Made by a program: the position numbers and the translations under genes. From Spirochaetota bacterium (GTDB lineage Bacteria; Spirochaetota; UBA6919; CBDBPB01), in NCBI GenBank assembly GCA_965208615.1, contig CBDBPB010000001.1, positions 1-64,000 on the forward strand: DNA of 64,000 bases. The letters run 5' to 3'. The notes under the pieces were generated by a model, which worked only from the letters and a program-made list of their open reading frames with translations, was not told the DNA's origin and ran no database searches. Positions 1 through 64,000 of this stretch are shown here, in pieces (the first letter of the stretch is position 1; each line of letters starts with the position of its first letter).

Positions 1-567
1 ACTGAGCATAAGCTAATAGGTTCTACCATTGATGACGCTGTGGGAGAGGCTTTTGATAAGGTTGCTAAATTCTTTAATCTTGGCTATCCTGGCGGACCTG
101 TTATTGATAGAATAGCCAATGAGGGTAATGAATATGCCTTTAGCTTTCCAAAGCCAAAGTTTAAGGATAACTTGGGCTATCAGTTTAGTTATAGCGGGCT
201 TAAAACAGCTGTTATTCATCAACTGGATAAGTTCTGGAATAAAAAACATGAAAAGTCTTTAGCAAATATATTAGCCAGCTTTCAAAAGAGTGCATTTGAT
301 TTAATTATAGAGTCATCCATTAGCTTGTGTGATGAGCTTAATATAAAGGATTTGCTAATAACTGGTGGTGTATCATGCAACTCATACCTAAAAAAGAGGT
401 TTGCTGAACTTCATAATATAAATAGTTATTTTCCATCGCCTAAATTGTCCGGTGATAATGCGGCTATGGTTGCTGGCTTATCCTATCATTTATTAAAAAA
501 GGGTATTATTAGCGATCTTAGTCTAAATGCGATGTCTAAGATTATTAAGCAGGGTAAACTTATTTAA
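1..567 (+). CDS. tsaD: tRNA N6-threonylcarbamoyltransferase TsaD, 3' part (starts before the window)
   Basis: Frame open from base 1: TIDDAVGEAFDKVAK, LGYPGGP, FSYSGLKTA, GGVSCN and DNAAMVA motifs. Confidence 0.95.
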   Translation, partial: TEHKLIGSTIDDAVGEAFDKVAKFFNLGYPGGPVIDRIANEGNEYAFSFPKPKFKDNLGYQFSYSGLKTAVIHQLDKFWNKKHEKSLANILASFQKSAFDLIIESSISLCDELNIKDLLITGGVSCNSYLKKRFAELHNINSYFPSPKLSGDNAAMVAGLSYHLLKKGIISDLSLNAMSKIIKQGKLI

Positions 568-585
568 TTACTGTACTAATAAGAC

Positions 586-611
586 AAAGAGACAAGTTAA
601 TTTGTCTCTTT
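586..611. terminator. Bidirectional intrinsic terminator
   Basis: AAAGAGACAA-gttaat-TTGTCTCTTT hairpin between convergent genes; second copy at 2018-2043. Confidence 0.75.
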
Positions 612-634
612 AAATATGCTAATTGGTTTTATAG

Positions 635-1540
635 CTATTTTTTATCATAAATATCTTGAGGGGTATTGTTGTTAAGTGTATTATTTTTATACACTGGTCT
701 GGAGCTAACATCATTATATATAGCTCCTCCATTTGATTGAGCCTGATTATCATTTAAAGTACAGCCTTCTAATGTTGGATTAGATGAATTACTATTATAC
801 ATCCCTCCGCCTACGAAACTAGCCTCATTGTTTTTGAAAGTACAAACTTTTTAATGCTGGAGAAGAGTTTTTATTAGCCATTCCTCCTCCAAACATAGCT
901 TTATTATCCTCAAAATATACAATTTACTAATGATGGAACTAAGCATTTATATTATACATTCCTCCTCCCATTGATGTGCTCCCCATCACTATTACCCTTA
1001 GTAATTGTAACACCATCTAACTTTGCAGTGCTATCTAAGAGAAGAGGATGATAAAAAACGTGATATACGTTGTCAGAGCTATTGCCTGCTACGCCAATAT
1101 CACCACTTAAGATAGTTTTATAAAGTGTAGAGTTTTGGGATTCATCAATGTTTTGTCCAGAAAAAACCACCATATACCTCTACATTATTGCTAAGAGCAA
1201 AATGCTTATTACGATCACTACCTGAACTATAAGGCCATTTAGTAGGTTTATAAGTACCTTGAGCCACATATACCTTAATTATTTTATTTTCAGCTGCTGC
1301 TCTTCTTTTAGCCTCATAAATACCGTCTTGAAGGTTCTTAAAAGCTTTTGTCCAGCTTGTTCCATCACCAGCAGCTACACCTACCTTTACAAAAACGCCT
1401 CCTAATTCAGCTTTAATACTTGCACTAGTTATTTTGCTACTATCTATATTGCTAACCAAGCTTTTATCTTCACCACAAAAAGTAAAAAGTGAAATACTAA
1501 CTAATAAACTAATTATTAAATATCCTTTAGCCTTTATCAT
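635..1540 (-). pseudogene. Frameshifted copy of the parallel beta-helix lipoprotein gene at 2067-2960
   Basis: Aligns end to end with 2067-2960. Several small indels (e.g. extra A in the run at ~1161-1166, others at ~845-945) split it into ORFs 1145-1540 and 952-1173. The indels may be assembly errors. Confidence 0.8.
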
Positions 1541-1798
1541 TATATAGCCTCCATAATGTTTAGTTTTATAATTTTATACTTTAAATTATAGCCCACAATA
1601 TGCAAATATCATGAATTACCCCCAAGCTATAGTAATCAACTCTACAATATAAATACACAGATATTATTAAAAGATTCTTTAGAATAAAATCAAATAACTA
1701 ATATAGAAAATCATAAGTTATTCTGTATTAAGGCTATATGAAGATTAATAAAGGTATGAATCTTTAGTGTATGGTATTTCATAATTAAATAGTGCTTT

Positions 1799-1999
1799 GT
1801 GGGGTATCATGCAACTCATACCTAAAAAAGAGGCTTGCTGAACTTAATAATATAAATAGTTTTTCCATCGCCTAAATTGTCCGGTGATAATGCGGCTATG
1901 GTTGCTGGCTTATCCTATCATTTATTAAAAAAGGGTATTATTAGCGATCTTAGTCTAAATGCGATGTCTAAGATTATTAAGCAGGGTAAACTTATTTAA
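1799..1999 (+). pseudogene. Duplicated 3' fragment of tsaD
   Basis: Near-identical to 365-567 with a 2-bp deletion at ~1860; no start codon. Confidence 0.9.
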
Positions 2000-2066
2000 T
2001 TACTGTACTAATAAGACAAAGAGACAAGTTAATTTGTCTCTTTGAATATGCTAATTGGTTTTATAG

Positions 2067-2960
2067 CTATTTTTTATCATAAATATCTTGAGGTGTATTG
2101 TTGTTAAGTGTATTATTTTTATACACTGGTCTGGAGCCAATATCATTATATATTCCGCCTCCTTGAAAGTTAGCGGTATTATTCTCTAAATTACAAGCTT
2201 CTAACATTGGATCAGACGAATTAGTATTATACATACCTCCGCCTAAATTAGCCTCATTGTTTTTGAAAGTGCAATTTTTTAATACTGGATGAGAGTTTCT
2301 ATTAGCCATTCCTCCTCCAAACATAGCTTTATTATCCTCAAAAATACAGTCTACTAATGATGGACTAGAATTCATATTATACATTCCGCCTCCCATTGGT
2401 GAAGCCCCATTACTATTACCCTTAGTAATTGTAACACCATCTAACTTTGCTGTGCTATCTATGCCAAGAGGATGATAAAAAACATTATATACATTGTCAG
2501 AGCTATCGCCTGCTACGCCAATATCACCACTTAAGGTAGTTTTATAAAGTGTAGAGTTTTTAGACTCACCAATGTTTTGTCCAGGAAAACCACCATATAC
2601 CTCTACATTATTGCTAAGAGCAAAATGCTTATTACGATCACTACCTGAACTATGAGGCCATTTAGTAGGTTTATAAGTACCTTGAGCCACATATACCTTA
2701 ATTATTTTATTTTCAGCTGCTGCTCTTCTTTTAGCCTCATCAATACCGTCTTGAAGGTTCTTAAAAGCTTTTGTCCAGCTTGTTCCATCGCCAGAAGCTA
2801 CACCTACCTTTACAAAAACGCCTCCTAATTCAGCGGTTTGACCAGAGCTAGTAATCTGATCGTTACCCACATTAGTAACCATGTTTTTATCTTCACCGCA
2901 AAAAGTAAAAAATGAAATACTAATTAGTAAGCTAATTAGTAAATATCTATTTATTCTCAC
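2067..2960 (-). CDS. Lipoprotein with right-handed parallel beta-helix (pectin lyase-like/Pmp-like GGGMYN repeats)
   Basis: Lipobox FFTF-C; GDGTSWTKAF..LQD..; VAQGTYKP; repeated GGGMYN...F..N.A. Confidence 0.85.
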   Translation of the reverse strand: MRINRYLLISLLISISFFTFCGEDKNMVTNVGNDQITSSGQTAELGGVFVKVGVASGDGTSWTKAFKNLQDGIDEAKRRAAAENKIIKVYVAQGTYKPTKWPHSSGSDRNKHFALSNNVEVYGGFPGQNIGESKNSTLYKTTLSGDIGVAGDSSDNVYNVFYHPLGIDSTAKLDGVTITKGNSNGASPMGGGMYNMNSSPSLVDCIFEDNKAMFGGGMANRNSHPVLKNCTFKNNEANLGGGMYNTNSSDPMLEACNLENNTANFQGGGIYNDIGSRPVYKNNTLNNNTPQDIYDKK

Positions 2961-3057
2961 TAGGATAACCTCTATAATAATATTAGTCTACACTTTAAAT
3001 TATAATTCAAAATCATACCAACGTAAACTATAATTAATTATAGCGTATTCATGGTTT

Positions 3058-3104
3058 TATAAGTTAGCTTAGAATACTTTTGATTTACACTATTAGAACA
3101 ATTA
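3058..3104 (+). repeat. 47-bp dispersed intergenic repeat, copy 1
   Basis: 42/47 identical, ungapped, to 11645-11691. Confidence 0.85.
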
Positions 3105-3425
3105 GCAACACAGTACACTAAAATACCCTCCACCTCAATATTAAAAAAACTTAATAACTAAATTCATGGCTCTTGTATACTATATGGTATAAAAAATACA
3201 TTAACTTCTTAAACTTATTACTTATTCATACAAATTCATATAATAGATTTTTTAGCTTATTTTTTAAAACTGTTTTTATTATATTTATAACGCACCACTT
3301 TAAGCTATCTTTAAGTATGGATAGACTAATATAGATAAAATAGACTTATTAAATAAACAGTCTAATGATTTAATATAGTTAATACGAAAAGTGTATATAT
3401 ACAACTATATTGTGAAGCTTGTGCA

Positions 3426-4538
3426 ATGAATAAAGATAATATATACTATATGTCCCATGCTCTTAATCTTGCCAAAAACGTAAAAGGTAATACTTCTCCA
3501 AATCCTGCTGTGGGTGCTGTCTTAGTTAATGGTAATGAAATAATTGCCGAAGGTGTAACTCAAAAAGCAGGTATGGATCACGCAGAAGTAGTAGCAATAA
3601 AAAAAGCCGGTAATAAGGCTAAAGACTCAACTCTTTATGTAACCCTTGAACCTTGTTGTTATCACGGTAAAACTCCACCTTGTACCAACCTTATAATAAA
3701 AAGTAAAATTAAAAAAGTTGTCATTGGTACCCTAGACCCTAATCCTCAAGTTAATGGAAAAGGTGTTGATCAACTTAAAAAAGCTGGTATTTATATCGAA
3801 GTCGGCTACTTAGAAAATGATATCAATGAACTAAATGAAGATTTTAATAAATATATTACCACTGGCTTACCCTTTGCAATTGCTAAGTACGCCATGACAC
3901 TGGATGGTAAAATAGCTACCTTTATAGGCGACTCTAAGTGGATATCTAATAATAAATCCAGAAACCTGGTACACAAACTAAGAAATAAGGTAGACGGCAT
4001 TTTAGTGGGAGTAAATACTGTTATAAATGATAACCCTAAACTAACTGTTAGACTGGATAATAAAATTAAAAATCCAGTAAGAATAGTTGTAGACAGTAGT
4101 GGTAAGACTCCTTCTTATTCAAATGTATTTAAGGATAAGTATGATACTATATTTGCATTAAAAGAACACGCCCTAGACTCCATACACAGAGACTACTTTC
4201 TCAATCTGTGTAAAGACAATAATAAAAAAATACTTTTTGACGACAGCCATAGTTTAAGAATTAATATGCCTTGGCTTTTTAGAGAACTGGCTAAACTTGG
4301 ATTAATGTCAATTATGATAGAAGGTGGTGGCGAGGTGCTTGCTAGTACACTAAAAGCCGAGTTAATCGATAAGGTTATATGCTTTATTGGACCAAAAATA
4401 GTGCTGGGTAATGTCGGCGTATTCCCATTTGGCGGCGAAGGCTTTGAAAATATTGCTGACTCCTACCTTATCAATAAAGTTAAATTAACACAAATTGATA
4501 ATGACATTATGATAACAGGATATGTTAACTATAAATGA
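3426..4538 (+). CDS. ribD: Riboflavin biosynthesis deaminase/reductase RibD
   Basis: SPNPAVG, HAE, TLEPCCYHGKTPPC, TLDGKIA, IEGGG. Confidence 0.97.
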   Translation: MNKDNIYYMSHALNLAKNVKGNTSPNPAVGAVLVNGNEIIAEGVTQKAGMDHAEVVAIKKAGNKAKDSTLYVTLEPCCYHGKTPPCTNLIIKSKIKKVVIGTLDPNPQVNGKGVDQLKKAGIYIEVGYLENDINELNEDFNKYITTGLPFAIAKYAMTLDGKIATFIGDSKWISNNKSRNLVHKLRNKVDGILVGVNTVINDNPKLTVRLDNKIKNPVRIVVDSSGKTPSYSNVFKDKYDTIFALKEHALDSIHRDYFLNLCKDNNKKILFDDSHSLRINMPWLFRELAKLGLMSIMIEGGGEVLASTLKAELIDKVICFIGPKIVLGNVGVFPFGGEGFENIADSYLINKVKLTQIDNDIMITGYVNYK

Positions 4539-4640
4539 TATTAAAATAAACCGAATAATCTATAAAGCCGAGTAATAAAAAGTATATTCAATAGCTTTTA
4601 CTATGTTAACTTATTAATACAACCTAATATAAAACGTTTA

Positions 4641-4690
4641 TAAGTTAACCTAATTATAAATTATTTAAGTTAACCTAATTATAAATTATT
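4641..4690. repeat. 25-bp perfect tandem duplication upstream of the nir cluster
   Basis: TAAGTTAACCTAATTATAAATTATT x2. Confidence 0.85.
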
Positions 4691-4850
4691 ATAGAAAATT
4701 AATTTTTCATAAAAAATACTACTCGCAATAATTACCACAAACAACTAGTGTGGAATTACCTTAATTTTATATAGGATTTACTATCTATCTTGGTTATAGT
4801 AATCCTAATATAGTTGGTTGTCAAAATAATATTGCTTAGTGATAAAATAA

Positions 4851-6023
4851 ATGTTACAGCTTACTAAATACTTAAACTTAATTATAGACCATAAAAAAGA
4901 AAGCTTGGTTCTTAGCTCACTACAACGATTTAATAATATGCCTCCTGTAGTTGTTTGGAATATCAATAATAAATGTAATATGACTTGTCCTCATTGCTAT
5001 TCCTCGGCTAAGATAAACCCTATTTTCGACGGTATTACAACTAATGAAGCATACTATATAATTGATAAACTAAAAAAATACGGCATTTCAATAATTATAT
5101 TCTCCGGAGGAGAACCATTACTTAGAGATGACTTCTTCCTTTTGGCTGATTATGCTAAAAATAAAGGCATACGCTGTCATCTATCCACTAACGGTACTCT
5201 CATAACTAAAGATATAGCCAAAGACTTAAAATCAGTGGGTATAGGTTATGTTGGAGTTAGTATTGACGGATTACCATTGTTTAATGACCAGTATAGAGGG
5301 CTTAAGGATGGATTTAATATGGCTATGTCCGGCATTATAAACGCTAGAGATGCAGGGCTTATGACTGGTATTAGACTTACAGTTACGTCCATAAATAAAG
5401 ATTATTTATTCCCCTTAATCGATATTGCTGTTAAAAATGGTATTTCACGATTTTATGTATCCCACTTGCTATATGGAGGCAGGGGTAAAAATAGAAAAAA
5501 ATATGACCTATCCGCAAAAGAAAATAGATTATTAATGATCAGCCTTTTTAAAAAAGCTATTGATCTTATCAACAACGGTAAAACTATATCACTAGTTTGC
5601 GGCGGTAATGACGCGGATAATGTGTTTTTATACTTTTACATTAGGGATAACTTTGGAATAAACAAGGCTGACTCTATATATAACCTCATGTTAAAAAGAG
5701 GAGGTAATCCTGCCGGCGAAAAGATAATTAATATAGATAATAAGGCTAATGTGCATCCTGATCAGTTTTGGCAAACATCCACTTGTGGTAATATACTAAA
5801 AGAAAGCTTAGAAACTATATTAAATCATAAATTATTTATAGAGTTAAAAAATAGAGTTCATAATCTTAAGGGCAGGTGTAAAAGCTGTGTATACATTGAT
5901 ATTTGCAGAGGATCACATCGTGAACGGGCTATAAACGTATATAATGACTTATGGGAAGATGATCCAGCTTGTTATTTGTATGATAAAGAAATTAGTTCAA
6001 TGGCTTATGCTAAAGAAGGCTAA
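4851..6023 (+). CDS. nirJ: Heme d1 biosynthesis radical SAM/SPASM protein NirJ
   Basis: PPVVVWN, CNMTCPHC, SGGEPL, HPDQFW, SPASM cysteines, DPACYL; located next to nirF/nirS. Confidence 0.9.
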   Translation: MLQLTKYLNLIIDHKKESLVLSSLQRFNNMPPVVVWNINNKCNMTCPHCYSSAKINPIFDGITTNEAYYIIDKLKKYGISIIIFSGGEPLLRDDFFLLADYAKNKGIRCHLSTNGTLITKDIAKDLKSVGIGYVGVSIDGLPLFNDQYRGLKDGFNMAMSGIINARDAGLMTGIRLTVTSINKDYLFPLIDIAVKNGISRFYVSHLLYGGRGKNRKKYDLSAKENRLLMISLFKKAIDLINNGKTISLVCGGNDADNVFLYFYIRDNFGINKADSIYNLMLKRGGNPAGEKIINIDNKANVHPDQFWQTSTCGNILKESLETILNHKLFIELKNRVHNLKGRCKSCVYIDICRGSHRERAINVYNDLWEDDPACYLYDKEISSMAYAKEG

Positions 6024-6024
6024 C

Positions 6025-7224
6025 ATGGTTAATTATTTATTAAGGTTTTTTTGTTTAATAGTTTTTATATTGGGGATTATAAGTTGTAGTGCGGATAACT
6101 CAAATAAACTGGGTAACAGGCTTTTTGTTATAGAGAGAGCAAGTAAAACTATTGCTGTAGTAGATATGGAAAAGCTTAAACTAATTAAAAGATTTAAGCT
6201 GACTGCAAACTTACACCATGCATCTATGAAGTTTGGCTCAGGCTTGCAATATGGGTATATAGCATCCAGAAACGGAGTATTGAGCAGGATTAACCTTGAA
6301 ACCTTAAAAGAAGATGGCTATATTATAACAGCTAAAAACTCTATTGGTTCTGCCATATCTCAGGATGGTAAAACTATAGCCGTTTCGAATTATAAGCCTG
6401 GGGGTATTACTTTTGTAAATACTAAAACTTTTACCATTATAAATACTATCCCTGCAGTATATACCAATAAAGACGGTCATAAGGCTATCTCAAGGATTAC
6501 TGGTATAGTCGATGGACCAAATAATACATTTATTTGTGCCTTAATGGATCATAACGAAATATGGATAATGGCTAAAGTTAAAGATAAAAATACTTATTAC
6601 ATAAAAAAGAAAATTAAAACCAGTATTAAAAAACCTTTTGATGGTTTAATCACTCCAGAAGGAAGATATTATATAACTGCTCACTTTAAGTCTGATAGAG
6701 TCAGCCTTGTAGACTTATGGAATATTAATAATAAGGCTAAGCCCATATTCTTTAGAAAGCATCCTATACCAAAAAATGTGCCAGTTAAGTTGTTGCATCT
6801 TGAATCGTGGGCTGTCGCTGGAAATAAAATATTTATACCATCGGTTGGTGAAAAAAGGGTTTCTGTATTATCATCGAGTGATTTTTCATATAAAGGGTCT
6901 ATTAATCTTATAGGCTATCCTGTTTATGCTATGGTACATCCCAATCAAAAAGAATTATGGGTTACATTCTCTGGCAAAAAGAATGATGGTAAGATTCAAA
7001 TTATCAATACCGTAGACAACAAAACTAAAAAGGTGATAGACGTTGGTAAGAGGGTCTATCACCTTATTTTCACTCCAAGAGGACATAGAGCTTATATATC
7101 ATCCAATGGAACTAATGAATTAGTTGTTATTGATTGTATTAATCACTCTATCATTAAAAAGATTTCTCTTAATTCTCCAGCTGGTATATTTGGTGTATGG
7201 AGAGCTTTTCAGATTGGATTATAA
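6025..7224 (+). CDS. nirF: Heme d1 biosynthesis lipoprotein NirF
   Basis: Beta-propeller with VIERA, HASM, PFDGLITPEGRYY, HLESWA and C-terminal SPAGIF..RA..IGL; lipobox IIS-C; ATG at 6025 chosen over 5944. Confidence 0.9.
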   Translation: MVNYLLRFFCLIVFILGIISCSADNSNKLGNRLFVIERASKTIAVVDMEKLKLIKRFKLTANLHHASMKFGSGLQYGYIASRNGVLSRINLETLKEDGYIITAKNSIGSAISQDGKTIAVSNYKPGGITFVNTKTFTIINTIPAVYTNKDGHKAISRITGIVDGPNNTFICALMDHNEIWIMAKVKDKNTYYIKKKIKTSIKKPFDGLITPEGRYYITAHFKSDRVSLVDLWNINNKAKPIFFRKHPIPKNVPVKLLHLESWAVAGNKIFIPSVGEKRVSVLSSSDFSYKGSINLIGYPVYAMVHPNQKELWVTFSGKKNDGKIQIINTVDNKTKKVIDVGKRVYHLIFTPRGHRAYISSNGTNELVVIDCINHSIIKKISLNSPAGIFGVWRAFQIGL

Positions 7225-7263
7225 GGTTATACTTTAGACCTAATAAATGTTAATAGGGAGCTT

Positions 7264-8328
7264 ATGCAGGTAAAAGATTCTGTCATATTAGACCAAATAA
7301 AAGCTAATAAATTGGCTAAATGTATTCAAAAAGCTTTTCCTATTGATATTTATCCTTTTAGAGTTTTAGCTAACGAAATTAACTCTAGTGAAACACAGGT
7401 TATAAATCAGATTAAACATTGGAAAAAAACTAACCTTCTAAGAGAAATATCGGCTATAATGGAAGGTTCTATATTAGGTTATGATTCTGCATTAGTTTGT
7501 GGTAAGGTTCCTTCTAGTAAAATAAGTGATGTTGCCAAGATTATATCTACGCATCCCACTGTAACCCATAATTACGAGCGTAATCATAAATATAATTTAT
7601 GGTTTACTATAGCTATTCCAAGTTATATGTCTTTGCATAGTCATTTAGAAATACTCCAAGTGCTAACTAACATTGATAAATACCATCCACTGCGAAAAAC
7701 CAAAGTATTTAAAAGAGGAGTTATATGTGATCTTATTACAAAATCTAATTATACTGAGAGAGTCGATCTTCCTGACTCATTCGAAGGTATAGACTTTTCC
7801 TATAAGGATATAAAAATTATACGTGCTTTACAAAAAGACCTTCCTATATGTCAAAGGCCATTTAAGCTATTGGCTGAAAATAATTATTTAAAAGAAAATG
7901 ACATTATAGACTTTCTTAAAAACCATATGGCTAAAGCAGTAAGAAGATATGTTGCCACATTCAGGCATAGGAATGTTGGCATAAAGGCCAATGGGATGGT
8001 TTTGTGGAACATTAAAAATAATATTAACGAAAAAGGATATATTCTAGCTGACTCCCCTGAGGTTAGTCATTGTTTTGCAAGGACTACCATACCTGATTTT
8101 AGATATAATATTTACTCTATGATCCACGGACCAAATATGGACTACCTTAAAGATATTGCTAATAAACTGGCATATAAAATAGGATGCAAGGATTATATTA
8201 TCTTAAACTCTATTGCTGAATATAAAAAAACACGCTTAAGGTATTTTTTACCTGAACTACAAACATGGTGGGAAAAGTATAAAAGCTTATTATATAAAAA
8301 CTTATTAAAAGAAGAGGCTATAAGATAA
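7264..8328 (+). CDS. Fused two-domain siroheme decarboxylase (NirDL/AhbAB type, AsnC-like)
   Basis: Two repeats: HPTVTHNYER..YNLWFT and PEVSHCFAR..YNIYSMIH; ends EYKKT. Confidence 0.88.
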   Translation: MQVKDSVILDQIKANKLAKCIQKAFPIDIYPFRVLANEINSSETQVINQIKHWKKTNLLREISAIMEGSILGYDSALVCGKVPSSKISDVAKIISTHPTVTHNYERNHKYNLWFTIAIPSYMSLHSHLEILQVLTNIDKYHPLRKTKVFKRGVICDLITKSNYTERVDLPDSFEGIDFSYKDIKIIRALQKDLPICQRPFKLLAENNYLKENDIIDFLKNHMAKAVRRYVATFRHRNVGIKANGMVLWNIKNNINEKGYILADSPEVSHCFARTTIPDFRYNIYSMIHGPNMDYLKDIANKLAYKIGCKDYIILNSIAEYKKTRLRYFLPELQTWWEKYKSLLYKNLLKEEAIR

Positions 8329-8690
8329 TGACTTTTATTGTACTTATACTATCTATCTTTTTACTAAACAATTGCGAAAGTAAAAAAACTGATTATAAAA
8401 AAAACTCTAGTAGTTTAGAAATGACTAATCCAATATATAAGCAGGGAAAGCTATTATACAAAAGACATTGCCAGTCTTGTCATATATATAGGGGTAAAGG
8501 GGGATTATTAGGCCCATCCCTTGATAATATGGGTGCCAAAAATCAAGATGGTACAATGATTAGGGAACATATTATAGAACCAAACAGGATAATAACAAAG
8601 GGGTATAAAATTAATACTATGCCAAGTGACTTTAGTAAAAAGCTTAATAATACTGAGATAGATGCTTTAATATTTTATTTAACCAATTAG
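8328..8690 (+). CDS. Monoheme cytochrome c lipoprotein (NirC/NirM-like)
   Basis: CQSCH, GPSL, distal MP, lipobox-like LLNN-C; overlaps the upstream stop. Confidence 0.85.
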   Translation: MTFIVLILSIFLLNNCESKKTDYKKNSSSLEMTNPIYKQGKLLYKRHCQSCHIYRGKGGLLGPSLDNMGAKNQDGTMIREHIIEPNRIITKGYKINTMPSDFSKKLNNTEIDALIFYLTN

Positions 8691-8793
8691 ATAGGTTATC
8701 TACTTTGTAAGTAGTTAGAACATTTTTTATTAATGGAAGTTAAGCTGTAACTGGAGCTTACAATAAAAATCTTATAAATAAGGAGTGATTAAC

Positions 8794-10467
8794 ATGAAAA
8801 AACTTAAAGTTACAACTATGGGGGTTCCCCTATTACTTGTAATAGCCTTTACCTTTTCTTTAGCTTTATCAGATTGCAAAGGAAAGACCGAAAAGGCAGT
8901 AAAAGAGCCTGCTAAAGAGGAAGCTGCATTCAAAGATCTTAGTGATGCAGAGTTCACAGAGGCAAAGGCTATATATTTTGACCTTTGTTCTGGATGTCAT
9001 GGAGCTAAGAGAACTGGTGCCACTGGAAAAAAGATATTACCAGATGGTACAAAAGCTTATGGTACAAAAACGCTTGAAACTATACTCCAAGATGGTATGC
9101 CAAATGGTATGCCTGCATGGGGTAAAGAGGGTATACTTGATTCTCGACAGATAAATCTTGTAGCAAGGTTTATACAAATGCCTGTACCGCCAATTCCTAA
9201 ATTAACCATGGATGAAGCTAAAAAAAATTGGAAGCTTCTTGTTAAGGTTAAAGACAGGCCTACTGCTGATCCCACTGGTGGAAAGTATTTAAACTATTTT
9301 GGAGTGGTCTTGAGAGATATTGGTAAGGTTGCCATAATAGACGGGACTACTAAGAAAAAATTAGCCGTAGTTGACTCTGGTAAGGCAACTCATATATTAA
9401 GATCATCATCTAATGGTAGATATATGTATGCCATAGGACGAGATGGAAAATCCGTATTGATAGACTTATGGGGGCGTAAAGGTATACCTGAGGTTGTTGC
9501 ACGATCAAGAACATGCTGGGATGCAAGATCTATTGATAGTTCTAAGGCTCCTGGTTATGAAGAAAAATATGCCATTGTTGGATGTTATACTCCATATCAA
9601 TATTCTATCCTCGACGGTAAAACTCTTGAACCTATTTCTATAACATCCATTGAGGGTTCTAAAGACTGGGCTACTAATAAAAGTGTACCTGAGGTTAGAG
9701 TTGCTACTATTGTAGCCTCTACCACTGATACAACATGGCTGGTTGCCCTAAAGGAGTCTGGATGGATATATGTAGTTGATTACAAAGATCCAAAGAATCC
9801 AAAGATTGATAAAATTAAGGCTGAGAACTTCCTACATGATGGCGGATGGATACAAGGTGTACCAGAAGGCGATAAGAGGTTTTTTGCTATAGCCGCTAAT
9901 GCAAAGCATACTATGGTTATTGTTGACGTAAAAACCAATAAGACTGTGGCAAGGATAAAAACTGGTAAGAAGCCTCATCCTGGACGAGGGGCTAATTTTA
10001 AACATCCAAAACATGGTCCTGTTTTTGCGACTACTCACATTAGTGATGACAAATTAGTATTTATTGGGCGTAAAAATGGTAAATGGCAAGTTATGGAATC
10101 TCATAAAATGAAGTCTATTGGAGGGTTGTTTGTTAAGACTCATCCAAAGTCTAAACACTTATGGTTTGACATGCCATTATCAAAAGACTCAGGGACTAAT
10201 GGCTATGTTGGGGTATATAACATTAAAACCAATAAGATTGATTATATTAAGATTGCCCCTGAGCGTATTGTACATTTTGAGTATGATAAAGACGGAAAAG
10301 AAGTATGGATATCCGGTTGGATAAAGAAAGATAAAAAAGATTATAAGATTTATGTTTATGATGACACTCAGTCACCGCCAAAGCTTAAAAAAGTTATTAG
10401 TGGTGATTGGATCAACACTCCAACTGGTAAGTTTAACGTTACCAACACAATGAAAGATATTTACTAA
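8794..10467 (+). CDS. nirS: Cytochrome cd1 nitrite reductase
   Basis: CSGCHGAKRTGATGK, GMPAWG, FLHDGG, KPHPGRGANF, TPTGKFNV.NT..DIY; AGGAG RBS before ATG 8794. Confidence 0.96.
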   Translation: MKKLKVTTMGVPLLLVIAFTFSLALSDCKGKTEKAVKEPAKEEAAFKDLSDAEFTEAKAIYFDLCSGCHGAKRTGATGKKILPDGTKAYGTKTLETILQDGMPNGMPAWGKEGILDSRQINLVARFIQMPVPPIPKLTMDEAKKNWKLLVKVKDRPTADPTGGKYLNYFGVVLRDIGKVAIIDGTTKKKLAVVDSGKATHILRSSSNGRYMYAIGRDGKSVLIDLWGRKGIPEVVARSRTCWDARSIDSSKAPGYEEKYAIVGCYTPYQYSILDGKTLEPISITSIEGSKDWATNKSVPEVRVATIVASTTDTTWLVALKESGWIYVVDYKDPKNPKIDKIKAENFLHDGGWIQGVPEGDKRFFAIAANAKHTMVIVDVKTNKTVARIKTGKKPHPGRGANFKHPKHGPVFATTHISDDKLVFIGRKNGKWQVMESHKMKSIGGLFVKTHPKSKHLWFDMPLSKDSGTNGYVGVYNIKTNKIDYIKIAPERIVHFEYDKDGKEVWISGWIKKDKKDYKIYVYDDTQSPPKLKKVISGDWINTPTGKFNVTNTMKDIY

Positions 10468-10473
10468 TCTTCT

Positions 10474-10498
10474 TAGCCCTCTATATTTTAGGGGGCTA
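10474..10498 (+). terminator. Hairpin terminator after nirS
   Basis: TAGCCCTCTA-tattt-TAGGGGGCTA. Confidence 0.7.
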
Positions 10499-10665
10499 TC
10501 TTCAAAAACAAGTTAAACCTATAGGTTTAATTCTAAATCTGAAAGCCTTATTGCCCGGCTAACCTAAAATAAATAATGATAATATCTTTTAATTTCTTAT
10601 ATTTTAATTAGTTTTAGTCTAAAACTAATTTTTTATAAAAACCTATTATTGAAGGTAAGTATATT

Positions 10666-11146
10666 ATTATCAAATGTTCTAGTAGGTTATAGTAAAAGCG
10701 TTATAGGTTTATCAATTTTTATAGATATAAACTGTTCTATTATTTTTAATTCACGTAGAAAATTACATATAAAGTCAATATAGAATATTCCGATAATCCG
10801 CTCTATACCTTTATGGAAAAGCAAATTCGTTATCACTTAATAAAGGTCCATAATTCTTAGTCTCAGTAAGGGATTCTTAATAGCTCTCGAAGTGATGACT
10901 ACTTGCATAAAAAGTGATATTTTGTGTTCATTACTAAAGTATTTAAGCAGCACTTAAAGAGCATAAAGGGATAACCTGCTTGATACAAGAAAATAGCTTT
11001 TCCATAAATATTTTAACTTTCCTGTTCCATAAAGAGATCTAAAATTCACTTCCCTTTACGTTATATGTCTTGCCTTTTTACCTTGTATGACTAGTCATAA
11101 CTCTATCATAAAATGATAACTAAATTATTAAATAATATCACTTTAA
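10666..11146 (-). ncRNA. Candidate structured RNA / non-coding dispersed element, copy A
   Basis: Reverse complement is ~90% identical without gaps to 42705-43185. No intact long ORF; helices are conserved between copies. The repeat is certain; the RNA call and strand are inference. Confidence 0.5.
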
Positions 11147-11454
11147 ATAACCTAATATCAAAAGAAAAATTATGCCGCCTTAACATTAACAAAAAAAAAT
11201 AAATATACCTTACTATCCCTAACTCAAAATCTGAACCTACATGTTTATATCTATATCTATTGTCAACAACCTAAACTTGATGAACTGACTGTTATCCTCT
11301 AAATAACCTAATATCAAAAGAAAAATTATGCCGCCTTAACATTAACAAAAAAAAATAAATATACCTTACTATCCCTAACTCAAAATCTGAACCTACATGT
11401 TTATATCTATATCTATTGTCAACAACCTAAACTTGATGAACTGACTGTTATCCT
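11144..11454 (-). repeat. 2 x 156-bp tandem repeat whose core is shared with the 201-bp array
   Basis: 11144-11298 is identical to 11300-11454; minus-strand core GTTGACAAT..ATATAAACATGTAGGTT.AGA.TTTGAGTTAGGG. Confidence 0.95.
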
Positions 11455-11644
11455 TCGAATTATAAACATTATAAATAACCCCCCTTCCCCTACTTTTTCC
11501 TCTTTAAAACTAGCCAAAAACGTTATTCTTAAAAATTGCCGTATTATCTAAAACCCGCTTGCTATTAACTCTAACTTTTAGATGAAAAATTATTATAACA
11601 TAATTCCTAAATAAATCTTATCTGTATTTTTTAAGTTTTAGATA

Positions 11645-11691
11645 TATAAGTTAGCTTAGAATATTTTTTATCTGCACTGTTAGAACAATTA
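11645..11691 (+). repeat. 47-bp dispersed intergenic repeat, copy 2
   Basis: 42/47 identical to 3058-3104. Confidence 0.85.
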
Positions 11692-11753
11692 ATAAAAACC
11701 TGTTAACAAGTTTTATATACTTTTATTATTTTTCATATAGAATGGAGATCAAA

Positions 11754-12671
11754 ATGAAGAAGTTAACAAACTTAATATTATTATTTATTCTACTGTCTTT
11801 TTCAGTCATCACTTTTACAAGCTGTGGGGATAAAAATCCTATTAATAATATATCTGGCACTGGTAAACCATGTAAAGGCAACTGGCTTGCGTTATCTGGC
11901 AATGGGATAGCTAAATCTGTTGATGGAATAAATTGGATAGAATGTAATGTTACTATTACTACTAAATTTTCTCAGCCCAGACCCATATTATATATCAAGG
12001 GTATATGGGTTACTATTAAAGTAAATCCTAATACTATCCTAACTTCACCTGACGGGATTACTTGGACTAAAAAAGAAGTTAGTGATAATAATGAGGCTAT
12101 TAACTCAATAGCTTATGGTAATAATAAGTTCGTTGCTGTGGGAGATGGTGGTACCATCCTAACTTCGGATGCCGGTGAAACCTGGACAAAACAAATAATT
12201 GAAGTAGATAATAATCTTAGATCAGTAGCTTATGGTAATAATAAGTTCGTTGCTGTGGGAGAGAAAGGTACTATCCTAACTACAATTGACGGTACAACAT
12301 GGGGAAAAATAAGTGAAGTAAATAATACTCTTAGATCAGTAGCTTATGGCAATAATCAGTGGATTGTTGGAGGACACCACTATACTAATACGGCTGATCC
12401 TACCCCCCCTACTGGGAAAACTAATGGTGCAATAATTTTAACATCAAATGACGGTACAACATGGAAGAAAAAATATATCTATAGAGACAATAATTTTGAT
12501 TTTATAATAGAACGACTGGTTAATGTTCGTAACACATGGGTTAGTACAATAGATAAAGGGATATCTGATACTGAAAGACCAAAGATTATTGTCACTTCAT
12601 CTAATAATGGACTTGATTGGGAATTAAAAGATACGACTGTACCCTTTTTGGCAATTGGGTATAAAAAGTAG
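11754..12671 (+). CDS. Lipoprotein with BNR/Asp-box beta-propeller repeats
   Basis: Lipobox TFTS-C; repeated AYGNNKFVAVG..GTILTS.DG.TW; GGAG RBS before ATG 11754. Confidence 0.85.
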   Translation: MKKLTNLILLFILLSFSVITFTSCGDKNPINNISGTGKPCKGNWLALSGNGIAKSVDGINWIECNVTITTKFSQPRPILYIKGIWVTIKVNPNTILTSPDGITWTKKEVSDNNEAINSIAYGNNKFVAVGDGGTILTSDAGETWTKQIIEVDNNLRSVAYGNNKFVAVGEKGTILTTIDGTTWGKISEVNNTLRSVAYGNNQWIVGGHHYTNTADPTPPTGKTNGAIILTSNDGTTWKKKYIYRDNNFDFIIERLVNVRNTWVSTIDKGISDTERPKIIVTSSNNGLDWELKDTTVPFLAIGYKK

Positions 12672-12697
12672 TATTTTTTTAAAATATGTTAATACAA

Positions 12698-12728
12698 AAA
12701 ACTAGCCCTTTATATGGGGCTAAGTTTT
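12698..12728 (+). terminator. Intrinsic terminator
   Basis: AAAAC-TAGCCCT...GGGGCTA-aGTTTT. Confidence 0.7.
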
Positions 12729-12748
12729 AAAACCGCTGTATAAAATCC

Positions 12749-12776
12749 TTGACTCTCAGTGACTAATGGCTATATT
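12749..12776 (+). promoter_or_regulatory. Possible sigma70 promoter
   Basis: TTGACT-16 nt-TATATT upstream of 12863. Confidence 0.4.
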
Positions 12777-12862
12777 TATGTTGGAGGCTAATTGTATTAG
12801 TTTAATTAGTTTTAGATTATATAATTTGCCTGTTTTACTTATCCACATTGATGAGGGCTGTA

Positions 12863-13069
12863 ATGACTAACTATGTTATAAGGATATTTGACAATAATAT
12901 AAAAACTAATTACATTGAAAGACTGTTTGAGGCTGAGGATAGCTTAGATGCTCTTGAAAAAATAAAAAGTGATAGTGATGTTCTTCGTGAGGCTAAGTTA
13001 AAACTATCGTCTAATAAGTCAATAGAGAGGCTTATTGATCATGGTTGTTTTGAATTAATAGAGGTATAG
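12863..13069 (+). CDS. Small hypothetical protein
   Basis: GAGGG RBS; abuts the start of the next gene. Confidence 0.6.
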   Translation: MTNYVIRIFDNNIKTNYIERLFEAEDSLDALEKIKSDSDVLREAKLKLSSNKSIERLIDHGCFELIEV

Positions 13070-13981
13070 TTGTCCATTACGTTGGCGGGTTATATTAGTA
13101 TTGACTCAGTAAGAACGCCTAAGGGCGAGGTTGATGGTTTATTGGGTGGAAGTGGAATTTATTCTGCTAATTCTGCATCTTTGCTTACTAAGGTAAATTT
13201 AATTACTATTGTTGGAAGTGACTTTCCAAAGGATGGTTTTAAGTTTTTGAGATCTAAGTCCGTTGATTTGGATGGTATACAAATTATTGACGGTGGGATT
13301 ACTGTTAGAACTAAGTATTTTTATAGTGAGAATAGTAATACTGTTGTTGATAGTAGTTTAAATGTTTTTAAACGTTTTAAACCTCGTATTCCAAAGAGTT
13401 ATACTAATTGTAATTTTTTACTTCTTTCGGCTATTGATCCCGACATACAGCTTATGATATTAAATAAAGTAGGCTGTCAAAGGGCTGTAGTGGTTAATAA
13501 TATTTCACATTGGCTCAACTCTAAGAGGGATAAGCTATTAAGCTTGTTAAACAAGATAGATATTCTACTACTCAACGAAAAAGAATTATCTACTCTTACT
13601 GATGAATATAATATTATAAAGGCTGGAAAAGCTTTATTAAGTAAGGGAATCAGGTATTTGATAGTTAAACAGGGTATTCATGGTGCAGTTATTTTTGCTG
13701 AGGACAACTATTTTTCTATACCTGCCTATCCCGTTGATGAAATTGTGGACATAACTGGTGTTGGGGATTCTTTTGCAGGTGCATTAGTTAGTTATTTGGA
13801 TAAAAAGAATGCTCTTACTTTTGACTATTTAAAAGAGGCTCTTATTTATGCTGTAATTCTATCCTCTTTTTGCATTGAGGATTTTGGTATTCATGGGATT
13901 AATAATATCACTCTCAAGGATGTTAAAAAGAGGTATAAGTTATTCAAGTCCTATACTAGTTTACCGTCTATCAGGGTTTAG
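13070..13981 (+). CDS. PfkB-family sugar/nucleoside kinase
   Basis: LGGSG, NEKE, VKQGIHG, DITGVGDSFAG. Confidence 0.9.
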   Translation: MSITLAGYISIDSVRTPKGEVDGLLGGSGIYSANSASLLTKVNLITIVGSDFPKDGFKFLRSKSVDLDGIQIIDGGITVRTKYFYSENSNTVVDSSLNVFKRFKPRIPKSYTNCNFLLLSAIDPDIQLMILNKVGCQRAVVVNNISHWLNSKRDKLLSLLNKIDILLLNEKELSTLTDEYNIIKAGKALLSKGIRYLIVKQGIHGAVIFAEDNYFSIPAYPVDEIVDITGVGDSFAGALVSYLDKKNALTFDYLKEALIYAVILSSFCIEDFGIHGINNITLKDVKKRYKLFKSYTSLPSIRV

Positions 13982-15073
13982 TTCATTTATAATTTTACTG
14001 CATACATAATTTATATTATTTTTATTACTTAGAATAGATTTTAGTTTATCGAAGTCTTTTTGCATATTTGAATATATTGCTTTATTATTTAGGATATTCA
14101 TTGCACTTTCGACTATGATATGCGGTTTAGCCTTAGACTGTATTAGTTCTGGGCTAACTTTTTTATTGAGTATTATATTTGGCAAGGCTATCATTTTCTT
14201 TTTTATTAGTAGTTTAGCTATACAGTAGGTTAATGGATTAACTTTGTATATGGTTATTAGGGGTACTCCTAAAAGGGCTAACTCTAAGGATGCTGTTCCA
14301 CTGCATACAATAGCTATCTTAGACTGTTTGTATGAGTTATAATTTCCTTGTTTTGTTAGTTTTATGTTTAAGTGTTTGTATTTTAGTATATGCTTTTTTA
14401 TTTGGACCAATATACCCTTGGATGCTACTGGGATTAAAAACTTAGCATTACATTTTTCATTAATTAACATAGCGGTTTTTAATAGGATTGGTAATAGATA
14501 TTTTACTTCTCTTTCACGGCTACCTGGGAGTATGGCTATAACATAGCCCTTATTGGATTGTACTACTATATTTTTAGTTAGTTTTATTAGGGGGTGTTCT
14601 ATATGTTCCACATGTCCCCCTGCGTTTTTGTATATTAGATAGTCTTTGTAGAACGGAGTGAACATCATAGTGGTTATGGATGATAGTTTTTTAGCGTTCC
14701 ACTTGCCCCATACAGACACCTGTGGTGGAAGATAATAAATAACGGGTATATTTAGTGATTTGCCTATTTTAGCTATTGGTATATTTAATCCTTGATTATC
14801 TATTAAGATGATTAGGTCTATGATATTGCTTTTTAAGTAGTTATATATTAGTTTTAGTTTAGGAGCAATCTTTATTGCGGGTATTATTGATTCTACTATT
14901 CCAACAGTGCTTAGGTTGGTAATATCCAATATTATATTAACTTTGGCTTTTTTTAGGTGTAGGCCGCCTATGCCCAACATCTTGACCGACGGATAAAGAG
15001 AATATATTGTTCTAGCCACATAAGAGGCCAAATAATCTCCTGATACCTCTCCAGCAGAAAAGAATATTCTCAA
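13961..15073 (-). CDS. lpxB: Lipid A disaccharide synthase
   Basis: SAGEVSGD, YYLPPQVSVW, HPL, LPGSR..E, SGTASLE, LPNI. Confidence 0.93.
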   Translation of the reverse strand: MRIFFSAGEVSGDYLASYVARTIYSLYPSVKMLGIGGLHLKKAKVNIILDITNLSTVGIVESIIPAIKIAPKLKLIYNYLKSNIIDLIILIDNQGLNIPIAKIGKSLNIPVIYYLPPQVSVWGKWNAKKLSSITTMMFTPFYKDYLIYKNAGGHVEHIEHPLIKLTKNIVVQSNKGYVIAILPGSREREVKYLLPILLKTAMLINEKCNAKFLIPVASKGILVQIKKHILKYKHLNIKLTKQGNYNSYKQSKIAIVCSGTASLELALLGVPLITIYKVNPLTYCIAKLLIKKKMIALPNIILNKKVSPELIQSKAKPHIIVESAMNILNNKAIYSNMQKDFDKLKSILSNKNNINYVCSKIINELNPDRR

Positions 15074-15081
15074 AACCTTTA

Positions 15082-15510
15082 TTATTTATCCATTATGGAT
15101 GCCACCATCTCAGCCTCACATACAACTTTATCATCCACATAGGATATGCCTTTAAACTTGCAAACCTTGCCTCCAAAACGGATAACCTCTATTTTATATT
15201 TAATTTGATCGCCTGGTACAACGGGTTTTCTAAACTTAATTTTATCTATACTGACAAAATATACCACTTTAGACTTAGGATCATCCAATCGCCTAAACAT
15301 TAAAACTCCGGCACACTGAGCCATACCCTCTACAATAAGCACTCCAGGCATAATGGGATGACCAGGAAAGTGTCCTTGAAAGAATGGTTCATTAATCGTT
15401 ACATTTTTTAAGCCTACTATTGTTTGTTCTTCTACGTCTATTATTCTATCCACCAGCAAAAACGGGTATCTATGGGGGATAAGCTCCATAATTTTTAAAA
15501 CGTCTTCCAT
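15082..15510 (-). CDS. fabZ: 3-hydroxyacyl-ACP dehydratase
   Basis: PHRYPFLLVD, GHFPGHPIMPGVLIVE, FRKPVVPGD. Confidence 0.98.
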   Translation of the reverse strand: MEDVLKIMELIPHRYPFLLVDRIIDVEEQTIVGLKNVTINEPFFQGHFPGHPIMPGVLIVEGMAQCAGVLMFRRLDDPKSKVVYFVSIDKIKFRKPVVPGDQIKYKIEVIRFGGKVCKFKGISYVDDKVVCEAEMVASIMDK

Positions 15511-15544
15511 AAATTATCTCCAAGGATTAGTTTTTACAGTTTAG

Positions 15545-16069
15545 TTAAGGATATTTCCTAACTAACTTAATTACTTGTTTTGTAATGTCAATCTGTTTAC
15601 TATAAGCTAAAACATCACTTTTATTTAGGACAATAGTATATTTATTTTTTTTTCTAACCTTTTCAATAGCCTTAAAAATACTTTTTAAAATAGGCTTTCT
15701 GAGTTTATCTTCTAGTAGTTTTAACTCTTTAGCTCTTTTTTTAGTTATGACATTTAGTTTTTCTCTTTTAGTTTTTATATTTCTAATCTTACGTTTTTTG
15801 TCTACTTCTTTTAGATTGTTTTTAAGTGACTCAAAGTGCTTTTCTATTTTTTTTAGTTCTTTTGTTTTAGTTTTTATCTCATTTAAATAGATATTCTTTT
15901 GTTTTTTTATTTTATTATACGCCCACTTTTTATATGGATGATTATTAAATACATATCTAAGGTTAACAACAGCAATAGTAAAAGGTTTTTTGTCATTTAC
16001 TGCCCCAGCCTTATTGACTATTAGAGATACCGTTAAAACCATTAATAGACTAATTAGTTTTTTTTTCAT
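15545..16069 (-). CDS. skp: OmpH/Skp periplasmic chaperone
   Basis: Signal peptide, IAVVN, basic coiled coil, DITKQVI; downstream of bamA. Confidence 0.85.
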   Translation of the reverse strand: MKKKLISLLMVLTVSLIVNKAGAVNDKKPFTIAVVNLRYVFNNHPYKKWAYNKIKKQKNIYLNEIKTKTKELKKIEKHFESLKNNLKEVDKKRKIRNIKTKREKLNVITKKRAKELKLLEDKLRKPILKSIFKAIEKVRKKNKYTIVLNKSDVLAYSKQIDITKQVIKLVRKYP

Positions 16070-16353
16070 AGAGTTACCATATTTATACCAAGATGATCTT
16101 TAAAGTTGACTAACATATTGTCATATCTCAAGTAATAATATTTTTATAGCGGCAATGTTCATGCTGATAATATTAGCTTCTAATTTATTATACAAGCTAA
16201 TATTATTAATTTATGAAAAGTAAAATACCACATCCAATTTGTTATTCAAAGAAAATAGAAAAATACTAAAAAAATCAAATGAAAGGAAAATTATTTTTAA
16301 GCCCTAAAAATAAATGCATTATATTGTCCTTAAAGAATTAGAGAGCTAGTGTT

Positions 16354-18723
16354 TTAAAAATATCCTCCAACAGTAAATACAGCTTCGATACCATCCCTAA
16401 AGCTAAACTTTTTATTTTTTATCTCTCCCAGTTTAGCAAAGTACAGTCTTATAGGGATTAATGGAATATGTATTCTAAAGCCAAAACCAAAGCTAAAATG
16501 GTTAATACTGGCTGGAAAGCTAGCTATTTCATCAGTTACATCTCCTGCATCAGCAAATAACACTCCCCAAAGGATCTCTTTAAATATAGGAAATCTAATT
16601 TCAAAGCTAAATGAAAGTTTACCTCCCTGTCCTACAACCTCTTCTTTGGTAGACTGTCTCCATCCTCTAAGTTCATTTAATCCATCGAATCTAAGTCTAT
16701 CATAGTCTCTCACTGAGAACTTGCCATCAAATTGCTTAAACATAATTTCATAGCTGGCAAAGAAAGCCAAAACTAATTCCCATACTGGATTAATATAAAA
16801 AGCATAACTATTTTCTATTTTAATCCAATGACTATCTCCTTGATAAAAGCCTCCAGTATATGAAATAAAGGCATTAATCTTCACACCATTTCTGGTATTT
16901 ATGTGTAAGTCTCTTGTATCAAAGATTAAGCCAATACGATGTGTCACTTTAATAAGATATCTACCGGCAGTTAAATCCTCATATAGTGAACGTCCTCTGA
17001 CTGTGTTGGAGTCCAAATCATTTATAGTAAAGTTAGTAGGAGACTCAGCCTTAGTTATAGACACTAACCAGCCGTTAGATACTGTCCAGTAATCATGAAA
17101 TGCATATCCAATATTTAAATCAACTTCAAATGCCCTTCGTTTATATGTATACTCTTTATTCTTAACCTTATTTGGATCTATACTATAATATGCGTTAACT
17201 TTATTTTGAATATATTTAACATTAGCACTAAATAATATAGGTATATATGGAATAAGCCATCTAGTAGAAGTACCTATATTTATAGAAAACTGTTTTTCAC
17301 CAACTTCTATTCTTTCACTAATTCTCCATCCAGTTCCAAAAAGATTCTTTTCTGTGACTTCTTCAAAAACAGAAAATCCAGCTACTGTTCCATAACCTAC
17401 ACCTGCACTTATTATTCCAGTTCTTTGTTCTTCTACTTTAAAGTTTAGGGATACAAGTCCATCATCTGATCCAGGTTCTGGATTAATATTTATATTACCA
17501 AAAAACTGGGTATTTTTAAGATTATTAACACTTTTTTTAATTTTCTTAAAATTATACATCTCCCCTTCGAATATCTCTAGCTCTTGATCAACGACCCAAA
17601 TTTTAGTTTTATCATTTCCTGAAATACGAATTGACTCAATATGAACTTTTTCACCTTCAATAATTTCAATTTCCCAGTTTAGTATATACTTTTTCTTATC
17701 CACAATTGGATTAGGCGTTATTAAAGCCTGGATATAACCTATATTGTTATATTCTTCTGTAATTTTTCGTAATCCTTGTTTTAGTTTTGAGTCGTTATAA
17801 GGATTACCTTTTTTTATTTTTATATGCTCATTCAATTGTTTACTATTAAAAATGGTATTACCAGAGAAATTAATCTCTCCCATTGTATATTTGTGTCCTT
17901 CTTCAATTTCTATAACTATAAAATACCCTTTTTCGGTATTACCCTGTTCGTTTGGATATACAAGTTCTTTTCTTATTTTAACAGATTTAACTTTACCATC
18001 CCAAAAGCTATTATTTTTCAAGTACTGAACAATTCTTTCTCTATCGGCAACAAGTTTATCGGGATCAAAAACCTCTCCTCCCCTAAACACGGTGGACTCC
18101 CTTGATAATATTTGATCATAAATATCATCAGGATCTAGGGTTTTAGTTCCAATAATTTTAATAGACTCAATAAAAACTTCTTTTCCCTCTTGTATTGTAA
18201 CAATAACATTAACTAGCTTTACATTAGCCCCTTTACGGGCTCTAACTTGAATAATACTTCCATCAAAGCCATGTTTTTTATATAATTCCGTAATATTTTT
18301 TTCATCTTCTATTATACTTGAGTTTTCATATATATTCCCAGGTTTTAGGATCATAACTCCGATAATATCTTTTTCACTAATGTCATCACTACCCTCTATG
18401 ACAACCGCTTCTACCTTTGGAAGTTCATCAAAAGTAAATATGACCACAACTTTATTGCCATCAGGCTCTACGTCAACAGATATTTTTTTAAATAAGCCAA
18501 GACCATGAAAATCTTTAAAGGTTTCTTTAATTGTATTAGAATTAAATTTATCTCCTTTATTAAAGTTGAGTCTAGCAATAATTAGGTCTTTGCTTGTATT
18601 TATGAGTCCTTTTAATTTAATATCCTTGACAATTTTGCCGTCAAACTGGTTTTTGTCTTGAGAAAAAGAATATGACGTTAAAAAAACTAACATAATTATC
18701 GAACTTAATAAAAGCTTAATCAA
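16354..18723 (-). CDS. bamA: Outer membrane protein assembly factor BamA
   Basis: POTRA repeats (ISGNDKTK), ELRGW loop motif, C-terminal F. Confidence 0.93.
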   Translation of the reverse strand: MIKLLLSSIIMLVFLTSYSFSQDKNQFDGKIVKDIKLKGLINTSKDLIIARLNFNKGDKFNSNTIKETFKDFHGLGLFKKISVDVEPDGNKVVVIFTFDELPKVEAVVIEGSDDISEKDIIGVMILKPGNIYENSSIIEDEKNITELYKKHGFDGSIIQVRARKGANVKLVNVIVTIQEGKEVFIESIKIIGTKTLDPDDIYDQILSRESTVFRGGEVFDPDKLVADRERIVQYLKNNSFWDGKVKSVKIRKELVYPNEQGNTEKGYFIVIEIEEGHKYTMGEINFSGNTIFNSKQLNEHIKIKKGNPYNDSKLKQGLRKITEEYNNIGYIQALITPNPIVDKKKYILNWEIEIIEGEKVHIESIRISGNDKTKIWVVDQELEIFEGEMYNFKKIKKSVNNLKNTQFFGNININPEPGSDDGLVSLNFKVEEQRTGIISAGVGYGTVAGFSVFEEVTEKNLFGTGWRISERIEVGEKQFSINIGTSTRWLIPYIPILFSANVKYIQNKVNAYYSIDPNKVKNKEYTYKRRAFEVDLNIGYAFHDYWTVSNGWLVSITKAESPTNFTINDLDSNTVRGRSLYEDLTAGRYLIKVTHRIGLIFDTRDLHINTRNGVKINAFISYTGGFYQGDSHWIKIENSYAFYINPVWELVLAFFASYEIMFKQFDGKFSVRDYDRLRFDGLNELRGWRQSTKEEVVGQGGKLSFSFEIRFPIFKEILWGVLFADAGDVTDEIASFPASINHFSFGFGFRIHIPLIPIRLYFAKLGEIKNKKFSFRDGIEAVFTVGGYF

Positions 18724-19063
18724 AAGTCTCTCCTTGGCTTAGAAACGCTATAACAATGCACATTTAGAGGTTAGTAGTTTTTTTTTAGTATTATAACAAG
18801 GTTTAAAGCCATATTTTAAAAGAATTATCACTAATAATACCCAATTCTACTATTGGGTTAATATTTCTATTTCTATTTTTATTTTAATAGTTAATTTATA
18901 AAATAATTACTAAATTTAAAACACTAATAAAAAAATAACATTTTTAAAGTGATTTACAAGTAGTTTTATATATTAATCAAAAATAGCTATAGATTATCAT
19001 ATCTAAACAAAATTACAGCTTTTTATTAATTTATTAAACCCTATTAACAGTTAGATTTTGGAG

Positions 19064-22000
19064 TTAAAATTCAATATTAATTTGGAGTTTAAATATTCCC
19101 TCATGTTTATCATCTTGATAGTCTTGTCTAAAGCGGTATTCAGAAGATAGTTGTAATTTAACAGTCTCAGACTCTATAGTTAATAATGGTAATAAGTCAA
19201 GTTCCAGTCCAAACTTCCATATTTTTTTTGTATCTGCACTTTCTTCAATATCCTGCAACAGCAAAAGACCGGTACTAGCATATATATCTTTTGTTATATA
19301 TTTTCCAATAGTTATTTCAGTATCACTTATGGGATTAATCCTGGATACTTTTGTAGGAAGTCCGTATTCATCAATACTGGGATCTCTTAAAAAAGTATTT
19401 TTTATAAATTTTTGTTTTATATTAAAAGTATCAATACCAAAAATCTCTTTTAGTTTTCTTTCAATTGGTCTTATTAGAGCAAGATTTAATGCCACATCAG
19501 CCGGTTTACTAACAGAACCCCTACTAGAAGGATAAAAATCTGAACTTCGTCTTTCTCTTTCACCTGCCTCACCACCTAATAATAAAGCAATTTCTCTAGG
19601 CGATTTAGACGGACTAGCATATAAGCTCTGACTAAGGAGTTCATCATCGTTAAGATCATCAACATTACCTTTTAGCTTTAGAAAAATACTTACTAAGCGA
19701 TTATTTTCGTCACGAACTTTTGTCTCAGCTTTTAGTTCAATTTGAGTTTTTTGTCCTTTAGACAGAATAAGCTTAGAACTAATTACCCTAAAGCTGTGGC
19801 CCAAATAATAAAACTCTCCTTTTTTGGATTCAATAATACCATCAAGCTCCAATTTATCATCCTTAAGGTCTTCGAGTTTTTTTCTTATTTTTAACCTACT
19901 GCCCTCTTTCAGGATAATCTCTCCAATAGACAAATTCTTACTACCAATATTAGCTTTAACATCATCCTCTATGATAAGCTCTAAAACGTCAAGATTAATT
20001 GTAGTAAGGAATGTTTTTTTAATTGATTTAATTCTCCTGCTACCAATATATCCAATTTCGCCGTCACTAAGATATACTTTTCCATCAAGGATAGCTTCTT
20101 TTTGATTGCCGTATAAATGAAGTTTAGCATTTATAAAGCCTTTATATTGTGCTATATCGGCTTCAATATCCAGGTTCATTTTTTTAGGAGTTTTTATATT
20201 AAAGTCAAAAGCAGTTATTCTCCATTTGGATATATCAAAATATCCAATGGCATTAACATTACCCTCGTTATATTCTGCAGAAGCCTTTATTTGATTATTA
20301 AAGTAGACTTTTTCATTGTTATAGGTTTTTGCATATGTTTTATCTTTATTAAATTTAACATCAATATTAATATTCTCAACAGGGTTATCTTGGTTATGTA
20401 GGTGTAGTAGTCCATTTTTAATTTTAAAATAGCCCTTTATCTTAGGATTAGCCCAGTTACCGACGATGTGGATATCTGAGATTATAGTTCCACCAGCTTT
20501 TTTAAATAATAGGGGGAGGCTATATAAAGAAATATCACCTGCCTGTATTTGAAAAAGGGTATCCATATTATTATTGTCAAAGTCAAAGCGTCCTTTGGAG
20601 TTAAAGTTTATATCTTTTCCGATATAGTTAAAATTATAGCTTATTAAGTTACTAAGCCACTGAAAGCCTCCTTTTATGTTAAAGGTATTAGACCATATTC
20701 TCCATTTAGAGCCTTCTGCTTTTGCTAAAAGCTCTATAGAAGGATGTTTAATTCCATTTAGCTCAGAATAGTTCGATATTAAGTTAACCTCTCCATACTT
20801 TTCATTTCTACCTCCGAAAATAGCTAAATCAGCCAAATATTTATTTTCTAAGAAGAAAAGTTTTAATTTGACATCCATATCTATATTCCAGTTCTTACCG
20901 CCGGAAAAAGAAAACTTATCAATATTAATAATACTTTTGTTAAAACTAATATTCCCTTCTCTAAAGGTTAACATATTATCAGAGTTGCTAAATAGTAACA
21001 GCGGTAAAAAATAGCTATCCTTCTTTATAGAAAGCGATCTATCACCAACTGAATATTTTACATCATCGAGTTTAAACTTTATTTTTTTCCAATAAAAGAC
21101 TATACTATCTATACTAAGACTGCTATTTGCATGTAGTTTATTAAAGTATTCTTCTATAGTTGCAGGCTTATCCTTGAGACTATATTTTATATTTTTTACT
21201 TGTAGAGCGCTATCCCCTATTTTAAAGTATCCATTTGCTATATTAATAAGTCTATCAGTTTTTTTAATAGATAGGTCAGCCAAAAAGGGTACTCCGGAGT
21301 AGGATCCCTTTTCAACTGTAATTCTAGGGGATAGTAGTTCTGGATTGTTAATATCCCCTTTTATACTAATTTCTCCATTAAGACTGCCTTGAATATCTTT
21401 ATCAAGATTCCTTAAGTCGAATTTGTTAAACCTAATAATAGAGTTAATGACCTCAGTATTTGAGTTATAAGCAATCTTTAAGCTAGATTTCTTTTTAACT
21501 CCTTCCAAATTAACTTTCCATATATTATCCCTATAATGAAAGTTACCTGTACTATCAAATATTTTACTATCATTTTTAGTTAATTTAAACGAATAGAGTA
21601 TCATTTCTACGGTTTGTTTTTCCTGACCAAAAGGGATATTATAGCTAAAGTTTGTTTCAACGCCAATTCCCTTAATAGCTAGGCCGTAAATATCTTTAAT
21701 TGTAATATCCCCGAAAGATGTTAGACCTTTTGGAGATATATCAACCTTAATTCCGTTATGACTATGTTTATTGCTTATAGTAATAGGAGTTAGATTAGAA
21801 GTCAAAAATATAAAGTCATCAAAAAATAGATTTAGACTAAGAAAAGAATATTTAGTATATTTTCCTTTAATTATTAATTGGTTGTTTATTATTCCATTTA
21901 TATCATAATGGCTGTTAAACTCTTCTATCCTGCCGGTCAAGTAATAGGGGATTCCTTTAGTAGCCTGACTATCGGGGTAATAGCTAATTTTGAATACTGG

Positions 22001-24865
22001 AAAATAATATCTATCAATATGATTAACATATCCATCAATATGTACCTTCTGATTTTCTCCTTGTATAAATAAGTCAGTTACTATTGCATCCCCTTTTATA
22101 TATATATTACCGTGTATTAGCGAGTTATATTCATTATATCTAATATCTATTTTAGTATTTATACGATTTTTCTTATCCTCGCCAATAACGGACATAATAC
22201 TAAGATTTCTGTCTTTACCTTTTAAAATAATATTACCGTATAATAAGTTATTTCTTTCATTAAAAGAGGCCAAAAGAATAAATTTTTCTTTATTACATAT
22301 AATTTCAAGTTGACTATCTATACCATTTATGACTTTGCTTATGCTACCTTTTATCCTATATTTATCATCCATATATTTTATAGCTATATTCGGTATAATA
22401 TTAGCCTTTTCTAGTGCTATAGAGCCGTCAAGAGTAATGGGAAGCTCATTACCATATTGAAAGCTAAGATTGGGATAAAAAGTAGTACGGCTATTTATTT
22501 TACGAGCATATAAACTACCCCTTAGATTATAGCTAAGATTAGGCTCCATAACAGATTTTAGAGCTATATCCATAGCCAATCTATTATCTTTATGTCCTAC
22601 ATAGCCTCCTATGTTATAAGACTGCTTATTATGACGTAAGACAAAGTCTTTTAGCATTAAATTATGTCCATCTGGTTTTAGATAGCCTGTAACGGATGTC
22701 CACTGATGTTTAAAGTCGTCGTATACAAAGTTTAGCTTTGTATGATAGCTATTTTTGAGTTTAGAAAAGTATCCGTCGAAATATAGTGCTAATCCCAAAT
22801 AGCTAACTCGAAATTCGGGGTATATATACTTATTAGAAAAGCTTATTTGTCCTTTAAAGCGTATGTCTTTATTATTTATATAGGAATCATTAACAAATAG
22901 CACTCCATTTTTAAACTTTACATCAATTAAAGCAGATTGCTCCCACCTGCTGTAGTTTATGGGAGATGTTTTTCTTATTGTTAGGTCTTCCAAATTAGTG
23001 CATGAAATATCTAATTCTTTGTCGAAGCTGTTGGAGTGCTGATTATCTAATAATACATCATGTTTAGAGAAACTTGTTTTGGGATAATAAATCTTAATCC
23101 TAGCACTACTAATAGACTTTTTAATATTCTTTAGGTTTAGGCATCCGCTGGAGTCTATATTTATTATTGGATTATCAAGGTTTACGTTAAGATTAAATAG
23201 ATCCTTTACCAAGCTATATTCCAGCTCTCTAAAAGCAAGTTTATAGTTTAGGTAGTCAAGTTTTTCTATATTTGTTTTTAACATTACCCTAAGCCAGTAC
23301 TTATCCGCAATATAAAAGTTGGAATATAGTGTTGAGTTATCAAGGATAGTGATGCCTGATATATTGGGGAGTTTAATTTCTCCAATTTTTAACTCATAAA
23401 AAGAAAAGCTATATTTACTTTCACCAGACTTTTTTATTTCGATATTACCGGTTATAGGCATTTTAGTCAGATTTACTTCATCTATTGTGTTATCATAAAG
23501 GCTGATTTGTTGTGATAATCTAATTCTCCACGTATTTTCTGGTACTGTTGGAAATATAATATTAGGTTTAAGGTTTTCTATTTTCAAGCTGAGGGATTTT
23601 ATACTACCTTTGGTTAATAAAGTTCCCTTACCCCTAATATCTCCCCCTATACTGTTATATTTTAGGTTATCAAAGTTAATAATATCGGATGTACCATTTA
23701 TATTTGCGGATAACTTATCATTAGTCGATATTACATTATTAACTTTTGCTTGTATAGAGTAATAAAGTTTACCTCTATATATCCTAAACAATGCTTTACC
23801 ATAAGGCTGATCAACGGTATTCCTTATATTTAAAAGGGTGGATTTTAATATAGTTTTAAAGTTTTTATTATTAGTTTTATTATTAGTTTTAATATTTTTC
23901 AGACGACTAATAAAGTTTTCTTTTAGGAAGTTAAGAAATATCTTTTTAACCGCATGACTCTCTTTATCAACCTTTACGTTAATATAGTAGTCATCCTCAT
24001 TTATTATGTAGTCAAACTTAAGGTTCAGCAGATAATTATACGGATTACTGGACTTATAGCTTATTAGTCTTTTTTTAGGTATACTAAAGGGTGACTTTAT
24101 AGTCGGATCTATTTTAAACTTTATTCTCTCATTAGTAATTAGATAGCTACAGGATATACCTCTAAAATTGTATCCCAGATAATTAATACTAGCAAAGCTT
24201 AATATACCCCTCATATTGGCTTCTTTAATGCTGTCATTACCTGTCATTACAAAGTTACTTTTTGTGTTACCATAAACCTTATTACCTATAAAATATCCTC
24301 TAGCCTTGAATGTATTAATACCTTCTACTTTTTTAAAGTACCCTCCAACGTTCTGAACATTGAACTTACCATTTTTACTATTTTTGAATATTGAATGTAT
24401 ACGTCCATGGGGTAATATTACTGATAGATTTTTAGGTCCGTTATCTTTGCCGTCATCTTTACCTACCATAACTCTTACAGCAGTTAATCTTCCAAAGTCT
24501 TCATCTACATAGAGGTCAAAGTCGTTCACAACTATCTTACTGATATTACGTATAGTTATTCTTTCTCTCAGTATAGCTTTTACCAAGTTAAAGTGTATTT
24601 CTACCGATTTAGAGACGGCTAATTTCTTATCACTTCTAAATTGGTGGAATATAGTAACATTTTCTAAAACGAGTTTTTTAGTAAGATCCCCGCTAACTTT
24701 TTCTATATTAACTTTTGTCTTTAGCTCTTCTTCGAACATCACTATTAGCTTATACCTAAGGCTAGAAACTGTTTTATGTATTTCAAAAATGGCAAAAGTT
24801 AAGCCAATAGATAAGCTTATAAATAGTAGGACATAAAAAAATATTTTTATTAGTTTAGTTTTCAT
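19064..24865 (-). CDS. TamB/AsmA-like beta-groove protein
   Basis: N-terminal anchor, 1933 aa rich in beta strands, G....P...G motifs, C-terminal IGKYITKDIY; directly upstream of bamA. Confidence 0.8.
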   Translation of the reverse strand: MKTKLIKIFFYVLLFISLSIGLTFAIFEIHKTVSSLRYKLIVMFEEELKTKVNIEKVSGDLTKKLVLENVTIFHQFRSDKKLAVSKSVEIHFNLVKAILRERITIRNISKIVVNDFDLYVDEDFGRLTAVRVMVGKDDGKDNGPKNLSVILPHGRIHSIFKNSKNGKFNVQNVGGYFKKVEGINTFKARGYFIGNKVYGNTKSNFVMTGNDSIKEANMRGILSFASINYLGYNFRGISCSYLITNERIKFKIDPTIKSPFSIPKKRLISYKSSNPYNYLLNLKFDYIINEDDYYINVKVDKESHAVKKIFLNFLKENFISRLKNIKTNNKTNNKNFKTILKSTLLNIRNTVDQPYGKALFRIYRGKLYYSIQAKVNNVISTNDKLSANINGTSDIINFDNLKYNSIGGDIRGKGTLLTKGSIKSLSLKIENLKPNIIFPTVPENTWRIRLSQQISLYDNTIDEVNLTKMPITGNIEIKKSGESKYSFSFYELKIGEIKLPNISGITILDNSTLYSNFYIADKYWLRVMLKTNIEKLDYLNYKLAFRELEYSLVKDLFNLNVNLDNPIINIDSSGCLNLKNIKKSISSARIKIYYPKTSFSKHDVLLDNQHSNSFDKELDISCTNLEDLTIRKTSPINYSRWEQSALIDVKFKNGVLFVNDSYINNKDIRFKGQISFSNKYIYPEFRVSYLGLALYFDGYFSKLKNSYHTKLNFVYDDFKHQWTSVTGYLKPDGHNLMLKDFVLRHNKQSYNIGGYVGHKDNRLAMDIALKSVMEPNLSYNLRGSLYARKINSRTTFYPNLSFQYGNELPITLDGSIALEKANIIPNIAIKYMDDKYRIKGSISKVINGIDSQLEIICNKEKFILLASFNERNNLLYGNIILKGKDRNLSIMSVIGEDKKNRINTKIDIRYNEYNSLIHGNIYIKGDAIVTDLFIQGENQKVHIDGYVNHIDRYYFPVFKISYYPDSQATKGIPYYLTGRIEEFNSHYDINGIINNQLIIKGKYTKYSFLSLNLFFDDFIFLTSNLTPITISNKHSHNGIKVDISPKGLTSFGDITIKDIYGLAIKGIGVETNFSYNIPFGQEKQTVEMILYSFKLTKNDSKIFDSTGNFHYRDNIWKVNLEGVKKKSSLKIAYNSNTEVINSIIRFNKFDLRNLDKDIQGSLNGEISIKGDINNPELLSPRITVEKGSYSGVPFLADLSIKKTDRLINIANGYFKIGDSALQVKNIKYSLKDKPATIEEYFNKLHANSSLSIDSIVFYWKKIKFKLDDVKYSVGDRSLSIKKDSYFLPLLLFSNSDNMLTFREGNISFNKSIINIDKFSFSGGKNWNIDMDVKLKLFFLENKYLADLAIFGGRNEKYGEVNLISNYSELNGIKHPSIELLAKAEGSKWRIWSNTFNIKGGFQWLSNLISYNFNYIGKDINFNSKGRFDFDNNNMDTLFQIQAGDISLYSLPLLFKKAGGTIISDIHIVGNWANPKIKGYFKIKNGLLHLHNQDNPVENINIDVKFNKDKTYAKTYNNEKVYFNNQIKASAEYNEGNVNAIGYFDISKWRITAFDFNIKTPKKMNLDIEADIAQYKGFINAKLHLYGNQKEAILDGKVYLSDGEIGYIGSRRIKSIKKTFLTTINLDVLELIIEDDVKANIGSKNLSIGEIILKEGSRLKIRKKLEDLKDDKLELDGIIESKKGEFYYLGHSFRVISSKLILSKGQKTQIELKAETKVRDENNRLVSIFLKLKGNVDDLNDDELLSQSLYASPSKSPREIALLLGGEAGERERRSSDFYPSSRGSVSKPADVALNLALIRPIERKLKEIFGIDTFNIKQKFIKNTFLRDPSIDEYGLPTKVSRINPISDTEITIGKYITKDIYASTGLLLLQDIEESADTKKIWKFGLELDLLPLLTIESETVKLQLSSEYRFRQDYQDDKHEGIFKLQINIEF

Positions 24866-25296
24866 TGTTTGTTAATGTTTTTTTTTTGCATTCTTTGCGT
24901 ACGAAGATTAATTGTCTTAATCCCAACAGATTTTGAAATATCTATCATCTTTATGATAAAGTGATAAGGTACATCTTTTCCCCCAGATATTATTAGCTCA
25001 GGCAAGCTGTCATACTTGGACAAGAGGTTTTTCAATTTCATTTGGATATTATTAAGATTGACCTTTTGATTTTGCAGATAGAGTTGTCCATTTTTTTTTA
25101 TTGTTATTATAATGGGTAATTTCTTATCCATTTTTATTTGTTCTGCCTCATTAGACTGCGGAAGGGATAGTTTATGGCTATGCATTTTAATTTCTTTATA
25201 AGACAAAATAAAAAACAGTAATAGAGTGAATACTACATCGACCAGGGGTGTAAGATCAATATTAGTTTTTGGTTTTAGTTTTGATTGTATTTTCAT
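24862..25296 (-). CDS. exbD: ExbD/TolR-family motor subunit
   Basis: IDLTPLVDVVFTLLLFFIL, LP, I.G.KDVPY. Confidence 0.9.
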   Translation of the reverse strand: MKIQSKLKPKTNIDLTPLVDVVFTLLLFFILSYKEIKMHSHKLSLPQSNEAEQIKMDKKLPIIITIKKNGQLYLQNQKVNLNNIQMKLKNLLSKYDSLPELIISGGKDVPYHFIIKMIDISKSVGIKTINLRTQRMQKKNINKQ

Positions 25297-25532
25297 TATA
25301 ATTACGTATTATTTTATAATATTTTATTATACCACTAGTTTTCAACATTTAAAGTTATAATTTTTTATAAAGTAATTTAGTTGTACAAAACTATAAAATA
25401 TAAATTATATTTTATATATGTGATAAATTAGTTTAATTTTTTTAACTAGTTAATACTATATTTACTTTTATAGTTTTATATTCTTAACTTTTTAGTAAGC
25501 ATTTTAATACTGCCACAAAATGTTTTTACAAT

Positions 25533-25575
25533 AATATAATTAAATTGACAACAGCAATATAATTAAATTGACAAC
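25533..25575 (+). repeat. 20-bp direct repeat containing TATAAT and TTGACA
   Basis: AATATAATTAAATTGACAAC at 25533 and 25556, in the exbD/mqnP divergent region. Confidence 0.7.
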
Positions 25576-25606
25576 GGGTTAGTATTTTTGTTAATAGGGG
25601 ATTATT

Positions 25607-26464
25607 TTGAAAAGAATAAGTGATTTTTTAAGGATGATTAAGTTTTCACATACAATTTTTGCATTTCCTTTTGCTATTTCATCCTTTATATTAAACAGAC
25701 CAGCACTCATACAATGGGATAAGGTTATATTTATAATACTTGCTTTAGTTTTCGCTCGCAGTGGAGCAATGGCATTCAACAGATTGGCTGACTATAAATA
25801 TGATAAAGACAATGATAGAACAAAAAAGCGTGAATTAGTAACGGGTAAGGTTAGTAAAAACGGTGTAATTATTTTTATGATAATAGCTTCCTTAGGATTC
25901 ATATTTTCGGCATATATGATAAATAGAGTTAGTTTTATTTTATCCCCTATTGCTCTTGTTCTACTTTGTTTTTATTCTTATTGGAAGAGGTTTTCTATAT
26001 TTAGTCACTTATATTTGGGTATGGTAATAGGTTTAGCACCCATTGCAGTAGATATTGCATTAAATGAGTCTATTTCTGTTAATAGTCTACTATTATTTTC
26101 ATCCATTACCTTTTGGATATTTGGTTTTGACATCATATATTCCTTATTGGATATTGATTTTGATAAAAAAGCTGGTCTTTATTCTATACCGTCTAAACTT
26201 GGAAAGTCTATTAGTCTTACTATCTCAAAGACAGCCTATATCTTAATGATCGTCATACTGTTAACTTTGGGTATAGTAAACAATTTTAGTATAATTTATT
26301 ATTTAGGAGTTATAGGTGTTGGAGTTCTATTGTTGATTCAGCATTTATTAGTCAAGCCTGATGACTTCTCCAGGATTAATGTGGCATTCCTTAATTTGAA
26401 CAGTTTAATTTCCATTATTTACTTATTGATTATTGTATTAGAGGTCTTTTTAAGGGATTTATAA
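25607..26464 (+). CDS. mqnP: UbiA-family prenyltransferase (MqnP, futalosine pathway type)
   Basis: IKFSHTIFAFPF, ARSGAMAFNRLAD, FDIIYSLLD.DFD..GL.SIP. Confidence 0.85.
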   Translation: MKRISDFLRMIKFSHTIFAFPFAISSFILNRPALIQWDKVIFIILALVFARSGAMAFNRLADYKYDKDNDRTKKRELVTGKVSKNGVIIFMIIASLGFIFSAYMINRVSFILSPIALVLLCFYSYWKRFSIFSHLYLGMVIGLAPIAVDIALNESISVNSLLLFSSITFWIFGFDIIYSLLDIDFDKKAGLYSIPSKLGKSISLTISKTAYILMIVILLTLGIVNNFSIIYYLGVIGVGVLLLIQHLLVKPDDFSRINVAFLNLNSLISIIYLLIIVLEVFLRDL

Positions 26465-27409
26465 CATCATAGTATATAGCTTATATATTACTTTTAAGTC
26501 GGCTGTTAATATAGAGTTAACACTTTTATGATTAAGTCTTAATTTCAATTTTATATTGTTAATCACATTTGATAGTTTTACTAGTCCCGTTTTATTATTT
26601 AATATTATATTTCCCTTTCCATTTTCTAGTTTGATATTTATATCATTTTTGCCATCTATTGTAGTTAGTTTTAGCGTTATTACACCCTTAGTTTTGAAGT
26701 TTATATAGGTTTTATTATCCTGTATTTTTTTAAAGGTATTCACTATTATTAGTTTTATCACTATATATCCCTTTATCCAGGGCATCTTATTTTTTCTAAT
26801 AAGCCAGCTAAGGGGTATATACTCATTAACTTTGTTATTCCAGCTTTCACCAATAGTAATATGTTTATCAGGCAGGTGTTGATATTTATTTAGGATACTT
26901 ATTATTCTTTCTAATAATTTTCTGGAGCTAATCTTATTATTTTGGTATATTTTTACTATTTTTCCTTTTTTATCACGCCTAACCTTAATAGAGTTGGTTT
27001 TAAATATCGGAATATTATATGAAGTTACTCTTTCGGATAATGGACGTCTATTTACTCTTATTTTATTAACTATATAATTTTGCGTATCAGTCTTTATATC
27101 AGCACTATTATCGTCATATAGGCCTAGGATAGTTGTAATAAAATTACCCTTAATATTTAGTTCTGCATTAGCCATGTTCTTATTGCTTATATAATTAAGT
27201 ATAGTATTTTTAATATTTTGTTTAGACCCTATAGATTCTATATTATTGAGCTTAATCTTAGTTTCACTTATATAGTTTAATTTTGCTCCTTTTTTGAAGT
27301 TTAGTAATAGATTATGCCTTTCATTATCTATTCTATCCCCTTGACAACTAATTATTTGCATGCTTAGTAATATAGCAAGTATTATGATTTTTTTAATGTA
27401 TATTTTCAT
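26459..27409 (-). CDS. Hypothetical lipoprotein
   Basis: Lipobox IIS-C; LPDK.I.IGESW motif. Confidence 0.75.
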   Translation of the reverse strand: MKIYIKKIIILAILLSMQIISCQGDRIDNERHNLLLNFKKGAKLNYISETKIKLNNIESIGSKQNIKNTILNYISNKNMANAELNIKGNFITTILGLYDDNSADIKTDTQNYIVNKIRVNRRPLSERVTSYNIPIFKTNSIKVRRDKKGKIVKIYQNNKISSRKLLERIISILNKYQHLPDKHITIGESWNNKVNEYIPLSWLIRKNKMPWIKGYIVIKLIIVNTFKKIQDNKTYINFKTKGVITLKLTTIDGKNDINIKLENGKGNIILNNKTGLVKLSNVINNIKLKLRLNHKSVNSILTADLKVIYKLYTMML

Positions 27410-27422
27410 TATTATAAATTAA

Positions 27423-28139
27423 TTATCCATTAGAAAGCCTATCTAGCAGGTATCTCCCCAAAAGATTAAGAAAGTAGTCAGTCGGTCTAATAAACCTGGC
27501 TCCAGCAACAATATTTTTGACCATAACAATTTTTAATCCAGTCATACCTATTTTACCGTTAAGGCGTACTTGTGCACTCTCAACAAAGAGTCCGGAAGAA
27601 AGCCATTTTACTTCGCCAGTATTCTTTAACTGTAATGCAACCCCTCCAATGCTTATATTTATAACTACACCGCTTAATATCGTACTAGAGTTTGGTATGG
27701 ATAGATTTATAGTAATTTCATCAGTTTTTCGGGGTATAACTCTTTGATGTTCTCTATTTTCGTTTTGCTTTATGTTAAATCTTTTTATAATTTCAGATAG
27801 GCGAATAAAAACATCCTCGTTGCTGATTGATGCTGGTATTAATCCTGTAACGTTTAATAATAATAAAGTTTGCAAGAAATTTCTATCCGACTTATCCGAT
27901 AGTATTATTAATTTAAAATATTCTTTAGGTTTATATTGTCTTAGCTTTGCGAGAAATGGCAGCCATATACTGTTAAGATGGCTAATTTCTACGAATAGTA
28001 TTCCAGGACCTTTTTCGTCTAGTATTTTTTGCACAGTTTTTGGGGAATCTCCAGTATATATTGTTAATCCCAAAGATAAATATTTTAATGTAAAGAAATC
28101 CTTTATTTTATTTGGCATATCTATCATAACAACATACAT
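27423..28139 (-). CDS. Receiver-like + PilZ domain protein
   Basis: REHQR (RxxxR) and NISIGG (D/NxSxxG) c-di-GMP motifs; degenerate REC N-terminus. Confidence 0.85.
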   Translation of the reverse strand: MYVVMIDMPNKIKDFFTLKYLSLGLTIYTGDSPKTVQKILDEKGPGILFVEISHLNSIWLPFLAKLRQYKPKEYFKLIILSDKSDRNFLQTLLLLNVTGLIPASISNEDVFIRLSEIIKRFNIKQNENREHQRVIPRKTDEITINLSIPNSSTILSGVVINISIGGVALQLKNTGEVKWLSSGLFVESAQVRLNGKIGMTGLKIVMVKNIVAGARFIRPTDYFLNLLGRYLLDRLSNG

Positions 28140-28145
28140 AGAATT

Positions 28146-28775
28146 TTATTTCCTAATTATTATTTCTTTAATATCTAGGGATTTTAATTTGTCAATATGC
28201 TTTTCTGTTAATGCTATGCCCTTGGGTATTATTGGAGAGTGATTATTATCGTTTATCTGATCACCTGTTTCCATGCCAACCTTAACCTCATCTATGGATA
28301 TTGTTTCTACTGTAAAGCCATCTATTACTTTAATACCCTGTTTTCTTTGTTCAGCTCGTTTTTCTATTTCATCAATCTTATCCTGTTTTTCTTTAATTTG
28401 ATCTTCTGGTTTTCTTTCAGGTAATAAAGCTTCTATTTTTTTTATAATAATCCCCGGTTGAACAGGCTTTAAAAGATAGCCGGCAATTAAACTTTCATCA
28501 ATTTTAATATCTTCTATGGGTATTGTTGACATTACTAAAATAGGTACCTTTTCAAGTCGTTCTTCTGCTTTCATAGCAACAATTAGTTTTTCGCCATCTA
28601 TATCCGAAAGTTTAACATCACATAATATAAGGTCAAAGGACATAACCTTAGCCATTCTAAGTCCTTCTTTTCCGTTTTCAGCACCCTGTACATCATATCC
28701 TTGTCTTTTAAGGTGCATAATCAATAGGATTAGGTTAATATGGGTAGCTTCTATAACTAATACTTTATAGCTCAA
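28146..28775 (-). CDS. Response regulator (REC + small C-terminal domain)
   Basis: AENGKEG, DLILCD, DG, LKP. Confidence 0.88.
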   Translation of the reverse strand: MSYKVLVIEATHINLILLIMHLKRQGYDVQGAENGKEGLRMAKVMSFDLILCDVKLSDIDGEKLIVAMKAEERLEKVPILVMSTIPIEDIKIDESLIAGYLLKPVQPGIIIKKIEALLPERKPEDQIKEKQDKIDEIEKRAEQRKQGIKVIDGFTVETISIDEVKVGMETGDQINDNNHSPIIPKGIALTEKHIDKLKSLDIKEIIIRK

Positions 28776-28932
28776 TGTTTTACCTATATATTTATAGTCA
28801 AGCGGTGTTAAAATTAATCTTTTGTAATTTTAGTTACACTGATTTATAATAATCTAATTCCTGTTTATAATAACACTACTCATGTTATATTAGTTTTATA
28901 AATTAGGGTAAATAAATTATATAAAAGGATAG

Positions 28933-31104
28933 TTAATCGGAGTATTCATCGGGCTGACTTTTTTCTTCTGGTACTCTTAGTTTATCAAAAAAGTCATAAT
29001 AATTGATTCCCTGTAATATACCTTCGGCATAATGTCCATCAGTAAAGTGAACTCTAGTAGCACCTTTAAGCCTTTCTAGCTCAGAGCTGTAATTACCCAC
29101 AACAACAGCTAGAGTATTTCCTTTTAACATCTCACCATCATTACCAGAATCCCCTGCCACCAATATTCTATCAAAAGGTATACCCCACTTCAAAGCAAAA
29201 TGTCTAACAGCCTGTCCTTTGGATGAGCGTATAGGTAAGAAGTCTATAAACTCGCCGTGAGAGAATATTACATTAGTTTTAATATCATTACGCCTTAAAT
29301 ATTTAATAATATCCTTAACTGACGGAGATATTTCAGGATCAATATAATAACTAATTTTATGTTTACGCTGTTCGGTTTTTGCCTGCAAAACTAAACCAGG
29401 TAAACTACTAATTATTTTATGTATTTCTAATGGCTTCCAATTATAGCTAATATGCTTACTCCAGTTTGTATCCTCAACAATTACCGGACCATAATGTATC
29501 TCACTACCAACAGAACTAATTATCAAATCAGGAATTGGAACTTTCCACTCTTTTAAAATACTAATGGCACTCTCTAAACGACGACCAGTAGCTACACCAA
29601 ATCCAACTTTATCCTCCACCTTAGAAAGGGTATCCATCAGCGTGGCAAGGGATTTTCTATCCCCAAGCAAAGTACCGTCAATATCGCATATTAAAATACG
29701 ATCAACAGTAGCCAAGCGATTTGATGAAAGTTTAAATTCCTTTTTCTTTTTCAGTTTACGAAGCAATTTTTTAGACTCCTTTAAATACTTATTGACATGG
29801 GCATCCCAGGAGTAATAACGATGAGCACCAGTTATACCATTTTTACGCCATTGCTTCCATCGCTCTTTATCTGAAAGGGCGTCTAATAGGGCGAGAGCCA
29901 TTTTATTATGATCAAGGGGATCAATTACTATTCCATTTTTACAATTAAGAATAATATCTTTTGGTCCTCCATCCTCAGTAGCCACAATAGGTAGTCCAGT
30001 AGCGGCCGCCTCAATTAATGTTAATCCAAAAGGCTCAGTTAGAGCAGGATTAATAAATACACCTCCACTTTTTGCCACTATACGATATATTTCTGGCACC
30101 TCATCTGCCTTATGATGTTTAGGTATCGCAACTTTTCCGTATAAATCGTATTTATCTATTAATATTAGAAGTTCGGTTAGTACACCTCTACTCGCTTTAT
30201 CCATAGTGGATATGTCATCTCTGTTACCAGCTATAATCAATAGATTTGCCTTATCACGAAGCTCTGAATTACTACCATAGGCACGAATTAATGTTGGTAT
30301 ATTTTTTCTAGGATCTGGCCTTGATAGTGCAAGAATTATAGGTTTATTTGGCTCTTTATAAAATTTGTTTATGGTATTCGCAATATTAGGTTTCACCCAA
30401 TTCTTTTTAGGTGGATAAAAACTATCTAAAAGCACTCCAGGAGGAATAATTAGCATTCTTTTGGGATAATAATTATCATATATACTATACTGCTCAGCTA
30501 CCTCTTGATTTGTACTTGCTACAACAAATGATGCTGTATATAATGACTGTTCTTCTGCCTCAATACGACGGGATATATGATATTGTTTTTCAACAATCTC
30601 TGGTTTTACTCCCTGATCTATAAGTCTTTGTTGTTTCACTCTACCAAGGGAGTGTCCAGTAAAGACAAGATGCACTCCGAGTATTTTAGCTAATAAGCTA
30701 CCCGCATAACCGGCATCCGCATAGTGACCGTGGATTATATCTGGTATACGTCCAATTCTGCGAATATGTTGAAGGGTATTATCCGCAAGACTTTCTATAT
30801 ACGGCCATAGAACTTCTTTTCTTAAATATCGTTTTGGTCCCCATGGTATTCTAATGATATATCCATTGGGAGCAATTTGTTCTTCATATTTGCTATAATC
30901 CTCACTGACCTTAGAATCATAGATCATACGTGTAATCAAATCAACACGAAATACATCAGGATGTTTACCAAGGGTTTTAACCAAGTCTACAACATATTTT
31001 GTTTGTCCGCCTGTATCGGGGTCTCGTCCAAGTTCAAGATTATTACCCCTTATTAAGCCGTGAGCACTTATCATTAATATGTATAAGCCATTGTTATCAG
31101 CCAT
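28933..31104 (-). CDS. sps: Sucrose-phosphate synthase with C-terminal HAD (SPP-like) domain
   Basis: HGLIRG.NLELGRDPDTGGQTKYV, HYADAG, EPFGLTLIEAAA, DIDGTL, AGDSGND. Confidence 0.95.
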   Translation of the reverse strand: MADNNGLYILMISAHGLIRGNNLELGRDPDTGGQTKYVVDLVKTLGKHPDVFRVDLITRMIYDSKVSEDYSKYEEQIAPNGYIIRIPWGPKRYLRKEVLWPYIESLADNTLQHIRRIGRIPDIIHGHYADAGYAGSLLAKILGVHLVFTGHSLGRVKQQRLIDQGVKPEIVEKQYHISRRIEAEEQSLYTASFVVASTNQEVAEQYSIYDNYYPKRMLIIPPGVLLDSFYPPKKNWVKPNIANTINKFYKEPNKPIILALSRPDPRKNIPTLIRAYGSNSELRDKANLLIIAGNRDDISTMDKASRGVLTELLILIDKYDLYGKVAIPKHHKADEVPEIYRIVAKSGGVFINPALTEPFGLTLIEAAATGLPIVATEDGGPKDIILNCKNGIVIDPLDHNKMALALLDALSDKERWKQWRKNGITGAHRYYSWDAHVNKYLKESKKLLRKLKKKKEFKLSSNRLATVDRILICDIDGTLLGDRKSLATLMDTLSKVEDKVGFGVATGRRLESAISILKEWKVPIPDLIISSVGSEIHYGPVIVEDTNWSKHISYNWKPLEIHKIISSLPGLVLQAKTEQRKHKISYYIDPEISPSVKDIIKYLRRNDIKTNVIFSHGEFIDFLPIRSSKGQAVRHFALKWGIPFDRILVAGDSGNDGEMLKGNTLAVVVGNYSSELERLKGATRVHFTDGHYAEGILQGINYYDFFDKLRVPEEKSQPDEYSD

Positions 31105-31117
31105 TAGACTAACATCC

Positions 31118-32020
31118 TTATTCTATAATAGATTTATAGATATTCATATCATTATTAGTGGCACCCCTTATTCTGCATATACTAGATGCAAATTCACTAG
31201 CACGTTTTAGTATTGATGGTAATGTCCAATTTTTTATTAGCCCAAGTATTACAACGCTAGAAAAGGCATCCCCTGCACCTACAGTATCGACTATATTATT
31301 AACTTTATTAATATCGCTTTCAATGATGTCATTTCCTACGATAAAGGATCCTTTTTCGCCTAGAGTAACAATTAGGCTTTTAAGGTTATATTTATAGTAT
31401 AAATACTTAGCTTTTTCTTTTATGTTATTGCTAGGGAGTCCTTCAGTTATTATGGAGAGTTCTTCATCGCTTATTTTGAGCCACTTACTATTCATAATTA
31501 GCTCTTCCACACAAAAGCGACTCCACCATGGTGATCTTAAATTAATATCCACAAAGCATGGGAGTGATGTATATGATATTAAATCTTTTAAGGCTTTATG
31601 AGAAGCTTTTTCTCGTATAATAAGGCTTCCGTGGTAGATTAGATAAAAGTTATCATTATTCAAGTAGTTTTTTATTATTTCAAAGTCGATATAGTCATAA
31701 GCACTATTGGATATGATATTAAAAAGTGGTTTACCTTTACTATCAAGGTTAACCTCAACGACACCAGTGGGATAGTGTTTATCAAACTGCATTCCACTTA
31801 TATCCATTTTCCATTGTGTCATACTTTTGATTACTTTATCCCCTAGTTTATCTTTTCCTACTCTGCTAATAAAAAGGGGATCGAGTCCAAAACCTTTTAG
31901 GTGCCATGCAACATTAAAAGGTGCACCACCTATTACCGATGATCCATCGGGAAAACTATCAAAGAGTACTTCTCCATAAATGATTGGTCGTTTATTTATT
32001 TTCATATTATTTATACTCAT
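31118..32020 (-). CDS. PfkB fructokinase
   Basis: GEVLFD, GGAPFNVA, DINLR, DTVGAGDAF; next to sps. Confidence 0.9.
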   Translation of the reverse strand: MSINNMKINKRPIIYGEVLFDSFPDGSSVIGGAPFNVAWHLKGFGLDPLFISRVGKDKLGDKVIKSMTQWKMDISGMQFDKHYPTGVVEVNLDSKGKPLFNIISNSAYDYIDFEIIKNYLNNDNFYLIYHGSLIIREKASHKALKDLISYTSLPCFVDINLRSPWWSRFCVEELIMNSKWLKISDEELSIITEGLPSNNIKEKAKYLYYKYNLKSLIVTLGEKGSFIVGNDIIESDINKVNNIVDTVGAGDAFSSVVILGLIKNWTLPSILKRASEFASSICRIRGATNNDMNIYKSIIE

Positions 32021-32293
32021 AATTATTATCCATATACATTTAAACTTATTTAAAGAAAGCTAAATAATCAAACATAAAAATATTATTTTTAATATTATAC
32101 CATCCCATAAACCCTATAAAAGTTATACAATAAATCTAATATTAGTATATTTATATACACTATTGTGGATAGTTGATAAGCAAACACTTTCAGTCTATTT
32201 AAAACTAAAAAGTATTAGCAACTATAAGGCTATAAGCTTGTCTTAGGTTCTTACAATTTATTAAAACGGCTTATTAATAGTTAGAGAAATATA

Positions 32294-32854
32294 ATGAGGA
32301 TAATATCTGGTTCATTAAAGGGTAGACGGCTTAAAGTTCCTAAAAACAATATTGAGCCTACAAAAGATAGTGTAAAAGAAGCCATATTTAATATAATTAG
32401 TAAAGATATTATAAACAAGTCTTTTCTTGATTTATACTCTGGGTCTGGGAATATTGGCATCGAGGCACTTAGCCGTGGGGCTAATAGCGTTACTATGGTG
32501 GATAATCAAACTAATTGTATTAAGGTTATAAGGTCTAATCTTGATTATCTAAATAAAAAGGCTAACCTTATAAAAAATGATGCTTTTCATTTTATAAAGA
32601 CATGTCATAATAAGTTTGACTATATATTTGCTGATCCACCATACGATGATGATGTTTATGAGCCTATGCTTAAGCTAATTATTGATTATGGGCTTTTATA
32701 TAGTAGTTCTACGGTTATATTAGAGCATAGAGCTAATAAAAAGATAGTTGATATACATAATAGTTTTTCTTTTGTTGACAAAAGGCAATATGGTATAACG
32801 GGTCTATTATTTTTATCTTTGAATGAACCTAACATTAAAAGTAAACTAATATAA
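32294..32854 (+). CDS. rsmD: 16S rRNA m2G966 methyltransferase
   Basis: MRIISG..KGR, LDLYSGSG, EALSRGA, DPPY. Confidence 0.95.
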   Translation: MRIISGSLKGRRLKVPKNNIEPTKDSVKEAIFNIISKDIINKSFLDLYSGSGNIGIEALSRGANSVTMVDNQTNCIKVIRSNLDYLNKKANLIKNDAFHFIKTCHNKFDYIFADPPYDDDVYEPMLKLIIDYGLLYSSSTVILEHRANKKIVDIHNSFSFVDKRQYGITGLLFLSLNEPNIKSKLI

Positions 32855-32956
32855 AATTAAGTATATTATACACAAGATTAAACAAAGCTTTAACTTTATA
32901 TACTAATGAGTTACCCTAGAATGTCTATTACAATCCAGTTGTAAAAGTATATTAAT

Positions 32957-35900
32957 ATGGACTCTTTATTTTCAATTTCTTTTTTAAGAAAGCAATTATA
33001 TAAAACTCCTATAATTGACACTACCAAGAAAGGAGTCATAGTAAAAAACTGGATAGGTAGTATTAGTAATAAAAAAGAGACTGAGATTAAGTCAGCTTTT
33101 ATGACTATGCTTTTCAAAGATATACTTGGTTATACTATGTTTGGTGATCATAAGGAGTATAATCTTCGAGAAGAAGTTAAAGTACCTAATTCTGGACAAG
33201 CTAACTTTGCTTTAGGAGCATTTAATAGCACTAATAATATTGAGGTAATTGGAGAGCTTAAGGGTCTCTATACTGATTTAGATAAGCCTCAAACTAGTAG
33301 AAGGGATTTAAGGACACCTGTTGAGCAAGGTTTAGACTATCTTCATAATCTGGGCGACAAGGCTAACTTCTTAGTAATAAGCAATATGAATGAGATAAGG
33401 TTATATAAGCGAGGTATAAAGCATAAGTTTGAGAGATTTTTCTTTACTTTTCCTAAAGGTTTTGATTCGACTGGCAAAATGACTTTGGCGGATGACCATG
33501 AGCTAAGAAGGATGATCTATCTTTTAGGTAAAAAGTATCTTTTAACTACTAATGGTAAGAGTAATGTTGGACAGCTTTTATCTATGCAGACAGAGGTAGA
33601 AAAGAGTGTTGAAAAAGGTTTTTATAAAGAGTATAAAGTGTTTAGGTCAGACCTTTTCAATTCACTATTAGAACACAATAAGACTTATGAAAATAATAAG
33701 TCAAAGCTTTTATCTTTAACACAGAAGTTTCTTGATAGGATTATATTTTGTTGGTTTTGCGAAGATAGTCGTGAGCAACTACTACCTCCTGATGTCTTAC
33801 AAAACCTTATTAAAGATGAGGCTGGCTCACAATATTATAATAAATATGGTAATTCAATACAAGGTAAAGTCAATGGTCTTTTTAATGCTATCAGTGTAGG
33901 TGAGAGTAAACATAGCCCTGTTTTTAAGATAGATAAGGGTTATAATGGTGGGTTATTCGAGGCTGATTCTGATCTTGATGATCTTATTATACCAAACTAT
34001 CTGTTTAAAACTATTGCTGAGCTATCAAAGTATGATTTTGGTAATAATAAAACACCTAATAACAAAACACTAACCGTTGATATATCAGGACATATTTTTG
34101 AGCAATCTATTAGTGATTTAGAAGAGATGAGGGCAAGTTTTGAGGGAAAAGACTATGATGTTAAGAAGGGAAAGCGAAGAAAAGAGGGTGTTTATTATAC
34201 CCCTGACTATATTACAAGGTATATTGTAGAGCAGGCTATAGGGGGTTGGCTTAAGGATGAGTTTACCGAGATTGAGAATACATATAAGAACTGGACGCCT
34301 GATTTTAGGAAAAAGGAGTTTAAGCAATTTAAAGGTGATCAAGAGTGGCTTGAGAATAAAAGAAAGCGACTAATATATTCTAAATATCAAACTGTGCTTC
34401 AAAGTATTAAAGTCCTTGATCCTGCTTGTGGCAGTGGTGCTTTTTTGGTACAGGCTTTTAATTTCCTTTACGGTGAAAACAGAAAGGTTATTGAAGTAAT
34501 AAAAGATCTAACTCCTTCTCAACCAATATATTGTGATAATGATAAAGAGGTAAAGCGTATTTTACAAAATAATCTTTATGGTGTAGATTTAAACTCTGAG
34601 TCTATTGAGATTACAAAGCTATCTTTGTGGTTACGGACTGCTGAAAAGGATAAGCAACTTACTGATCTTGATAATAACATTAAGTGTGGCAATAGTTTAA
34701 TTGATGATCCTAAGGTAGCTGAAGATAAAGCTTTTAACTGGAATAATGAGTTTTCTGGTATTATGAAAAACGGTGGTTTTGATGTAGTTATTGGCAATCC
34801 TCCATGGGGTACAGATGTTATGTTGTCTAAAAATATGGATAGCTCAGAACACTTTATAAAAAAGACTTTCAATCTGATAAAACAAGAAAAAGCTTTTTTT
34901 TCTTTTATAGTCCCTATATCTATAGTTTTTGCTAATAACTGGTCACAGTCAAGAAATATATTATTAAATAAAAAATTGCTTAAGTTAGCTAAGGTAGGAG
35001 TTGCATTTGAAGAAGTAAACCTTGAATCATGCATCTTTGTATTGAAAAATAAACAACTTGAAAAGACAAATACAGTTAACATTGCAAAGTTTGATCCTTT
35101 AAAAAGATTTACTCCTTCTAAAACAGAAAAGCTTTTAGGCTCAATTGAGCAAGAAATTATGAATATATCATCTACCTTAATTTTAGCTGACATTTCTGAG
35201 ATAGTTAAAAGTATTATACTTAAGGTCCAGAAAGAAAAACATTTTTTTAAGCATTATGACAGAGAAGTTTTTAGAGGTATATATGTACCTGATTCAGAAA
35301 AACAACATATTTTAGATAATGGAAGGGGTTATTTATTCATAAATAAAGTTCCTGATGTATCCATGTATCACATAGATACAATTAGAAGGATAGATTTATC
35401 TCATTTATACAATAAATATAAGTCTAAAATTGAAAAAGTAAGTAGAAAAAGAATCATTATTAAGGTATTAAGAGGGCGAAAGTTAACTGCCTGTTTAGCA
35501 AATAAAGATATATTATCAACTGAAAAATTAGTCAATGTTATTGTTAATGATGACACTTTATCTTTGCTATATCTACTATCATTGATTAATTCAAAATTAA
35601 TCTCTTTTTATATGGGGAAAGTTGTTTTTAGTGATATAACTGAAACTTCTCGAGTCATGGATGATTATTATTTAAAAAAAATGCCGGTTAAAAGATTAAG
35701 TATAGAAAATCAACAACCTTTCATAAAAAAAGCTGACCTTATGCTTAATTTAAACAAAGAACTCTATAAAAAAACAACTGACTTCTTAGGTTGGATTAAG
35801 CTTACCTATAGTCCTAAAAAGATTAATACTAAGTTAAAAAGTCTTTATAAACTAACTGAGCAAGACTTTTTCAAGGAGCTTAAAAAGCAAAAGCTAATCC

Positions 35901-36055
35901 CAAAAAGAGAGCAGTATACTAAGTTAAAAGAGGGCTGGCAAGAACTTAGAGATTTATATGACAAGATAAGCAAGACTGATAGAGAGATTGATAACATGGT
36001 TTTTGATTTATATGGCCTTACTACAGAAGAAAAAAGGATTGTTTTGGATGGTTAA
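32957..36055 (+). CDS. Type IIG/Eco57I-like fused restriction-modification enzyme (amino-methyltransferase + TRD)
   Basis: N-terminal ELK, YNGGLF, GHIFEQSI, GVYYTP, DPACGSGAF, NPPW, TaqI_C-like region, IDNMVFDLYGLT.EE. Confidence 0.9.
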   Translation: MDSLFSISFLRKQLYKTPIIDTTKKGVIVKNWIGSISNKKETEIKSAFMTMLFKDILGYTMFGDHKEYNLREEVKVPNSGQANFALGAFNSTNNIEVIGELKGLYTDLDKPQTSRRDLRTPVEQGLDYLHNLGDKANFLVISNMNEIRLYKRGIKHKFERFFFTFPKGFDSTGKMTLADDHELRRMIYLLGKKYLLTTNGKSNVGQLLSMQTEVEKSVEKGFYKEYKVFRSDLFNSLLEHNKTYENNKSKLLSLTQKFLDRIIFCWFCEDSREQLLPPDVLQNLIKDEAGSQYYNKYGNSIQGKVNGLFNAISVGESKHSPVFKIDKGYNGGLFEADSDLDDLIIPNYLFKTIAELSKYDFGNNKTPNNKTLTVDISGHIFEQSISDLEEMRASFEGKDYDVKKGKRRKEGVYYTPDYITRYIVEQAIGGWLKDEFTEIENTYKNWTPDFRKKEFKQFKGDQEWLENKRKRLIYSKYQTVLQSIKVLDPACGSGAFLVQAFNFLYGENRKVIEVIKDLTPSQPIYCDNDKEVKRILQNNLYGVDLNSESIEITKLSLWLRTAEKDKQLTDLDNNIKCGNSLIDDPKVAEDKAFNWNNEFSGIMKNGGFDVVIGNPPWGTDVMLSKNMDSSEHFIKKTFNLIKQEKAFFSFIVPISIVFANNWSQSRNILLNKKLLKLAKVGVAFEEVNLESCIFVLKNKQLEKTNTVNIAKFDPLKRFTPSKTEKLLGSIEQEIMNISSTLILADISEIVKSIILKVQKEKHFFKHYDREVFRGIYVPDSEKQHILDNGRGYLFINKVPDVSMYHIDTIRRIDLSHLYNKYKSKIEKVSRKRIIIKVLRGRKLTACLANKDILSTEKLVNVIVNDDTLSLLYLLSLINSKLISFYMGKVVFSDITETSRVMDDYYLKKMPVKRLSIENQQPFIKKADLMLNLNKELYKKTTDFLGWIKLTYSPKKINTKLKSLYKLTEQDFFKELKKQKLIPKREQYTKLKEGWQELRDLYDKISKTDREIDNMVFDLYGLTTEEKRIVLDG

Positions 36056-36210
36056 CTGCCTTAAAATAATAGTAAAGCTAAACCACTATAAAGTAAAAAA
36101 TATTGTTAATAAAATTTGCAAATTAATAAAAAAATAATATTTTATATTTTAATACATTATAAATAACTAAATAAAAACCTTAGATATATAACTATAAAAG
36201 GATAAATAAA

Positions 36211-37230
36211 ATGGAACAAAGAGGTAAAGTATCCTTATTAACCTGTAACTCAGGTAAACCTTTAGGCAAAAGAATCTTCAAAAACCTTCTAAGTATATAT
36301 AGCAAAAATAATGAGTCAAATGAACCAAAGTTTGTACCTTCAGATGAAGTTATTTTTGCTAATGGCGAAGTTAAAACCGTTATTAATAAAAATATAAGAG
36401 GTGATGATTTATACATTCTCCAATGTGTAGACGATCCCCTTTCTGATAGAAGTATAAATGATAATTTAATGGCCCTATTTACCGCAATAGATGCCGCATA
36501 TCAGTCTGATGTTGATAATATAACCGCTGTTATACCTCAATATCCATATTCCAGACAGGAAAGAAAAAAAGCAAGAGAAGGCGTTAGTGCTAAACTAGTA
36601 GCTCAGTTTTTAGAATATTCACAGGCTATCAGGGTTATTACTGTAGACGTTCATGCAGAGGCTATTGGCGGCTTTTTTAGAAAAATTAAGTTTGAAAACT
36701 TACATGCCAGTAGAATTATAATCAACTATTTTAATAAGTATTATCCTAATATACCGTTAATCGTTGTTGCTCCCGATGTTGGCAGTGCTCCAAGAGCTCG
36801 TTTTTTTTCAAAAGAGTTTAAATCCGATCTCGCCATAATCGATAAAGAACGTAATTATGCCGCAGGTGGTGATATTGAAAGTATGAGACTCGTTGGAAAT
36901 GTTAAAGGACAAAATATTTTCATGGGAGATGATATAATAGCTACTGGCTCCACTCTAATAAATGCCTGTAGCCTGCTGAAAGAACATGGGGCTAAGGATA
37001 TTTATTTATCTTGTACATTTCCTTTCTTTAACGGTAAAGCTGTTGAAAAGTTTAACAAGGCGTATAACAATAATATCATAAAAAAAGTTATTGGTACTGA
37101 CTGCGTATTTAGAGGAGAGCAGTTTATAAAAAATCATGAATGGTATGAAGAAGTATCTGTTGCACCTCTAATTGCAAAGGTAATTTATAATATAAATAGA
37201 AAAATATCTGTTAGTAGGCTACTTACATAA
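36211..37230 (+). CDS. prs: Ribose-phosphate pyrophosphokinase
   Basis: FANGE, YSRQERK, DVHA, APDVG, DDIIATGST. Confidence 0.95.
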   Translation: MEQRGKVSLLTCNSGKPLGKRIFKNLLSIYSKNNESNEPKFVPSDEVIFANGEVKTVINKNIRGDDLYILQCVDDPLSDRSINDNLMALFTAIDAAYQSDVDNITAVIPQYPYSRQERKKAREGVSAKLVAQFLEYSQAIRVITVDVHAEAIGGFFRKIKFENLHASRIIINYFNKYYPNIPLIVVAPDVGSAPRARFFSKEFKSDLAIIDKERNYAAGGDIESMRLVGNVKGQNIFMGDDIIATGSTLINACSLLKEHGAKDIYLSCTFPFFNGKAVEKFNKAYNNNIIKKVIGTDCVFRGEQFIKNHEWYEEVSVAPLIAKVIYNINRKISVSRLLT

Positions 37231-37269
37231 GTGCTTATTGACTTTTAGTAAAATAATTAGGGAGTTTTT

Positions 37270-38235
37270 ATGTCATACACTCTTAAGTTTGAGATTTCAG
37301 TTATCAAGTTAGAAAAAGAAATCGAAAAACTAAAAAAACTAGAAACTGAAGGTAATGTTAGTTTTAAGCCTGAAATAGAGAAGCTTAATAAAAAGTGTGC
37401 TGTTTTGATGCAGGAAGCTTATAATAAGCTTGATCCATGGCAAATTACTCAAATTGCAAGACATCCAAAACGTCCCATATTTTCTGACTATTGTAATGCC
37501 ATTTTTAGTGATTTTATCGAACTCCATGGGGATAGGTACTATGCTGATGATAAATCTATAATAACTGGCTTTTGTTGGCTGGATAATAAAAAGGTTATGA
37601 TAGTAGGCCATAATAAGGGTAAGGATACTAAAGAGAATATTGAGAGAAACTTTGCTATGCCTAAACCTGAAGGATATAGAAAAGCTCTTAGAATAATGAA
37701 GCTTGCTGAAAAGTTTGATATTCCTATTATAACTTTTATAGATACTCCAGGTGCCTATCCTGGTATGGATGCCGAAGAACGTGGACAATCTGAGGCTATT
37801 GCTAAAAACCTTTTTGAGATGTCTTCTTTAAGTGTACCAATCATAACTATTGTTATTGGAGAAGGGGGTAGTGGTGGAGCATTAGCTATTAGTGTTGCCG
37901 ATAGAATTTTTATGTTGAAGTATTCCATTTATTCTGTGATCTCTCCAGAGGGATGTGCTTCTATATTGTGGAAGGACGCTACTAAGGCTGATCAGGCCTC
38001 TAAGGCTCTTAAAATTACTGCAAATGAACTCTATTCCCTAGGCTTAGTTGATGGAATTATTAATGAGCCAATAGGTGGAGCTCATCGATATCCTGATCTT
38101 ACTATTAAAGAAGTAAAAAAAACAATTAGCTTAGAGCTAAAGGCATTAAGTAAGTTGCCTAAAAAGAAATTGCTGGATAAAAGATATGAGAAGTTTATTA
38201 AAATAGGCAGCCTTGTTAGAGAGAATAAAAAATAA
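37270..38235 (+). CDS. accA: Acetyl-CoA carboxylase carboxyltransferase alpha
   Basis: ARHPKRP, PEGYRKA, DTPGAYPG, GEGGSGGAL. Confidence 0.98.
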   Translation: MSYTLKFEISVIKLEKEIEKLKKLETEGNVSFKPEIEKLNKKCAVLMQEAYNKLDPWQITQIARHPKRPIFSDYCNAIFSDFIELHGDRYYADDKSIITGFCWLDNKKVMIVGHNKGKDTKENIERNFAMPKPEGYRKALRIMKLAEKFDIPIITFIDTPGAYPGMDAEERGQSEAIAKNLFEMSSLSVPIITIVIGEGGSGGALAISVADRIFMLKYSIYSVISPEGCASILWKDATKADQASKALKITANELYSLGLVDGIINEPIGGAHRYPDLTIKEVKKTISLELKALSKLPKKKLLDKRYEKFIKIGSLVRENKK

Positions 38236-38286
38236 CACTACATTTAATAGTAAATTAGAAAAAGAACTTAGATTATATACTCTATT

Positions 38287-38751
38287 TTAGTCTTTATTAG
38301 TAGACAATTTTAAGTTTTTAATTTCTTCTAGTAAGTTAAAGGCCTCTTGTCTGGCTAACTCACTTACGTTTTCATATGCCTCTATTGTTTTGTATGCTTC
38401 GTCTAACTCCGACTTGGATAAGTCTAAGACTCTAATAAGTGCATTAATAGTTTCTTCATTAAAGGTTTGAGTTTTTTCAAGATGCTCTTTTATGAGCTCT
38501 TTAGTTCTTACAGTTTTTTTTGCATTATTCAATTCTTCTTGACTCAAATCTATTGCTTTTTCATATGCCTTTATTGTAGCTTCTGCAAAAAGACGCTCGT
38601 TAGTGGATAGCTTATTAACCTTTTCCTGAGCTATAAGCATACTATTTTGTTCTTTTATGGTATTCTCTAATTCTATTATTTTATTTTTTAGCTTTTCACT
38701 TTCTTCTTTTAGTATTACTATTTCTTTATTTTGATGTTTTTCTCTAGACAT
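38287..38751 (-). CDS. Coiled-coil hypothetical protein with internal repeats
   Basis: Three TI.A.....(D/E)L...E repeats; GAGG RBS. Confidence 0.7.
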   Translation of the reverse strand: MSREKHQNKEIVILKEESEKLKNKIIELENTIKEQNSMLIAQEKVNKLSTNERLFAEATIKAYEKAIDLSQEELNNAKKTVRTKELIKEHLEKTQTFNEETINALIRVLDLSKSELDEAYKTIEAYENVSELARQEAFNLLEEIKNLKLSTNKD

Positions 38752-39116
38752 ATTAACCTCAAAACTTTTTTATATAAATAAGTTTTACTAAAATTTAAAA
38801 TTAAGTCTTATTATAGTAAAAGTAATATTTTTTTTTATAGTTTTAAAAAAAACAAAACTTAAATATTAACTAATTAAAAAAAATAATAATAAAAATAGTG
38901 TATAACTTTTTAACAATTTAGTATATAGCTTAATCATACCCTAATAATATACAATAGTATATTAAGATCAGGGTTATATTAATTTGGTATAGGTCAATTA
39001 ATCTTATTCAAGATAGTAACACAATGTTTATATAACAAAATAAAAAATGTCTTTTTAGTCAAACAATTTTATCATTCAAAGATAAATTAATTAGTAATAA
39101 GGCAAGGGAAAATATA

Positions 39117-39917
39117 ATGATCTTATGTAAATATTTATTCAAAATAGTATTATCGTCCTTGTTATTGCTTATACTAAACCCTATTAGTATATCCGCTAAG
39201 ATTAAAATGGAATATTATGATACTCTGGGCTATAAAGCTAACTACTTGGGAGTTAAAACTTTTACATATAAAATACCACTATCAAAGATAAAAAAATATA
39301 TTTACAATAACTGGAACTACTATATAGTATACAAAAATAAGGAAAATAAAATAAAAAAATATCAATACATAAAAAACGGTAATATAATTTTTTATGAAAT
39401 CTATAATTATTCCCCAGCTAAAAAACTAAACCAAATTAAAACCTATGTAAACTTTAATCTAATATCAACCCTTAGTATAATAAATAAATACAAAACTAAA
39501 AAAACTATTATAAGGGATAACAGCTATATAATAAGACACTTCAATAAAAAAAATCATCTAATAAAGTCTTTATATTACAATAAATATAAATATCTTATTA
39601 GCTATACCTTATTCGAATATAATCCCCAAGGACTACTAATAAAACAATCTTATTATGATCCAAATAATAATCTAATCGAATATAAAAAAATGATATATAA
39701 TGGTAAGAATCAAAAAGTAAAAGTAGAGCACTACAGTAGTTATAAGCAAATGATTAGCTATAACAACTACTATTACAATCAAAAAGGACTTGTTGAACGA
39801 AAAGAAAGATATAATTCCAATAAGAAGTTATTAGGCTATTCTGAGTATGAGTATAATAGAGGTAATCTTAGATATACCCTTCATTATAATAGTAAGGGTA
39901 GGCTAATTATCAAATAG
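39117..39917 (+). CDS. Secreted Tyr-rich repeat protein (YD/MORN-like)
   Basis: Signal peptide; repeated Y.YN.KG.L...Y. Confidence 0.7.
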   Translation: MILCKYLFKIVLSSLLLLILNPISISAKIKMEYYDTLGYKANYLGVKTFTYKIPLSKIKKYIYNNWNYYIVYKNKENKIKKYQYIKNGNIIFYEIYNYSPAKKLNQIKTYVNFNLISTLSIINKYKTKKTIIRDNSYIIRHFNKKNHLIKSLYYNKYKYLISYTLFEYNPQGLLIKQSYYDPNNNLIEYKKMIYNGKNQKVKVEHYSSYKQMISYNNYYYNQKGLVERKERYNSNKKLLGYSEYEYNRGNLRYTLHYNSKGRLIIK

Positions 39918-39929
39918 AGGTTTTTATAA

Positions 39930-40268
39930 CTATTTCCAACTAAGAAGTGCTGCCTCTTCGCTATTATATACCTCAAAAAAGTTATCCAATTTACTAAACT
40001 CAAATATTCGTTTTACAGCACCTTCTATATGCATAACCTTTAATGAACCATTTACTTTTTTAAAATTGGCAAAGTTAGAAATTAAAACTCCTAATCCTGA
40101 GCTATCCATATAATTAACCTCTTTCAAGTTAATTAAAACATTAATCTTTTTGTCCGTTAAAAGACTTTTTAATAATTGTCTTAGTTCATTTGCATCAGAA
40201 AGTATACTAATCTCACCTTTTATATCTAAGATAGTTATATTATCCAATTCTCTTAAATCAATTTTCAT
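39930..40268 (-). CDS. STAS-domain anti-sigma factor antagonist
   Basis: V.YMDSSGLGVL. Confidence 0.93.
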   Translation of the reverse strand: MKIDLRELDNITILDIKGEISILSDANELRQLLKSLLTDKKINVLINLKEVNYMDSSGLGVLISNFANFKKVNGSLKVMHIEGAVKRIFEFSKLDNFFEVYNSEEAALLSWK

Positions 40269-41148
40269 TAATGGCTCCAGAAGTTACTCTACCGCTAAAG
40301 ACATTGCCAAGGCTTTTTTTGTTTATTTCTTTTATTATATCGTCTATAATATTCTTTGGAGTAGAAGTACCTGTAGTAATACCAATAGACATAATATTAC
40401 TAAAATCAATATTTTGTATTTCATTAGGTTTTTCAATTTGAATAGTCTTTACACCCTGATTTCGACAAATTATATATAGCTTTGTCGTATTAGAACTATT
40501 TTTACTACCAATAACAATCATTAGATCAACTTGTTTTGAAATAGCTTTAGCCTCTGACTGTCTTTTTATAGTTACCCCACAAATAGTCTTACAGATTTTC
40601 ACCTCTTTCGCAAAATCGATTATTATAGGGAACAAATGTGCAACATCTTCCAAGATTATTGTACTTTGAAAAACAACAGCAATTTTTTTCTTTTTAGTTA
40701 ATGGTTTAAGGTCACCTTCATTTTCTACGGCAAGACACTGTTCTTCTATTTGCCCTGCAATACCTACTACTTCAGGATGTTGTTTTTTACCTAAGATAAT
40801 AACAAAATAGCCATCATGAGCTAAATTTTTAACTAACTTTTGAGTTCTTTTCACAAAAGGACAAGTTGTATCTATAATATTTATTCCCTTACTCTCAAAA
40901 GAGTTATACATTTTTGGAGAAATACCATGAGCTCTTATAGCCATGGTATTAGATTTAAGTTCATTTATATTATCTATAACAGATATATTATATTTACTAG
41001 TTAATTCTCTCACCGCAGACGGGTTATGAATAAGGGGTCCAAAAGTATGAACTTCAGTTTTTAAATTTTTAGCAACTTCAATAACCTTATCAAAAGCGTC
41101 TTTTACGCCGTAACAATAACCTATTTCTTTTGCTATAATTATATTCAT
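40258..41148 (-). CDS. ispH: 4-hydroxy-3-methylbut-2-enyl diphosphate reductase
   Basis: GYCYGV, LIHN, RAHG, DTTCPFV, HPEV, TIC, SSNT. Confidence 0.96.
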   Translation of the reverse strand: MNIIIAKEIGYCYGVKDAFDKVIEVAKNLKTEVHTFGPLIHNPSAVRELTSKYNISVIDNINELKSNTMAIRAHGISPKMYNSFESKGINIIDTTCPFVKRTQKLVKNLAHDGYFVIILGKKQHPEVVGIAGQIEEQCLAVENEGDLKPLTKKKKIAVVFQSTIILEDVAHLFPIIIDFAKEVKICKTICGVTIKRQSEAKAISKQVDLMIVIGSKNSSNTTKLYIICRNQGVKTIQIEKPNEIQNIDFSNIMSIGITTGTSTPKNIIDDIIKEINKKSLGNVFSGRVTSGAINEN

Positions 41149-41188
41149 ACTGTTTTAGTTTTTCACAATAAGCTGTTTTTTGATAAAA

Positions 41189-41506
41189 TTAGCTTTCCCA
41201 GTTATAAATTAGTCTTTCTACTGGTTTTCCATTTTGCATATGACTTTCCACAATTTCTTCTACATCTTTTACTGTTACTTCTTTGTACCACGTAGCCTCA
41301 GGATAAACAACTATAGAGGGACCACTACTGCATGGGCCCATACATGCAGTTGCAGTTACGGATACTTCTCCATATAGATTTCTTTTTTCCATTTCTTCTA
41401 CCAGTTTAACATAAATGTCTTGTGATCTACCCTGACCACAAGATGGTTTAGTCATTGGAGGACGAGTAGTTGTGCAGACAAAAAAATGTTTTTTAAAGTG
41501 GCTCAT
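41189..41506 (-). CDS. Thioredoxin-like [2Fe-2S] ferredoxin
   Basis: HFFVC..C..CMGPC..GP..VVYPE..WY; AAAGGAG RBS before MSHF. Confidence 0.92.
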   Translation of the reverse strand: MSHFKKHFFVCTTTRPPMTKPSCGQGRSQDIYVKLVEEMEKRNLYGEVSVTATACMGPCSSGPSIVVYPEATWYKEVTVKDVEEIVESHMQNGKPVERLIYNWES

Positions 41507-41786
41507 AGGTTCTCCTTTAATATTATCAGCAGACATTAAAAATATAATAACCCTTTAAAAAGTTGTAATACTATTTATATCCTAAAAAGTAATATTATTT
41601 TAATAAAGGTTTACGATTTACATTAGTTTAAATTATACTAACCTAATATAGATTAAAGAGTTAACTTTAGTTTTACTAAACTGTTAAGAAAATTAGCTAT
41701 ATTAGTATATATAAATCTAGTTAAATATGCAAGAAAGTCAACTTTTATTATTAATAAAAACTTTTAACTCTAAGACAAAAAGGCTC

Positions 41787-42693
41787 CTGATGAAGGTAAA
41801 AAGGTTATGAAAGAGGTTTTTGACAATGGGGATAAATATAAACATGTAGGTTTAGACTTTGAGTTAGGGCTGGTAAATATATTTATTTGTTACTAATTGT
41901 TTTAGTAGTGTAGAGCAAAGGTACTCTAAGGTAATTTATCTTTTTTAAAACTTAAAAAACACAGATTATGAAGTTATAGAAAGTGTTCTGATGAAGGTAA
42001 AAAGGTTATGAAAGAGGTTTTTGACAATGGGGATAAATATAAACATGTAGGTTTAGACTTTGAGTTAGGGCTGGTAAATATATTTATTTGTTACTAATTG
42101 TTTTAGTAATGTAGATAAAAGGTACTCTAAGGTAATTTATCTTTTTTAAAACTTAAAAAACACAGATTATGAAGTTATAGAAAGTGTTCTGATGAAGGTA
42201 AAAAGGTTATGAAAGAGGTTTTTGACAATGGGGATAAATATAAACATGTAGGTTTAGACTTTGAGTTAGGGCTGATAAGCATATTTATTTGTTACTAATT
42301 GTTTTAGTAGTGTAGATAAAAGGTACTCTAAGGTAGTTTATCTTTTTTTAAAACTTAAAAAACACAGATTATGAAGTTATAGAAAGTGTTCTGATGAAGG
42401 TAAAAAGGTTATGAAAGAGGTTTTTGACAATGGGGATAAATATAAACATGTAGGTTTAGACTTTGAGTTAGGGCTGGTAAATATATTTATTTGTTACTAA
42501 TTGTTTTAGTAGTGTAGATAAAAGGTACTCTAAGGTAATTTATCTTTTTTAAAACTTAAAAAACACAGATTATGAAGTTATAGAAAGTGTTCTGATGAAG
42601 GTAAAAAGGTTATGAAAGAGGTTTTTGACAATGGGGATAAATATAAACATGTAGGTTTAGACTTTGAGTTAGGGCTGGTAAATATATTTATTT
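41787..42693 (+). repeat. Tandem array of 4.5 x 201-bp units
   Basis: Units start at 41787, 41988, 42189, 42391 and 42592; few substitutions and one extra T. Confidence 0.97.
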
Positions 42694-42704
42694 TTTTGTT
42701 AAGG

Positions 42705-43185
42705 TTAAAGGGATATTATTTAATAGTTTAGTTATCATTTTATGATAGAATTATGGATAGTCATACAAGGTAAAAAGGCAAGACATATAACGTAAAGGGA
42801 AGTGAATTCCAGATTTCTTTGTGGAACAGGAAAATTAAAATATTCATGGAAAAGTTATTTCCTTGTGTCAAGCAGGTTATCCCTTTATGCTCTTTAAGTG
42901 CTGCTTAAATGCCTTAGCAATGAACACAAAATATCACTTTTTATGCAAGTAGTCATCACTACGAGAGCTATTAAGAATCCCTTGCTGAGACTAAGGATTA
43001 TAGACCTTTATTAAGTGTTAACGGATTTATTGTTCTATAAAAGGATAGAGCGGATTATTGGAATATTCTATATTGACTTTATGTGTATATTTCTATGGGA
43101 ATTAAAAATAATAGAACAGCTTATACCTATAAAAATTGATTAACTTAGAACGTTTTTACAATAAACTACTAAAACATTTGATAAC
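42705..43185 (+). ncRNA. Candidate structured RNA / non-coding dispersed element, copy B
   Basis: Inverted homologue of 10666-11146; helix CGTAAAGGGA(42791-42800)/TCCCTTTATG(42880-42889) is invariant between copies. Confidence 0.5.
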
Positions 43186-43351
43186 AAAATGCCCGATAGA
43201 ATGCTTTTTGTTATATTTGCTAAAACGTTTGTTAACAAGTTAGTCCAAAAAAGGAAAAAAAAAAGAAAGAACAAAAATATTGAGTTAACTTCTGATATGC
43301 TTAATGAAGCTACAATATGGATAGAAGGTTTAGATAAAATTCATAGACCTA

Positions 43352-46300
43352 TTATTTGCCTATACTGCCTTCAACCACACTAACTAAACTATCAAACCTA
43401 TCATTAAATAGACTAATCTGACCCGATATTTGTGTCATTGCATCACCCTCTTTAAGCTTACCTAATGCCTTGCCTTTTTTATAAGTAGACCGAATATAGC
43501 TAAGCCTTTCAGCCTCATCTTGACTTAGCCAGCCAATAAGCTCTTTAAACCTAAGAAGGTTAAACTCAGCTCCAGTAGTAAGAAGTTGCGACTCATCAGT
43601 ATAGTGATTCATAATCAACTGATTAAGCTCCTCTTCATTCATAATAGGAACTACTTTTTCAGCCATCTTATTCATATTACGATAAGATCCTTGAAGTAGA
43701 AAGTTAGGCTCAGTTCTATAATCATCATCTTGAGCGGCAGAATATATGTATTGCTGATTAACTTTTAGTATAACATCTTGGATGACCAACAGCTTTTTAA
43801 AAACATTAACAAACTCTTTAACCTCTTCCATGGAATAGCCTTTTTCAAACTGAATACCTTCTGAACTATTAGTTTTGGCTATTTTAATCATTTCATAAAT
43901 ATCATGTTGACTACGAGATGCTAGCTTATTTAGTACAGTGTTGGATGTTAAACAATTCTCAAGATAAGATAAGTTAAAAACCTCTGCATTACCACCAATA
44001 ATATCCCCCAGATTATATGTATCAGCACGGTTAGCAAGCATATCAGGTACTCTAAACTTCTCACCACTTTCTGTATAAGGGTTGCCAGCCATAACAACAG
44101 CTACTTTCTTACCCCTAAGATCATAGGTTTTAGTTCTACCGTTATAAACTCCTTCAATCTTACGCTGAGCATCACACAAAGAGATAAACTTCTGTAAAAA
44201 CTCTGGATTACAATGTTGAATATCATCCAAATATATCATCACATTATTAGCCATCTCAAAAGCAAGGTTAAGCTTTTCAACCTCCTCTCTGGCAGTGGCA
44301 TTAACCGCCTCATCAGGATCAAGAGAACTAACCTGATTACCAATGGCTGGACCATTGATCTTCATAAAAATAATACCCAAACGATTACTAATATATTCCA
44401 TAAGAGTTGTCTTGCCATAACCCGGTGGAGAGATAAGCATAAGAAGTCCCATAAGGTCAGTACGTTTAGCTCCTCCAAAGGCTCCCATTTGCTTGGCAAG
44501 GTTAGTGCCAATTAGAGGTATATAAATTGAGTCAATCAGCCTATTCCGTACAAAAGAACTCATCACCTTAGGCTTAAACTCATTAAGACGCATATCTTCT
44601 TTTTTTGCTTCAGTTAGTTTTCTCTTCAGCTGAACATAGGCTTTATAGCTAGGGACTGACTCCAAATAAAAACTATTCAACCTAATTATAAAATCACTAA
44701 TATCAAGCTTTAGTGTGTGTCCATCAACTCTTGAATGCTGACCTATTATCCCATTAATTGTACAAATGGTATTAACAGGTTTAACAAGGCTTTTATCCAC
44801 AGTCTTTCGTGTTAAAAGGCTAATAGCCTCAATTAAGAAGTTATTTTTAGAGTGATTGTTCTGTTTTTCGTTATCATTATATTTAACAAAATGGAATAAC
44901 CAATCTTGGATTATAAATAGTTTACTTTCCAAGTCTGAGCCAACTGCCTTAATGGATTCAATAAACTTTTTGCTTGGGTCTTTCTTTTTCAAAAACTTTA
45001 TAAATCCAGCATAAATATCATAAGCATACTTAGTTATAGGAAATAAGTCTGACCCATCTTTTAACTTCTCTAAAAGAAAGTCTGGTATTTGTTTGAGATA
45101 GAGATCATTTACTGGCCAGGATAACTCACTAAAAAAGCTATCCACCATTACTCTAAGCTGTTTAGCGTATTCTTGGTGATAGTCCTGACTATCGGTTAAA
45201 GAATTTAAATAGCCAAAAGACTTAATCTTTTCTCTTAGACAAGTCTTATCCTCAGACTCAGGTGAATAATACCAAAAGATAGCTCCATAAGCTCTTGTGG
45301 ATGGGTGAAACCTAAGAATACCTGCCTCTTGTAAAACAGGATGGATAGTGGTTAATATCTTACAGGCATCCTCATCATGGACTCCTTTTTCATAGCCCTC
45401 ATCATATAGCCCTGACATAAAATCCCTAATGGTTTGTAATAATCTAGAGGGATTAGCAATCTGTTCTTTTAGTTCATTCTTTGATATAGGCTTATTCTCT
45501 GTTTCTATGCTGGTTAAGAATTTATAAGCCAAATATTCAGCACGATAAATACTTTTTGTCTCACTTGGCCATTCTTGTTGCCAAAACCTTTTAGTATTAT
45601 TAAAATCATTATCCTTAATCTTTTCAAAGAACTCAGTCCCAGTAAGATGGTAATACATAGACCCATTACGGTTTACAGTAGTAAGATCAAAAGCTTGTGT
45701 GTTAACAGTAAACTTATGGGAGCCAAAGGTAATTATATTACCTCCGTGCTCAAAAAGGTCTAAACGATCTTTTAGCTGTCTTGCACCGTCCTGTTGTAGG
45801 CTTTTTAGCCTACTAACAACCTCTTCAGACTTAACACTATCCCCAAGATCAAAAAGCTGTTTAACTATATCTTTAACCTTAGCTATCATCATATCAGAGG
45901 CAAAATAGCCGTTTAACTCATCAATGGACTTTAAGGTTTTAGTCCTATTGGATATACCCTTAAGAATACGATCAGCAGAGTTCCAAAGGGATATGGTCTT
46001 ACGATTTAGGCTTTCTTGTAATTGAACCTTACGATTGTCAAAGGCACTATATACCTCATTACGTTTTTCAGTTAGCTTTTCAATGTAGTCCTCAAAGTCA
46101 GAAAACTTACCTTCTAAGCTCTCAATCTGAACCATGACCTTAGTAAGAAGCTCTTCACATTTTTCAACGGTATCAGCCTGATCAATAAAGTTAGTCACCG
46201 ACTGATTAATAAGTTTAAACTGAGAAGAGAACTCAGCCTTAGCCTCATTAGAAAAAAGAGCCTTATAATGCTTTTTATGGATCGCCTTAACCTGATTAAT

Positions 46301-48298
46301 CCTAATATATACATTGGATATATTATCAATGATCTGCGAAGTTTGAGTTGAGTCCTCAATCTTAAGGCTGTTAGTTATATCGGTCAGAAGGTCAACACCA
46401 TTATTAAGCTTATTTATCTCTTTGCTCAGCTTTTTAATTTCGGTTACCTTAGAAAGACTAGGAATAGCCTCTTCAAACTTTTTAAGCTTTTCAAAAAAAG
46501 GAGATAAAGCATGTTTTTCCAAAAGAAAATTAACACAGTTTTGTGATATCTTATCATAGCTATCCCCAACTAATTTTTCAATCTCATCAACCCTATTTAC
46601 CTCAACATACCTAAGGTCTTTTAGGGATATAATATGCCCTCTTTGTATTTGAAGCTTGGTTAAGGAATCAACATACTCATCTACAACTAAAAACTTGGCA
46701 TTTTTTATATTGTCGATTAGTTTATTAGTGTCCTCTTCAGCAGAAGATAGGCTCTTTTCAGTGTTTTCTCTTATGGTAACTACTTTTTCGTATTCATCAA
46801 TAGCATCATTAGCAGTAGTTAATATATCTAGTAATATATCCTTAGGAGCAAAAGCCTCTTTATGATCCAGCCAAAAGTGAAGATCAATGGCATTAGTAAC
46901 CTCTTTTGCAATCTGATGATAAATCCCTAAATAAACCTCTGACTTCTGTAAAAGATTATATATACCCCTAAGGTCGGCTATTCCTTTTACCAATTCTTTA
47001 TTCCCAATCTTAGATAAGTGAGAACTACTATCAGCAGTTATTAGGGAAAAATCTTTAACAAAAGGAGTCTGCCATATTTGTATAGCATGACTCTTTTTAG
47101 AATCATTATCCCCCTTGAAGATAACCATTTTCCCGTTGTCATAAATAGAGAAACCATGACATAATAAAGGATTATCCACCTTTTTGCTAATGATGTTATA
47201 TTGGAGTAATATATATTCCCCAAACTCCTCGTTGTAAAAGATATATAAATAGTCCTCCCCATTGGGAGAGATAATTAACTTAAGAAAACTCATATCACTA
47301 ACATCAAGGCTAAAAGCTTTATAGTCCCCACTTTTAAGATAATACCCTTTTGGGAATATTAAGCCATCATCCTCAGGAAGACGAATAGCACATTGTCTAA
47401 TATCATCAACCCTAACCACTTTTTGGGTCTTCTCGTTAAATATAAAATAACGGTACTCCTTTTCCTGATAAGGCAAAATCTTTAATAAAATTATATGCCC
47501 CATTATAGAGTAGTAAATATCAGCATCATCCAAAGTTTGCTCTTTATGAATAACCTCTTCAGAATATATACCATTACCATCCTCAGTGTTATCCTCAACT
47601 TTAATGGTAATATCCCCCCCAACACTCTCTACAAAAACCTTATCCTCAATAGAGACATGAGGAAAACGACCATATATATTTTGCTCTCTAGTGGTTTTTA
47701 TCCATTCAAAGTCAATCTGTGGTGGATAAGAATAGCCCTTTGCCGATCTACTACCAGCATAAGTTAAAGTGTTATCCTGATTGACCTGCCACGTGAATAT
47801 TCTAATATCACTAGCGGACTTACCAGTCTGAAAGATCATAAAAAGATTAGCGTCTTTCTCAATAAACGTATTAAACGAAGTATCACGGTAATATTGGTAT
47901 AATCCATGAAAGTCTTTTATAAAGTTCTGATCGTTTAGTAAGTTATTCTCAAGGATACTAAAACTGTTATCCTTCATCTCATACAGACTAAATACATCAG
48001 AGACCTTCATCTCTTTCTTTAAACCAATAAAAACATTATATCCAAAAAGAAGCTTATTCCCAAGAGAAAACATATCTCTTGCTACACAGGTGTTATCAGT
48101 AATTATACGATCAGTAGCAATAATCTTATTCTCAAGAACACCAAAAGCCTCTTTTCTTTTTTCATTAAGTTTGTTAACCCTCTCAAAAAGCTGATTGCTA
48201 TAAGCCAAAAGCCTTTTTCGTATTATCTCATAAGCCCCACTCTCAAGGGTTTGTTCATCAGTAGTCTCATCTTGATTTAATATATTTTGTTTAGCCAT
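43352..48298 (-). CDS. Giant AAA+ ATPase (so-called 'DNA repair ATPase', DUF3686-type)
   Basis: GAYEIIRKRL N-terminus; ISPPGYGKTTLMEY Walker A; YLDDIQH Walker B; LQGSYRNMNK. Confidence 0.9.
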   Translation of the reverse strand: MAKQNILNQDETTDEQTLESGAYEIIRKRLLAYSNQLFERVNKLNEKRKEAFGVLENKIIATDRIITDNTCVARDMFSLGNKLLFGYNVFIGLKKEMKVSDVFSLYEMKDNSFSILENNLLNDQNFIKDFHGLYQYYRDTSFNTFIEKDANLFMIFQTGKSASDIRIFTWQVNQDNTLTYAGSRSAKGYSYPPQIDFEWIKTTREQNIYGRFPHVSIEDKVFVESVGGDITIKVEDNTEDGNGIYSEEVIHKEQTLDDADIYYSIMGHIILLKILPYQEKEYRYFIFNEKTQKVVRVDDIRQCAIRLPEDDGLIFPKGYYLKSGDYKAFSLDVSDMSFLKLIISPNGEDYLYIFYNEEFGEYILLQYNIISKKVDNPLLCHGFSIYDNGKMVIFKGDNDSKKSHAIQIWQTPFVKDFSLITADSSSHLSKIGNKELVKGIADLRGIYNLLQKSEVYLGIYHQIAKEVTNAIDLHFWLDHKEAFAPKDILLDILTTANDAIDEYEKVVTIRENTEKSLSSAEEDTNKLIDNIKNAKFLVVDEYVDSLTKLQIQRGHIISLKDLRYVEVNRVDEIEKLVGDSYDKISQNCVNFLLEKHALSPFFEKLKKFEEAIPSLSKVTEIKKLSKEINKLNNGVDLLTDITNSLKIEDSTQTSQIIDNISNVYIRINQVKAIHKKHYKALFSNEAKAEFSSQFKLINQSVTNFIDQADTVEKCEELLTKVMVQIESLEGKFSDFEDYIEKLTEKRNEVYSAFDNRKVQLQESLNRKTISLWNSADRILKGISNRTKTLKSIDELNGYFASDMMIAKVKDIVKQLFDLGDSVKSEEVVSRLKSLQQDGARQLKDRLDLFEHGGNIITFGSHKFTVNTQAFDLTTVNRNGSMYYHLTGTEFFEKIKDNDFNNTKRFWQQEWPSETKSIYRAEYLAYKFLTSIETENKPISKNELKEQIANPSRLLQTIRDFMSGLYDEGYEKGVHDEDACKILTTIHPVLQEAGILRFHPSTRAYGAIFWYYSPESEDKTCLREKIKSFGYLNSLTDSQDYHQEYAKQLRVMVDSFFSELSWPVNDLYLKQIPDFLLEKLKDGSDLFPITKYAYDIYAGFIKFLKKKDPSKKFIESIKAVGSDLESKLFIIQDWLFHFVKYNDNEKQNNHSKNNFLIEAISLLTRKTVDKSLVKPVNTICTINGIIGQHSRVDGHTLKLDISDFIIRLNSFYLESVPSYKAYVQLKRKLTEAKKEDMRLNEFKPKVMSSFVRNRLIDSIYIPLIGTNLAKQMGAFGGAKRTDLMGLLMLISPPGYGKTTLMEYISNRLGIIFMKINGPAIGNQVSSLDPDEAVNATAREEVEKLNLAFEMANNVMIYLDDIQHCNPEFLQKFISLCDAQRKIEGVYNGRTKTYDLRGKKVAVVMAGNPYTESGEKFRVPDMLANRADTYNLGDIIGGNAEVFNLSYLENCLTSNTVLNKLASRSQHDIYEMIKIAKTNSSEGIQFEKGYSMEEVKEFVNVFKKLLVIQDVILKVNQQYIYSAAQDDDYRTEPNFLLQGSYRNMNKMAEKVVPIMNEEELNQLIMNHYTDESQLLTTGAEFNLLRFKELIGWLSQDEAERLSYIRSTYKKGKALGKLKEGDAMTQISGQISLFNDRFDSLVSVVEGSIGK

Positions 48299-48346
48299 AG
48301 GTCTTTTCCGTCAATTTATGTGTAATAATTACTCTTTATCTAAAAC

Positions 48347-50359
48347 TTAAAGCCCCAATAGCTTTCCTGTTATAACATCACCTAATCCAGCTTTATCAGC
48401 CATACCCTTAAGCTCAAAAACCTTATTGAGAATACCCTGATCCTTAGTCGATGCGGATAGCTTAGTTAAAAGAGCAGATATACTTAAGTTTTTAATAACT
48501 TCACTGGATAAGCCCACCTCATCCAATAAACTGGTGATACGCTTTATAAGATTATCATCCCCTGATTTCAAAAGAGCATCTTTTAACTCAGTAAGAACTT
48601 TATTGTTCTCAAAGAAAGCACTGGAACTTTTACCATTAGATATTGATTGTGTGATTTTATTAAAGAACTCTGTCTCACCACCCACAATATCAATATTAGC
48701 ATTCTTTAATGCTGCAGATACAACGGTTGAATGATTACCAGCAATATCCTTGTGGATTTTTAACTGCTCCATAGCAACCTTTTCTTCCATAGCAAGCTTT
48801 ATCTTAAACTCTTCATGCTCTTTACCCGACTCATTAAGTAACTTCATAGCCTCAGCCTTTTTTGTTATCATAGTGGCCTCAGCCAAACCCTTTTGTTCAA
48901 TACCAATAGCCTCAGCCTCATAAGCAGCCCTATGAGAAAAAGCCTTAGCCTCACCCATCATTTTAACGGCATTAGCATCAGCCTCTTTGATTTTTACCCC
49001 AGCTAAACCTTTTTCTTTAATACCTTCAGCCTCAGCAAGACTCATCTCTCTAAGACCATCAGCCTCAGCTAACTTTACCTTTTTAATTGCACTAGCCTCA
49101 GCCTCCTTAACCTTAACCTGAGCAAGACCTGTAGCAGACTCTTCTTCAATAATCCCCTTTGCAAGAGTTTGCTTAGCCTCGGATATTTTAATAGATGTTT
49201 TTCTCTCTGTCTCAGCTTTAACCTCTCTTTCTTGAGCATTAGTCTCTGCCTTAACACGAATTACCTCTTTATCACGTTCAACTTCAGCAAAAGCCCTTAT
49301 GTCTTTTGTTTTTTCTTCTTCTTCAGCAATAGCCCTCTCCTTGTTAACCCTTTCACTAATAATATCCGCCATACTTTTTTTCTGATCTTCTATAAGTTTT
49401 ACCTGAGAAAGTCTTTCTATCTCAGTAGCACCTTTTACCCGCTCATCAGCGGCTTTAACATCCCGCTCTTTATTTTTAGAAGCAAGCTCTAATTTTCGAT
49501 CAGTTTCTATTCTCTGAGCATCAGACTTTAAACGCTCCTCTTCAGCAATCTTATTTGCCTCAGCCTCTTCCCTAGATTGAGCAATAGAAATATGAGCCTT
49601 TTGTTTTGCCTCAGCCTCAGCCTTTTGTTTTTCAAGCTCTAGTATTCTCTCAGTAGCCTCAGTCTCCCGCTTTACAACTATCTCTTTCTTTGTTAGAGTA
49701 GCTTCTTTAATTTTCCTTATACCCTCAGCATCCATAATGTTTTCAGGATCCAATTTGCCAACAGGAGTCTGCTCTAAATAATCTATTGCCGTATCCTCTA
49801 AAGTATAGCCATTTAAATCAGTACCAATTTCCTCAATTATGTTCTGCTTAAATATATCCCTTTCTTGAAAGAGTGATTCAAAGTCCATCTTTTTACCAAC
49901 AGTCTTTAATGCCTCAGCAAACTTAGCCTGAAAAAGATCATCCAATGTATCAGTGGTAGAAGCTCTCTCTATACCAATAGTCTGAGCAACAGTTATAACA
50001 TCAGACGACTCATTGTTAACCCTAACATAAAAATTAGCTGATATATCAGCACGAATATTATCCTTACAAATTAATCCATCAATCCCTTTTCGCTCAACAG
50101 TCATCTTTTTAATGGATATGTCCATACTCTCAGCCCTCTGTATGAACGGAAAAACTAAGCCCCATGTAAAAATAACTTTTATACCCTTAATAGATGTACT
50201 GTCATGAAGTTTTGTTTTAATACCAGGACCCATTATAATAAGGGAGTTACCTGGCTCTACCTTCCGTACAAATCTTTTTAAAAAAATTATTATTAGTATA
50301 AATAATATAACCACCCCAATAATAAATACTACTATTCCACTTTCTAAAATGCTAACCAT
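48347..50359 (-). CDS. Flotillin/SPFH (YqiK-like) membrane protein
   Basis: TM helix, GLICKDNIRADI, IDYLEQT, DAEGIRKI, AEA-rich coiled coil. Confidence 0.92.
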   Translation of the reverse strand: MVSILESGIVVFIIGVVILFILIIIFLKRFVRKVEPGNSLIIMGPGIKTKLHDSTSIKGIKVIFTWGLVFPFIQRAESMDISIKKMTVERKGIDGLICKDNIRADISANFYVRVNNESSDVITVAQTIGIERASTTDTLDDLFQAKFAEALKTVGKKMDFESLFQERDIFKQNIIEEIGTDLNGYTLEDTAIDYLEQTPVGKLDPENIMDAEGIRKIKEATLTKKEIVVKRETEATERILELEKQKAEAEAKQKAHISIAQSREEAEANKIAEEERLKSDAQRIETDRKLELASKNKERDVKAADERVKGATEIERLSQVKLIEDQKKSMADIISERVNKERAIAEEEEKTKDIRAFAEVERDKEVIRVKAETNAQEREVKAETERKTSIKISEAKQTLAKGIIEEESATGLAQVKVKEAEASAIKKVKLAEADGLREMSLAEAEGIKEKGLAGVKIKEADANAVKMMGEAKAFSHRAAYEAEAIGIEQKGLAEATMITKKAEAMKLLNESGKEHEEFKIKLAMEEKVAMEQLKIHKDIAGNHSTVVSAALKNANIDIVGGETEFFNKITQSISNGKSSSAFFENNKVLTELKDALLKSGDDNLIKRITSLLDEVGLSSEVIKNLSISALLTKLSASTKDQGILNKVFELKGMADKAGLGDVITGKLLGL

Positions 50360-50595
50360 GTTATCTCTCCTTAATTTTAGTAATTTAACAACCCATAGCT
50401 ATATGTAAAAGCATATTTATCCTACAAACAGCTAAAAAACAACTCCATGCTATAATCAAAACGCTATAATATATAGATATACTAATTATAGCGTAATAAA
50501 ATATAACAAATTATAGTACAGGTAAATATACATAAAAATTGAAAAAATACTATAGTAAGAAAAGTTTTTTTATAGTTTGTCTGTAAGAATAGATG

Positions 50596-51192
50596 CTAAA
50601 TACCATTATAACTGGATACGTAAAAAATATCTTTCTCCTTATCATATTCATAAATAAGGGCTTCGCTGTTCTTCTTAAGCCCTTCTGATAACTCAGCCCT
50701 TACGTTGATAATAATAGGAGATGCTCCAGTATGTACCCTAGCTATGCCAGACTTTGGACTTACCATTCTAGAAGTAATTAAACAAGTTTTGCCTATAAAG
50801 TCCGCCTTAGACAAAGACTCATTAGTTTCCAATAAACGCTTTAACGGCTTGGTAATAACCTTAGTCAAGATAGTTACCAAAGGAATTAATATAATCGCAC
50901 CAAGTAAAAAACGAAAACTATCATAACCAATAAGCCAAGCAAAATTATTCAATACAGCGCTTATAACTAACGAATATAGCCATATCTGAAAAGTAAAAAC
51001 AGATAGCCAAATAGAAAAAGGAATAGTACCAAGATTTAAAAAAGACCAAAAGCCATCAGCCTCTACTTCAAAATCAAATACCTCAATATCAAAAGCACCT
51101 AAAATAACAGTCAGCCAAAATAAAATAACTATCCCCAATAAAATTGTATATGGCAGGCTAATAGGTTCTAAAACATGAAAAAGAAGCTCCAT
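50596..51192 (-). CDS. YqiJ/NfeD-like membrane protein with C-terminal OB fold
   Basis: TM helices, LNLGTIPFSIW, FIGKTC, ALIYEYD. Confidence 0.8.
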   Translation of the reverse strand: MELLFHVLEPISLPYTILLGIVILFWLTVILGAFDIEVFDFEVEADGFWSFLNLGTIPFSIWLSVFTFQIWLYSLVISAVLNNFAWLIGYDSFRFLLGAIILIPLVTILTKVITKPLKRLLETNESLSKADFIGKTCLITSRMVSPKSGIARVHTGASPIIINVRAELSEGLKKNSEALIYEYDKEKDIFYVSSYNGI

Positions 51193-51433
51193 AAATATAC
51201 CCTCATAAATATAGTTGTTATAATATAATAGTTTTTAGCTTTGTAGACACTTAATTGATCGTCATAAAAACCTTAAATTAATTATTTATTACATATCTAT
51301 ATATCTATAAAGTATTCGATTACTTTTTCTTTTAATCCAAATTGTTGTTTAAATTATTTAATCTAGTTTTGCACAACGGAATAAAATTATTATTATACTA
51401 ACTTGATAATAAAATATAAAAGGAGTAAAAAAA

Positions 51434-51931
51434 ATGGCTAAAGTAACTCTTAAGGGTAACCCTATTAATACCAATGGTAATCTTCCTCAAAAAGGAGAAC
51501 AGGCTCCAGATTTTAAACTGGTTACCAACGATTTGCAGGATGTATCACTAAGTGATTTTAAAGGAAAGAAAAAACTATTAAATATAGTTCCAAGCCTTGA
51601 TACCCCTGTTTGTTCTGCGTCTACTAAAAAGTTTAATCAAAATGCTACTGAAAACAATGCTGTAATACTTGTTATCTCAGCTGATCTACCGTTTGCTCAG
51701 TCAAGATTTTGTGATGCAGAAAATACCAAGAATGTTAAAACTCTATCTATGATGAGAGGAAAGCAATTCGCAAAAGACTACGGTATTTTAATTGTAGATG
51801 GACCTTTAGCAGGCATCTCAGGAAGAGCAATAGTAGTTTTAGACGAAAGTGATAAAGTAGTATATACAGAGTTAGTTCCAGAAATTACACAAGAACCCAA
51901 TTATGAAAAAGCATTAGCCTCTTTAAAATAA
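51434..51931 (+). CDS. tpx: Thiol peroxidase (atypical 2-Cys peroxiredoxin)
   Basis: [24 protein letters not shown]. Confidence 0.97.
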
Positions 51932-51940
51932 ATCAAAAGT

Positions 51941-51969
51941 TGAGTGCATAACTTAAGTTTATGTACTCA
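51941..51969. terminator. Bidirectional hairpin terminator
   Basis: TGAGTGCATAA...TTATGTACTCA between convergent genes. Confidence 0.7.
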
Positions 51970-51980
51970 CTATAGATATT

Positions 51981-52637
51981 TTAATCTATATCATTAATAA
52001 TTAGGCGAGTTTCGTCTTGAGATATTACACGACGAATTGCCTCATCATTAAGTTGACCCTTTTTCTGTTTAGTATTTTCAGTATTTTTCTGTTTAGTATT
52101 TTCAGTATTTTTCTGTTTAGTATTTTCAGTATTTTTCTGTTTAGTATTTTCAGTATTTTTCTGTTTAGTATTTTCAGTTTTAACATTATTTGATGACTTA
52201 TTAGCGAGACGTTGTTGAACATTATTTCTTTTTATAGTATTTCTTTTTATTTTGGTCTTATATAGTTTAGTTTTATATAGAGTTGAAGATTTTATACTTT
52301 TGGGTATATTATTGTTTTGAATAGGTTGTTCTTCCTTATTAGTAAGATTATCATTATTAGGAAGGTTATCATTTTTTATAATTATTTGATTATTTTTTTC
52401 ATTATTTAGTTTATCTGTATTTTCTTTGTTTACGACTACGTTATTAGTCTCAATTAATTTTTTAGATTTATTAGAACTTTCACTACTAAGATCGCCTATT
52501 TTATCATAATCATAAGAATAAATATACTCTAAGTAACTACGTATACTAACAATAGATAATATTATAATAGCTAAAAATAGTATTACTCTTTTATAAGGCG
52601 ACCTTTTTTTAATAGGTTTTGTAAAAAGACCACTCAT
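51981..52637 (-). CDS. Membrane-anchored low-complexity protein
   Basis: N-terminal TM helix; N/K-rich linker; TENTKQK repeats. Confidence 0.7.
   Translation of the reverse strand: MSGLFTKPIKKRSPYKRVILFLAIIILSIVSIRSYLEYIYSYDYDKIGDLSSESSNKSKKLIETNNVVVNKENTDKLNNEKNNQIIIKNDNLPNNDNLTNKEEQPIQNNNIPKSIKSSTLYKTKLYKTKIKRNTIKRNNVQQRLANKSSNNVKTENTKQKNTENTKQKNTENTKQKNTENTKQKNTENTKQKKGQLNDEAIRRVISQDETRLIINDID
52061..52178 (-). repeat. In-frame 24-bp VNTR, ~5 copies
   Basis: TTTTCTGTTTAGTATTTTCAGTAT repeated; encodes NTENTKQK. Confidence 0.95.
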
Positions 52638-52682
52638 GGCTATACCCTTTTATATATATATTCTAATATCTTTTTAGATAGA

Positions 52683-52711
52683 AAAGTACTATATTAAATT
52701 TTATTTGTCAA
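52683..52711 (-). promoter_or_regulatory. Sigma70-like promoter
   Basis: TTGACA-17 nt-TACTTT on the minus strand, upstream of 52637. Confidence 0.6.
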
Positions 52712-52756
52712 GTAAAATATTAAGTTTTTATACTTTACAAGTAAATTTATGTTTAA

Positions 52757-53791
52757 CTATTTAGATAGCTTAGATAACATATTTTTTGAATGGCTATTCC
52801 ACTTATCGTAATATATAGCTTTTTTATAATACCCTATTGCCTCTTTTTTTTTACCTTTTCTTAAAAAGCACATTGCAACTTTTGTATATGCACTAGGAGA
52901 GGTATTTCGTCTTTGCAGATGAGTTTTATAAAGCTCACATGCTTTATCATAGTTTTTTTTTGCTTCATATATCTGACCCATATTATATGGCAAAAAAGCA
53001 TATATTTGATCACTTTCTGGTCTATGAAGTATCTTACCACTTTTATAAATGCTATTAACCTTTTCAAAGCTTTTTAATGCCTTATCACGTTGATTTTTAT
53101 TACGATACCACTTTCCTACGAGCAAATGTGCCCTTATATTATTAGGCTCTATCTTCAATACCCCTTTATAAACTTCCAGTGCTTCATCTTTATCTCCGCC
53201 TAATATACTAGGGCTCTCATAAAGCACCTCTCCTCTGGTCAAAATAGCATCTATATAGCTACGATTTTTTTCTATTATATTGTCAACTATATCCTTAGAT
53301 TCCTGAAGTTTATTTACGCCGGAAAATAATCCACCTTCTTTTTTTCTTATAAATATCCCTATTCGCCCAGCCGCATAAGACTGCATAAGTAAATACTCTA
53401 AATTATTAGGTTCTTTATTAACTAGCTTGGTAAAGTAGGAATATGCAATATCATAAGGGTCCCTAATATTTGGAATATAGTTATATTCCCCTATAAAAAA
53501 AATGCTTCGTCCGGCATAATACAAATAGTCATTATTATTAGGATATTTATCTGTTAAATATCTAAAAACTCTTTCAGCACTAAGAATATCAAAGTCATAA
53601 TTTAGAAGTTTAAGGCCGTATTTATATAATTCTTTTTCGGATTGGTTAAAGTTGATATCGGCAAGTTTATAGTCAAGTTTTTTTATATATTTATCCAAGG
53701 TTAGCTTGGATAGTTTTTCATCAATTTTAGTAACAGCACAATTTAAAGCATAAAAAGGAATAATTAGCAGAACTACTAATAGTTTTTTCAT
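52757..53791 (-). CDS. TPR-repeat lipoprotein
   Basis: Lipobox ALN-C; TPR-like helices; P.ILGGD...A motif. Confidence 0.8.
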   Translation of the reverse strand: MKKLLVVLLIIPFYALNCAVTKIDEKLSKLTLDKYIKKLDYKLADINFNQSEKELYKYGLKLLNYDFDILSAERVFRYLTDKYPNNNDYLYYAGRSIFFIGEYNYIPNIRDPYDIAYSYFTKLVNKEPNNLEYLLMQSYAAGRIGIFIRKKEGGLFSGVNKLQESKDIVDNIIEKNRSYIDAILTRGEVLYESPSILGGDKDEALEVYKGVLKIEPNNIRAHLLVGKWYRNKNQRDKALKSFEKVNSIYKSGKILHRPESDQIYAFLPYNMGQIYEAKKNYDKACELYKTHLQRRNTSPSAYTKVAMCFLRKGKKKEAIGYYKKAIYYDKWNSHSKNMLSKLSK

Positions 53792-53892
53792 TTATATTAC
53801 CCTTTTAATACGAACATGACTATATAATAATAACACTTTATTATAAGGCAAAACTTTATTTTAAATTAAGGTTTTTATTATATATTTTAATA

Positions 53893-54468
53893 TTATCCTT
53901 TATATAATGAAAACTCCCAACCTACGCTAATGTATGCTGAACGGTTTTTATTTACTGCTCCTGAAAAGGGATGATTATCATTAGTTAAATCTATTAGCCC
54001 TGCCTCAATAGCAAACTCAAAAATCAATTTTCCACCTTTAACAAAAAAGTAATAGCTTGCTCCAAAAACTATATCTAGGCCAAGTAAATTACTTTGCTCA
54101 GTTACTGTTATACCTTGAGCCTTGCCATACAAAAGAAAACTTGTCTGTACACCAGCAAAAAAGCTAAAATGCTCTATAACCCTAACCCTTAGAGTTACCG
54201 GAATAGATAAATAGCCATAATGATAGTTAAGGCCTCTACCCTTTGTACCTTTCATCTGGAATAATAAACCCGTCTCAAGGCAAAGTGGATCAACAAAATA
54301 AAAACTTAAAGCTATTCCCCCGCCAAAGCCCTCCCTAATACGATTTTGGTCAATACCGCTCATATATGAAAGACCAATTCCAACCTTTGGAGTAATAGCT
54401 AACTCAAAAAAAGCCCCTACAGGACTAGAACATAAAAGTATACTAGCTAATATAATAACACTTTTCAT
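53893..54468 (-). CDS. Outer membrane beta-barrel (porin family) protein
   Basis: Signal peptide; KVGIGLS, F.MKG, YLSIPV; aromatic C-terminal strand. Confidence 0.8.
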   Translation of the reverse strand: MKSVIILASILLCSSPVGAFFELAITPKVGIGLSYMSGIDQNRIREGFGGGIALSFYFVDPLCLETGLLFQMKGTKGRGLNYHYGYLSIPVTLRVRVIEHFSFFAGVQTSFLLYGKAQGITVTEQSNLLGLDIVFGASYYFFVKGGKLIFEFAIEAGLIDLTNDNHPFSGAVNKNRSAYISVGWEFSLYKG

Positions 54469-54494
54469 AATAAACCACACCTAAAAAAATAGCC

Positions 54495-56315
54495 CTAGCT
54501 CGCCGTACTCAAAAAGTCCTGTCTAAACTGTAGATTATATAGCTTTCTATAAAGCCCCTTACACTTTAGTAGCTCATCATGGGAGCCTTGTTCCTTTATC
54601 CTACCGCGATGTAATACTATTATCTTGTCCACATGCTTTATGGTAGAGAGTCTATGAGCAATTATTATGGCAGTACGACCCTTAACTAGCTCCTTAATAT
54701 TTTGCTGTATAATTCTCTCTGTTTGTAAATCAATGTTTGACGTTGCCTCATCAAATATAACAATCTTTGAGTCGTGAACTAAAGCCCTTGCAAAAGCTAA
54801 AAGCTGTTTTTGACCAAAAGATAAACCAACACCACGTTCCCCTAACTCAGTATCATATTTATCACTTAGCCTCTGTATAAATGAATGGCTGTGAGCCTGT
54901 TTAGCAGAGTTTATAAGCTTGTCATCAGTTATGGATGAATCAAACAGCCTAATATTATCCTTTATTGTGCCTGAAAATATAAACACATCCTGAAGTACAG
55001 ACGAAATAGCATTACGTAAACTATTCTTACTTAAATTCTTAATATTTATACCGTCAATAAGAATCTCGCCATGTTCTATGTCATACAGCCTATTAATCAA
55101 GTTTATTATTGTTGACTTACCACTACCCGTTAAACCAACTAATGCAACTTTTTCCCCTTTCTTTATTTTAAAGGATATATTGGTCAAAACTGGATTAGAC
55201 TTATTATAGCTAAAGGATACATTTTTAAACTCCAGCTCACCCTCAAAATCGTTTTTTATAATAGGATTATCGCTTTCGGGTATATGTTCTTTAGTATCCA
55301 GTAATGAGAATATCCTCTCAGAGGATGCCATAGCCGCCTGCAAAACATTATATTGATCACTTAATTCTCTCATAGGCCTAAAGAATATTGGAGAATATAA
55401 TAAAAAGGCTATCACATTAGATAAGGCACTCTCTCCAGTATATACCCAATAACCGCCAAAAACTATCAAAGATACCCTGGATACAATACTAAAGGACTCC
55501 ACAGCAGGAAAGTATATAGAAAATATCTTAACAGTATTAAGATATTCTAAAAAGTATTTTTTGTGTAATCTCCTAAACACTCTAAATACCTTATTTTCCT
55601 TATTAAAAACTTGTACAGTCTTAATACCCTCAATAGTAGAGCGTAAAAAACCATTCATCTCGCTTAGCTTTATCCTTATTAACAAAAATGACTTTCGTGC
55701 ATACTTTTTAAATATACGCATTCCGATGTATAGCAAAGGAAATAAACATAAACTCACTAAGGCTAATTTAACATCCAATAAAAAAAATATAACAAATATG
55801 CTTATAATTAAAAAGCTATCCCCCAGGATGGTAGGTAAGCCTGTAACAAGTAGCTCATTTAAGGTTTGAACATCATAAACAACTCTTGTTACCAGTTGTC
55901 CCCCTTTACTTTTATCAAAAAAGGATAATGACTGATTCATTGTATGAGAAAAGAGTTTATGACGTAGATCCCTCATAATCCTTTGACCAAAATAGTTGGT
56001 AATATATATCTGATAATACATTGTAATAAACTGAGCAAATAACATTAGTATTAAAAAAATACTAATATCGGTTAAGGAGATACTATCCGCTCCCACAATA
56101 AGAGTTATAGATTCGAGCTGATCTTTGGCATTATTTATAATATCTATGCCGTATTTCACTCCAAGGGGTATTAGGGATGTAATACCCTTAGCTAATAGTA
56201 AAATAACTATAGACAAAGCTAACTTGTATTTGTATGGTGAGATTAGAATCCATAGCTGATAAAATAACTTTACATCAACTTTTTTAGACTCAGAAGTAAT
56301 CTTGCTAGACGGCAT
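54495..56315 (-). CDS. ABC exporter (fused TMD + NBD, MdlB-like)
   Basis: GLTGSGKST, LSFGQKQ, DEATS, IAHRLST. Confidence 0.93.
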   Translation of the reverse strand: MPSSKITSESKKVDVKLFYQLWILISPYKYKLALSIVILLLAKGITSLIPLGVKYGIDIINNAKDQLESITLIVGADSISLTDISIFLILMLFAQFITMYYQIYITNYFGQRIMRDLRHKLFSHTMNQSLSFFDKSKGGQLVTRVVYDVQTLNELLVTGLPTILGDSFLIISIFVIFFLLDVKLALVSLCLFPLLYIGMRIFKKYARKSFLLIRIKLSEMNGFLRSTIEGIKTVQVFNKENKVFRVFRRLHKKYFLEYLNTVKIFSIYFPAVESFSIVSRVSLIVFGGYWVYTGESALSNVIAFLLYSPIFFRPMRELSDQYNVLQAAMASSERIFSLLDTKEHIPESDNPIIKNDFEGELEFKNVSFSYNKSNPVLTNISFKIKKGEKVALVGLTGSGKSTIINLINRLYDIEHGEILIDGINIKNLSKNSLRNAISSVLQDVFIFSGTIKDNIRLFDSSITDDKLINSAKQAHSHSFIQRLSDKYDTELGERGVGLSFGQKQLLAFARALVHDSKIVIFDEATSNIDLQTERIIQQNIKELVKGRTAIIIAHRLSTIKHVDKIIVLHRGRIKEQGSHDELLKCKGLYRKLYNLQFRQDFLSTAS

Positions 56316-56387
56316 AAATAAAAAATAATGATAACTTAAAGAAAAATCAATGGACTAATACATTTAAACTTCGATAAAATCCAAACT

Positions 56388-56972
56388 TTAATGACTAAAC
56401 TTATGACTTAGACTAATATTATCATTAATAACTATAATTATAGACTTAATATTATGATCCATAGTAAACCTAAACGAATACAAAAGAATACTATTATATT
56501 TACTAAGCTCTTGTTCAGCAGATAATATCTTATTATCCAAAAGCTCTTTTTTAGATTCTTCGTACAACTTATAAATCTGAATAGAATAAGCCTTAGCCAG
56601 CTTAATAGGCTTTTTAGTCGTATTCTCTACGTATATAATAATTTCCTTATCCCTATTATTATGGGACACTAACCTAAAATAATACTTTATACCAAGCTTA
56701 TCAACAAAAGCATTATCTAGTTTATCCTTTTGACTCCAAAAGAAATAGCCCAGTATTCCAAGGATAAGAAAAATATCTAAAACATATATAATCCTACGTC
56801 TTACAGTACGCCTATGCTTAAGATTCTCCGAACGCTCTTCTTTTATAACCTGCCTATCTATATTATACCTTCTCTCACCGTGCCTATAATGGAATACCAT
56901 TCGCTTATCAGGATTTTCGTACTCTTCTTTTTCTAGGACTTCAGGTTTTCTCATAAAGTAAAAATCTTTCAC
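56388..56972 (-). CDS. Hypothetical single-TM protein
   Basis: ORF tightly follows nnr; one hydrophobic helix. Confidence 0.7.
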   Translation of the reverse strand: MKDFYFMRKPEVLEKEEYENPDKRMVFHYRHGERRYNIDRQVIKEERSENLKHRRTVRRRIIYVLDIFLILGILGYFFWSQKDKLDNAFVDKLGIKYYFRLVSHNNRDKEIIIYVENTTKKPIKLAKAYSIQIYKLYEESKKELLDNKILSAEQELSKYNSILLYSFRFTMDHNIKSIIIVINDNISLSHKFSH

Positions 56973-56977
56973 TATAC

Positions 56978-58543
56978 TTACCTCTCATCAAAGTACATAA
57001 CCCCTCTGAATGCCTTATTAAGATTAGATATAAGATCAGAAGCGATAACCACAGGTGATGTATATAAAGTTTTTGCGTGATCTCCTGCTAATCCGTGAAT
57101 AAATATAGATATTACAGCACTATCTAAAATAGCTAGTCCCTGAGCCATAAAACTACCAACAATACCAGATAATACATCCCCAGTTCCGCCGGATGCCATG
57201 GACTCATTACCCGTAGTATTAAAGAAAAACCTGCCGTCATAATGAAATACAAGGCTGACCGCACTTTTTAACACAAGAGTAATACCATATTCCTTAGCAA
57301 AGTTCCTTGATATATTAAGCTTATGACTAATTAGCTCAGACTTATCCGCGTTAATAAGCCTTGCCATCTCCTTAATATGTGGAGTTAAAATAATAGATGC
57401 CTTTTTTTCTTTTAAAATATAGATATTCCTAGACAATAAATTAAGCCCATCGGCATCTATTAATAAAGTTCCTTCATAGTCTTTGATCAGCATACTAAGC
57501 ACTTCTTCGCAAGATGAACTTAAACCAATACCAGGTCCAAAAACTATAGAGTTATAGTCAGATAGGCTATTCCTAAGTATATCAACAGCCTCATAAGATA
57601 TACTACCATCTAACTCGGGTAATTCCTTAATAATGGCCTCTGGGAAATAGCCACGCAAAACATTACAAACAGATGGAATAGATGCCAGTGTAACTAAACC
57701 GCATCCACTCCTAAGAGCGGCCATACAAGCTAAAATAACTGCACCAGTATACTGCCTACTACCGCCAATAACCAAAAGATGGCCGTAAGTCCCTTTATGA
57801 GAATTACTATTACGAATAGGCAAAAGACTATTAACCATATTATGAGTTATTATATGTCCCTTTATTCTATGGTGGTTTAAAAGGCTGTTAGGAAAACCAA
57901 TATCCACTATATTAAGCTCACCTACATAATCCTTGCCCGGAAAATCAACCATACCAACCTTTGGTAACCCCACAGTAATAGTCGTATCAGCCCTTACTAT
58001 ATTCTCATTCTGACTATCCTCTATAGTCAATAATCCAGAAGGCACATCAACAGAGATAACACAGCCCAATCTATTATTTATATCCCTAAAAACCTTAGTA
58101 TAAAACCCTCTCACCTCTCCCTTAAGACCAGTTCCAAAAATGGAGTCAATAATAAAATCAGAAGATAATACATCCCTTTTAACCGAGTTCCAATCATTAT
58201 CATCTTTAATAAAAGATATAGGAATACCAAGCTTATCCGCAATATTTAAGTTAGTTAGTGGATCATCCTTAAACTTAGCCTTCTGACTAACTATATAAAC
58301 TTTTACTGGAATATCGTGTATAAAAAAGTAACGAGCAATTACAAGTCCGTCTCCACCATTATTACCAGCTCCCACTAAAACGCTTATAGAGCTATTTTTC
58401 TCTTTTATTATGGAGTAATTCTCTAATATCTTTAATGATATAGCTATACCGGCATTCTCCATCAACAAAATAGAAGGAAAACCATAATTTATAGATGTTT
58501 CACTGTCTATTTTCTCCATTTCATCTTTGTTAACTAATTTCAT
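56978..58543 (-). CDS. nnr: Bifunctional NAD(P)HX epimerase/dehydratase
   Basis: LMENAG, GNNGGDG, DVPSG, HKGTYG, DADGL, TPH..E, GGTGDVL. Confidence 0.96.
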   Translation of the reverse strand: MKLVNKDEMEKIDSETSINYGFPSILLMENAGIAISLKILENYSIIKEKNSSISVLVGAGNNGGDGLVIARYFFIHDIPVKVYIVSQKAKFKDDPLTNLNIADKLGIPISFIKDDNDWNSVKRDVLSSDFIIDSIFGTGLKGEVRGFYTKVFRDINNRLGCVISVDVPSGLLTIEDSQNENIVRADTTITVGLPKVGMVDFPGKDYVGELNIVDIGFPNSLLNHHRIKGHIITHNMVNSLLPIRNSNSHKGTYGHLLVIGGSRQYTGAVILACMAALRSGCGLVTLASIPSVCNVLRGYFPEAIIKELPELDGSISYEAVDILRNSLSDYNSIVFGPGIGLSSSCEEVLSMLIKDYEGTLLIDADGLNLLSRNIYILKEKKASIILTPHIKEMARLINADKSELISHKLNISRNFAKEYGITLVLKSAVSLVFHYDGRFFFNTTGNESMASGGTGDVLSGIVGSFMAQGLAILDSAVISIFIHGLAGDHAKTLYTSPVVIASDLISNLNKAFRGVMYFDER

Positions 58544-58569
58544 AAAATTAACCTGATTAATATATTACT

Positions 58570-59814
58570 CTAATTATATATGTGAACCTGCATATTATCA
58601 TCCAATTGGGAAAAAACTATTATTTTTTCATCATTCGTCAAAGTAAACCAATTATAATTATTAATAAGCTGTCCTTTGAGTTTCAATGACCTACCCTCTA
58701 TACTAGAGCCACTATTATTTAGTACTTTAAACTGATAAATAAAATTATTACCTTTTTCTTTTTGACCAGTAAAAGGAGGCATAAGATATATACTATCTTT
58801 TTGAGCTACTCCCAATAATAAATAACGCTTTTCTTTATCATCGAGTCTCCTTAGCTCATAAGCCTTAAGATCATTAATATTAAATAAATACAGCTTTTTA
58901 AAATCGTAGTCATACTTTACACCTAGTCTGCTTATCTGTTTTTTATAATACCTTACCATGATTAACAGCTTTTCAGAAAAAGGAGTTATTTCAATATTTT
59001 CAATTATGCTAATATAGTTTTTCTCTTTTGGTATATACTGGTTGATATTTCTTTTATATAAGCTCCTCTCTCCGGATGAGTTAAACCTATATAGATGATA
59101 ACTACTATCAGCAAACCTTTTATTTGGCGCATTACTAATATCATCTTTTAAAATTAAGTAAAGGTTATTATGCTTATCAGAATAGAACTTCTTTATTATG
59201 TTATTTTTAGTAAATGGATCAGTTTTTATCCCCTGTTTACCTATTGTATATAAATACTTTCCATTTTTGTCAAACTTTATAATAGTCCTGGAGTAAGGAC
59301 TATATAAATCTATCCTTGTGTTATCAGTATCCTTTACTTTGGGATCGTTTTTATTTAATCCCTTTATTTTATCCTTTTTATTATCCTCCTTTTTTTCTTT
59401 TGGTAAAAAAAGATTTATAACATAAATATTTTCATTTTCATCCACCGTAAACCTTAAGATATGGTTAAAATTAAACTTACTAAAACCTGCTTTTATAGGT
59501 ACTGTATTTACTTTTCCAACAAGATTCACTTTTAATAATGAATCACGAGAGCCAATAGATAAGACTTGATGTCCTAGTCTATTTATTTTTATTATTCGCT
59601 TATCCTCTGCGTTAGAACTTAAATAAAAATAATCGTTTTTAAAATAAATTGGCTCACTATAAAACATATAAGGATTAGGTGTTTTGCTATGAGCTAAAGA
59701 AACAGCTTTTAAAGGAAACTCATATACTTTAGAAGCTTTTCCTAAAACCTTTACGTCATATTCGCATCCCAAAAAGAGAATAATAAAACCAATAAAAATT
59801 AATTTTTTATTCAT
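58570..59814 (-). CDS. Lipoprotein with probable NHL/beta-propeller fold
   Basis: Lipobox FLG-C; VDENENIYV, KFDKNGKYL..IG..G. Confidence 0.75.
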   Translation of the reverse strand: MNKKLIFIGFIILFLGCEYDVKVLGKASKVYEFPLKAVSLAHSKTPNPYMFYSEPIYFKNDYFYLSSNAEDKRIIKINRLGHQVLSIGSRDSLLKVNLVGKVNTVPIKAGFSKFNFNHILRFTVDENENIYVINLFLPKEKKEDNKKDKIKGLNKNDPKVKDTDNTRIDLYSPYSRTIIKFDKNGKYLYTIGKQGIKTDPFTKNNIIKKFYSDKHNNLYLILKDDISNAPNKRFADSSYHLYRFNSSGERSLYKRNINQYIPKEKNYISIIENIEITPFSEKLLIMVRYYKKQISRLGVKYDYDFKKLYLFNINDLKAYELRRLDDKEKRYLLLGVAQKDSIYLMPPFTGQKEKGNNFIYQFKVLNNSGSSIEGRSLKLKGQLINNYNWFTLTNDEKIIVFSQLDDNMQVHIYN

Positions 59815-59920
59815 AACTTATCCTTATTTGTACTCCCTTAATTCTATTAAATGTATTAAAATATTAAAAAGATTGACAGGTATAAACAATAAATCAATAA
59901 TTTTTGGTTTTACTAATAAA

Positions 59921-60757
59921 CTAGGTTATCCGCTTAAACAAAAACTCATTACATCCAGTCTCATTAGGCGATACAAGCCTTTGCTTTGTACACCTAAACC
60001 CTAACTTTTCAATAAAATTAATTATCTCATTAGGTGTTGCATATTCATAAGGATAACCACCAAGCCAATCAATTACATCATAATAAAAACTCATCCCTCG
60101 TAATGCAGACCTATTATCATGCCCTTTTTTTATAAAAGACTTATATCTAAATATAAAAAAAGCCGAGTAGTAAAGCCATATAAGACCAGCCTTAACTAAC
60201 TTTGGACTTATATTATAAAACTTTTTAATCTTTAACCATAAATTAGACGATGGAAAACTATTAACCTTATTATAAATCGCAATATAAAAAAACCCATCCT
60301 TTTTAACTAATGAAGATGCATTATTAATTGCCTTATACATATTACCAGTATGGTGTAAAACTCCCCATGAATAAACAATATCAGAAGGACTAAGCCCAGC
60401 CTTAAAACTATAATCCAATATGGATAAGGTCTTAATATCCCAGTTAGAAGGCTTTTTAGCCTTATTTCTTAATATATTACAGCATTCAATAGAGCTTTTA
60501 TCAATGTCAATACTAATAACCTCTTTAGCCCCTAAAAGATATGCCGAATAAGAGAATAAACCACTACCACAACCAATATCCAAAAATGATAGGCCATTAA
60601 AACTATCCAAACCTAAAAAACTACATAGAGACTCTTTAGCTCTATCCACCTTTTCACTAGACAAAGTCTTAAGAAAAGCCTGCCAGTTCTTACCAAAACT
60701 AAAAGACTTATTATTTTGATATACATCTTCATATAAAACATTATTTTTATTAGCCAT
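59921..60757 (-). CDS. Class I SAM methyltransferase (glycan cluster type)
   Basis: FSFGKNW, LDIGCGSG, YSWGVLHHTG, DWLGGYPYE. Confidence 0.92.
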   Translation of the reverse strand: MANKNNVLYEDVYQNNKSFSFGKNWQAFLKTLSSEKVDRAKESLCSFLGLDSFNGLSFLDIGCGSGLFSYSAYLLGAKEVISIDIDKSSIECCNILRNKAKKPSNWDIKTLSILDYSFKAGLSPSDIVYSWGVLHHTGNMYKAINNASSLVKKDGFFYIAIYNKVNSFPSSNLWLKIKKFYNISPKLVKAGLIWLYYSAFFIFRYKSFIKKGHDNRSALRGMSFYYDVIDWLGGYPYEYATPNEIINFIEKLGFRCTKQRLVSPNETGCNEFLFKRIT

Positions 60758-60797
60758 GATTATATTCCAGCCTTAAATCTATTCACTAAACTATACT

Positions 60798-61598
60798 CTA
60801 ATATACTATATCTTTTATTATATGCCTACCAACTTTATCTATCCTAGCCCACAAGGATAGCTTTGCTTTAACATCAATGTTTATATTTTTATGTTTAACA
60901 CTATTATTAAGCTTAGCTATATCAGGATTATCTTTAATCCATCTAATAACGTTATCCAAAGGTAATACCCCACCCCAAAGATCGTTGTATATTCTTTTAC
61001 AAAGGTCATAATCAATTTGCTCATCAACGGTCAAGCGTATGTCAGCCCTAAACTTAGAGGGTACTAAAACCTCTACTATCCTAAATAAATGAGGATTATT
61101 AGATATAAATAAACTAGCCACATGTTCTTTATCCTCTTTAGTGTTAGTCAGGTTATACGCCCTATAAAATGCCCTCTTAGACATTACAAACTGCCCATCC
61201 AGCATAGAGCCAGCATCACTCCATACTAAATCGCCATCAAAGCTCTTTAAGGCTATAATTTGTTCATCAATGAAGTCAGCACTAACAAAAGGCGAATCAC
61301 CAGTTACCCTAACAACATAATCATATTGAGGATTACGGTCAATAATATTTTTAAACCTGCTAAAAACATCATCCAAACTACCCCTATAATAACTAATATT
61401 AGCCTTTTCTAAAAAGCTAACCAGAGGATCATCACTAACATCCAAAGAAGTGGCAACAATAATCTTCTTTAGCAACTTAGACAAAGTTAACCTTTTATGG
61501 ATATGCCATATAATAGGCTTATTGACAATGGGTAGTAAAACCTTAGATGGGAGCCTGGTTGAGGATAGTCTCGCCTGTATTATAGCAATAGCATCCAA
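60798..61598 (-). CDS. SpsF/PseF-like cytidylyltransferase
   Basis: IIQARLSSTRLPSKV, RGSLDDV..RF, RVTGDSP, RLTVD. Confidence 0.9.
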   Translation of the reverse strand: MDAIAIIQARLSSTRLPSKVLLPIVNKPIIWHIHKRLTLSKLLKKIIVATSLDVSDDPLVSFLEKANISYYRGSLDDVFSRFKNIIDRNPQYDYVVRVTGDSPFVSADFIDEQIIALKSFDGDLVWSDAGSMLDGQFVMSKRAFYRAYNLTNTKEDKEHVASLFISNNPHLFRIVEVLVPSKFRADIRLTVDEQIDYDLCKRIYNDLWGGVLPLDNVIRWIKDNPDIAKLNNSVKHKNINIDVKAKLSLWARIDKVGRHIIKDIVY

Positions 61599-61613
61599 AA
61601 TATAATAACTCTA

Positions 61614-62449
61614 TTAGTCTTTTAAAAAACTATTATTAATAAAGGTATAAGTCCTTTTAGCAATTAAATATAGCCACTTATTTTTGGTTAGTAAAACACC
61701 AAAATACCTTTTAAACTTTGTCTCTCTAATAAGCTCTTTTTCTTTTCCAATTAAAACATCACATAAATTCTCTTTATAAACATCTATATGGTTGTTTATT
61801 ATTTGCCTATATAGCCTTAAACGATCACTCTCACCAATAACTGACCTAGAGTCTTTTAGCTTTCTATAATTAAATAGTAGTTCATTAATAGTATGAATAT
61901 GCCATCCATGCTTGGTAACACTAATAAAGAAGTTCCAATCTTCATATTCTGTATCCATATTAGAGTTATATCCCCCAGCTTGCTCCCAACACTTTTTTCT
62001 ATATAAAGAACTACTAGCAGAAGGATGACTTAAAAGAGCCTCTTTTATAGTCCCTCCAGATGGGTACCACTCAAAATATCTATACCCATAAGCCCTAACC
62101 CACATGTAACAATACCAATCTCTGGCTTATTATCCAAAACATAGACTGCCCTATATAAAAAACTAGGTTCAAAGGTATCATCGGCATCCAAGGTTAGAAT
62201 ATATTCACCAACAGCCCTTTTGATAGCAGTATTCCTAGCAACAGATAGTCCCTCATTCTCTTTATTTATAACAAAGGTTTTAGGCTTATCATATTGTTTA
62301 AGCTTATTATTGGTAAGTTCATCAGTTGATCCGTCATTAACAATAATAATCTCAAAATCTTTAAATGTTTGATTTAAAATACTATCAACAGCCTCATCAA
62401 TATACTTTCCGTGATTATAACAGGGTATAATAACCGATACTTTAGGCAA
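61614..62449 (-). pseudogene. GT2 glycosyltransferase copy 1, single frameshift
   Basis: VSVIIPCYN, DGSTD, LDADD, EDW. The C-run at ~62099-62101 has 3 C versus 4 in copy 2; 4 restores VTCGVRAYG. Confidence 0.8.
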
Positions 62450-62471
62450 ACCTTAACCTCCATAAACTAAT

Positions 62472-62556
62472 TTATAATCTTTTACCATTTGCTAATGAAT
62501 TAAAATGCTTACAATTAGCAATAAGATAGTCATAACTACCCGAACAAATAACCTTT
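62472..62556 (-). pseudogene. Duplicated 3' tip of the ABC transporter gene
   Basis: Matches 63663-63747. Confidence 0.85.
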
Positions 62557-62679
62557 ATCAGGTGTATATTTAGCATGGTTAAACCCTGATAACCATATAA
62601 TTCTTAATAAAATAGCGACTACTAAGGTAATCCAAAAAGCTTTATTCCATTTTTTTAAAGTGTAACTTTGTATAATTAT

Positions 62680-62786
62680 TCTTTAAAATGAAATCAACAG
62701 TAACAAAGGATTAATCACCTGTGATCCTAACTATATAATCATCCTCTTGATAAAAGCCCTGCCTGTACTATAGCAATAGTATCCAA
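62680..62786 (-). pseudogene. Decayed, internally deleted cytidylyltransferase remnant
   Basis: Reads DTIAIVQA then DYIVRITGD*SFVTVDFI, compared with DAIAIIQA and DYVVRVTGDSPFVSADFI in 60798-61598. Confidence 0.75.
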
Positions 62787-62801
62787 AATATAATAACTCT
62801 A

Positions 62802-63640
62802 TTAGTCTTTTAAAAAGCTATTATTAAGAAAGGTATAAATTCTTTTAGTAATCAAATATAGCCACTTATTTTTGGTTAGTAAAACACCAAAATACCTTTT
62901 AAACTTTGTCTCTCTAATAAGCTCTTTTTCTTTTCCAACTAAAACATCACATAAATTCTCTTTATAAACATCTATATGGTTGTTTATTATTTGCCTATAT
63001 AGCCTTAAACGATCACTCTCACCAGTAGCTGACATTGAGTCTTTTAACTTTCTATAGTTGAATAGTAGTTCATTAATAGTATGAATATGCCATCCATGCT
63101 TGGTAACGCCAATATAAAAGTCCCAGTCTTCATATGCAGTATCCATATTAGAGTTATACTCACCAGCCTGCTCCCAACACTTTTTCCTATATAAAGAATT
63201 ACCAACTAGCAGGATGACCTAAAAGAGCCTCTTTTATAGTCCCTCCAGATGGGTACCACTCAAAATATCTATACCCATAAGCCCTAACCCCACATGTAAC
63301 AATACCAATCTCTGGCTTATTATCCAAAACATAGACTGCCTTAGATAAAAAACTAGGTTCAAAAACTATCATCAGCATCCAAGGTTAGAATATACTCACC
63401 AACAGCCCTTTTGATAGCAGTATTCCTAGCAACAGATAGTCCCTCATTCTCTTTATTTATAACAAAGGTTTTAGGCTTATCATATTGTTTAAGCTTATTA
63501 TTGGTAAGTTCATCAGTTGATCCGTCATTAACAATAATAATCTCAAAATCTTTAAATGTTTGATTTAAAATACTATCAACAGCCTCATCAATATACTTTC
63601 CGTGATTATAACAGGGTATAATAACCGATACTTTAGGCAA
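62802..63640 (-). pseudogene. GT2 glycosyltransferase copy 2, two frameshifts
   Basis: Paralogue of 61614-62449; extra A at ~63361-63365 and an extra base at ~63205. Confidence 0.8.
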
Positions 63641-63662
63641 ACCTTAACCTCCATAAACTAAT

Positions 63663-64000
63663 TTATAATCTTTTACCATTTGCCAATGAATTAAAATGCT
63701 TACAATTAGCAATAAGATAGTCATAACTACCCGAACAAATAACCTTTCCCTTATCCAAAACATGAATAACATCACAGTTTTTTATAGTAGTTAACCTATG
63801 AGCTATTATGATTAGAGTTTTAGTCCCACTAAGATTATTTATATTATTAACAATATCCATCTCAATCAAGTTATCCAAAGCAGAAGTAGCCTCATCCATA
63901 ATTAGTAAATCAGGATCATTATAAAGTGCCCTTGCTATACCTATACGCTGTCTCTGCCCTCCAGATAGCTTAATCCCACGCTCACCAATAATGGTATTTT
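63663..64000 (-). CDS. ABC transporter C-terminus (PglK/MsbA-like; starts beyond the window)
   Basis: [37 protein letters not shown]. Confidence 0.92.

Follow-up and report, generated by a model that had tools for sequence, protein, structure and literature searches.

The window, the whole 64,000-nt stretch of Spirochaetota DNA that was analysed, carries at two places a tandem repeat array joined to a non-coding element of about 480 nt, which we call E. At the first of these, locus B, on the + strand, Tandem Repeats Finder (TRF) placed 4.5 copies of a 201-bp unit at 41787-42693 (98% matches), running directly into the element as an earlier note on this DNA had described. By the module map each unit consists of M1-M2, M3 and M4. 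In the first unit, M1-M2, the shared core of about 75 bp, lies at 41787-41889 and reads by blastn as a decayed gene tail, and M3, the left terminal repeat, which starts TGTTACTAATTGTTTTAGTAG, lies at 41888-41953, with further copies of M3 in the array at 42089, 42290 and 42492. The supposition that arrays always begin at the terminal TG was ruled out, as this one begins in M1. Next comes the E core (Ea plus Eb, 42694-43087), the best-conserved non-coding part of the family to judge from the genomic copies and their alignments, followed by an Ec tail of the "long" class (43088-43186) with an inner right terminus, ...CTACTAAAACATTTGATAACA. The locus continues beyond its first-noted limit, to 43237, through a 51-bp end module, T (43187-43237), which supplies an outer right terminus, ...AAAACGTTTGTTAACA. 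The upstream neighbour gene (41189-41536) had no match to any other flanking gene.

Locus A is a second, inverted copy, on the - strand, whose existence had also been noted earlier and was borne out by both TRF and alignment. Element 42694-43190 (+) is about 90% identical to 11146-10661 (-), the shared core lies just upstream in both loci, and the array at 11136-11454 comprises 2.0 copies of a 156-bp unit (98% matches) in which the M2 core is present and M3 absent. The Ec tail of this copy, with a right terminus that reads TATTATCAAATGTTCTAGTAG on the + strand, occupies 10665-10763, and its E core, placed by alignment, the genomic copies and the module map, occupies 10764-11146. Beyond the array the locus extends to 11697, through a less-decayed fossil of a surface-protein gene 3' tail (11447-11566, -, oriented as E; tblastn) and a small foldback element (11590-11697, -), the outer arm of which (11632-11697) forms the M3-like left end of the composite. 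The upstream neighbour here (11742-12671) is a lipoprotein from a different paralogue cluster. In addition, a solo M3-like end (TGTTGCTAATTGTTCTAATAG...) at 3058-3110 (-) is located upstream of a surface-protein paralogue (2067-2960, -), at a distance of about 100 bp.

The two arrays share the core despite their differing unit lengths, with a longest match of 85% identity that takes in 51% of the 156-bp unit, but their junctions differ, so they are separate array types, and the earlier proposal that the core was amplified independently at the two loci stands for the 201-bp and 156-bp arrays. A 12-mer, AAGGTAAAAAGG, had been reported in each 201-bp unit and again inside the element; it indeed occurs seven times in the window (five in the array, one per element copy) against 0.03 expected, and no homology extending around it between M1 and E was seen by eye. 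Neither locus has an adjacent transposase, cas or reverse transcriptase (RT) gene, as claimed.

Copies and arrays across the genome

That the layout is "present twice" is true of the window; across the genome assembly (2.46 Mb, nine contigs, 99.4% complete) there are about 40 copies. E gave 64 BLAST matches, 40 of them with a length of 300 nt or more; these are 81-98% identical and lie on six of the nine contigs. The composites measure about 0.7-1.8 kb each, which is over the usual size of MITEs (under about 600 bp), and the genome also holds a 120-142-bp foldback relative with the same ends. The copies of E are mosaics of each other, recombination having shifted sequence between them. By BLAST, E was found in none of 40 relatives, and exact-pattern scans of genome and metagenome contigs, which would miss diverged relatives, gave no match.

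The association of E with arrays is a general one. Of 24 non-coding tandem repeats in the genome with a period of at least 50 bp, 18 adjoin the left side of E and three more sit just right of an E copy, giving 21 of 24. Left-side arrays are present at 18 of the 46 E loci, always in the left arm, with units of 74-318 bp across the family and about eight junction types; several types are common to multiple loci and were therefore inherited together with the element. Some of these arrays consist of 12-15 tandem copies of the end itself. Tandem repeats in a second, diverged prophage-like region (C7:141.5-147.3 kb) were considered as the same phenomenon and rejected, being coding repeats of an NNKFIAVG-type protein.

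The E loci fall into the divergent, tandem and convergent intergenic classes 14, 27 and 4 times (n = 45), in proportions that match those of the genome (239, 411 and 46), a placement such as is expected of a selfish insert. An excess of divergent upstream genes (31/46) was apparent only, the genome's own mix of intergenic classes explaining it.

Termini and the resident Mu/B3-like prophage

The composite at locus B is bounded by inverted repeats of 58 nt that are 72% complementary (M3 against 43131-43188), the outer 21 nt of M3 agreeing with the Ec tail at 17 of 21 positions. In many loci the similarity between copies breaks off at a left TGTTA... and a right ...TAACA, and the termini have the form 5'-TG...CA-3', with TA or TT as the first two bases in a few copies. 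The genome contains a 35.3-kb prophage of the transposable type (C7:424829-460177), the genes of which include a transposase A of 532 aa (phrog_310 at 3e-35), a MuB-like transposition ATPase of 282 aa (phrog_296 at 2e-26), GemA, Portal_Mu and Mu F. Intact transposase genes in the genome number two, and the prophage is inserted within an E copy, with a 6-bp duplication, CAGCAC.

Positions 43184-43237, i.e., T with its three preceding bases, are homologous to both prophage ends, at 79-80% identity over 53-54 nt. With 2,999 random TGTTA-starting 48-mers as controls, similarity to the prophage end reached z 9.4 for T, z 6.3 for the Ec tail of locus B and z 3.6 for that of locus A. M3 alone is weakly similar (z 2.3, with 101 of the 2,999 controls scoring as high), and the link between M3 and the phage therefore runs through the Ec tail. 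Common to the prophage ends, T, the Ec tails and M3 in the end alignment are two GTTYTAR / CGTTCTAAG boxes about 24 nt apart, which are putative transposase-binding sites. The E core had no counterpart in the prophage, E plus T matched none of 50,697 phage records by blastn, and a scan of viral contigs for relatives of the transposase, using a single protein, confirmed none.

A target duplication of 5 or 6 bp is the hallmark of Mu/B3-type transposition. Such a duplication, which the prophage itself has, was found at none of the 16 loci with both termini located. The copy at C4:91067-92790 looks like an insertion with a far longer one, a 246-bp direct repeat of 99.6% identity that adjoins both termini and doubles the last 246 bp of a fur gene, and the copy at C7:82258-82940 is flanked by a 37-bp repeat; long flanking repeats are present at these two of the 46 loci only.

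On balance we favour, with some reserve, the reading that array and element together are a copy of a family of non-coding, non-autonomous elements with phage-type ends and an internal minisatellite. A copy would comprise a left M3, a captured gene-tail fossil (M1-M2), the 394-nt E core and one or two inverted right termini, namely the Ec tail and module T, and its termini would follow the plan of the prophage ends, 5'-TG...CA-3' plus two GTTCTAAG-type boxes about 24 nt apart. Spread would have occurred in trans, by means of the transposase A and MuB-like ATPase of the prophage or those of an ancestral relative, and part of it may come from recombination between mosaic copies. The arrays would be left-arm minisatellites that probably had several origins, through slippage or template switching, that were copied along with the element, and that would then expand, contract and homogenise locus by locus via unequal recombination. 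We infer that the E core has no cellular function. The earlier suggestion of a non-autonomous element with an expansion-prone leader agrees well with the roughly 40 dispersed copies, the terminal inverted repeats, the 246-bp target duplication and the arrays at 18 of 46 loci. The note had recognised neither the gene-tail origin of the core nor the likeness of the ends to those of a transposable prophage in the genome.

It is rather unlikely, although it deserves some weight, that the copies owe their movement to some other, unseen transposase, one that leaves long and variable duplications, or that they are immobile relics spread mainly by recombination, with a likeness to phage ends that is ancient or convergent. 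Readings of this sort would account for flanking duplications that were seen only long (246 and 37 bp) and never at 5-6 bp, for the weak likeness of M3 to a phage end and for the mosaic copies, but an unseen transposase finds little room in an assembly of nine contigs and 99.4% completeness from which eight other transposase or RT families are absent. Profile searches of the genome, all eight with controls that matched in known genomes, returned no TnpB zinc ribbon, DDE_Tnp_1, rve (at its cut-off), RVT_1, Y1_Tnp, DDE_3, Transposase_mut or IS110; for the IS4-type DDE transposase (PF01609) the control matched in nine of 14 known genomes. Of Xer-sized tyrosine recombinases the genome has two only. 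Furthermore, convergence would hardly account for the 80% identity of T, over 53 nt, with the ends of the prophage, nor for a two-box spacing that is the same in both.

A bolder extension of the phage-end reading, which we consider improbable, would make the copies natural "mini-Mu" satellites, gene-less, with phage ends only, riding the phage transposase, and perhaps packaged by the headful from the left end, each time the phage replicates. The left-arm arrays could then be stacked transposase-binding or packaging sites that boost the satellite, or that soak up transposase and damp the phage. A related notion, that the copies confer Mu-type target immunity on the chromosome at large, is disfavoured by the position of the prophage within an E copy, at a few hundred bp from end-like sites.

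The gene-tail core, and other readings of the composite

The M1-M2 module is, to judge from its sequence, a decayed copy of the last 90 nt or so of the coding sequence, plus about 15 nt downstream, of GGGMYN-repeat surface-protein genes, a family that makes up about 22 of the genome's approximately 2,130 ORFs. Against the tails of these genes it gave 67-69% identity over 101-115 nt (blastn, E ~1e-8), and the locus A fossil matched C-termini of the family at 50% over 40 aa (E 2e-4) and 51% over 35 aa (E 8e-4) by tblastn. The 31-aa translation of M1-M2 gave no alignment to a real C-terminus by BLASTP, so for the 201-bp unit the evidence for a gene tail consists of the DNA matches, along with the 144-bp units, which are better preserved, and the fossil at locus A.

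An array core that is the fossil of a surface-protein 3' tail could also be expected if the composite were a host module of variable surface-protein genes, serving as a homology block or as a tunable spacer or regulator, with ends that merely resemble those of phages. A member of the family is the divergent upstream neighbour at eight of the 46 E loci and the downstream neighbour at two more, and the solo end-like repeat in the window lies upstream of yet another paralogue. We nevertheless regard a host module as unlikely, since 36 of the 46 loci, including both in the window, have no family member as a flanking gene, E lies downstream of none of the 11 surface-protein genes that retain an intact C-terminus, element orientation and intergenic class are as expected at random, and promoter-like sites are not enriched. 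Such a module also leaves the sharp TG...CA boundaries and the 246-bp fur duplication unexplained.

The earlier note had further raised the possibility of an unannotated ncRNA family, which here would mean an RNA with a repeat leader that is structured or processed, or that serves as guide for a transposon nuclease. Its attraction lies in the central 150 nt of E, which are 93-95% conserved across copies, above their flanks, in a consensus fold that against 60 column shuffles reached z -2.5 on the - strand, and in a few E hairpins that retain pairing via G-U changes. However, the fold reached only z -0.8 on the + strand, compensatory changes were found at two of the 83 predicted pairs, with a covariation term no higher than in the shuffles, and Rfam gave no match for the whole window at gathering scores and a chance 5.8S fragment only for 41500-43400 at E <= 10. 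The high conservation of E may instead stem from gene conversion between copies. The "stack of promoters" once envisaged for the leader fared no better, with five promoter-like sites against 10.8 expected from shuffles and zero terminators. A guide RNA is countered by the absence of TnpB, IscB-type, IS110 and RT genes from the genome. Taken as a whole, the ncRNA reading appears very doubtful. Coding potential was also low, as six frames of 29 aligned copies of E yielded no conserved ORF, but only recurrent stop-free stretches of 37-53 aa in overlapping frames, with a maximum of 80 aa that one copy alone reached.

It is highly improbable that the arrays are assembly artefacts, with a copy number that the assembler inflated or made up, for although short contigs of one DNA run end at the repeat and none spans the array, the nine-contig assembly has arrays of eight junction types at 18 loci that each have unique flanks, the units within an array differ by 0-7%, unlike identical stutter, and a 188-nt contig of a second sample crosses the array start, from the unique left flank through M1-M2 into M3, with two differences.

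Significance and relation to known systems

If the phage-end reading is true, a transposing temperate phage is the source of dozens of gene-less elements, derived from its own ends, in the genome of its host, and phage activity is linked directly to the plasticity of the host genome. The ends of transposable phages as a source of bacterial MITEs were not found in the literature searched, nor were natural multi-copy mini-Mu-like derivatives, and a 2024 review of prokaryotic MITEs has zero occurrences of "phage" or "Mu-like" (PMC10969869). Were the satellite idea to be true, the elements would be phage parasites or decoys of a kind of which none was found in print. The elements carry a captured gene fragment and give rise to long target duplications within genes; 21 of the 24 long-period non-coding arrays are attributable to them, and they offer a natural system for the links among arrays of transposase ends, long staggered insertions and minisatellite growth. 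For annotation, E blocks should be masked as repeats rather than called as RNA genes or regulatory regions.

Several known systems share some of these features. In the Vmp system of the relapsing-fever spirochaete Borrelia hermsii, the upstream and downstream homology sequences are shared homology blocks, and there, as here, repeated non-coding blocks adjoin a fast-evolving family of spirochaete surface proteins, but most copies in our genome are not beside such genes, and neither an expression site nor silent cassettes were seen. The BOX elements of pneumococci (A-Bn-C) and the BIMEs of E. coli are mosaic intergenic repeats with modules of 35-60 nt that form RNA or DNA hairpins; like them the present elements are modular, dispersed in intergenic DNA and built with one module in variable tandem number between fixed flanks, but the modules here are of 30-400 nt, and phage-type termini and a gene-tail fossil are present. 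IS1634 and IS1549 are insertion sequences with long, variable target duplications and an IS4-type DDE transposase. Their insertions, too, lie between direct repeats that measure tens to hundreds of bp, but these sequences encode a transposase, whereas the elements here encode nothing and the genome has no DDE_Tnp_1 gene.

The likeness to the ends of Mu/B3-like phages and to mini-Mu lies in the 5'-TG...CA-3' termini, in box motifs that recur at a constant distance in the outer 45 nt or so of each end, and in an element without genes of its own, one end module of which shares 80% identity with those of the resident prophage. Prophages of Leptospira with B3/Tn552-type transposases are described as having TG-CA ends and a 6-bp duplication (PMC8705779). 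The elements here differ in lacking target duplications of 5-6 bp, the only ones being of 246 bp and 37 bp, and in internal DNA that is not that of a phage.

BrickBuilt, a minisatellite-containing MITE of Porphyromonas gingivalis (PMC4596501), is, as described there, non-coding, strictly intergenic, multicopy (19 copies, with about 40 here) and of limited host range, all of which apply to the present family. Both also have a leader and a tail with inverted-repeat ends around a tandem repeat, the copy number of which varies by locus. The unit of BrickBuilt, at 23 nt, forms the body of the element, whereas the units here are of 74-318 bp and of about eight types, are confined to the left arm and include a captured gene tail. 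By their descriptions, on which this comparison of the two systems is based, what further sets the present family apart from BrickBuilt is its 394-nt conserved core and its phage-type ends.

The family and its members in the window

The DNA under study belongs to a lineage-restricted family of composite, non-autonomous repeats that combine phage-type ends with a captured gene tail and a left arm able to expand. The earlier note had described a tandem array joined to a non-coding element (E) at two loci, and this pairing proved real by Tandem Repeats Finder, by alignment and by the count of a shared 12-mer. In the assembled sequence, Tandem Repeats Finder placed 4.5 copies of a 201-bp unit at 41787-42693 and 2.0 copies of a 156-bp unit at 11136-11454 (98% matches in each), the DNA after the first array, 42694-43190 (+), was ~90% identical to 11146-10661 (-), and a common ~75-bp core lay directly upstream of E in both. 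The layout stood as described, but its size had been underestimated, since the repeated DNA runs from ~41780 to 43238 at the first locus (locus B) and reaches 11697 at its inverted counterpart (locus A). The 12-mer, AAGGTAAAAAGG, has 7 occurrences in the window against 0.03 expected; at 41793, 42767 and 11073-11084 (-) it is common to a gene-tail module (M1) and the E core, with no extended similarity between them visible by eye around it, and the sharing may reflect either an ancient duplication or microhomology at this site.

The genome comprises 2,456,614 bp in 9 contigs (the window opening C1), with 31% G+C and 99.4% completeness, and the 497-nt E as a BLAST query found 64 matches in it, 40 of them at least 300 nt long, 81-98% identical and spread over six contigs. 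Forty relatives, the nearest being two genomes of the same order, contained no match to E, and neither two exact patterns searched in genome and metagenome collections nor blastn against 50,697 phage records produced one.

Modules cut from locus B and mapped across the genome revealed a common order of M3 - M4 - M1 - M2 - Ea - Eb - variable tail - optional T, with the 201-bp unit composed of M1-M2-M3-M4. Ea+Eb (394 nt) is present in every copy, and the tail is either 'long' (Ec, as at both window loci) or 'short'. T, an outer right end module of ~52 nt, comes after the tail at 12 E loci and occurs by itself at seven places; one of the seven terminates a second, diverged prophage-like region. 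M3, the left terminal repeat, starts TGTTACTAATTGTT(C/T)TAGTAG, and the tail ends in an inverted copy of that start, ...CTACTA(A/G)AACATTTGATAACA; a repeat search placed the inverted arms at 41886-41943 and 43131-43188 (58 nt, 72% complementary). At many loci the similarity between copies ends exactly at the terminal letters, with unique DNA beyond, and C1:84087-84775, 97% identical to 42504-43191, diverges within ~five bases of the terminus ...GATAACA. A loose end motif had 132 genomic hits against ~11 expected from base composition, and the 59 hits outside E loci, mostly within ORFs, look like chance. A foldback element of 120-142 bp with the composite's ends occurs at least six times, at C4:380264-381231, C4:374061-374201, C4:586375-586506, C2:90668-90789, C1:261865-262006 and C7:336244-336378, and a foldback also forms the far left of locus A (11590-11697). 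Two of the listed elements sit just downstream of surface-protein genes.

The array core and its amplification

Judged by its sequence, the array core shared by the two loci, M1-M2, is the fossil of a gene tail. A tblastn comparison of all ORFs with the two loci matched window 11447-11566 (-) to GGGMYN-repeat surface proteins at their C-terminal ends (50% over 40 aa, E-value 2e-4; 51% over 35 aa, E-value 8e-4). By blastn against the last 150 nt and downstream DNA of 12 genes of this family, the 144-bp units matched the gene tails at 76-83% identity (E-values down to 1e-23) and M1-M2 of the 201-bp unit at 67-69% over 101-115 nt (about 1e-8), all in E's orientation and running ~15 nt or more beyond the stop codon. 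BLASTP with the 31-aa translation of M1-M2 was negative. E lies downstream of none of the 11 family genes whose C-terminus is intact, and the tail was therefore captured in a single event, after which it was copied as part of the element.

Genome-wide, Tandem Repeats Finder reported 69 tandem repeats whose period is 50 bp or more, of which 45 overlap ORFs and are protein repeats; among the 24 non-coding arrays, 18 adjoin the left side of E, three are no more than 400 bp from its right side and three are elsewhere. The array periods, as they stand in the assembly, are 74 (x15, x12), 110, 137, 144-146 (four loci), 156, 158, 165, 169, 201, 203, 208, 222, 263 and 318 bp. Identity is 84-100% within arrays (at least 93% in 16 of 18) and 76-97% between related arrays at different loci. 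Defining a junction type by a whole unit aligning across another array's junction gave ~8 types, several of them common to two to five loci, with the 201-bp and 156-bp window arrays assigned to different types. Junction types and identity levels together therefore indicate that arrays originated on several occasions, move with the element and afterwards become homogenised locally. Their favoured origin would be slippage or template switching with subsequent unequal exchange, to which stable protein complexes on end-like repeats, or repeated insertion with long duplications, might have contributed.

One E copy has, within ~90 bp of its mapped core and on the right (tail) side, a 175-bp x 4.7 array built from the tail of a gene (C2:149964-150783), and host DNA beside an element end can therefore also be amplified. 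A 117-bp x 2.2 coding repeat (YGNNKFVAVG...) at 12105-12360, in the lipoprotein gene 11742-12671, has no relation to the non-coding arrays. A perfect 24-bp x 5.0 repeat, TTTTTCTGTTTAGTATTTTCAGTA, occupies 52060-52178, inside or at the edge of ORF 51981-52637 (-).

Host-module, RNA and coding alternatives

That some loci serve as host modules is a reading kept alive by surface-protein paralogues, which are over-represented as divergent upstream neighbours (8 of 46 E loci). The genes flanking E loci are otherwise diverse. Of 45 loci, 14 fall in divergent, 27 in tandem and 4 in convergent intergenic regions, in line with the genome (239/411/46), and within tandem regions the two orientations of E number 16 and 11; selection for a role as promoter or leader is thus not evident. 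Converging on locus B is a 1,648-aa ORF (43352-48298, -), whose sequence ends in a P-loop ATPase-like region.

The RNA family proposed in the earlier note went unsupported, and E is not recognisable as an RNA gene or a protein gene: no Rfam family matched, RNAalifold of 29 copies (~400 columns) gave a fold of -30.7 kcal/mol with compensatory change in 2 of 83 predicted pairs, 60 column shuffles put the fold at z -0.8 (+ strand) and z -2.5 (- strand) and the covariation not above their own, stop-free stretches recurring among copies span 37-53 aa in overlapping frames, and a promoter/terminator scan found 5 promoter-like sites against 10.8 expected and no terminator-like sites.

A resident transposable prophage and the probable mobility of the family

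One E copy on C7 is split, with E 12-210 at C7:460376-460178 (-) and E 204-394 at C7:424829-424639 (-), and the 35,349-bp insert between the halves, C7:424829-460177, starts TGTTA, ends TAACA and has the six bases CAGCAC on both sides. It carries genes for a 532-aa transposase (phrog_310, E-value 3e-35; weak rve match, 7.5e-5), a MuB-like transposition ATPase (phrog_296, 2e-26; AAA_22), GemA, large terminase, Portal_Mu, Mu F, tail tape measure and Baseplate_J. Based on its ends, the CAGCAC duplication and its gene content, the insert is therefore a Mu/B3-type transposable prophage. According to PMC8705779, B3/Tn552-type transposases produce a 6-bp duplication in Leptospira prophages, and transposable phages of this sort have TG-CA ends as a rule. 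The early genes, including a sigma-70-family gene, read towards one end.

The prophage's two inverted ends are near-identical over ~50 nt, and each matches module T (window 43184-43237) at 79-80% identity over 53-54 nt. An alignment that starts at the terminal TG shows a plan common to the prophage ends, T, the Ec tails and M3, consisting of TGTTA, three variable bases and AA-N-GTTYTAR, with a second box, AAACGTTCTAAG, ~24 nt past the first. Relative to 2,999 random genomic 48-mers starting TGTTA, similarity to the prophage end reached z 9.4 for T, 6.3 and 3.6 for two Ec tails and 2.3 for M3; at this last value the phage tie of M3 therefore runs only via its 75% likeness to the Ec tail.

The transposase gene has two intact genomic copies, 99% identical. 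C3:10639-15823 is a second copy of 5.2 kb from the prophage early region (98.5% identical) with an intact transposase gene and with neither the sigma gene nor a recognisable phage end. The second, diverged prophage-like region, C7:139129-170224, has patches 68-92% identical to the first, a phage-type end at 139129 and multiple tandem copies of the coding repeat NNKFIAVG...GTILSS, which is also in the window lipoprotein gene. Genome searches, with controls positive in known genomes, detected no TnpB zinc ribbon, DDE_Tnp_1, rve (at cut-off), RVT_1, Y1_Tnp, DDE_3, Transposase_mut or IS110; two Xer-sized tyrosine recombinases are present.

PMC4596501 describes BrickBuilt, a P. gingivalis MITE whose 19 copies are built around a 23-nt minisatellite, and spirochaete genomes are MITE-rich in the 2024 survey PMC11602168. 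A term search of a 2024 review of prokaryotic MITEs (PMC10969869) returned no occurrence of 'phage' or 'Mu-like', and searches of open-access text turned up no MITEs derived from transposable phages.

Matching flanks of 5 or 6 bp were found at none of the 16 loci with both termini placeable, and these missing short duplications are the main weakness of a Mu-type reading and count against mobilisation by the transposase of the resident phage. Recombination between copies may have scrambled such flanks: the copy at C4:92179-92790 has a core 99% like C4:131918-132402 and a tail that follows C4:110287-110899, and mosaic copies therefore indicate that inter-copy recombination is active. The 1,724-bp copy at C4:91067-92790 (a 15 x 74-bp M3 array, then E, then T) is flanked by 246-bp repeats (C4:90821-91066 and 92791-93036, 99.6% identity) that touch its terminal TG and CA exactly; they represent a doubling of the final 246 bp of a fur-family regulator gene, of which an intact version and a promoterless tail ORF are left. 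The copy at C7:82258-82940 has flanking 37-bp repeats, identical at 35 of 37 positions. These long repeats therefore indicate that at least one member of the family was inserted and left a long target duplication. The most economical, though unproven, account would be that the transposase of the resident phage mobilises the elements. Long target duplications are a feature of IS1634 and IS1549, and in this respect the E family is more like those elements than like Mu.
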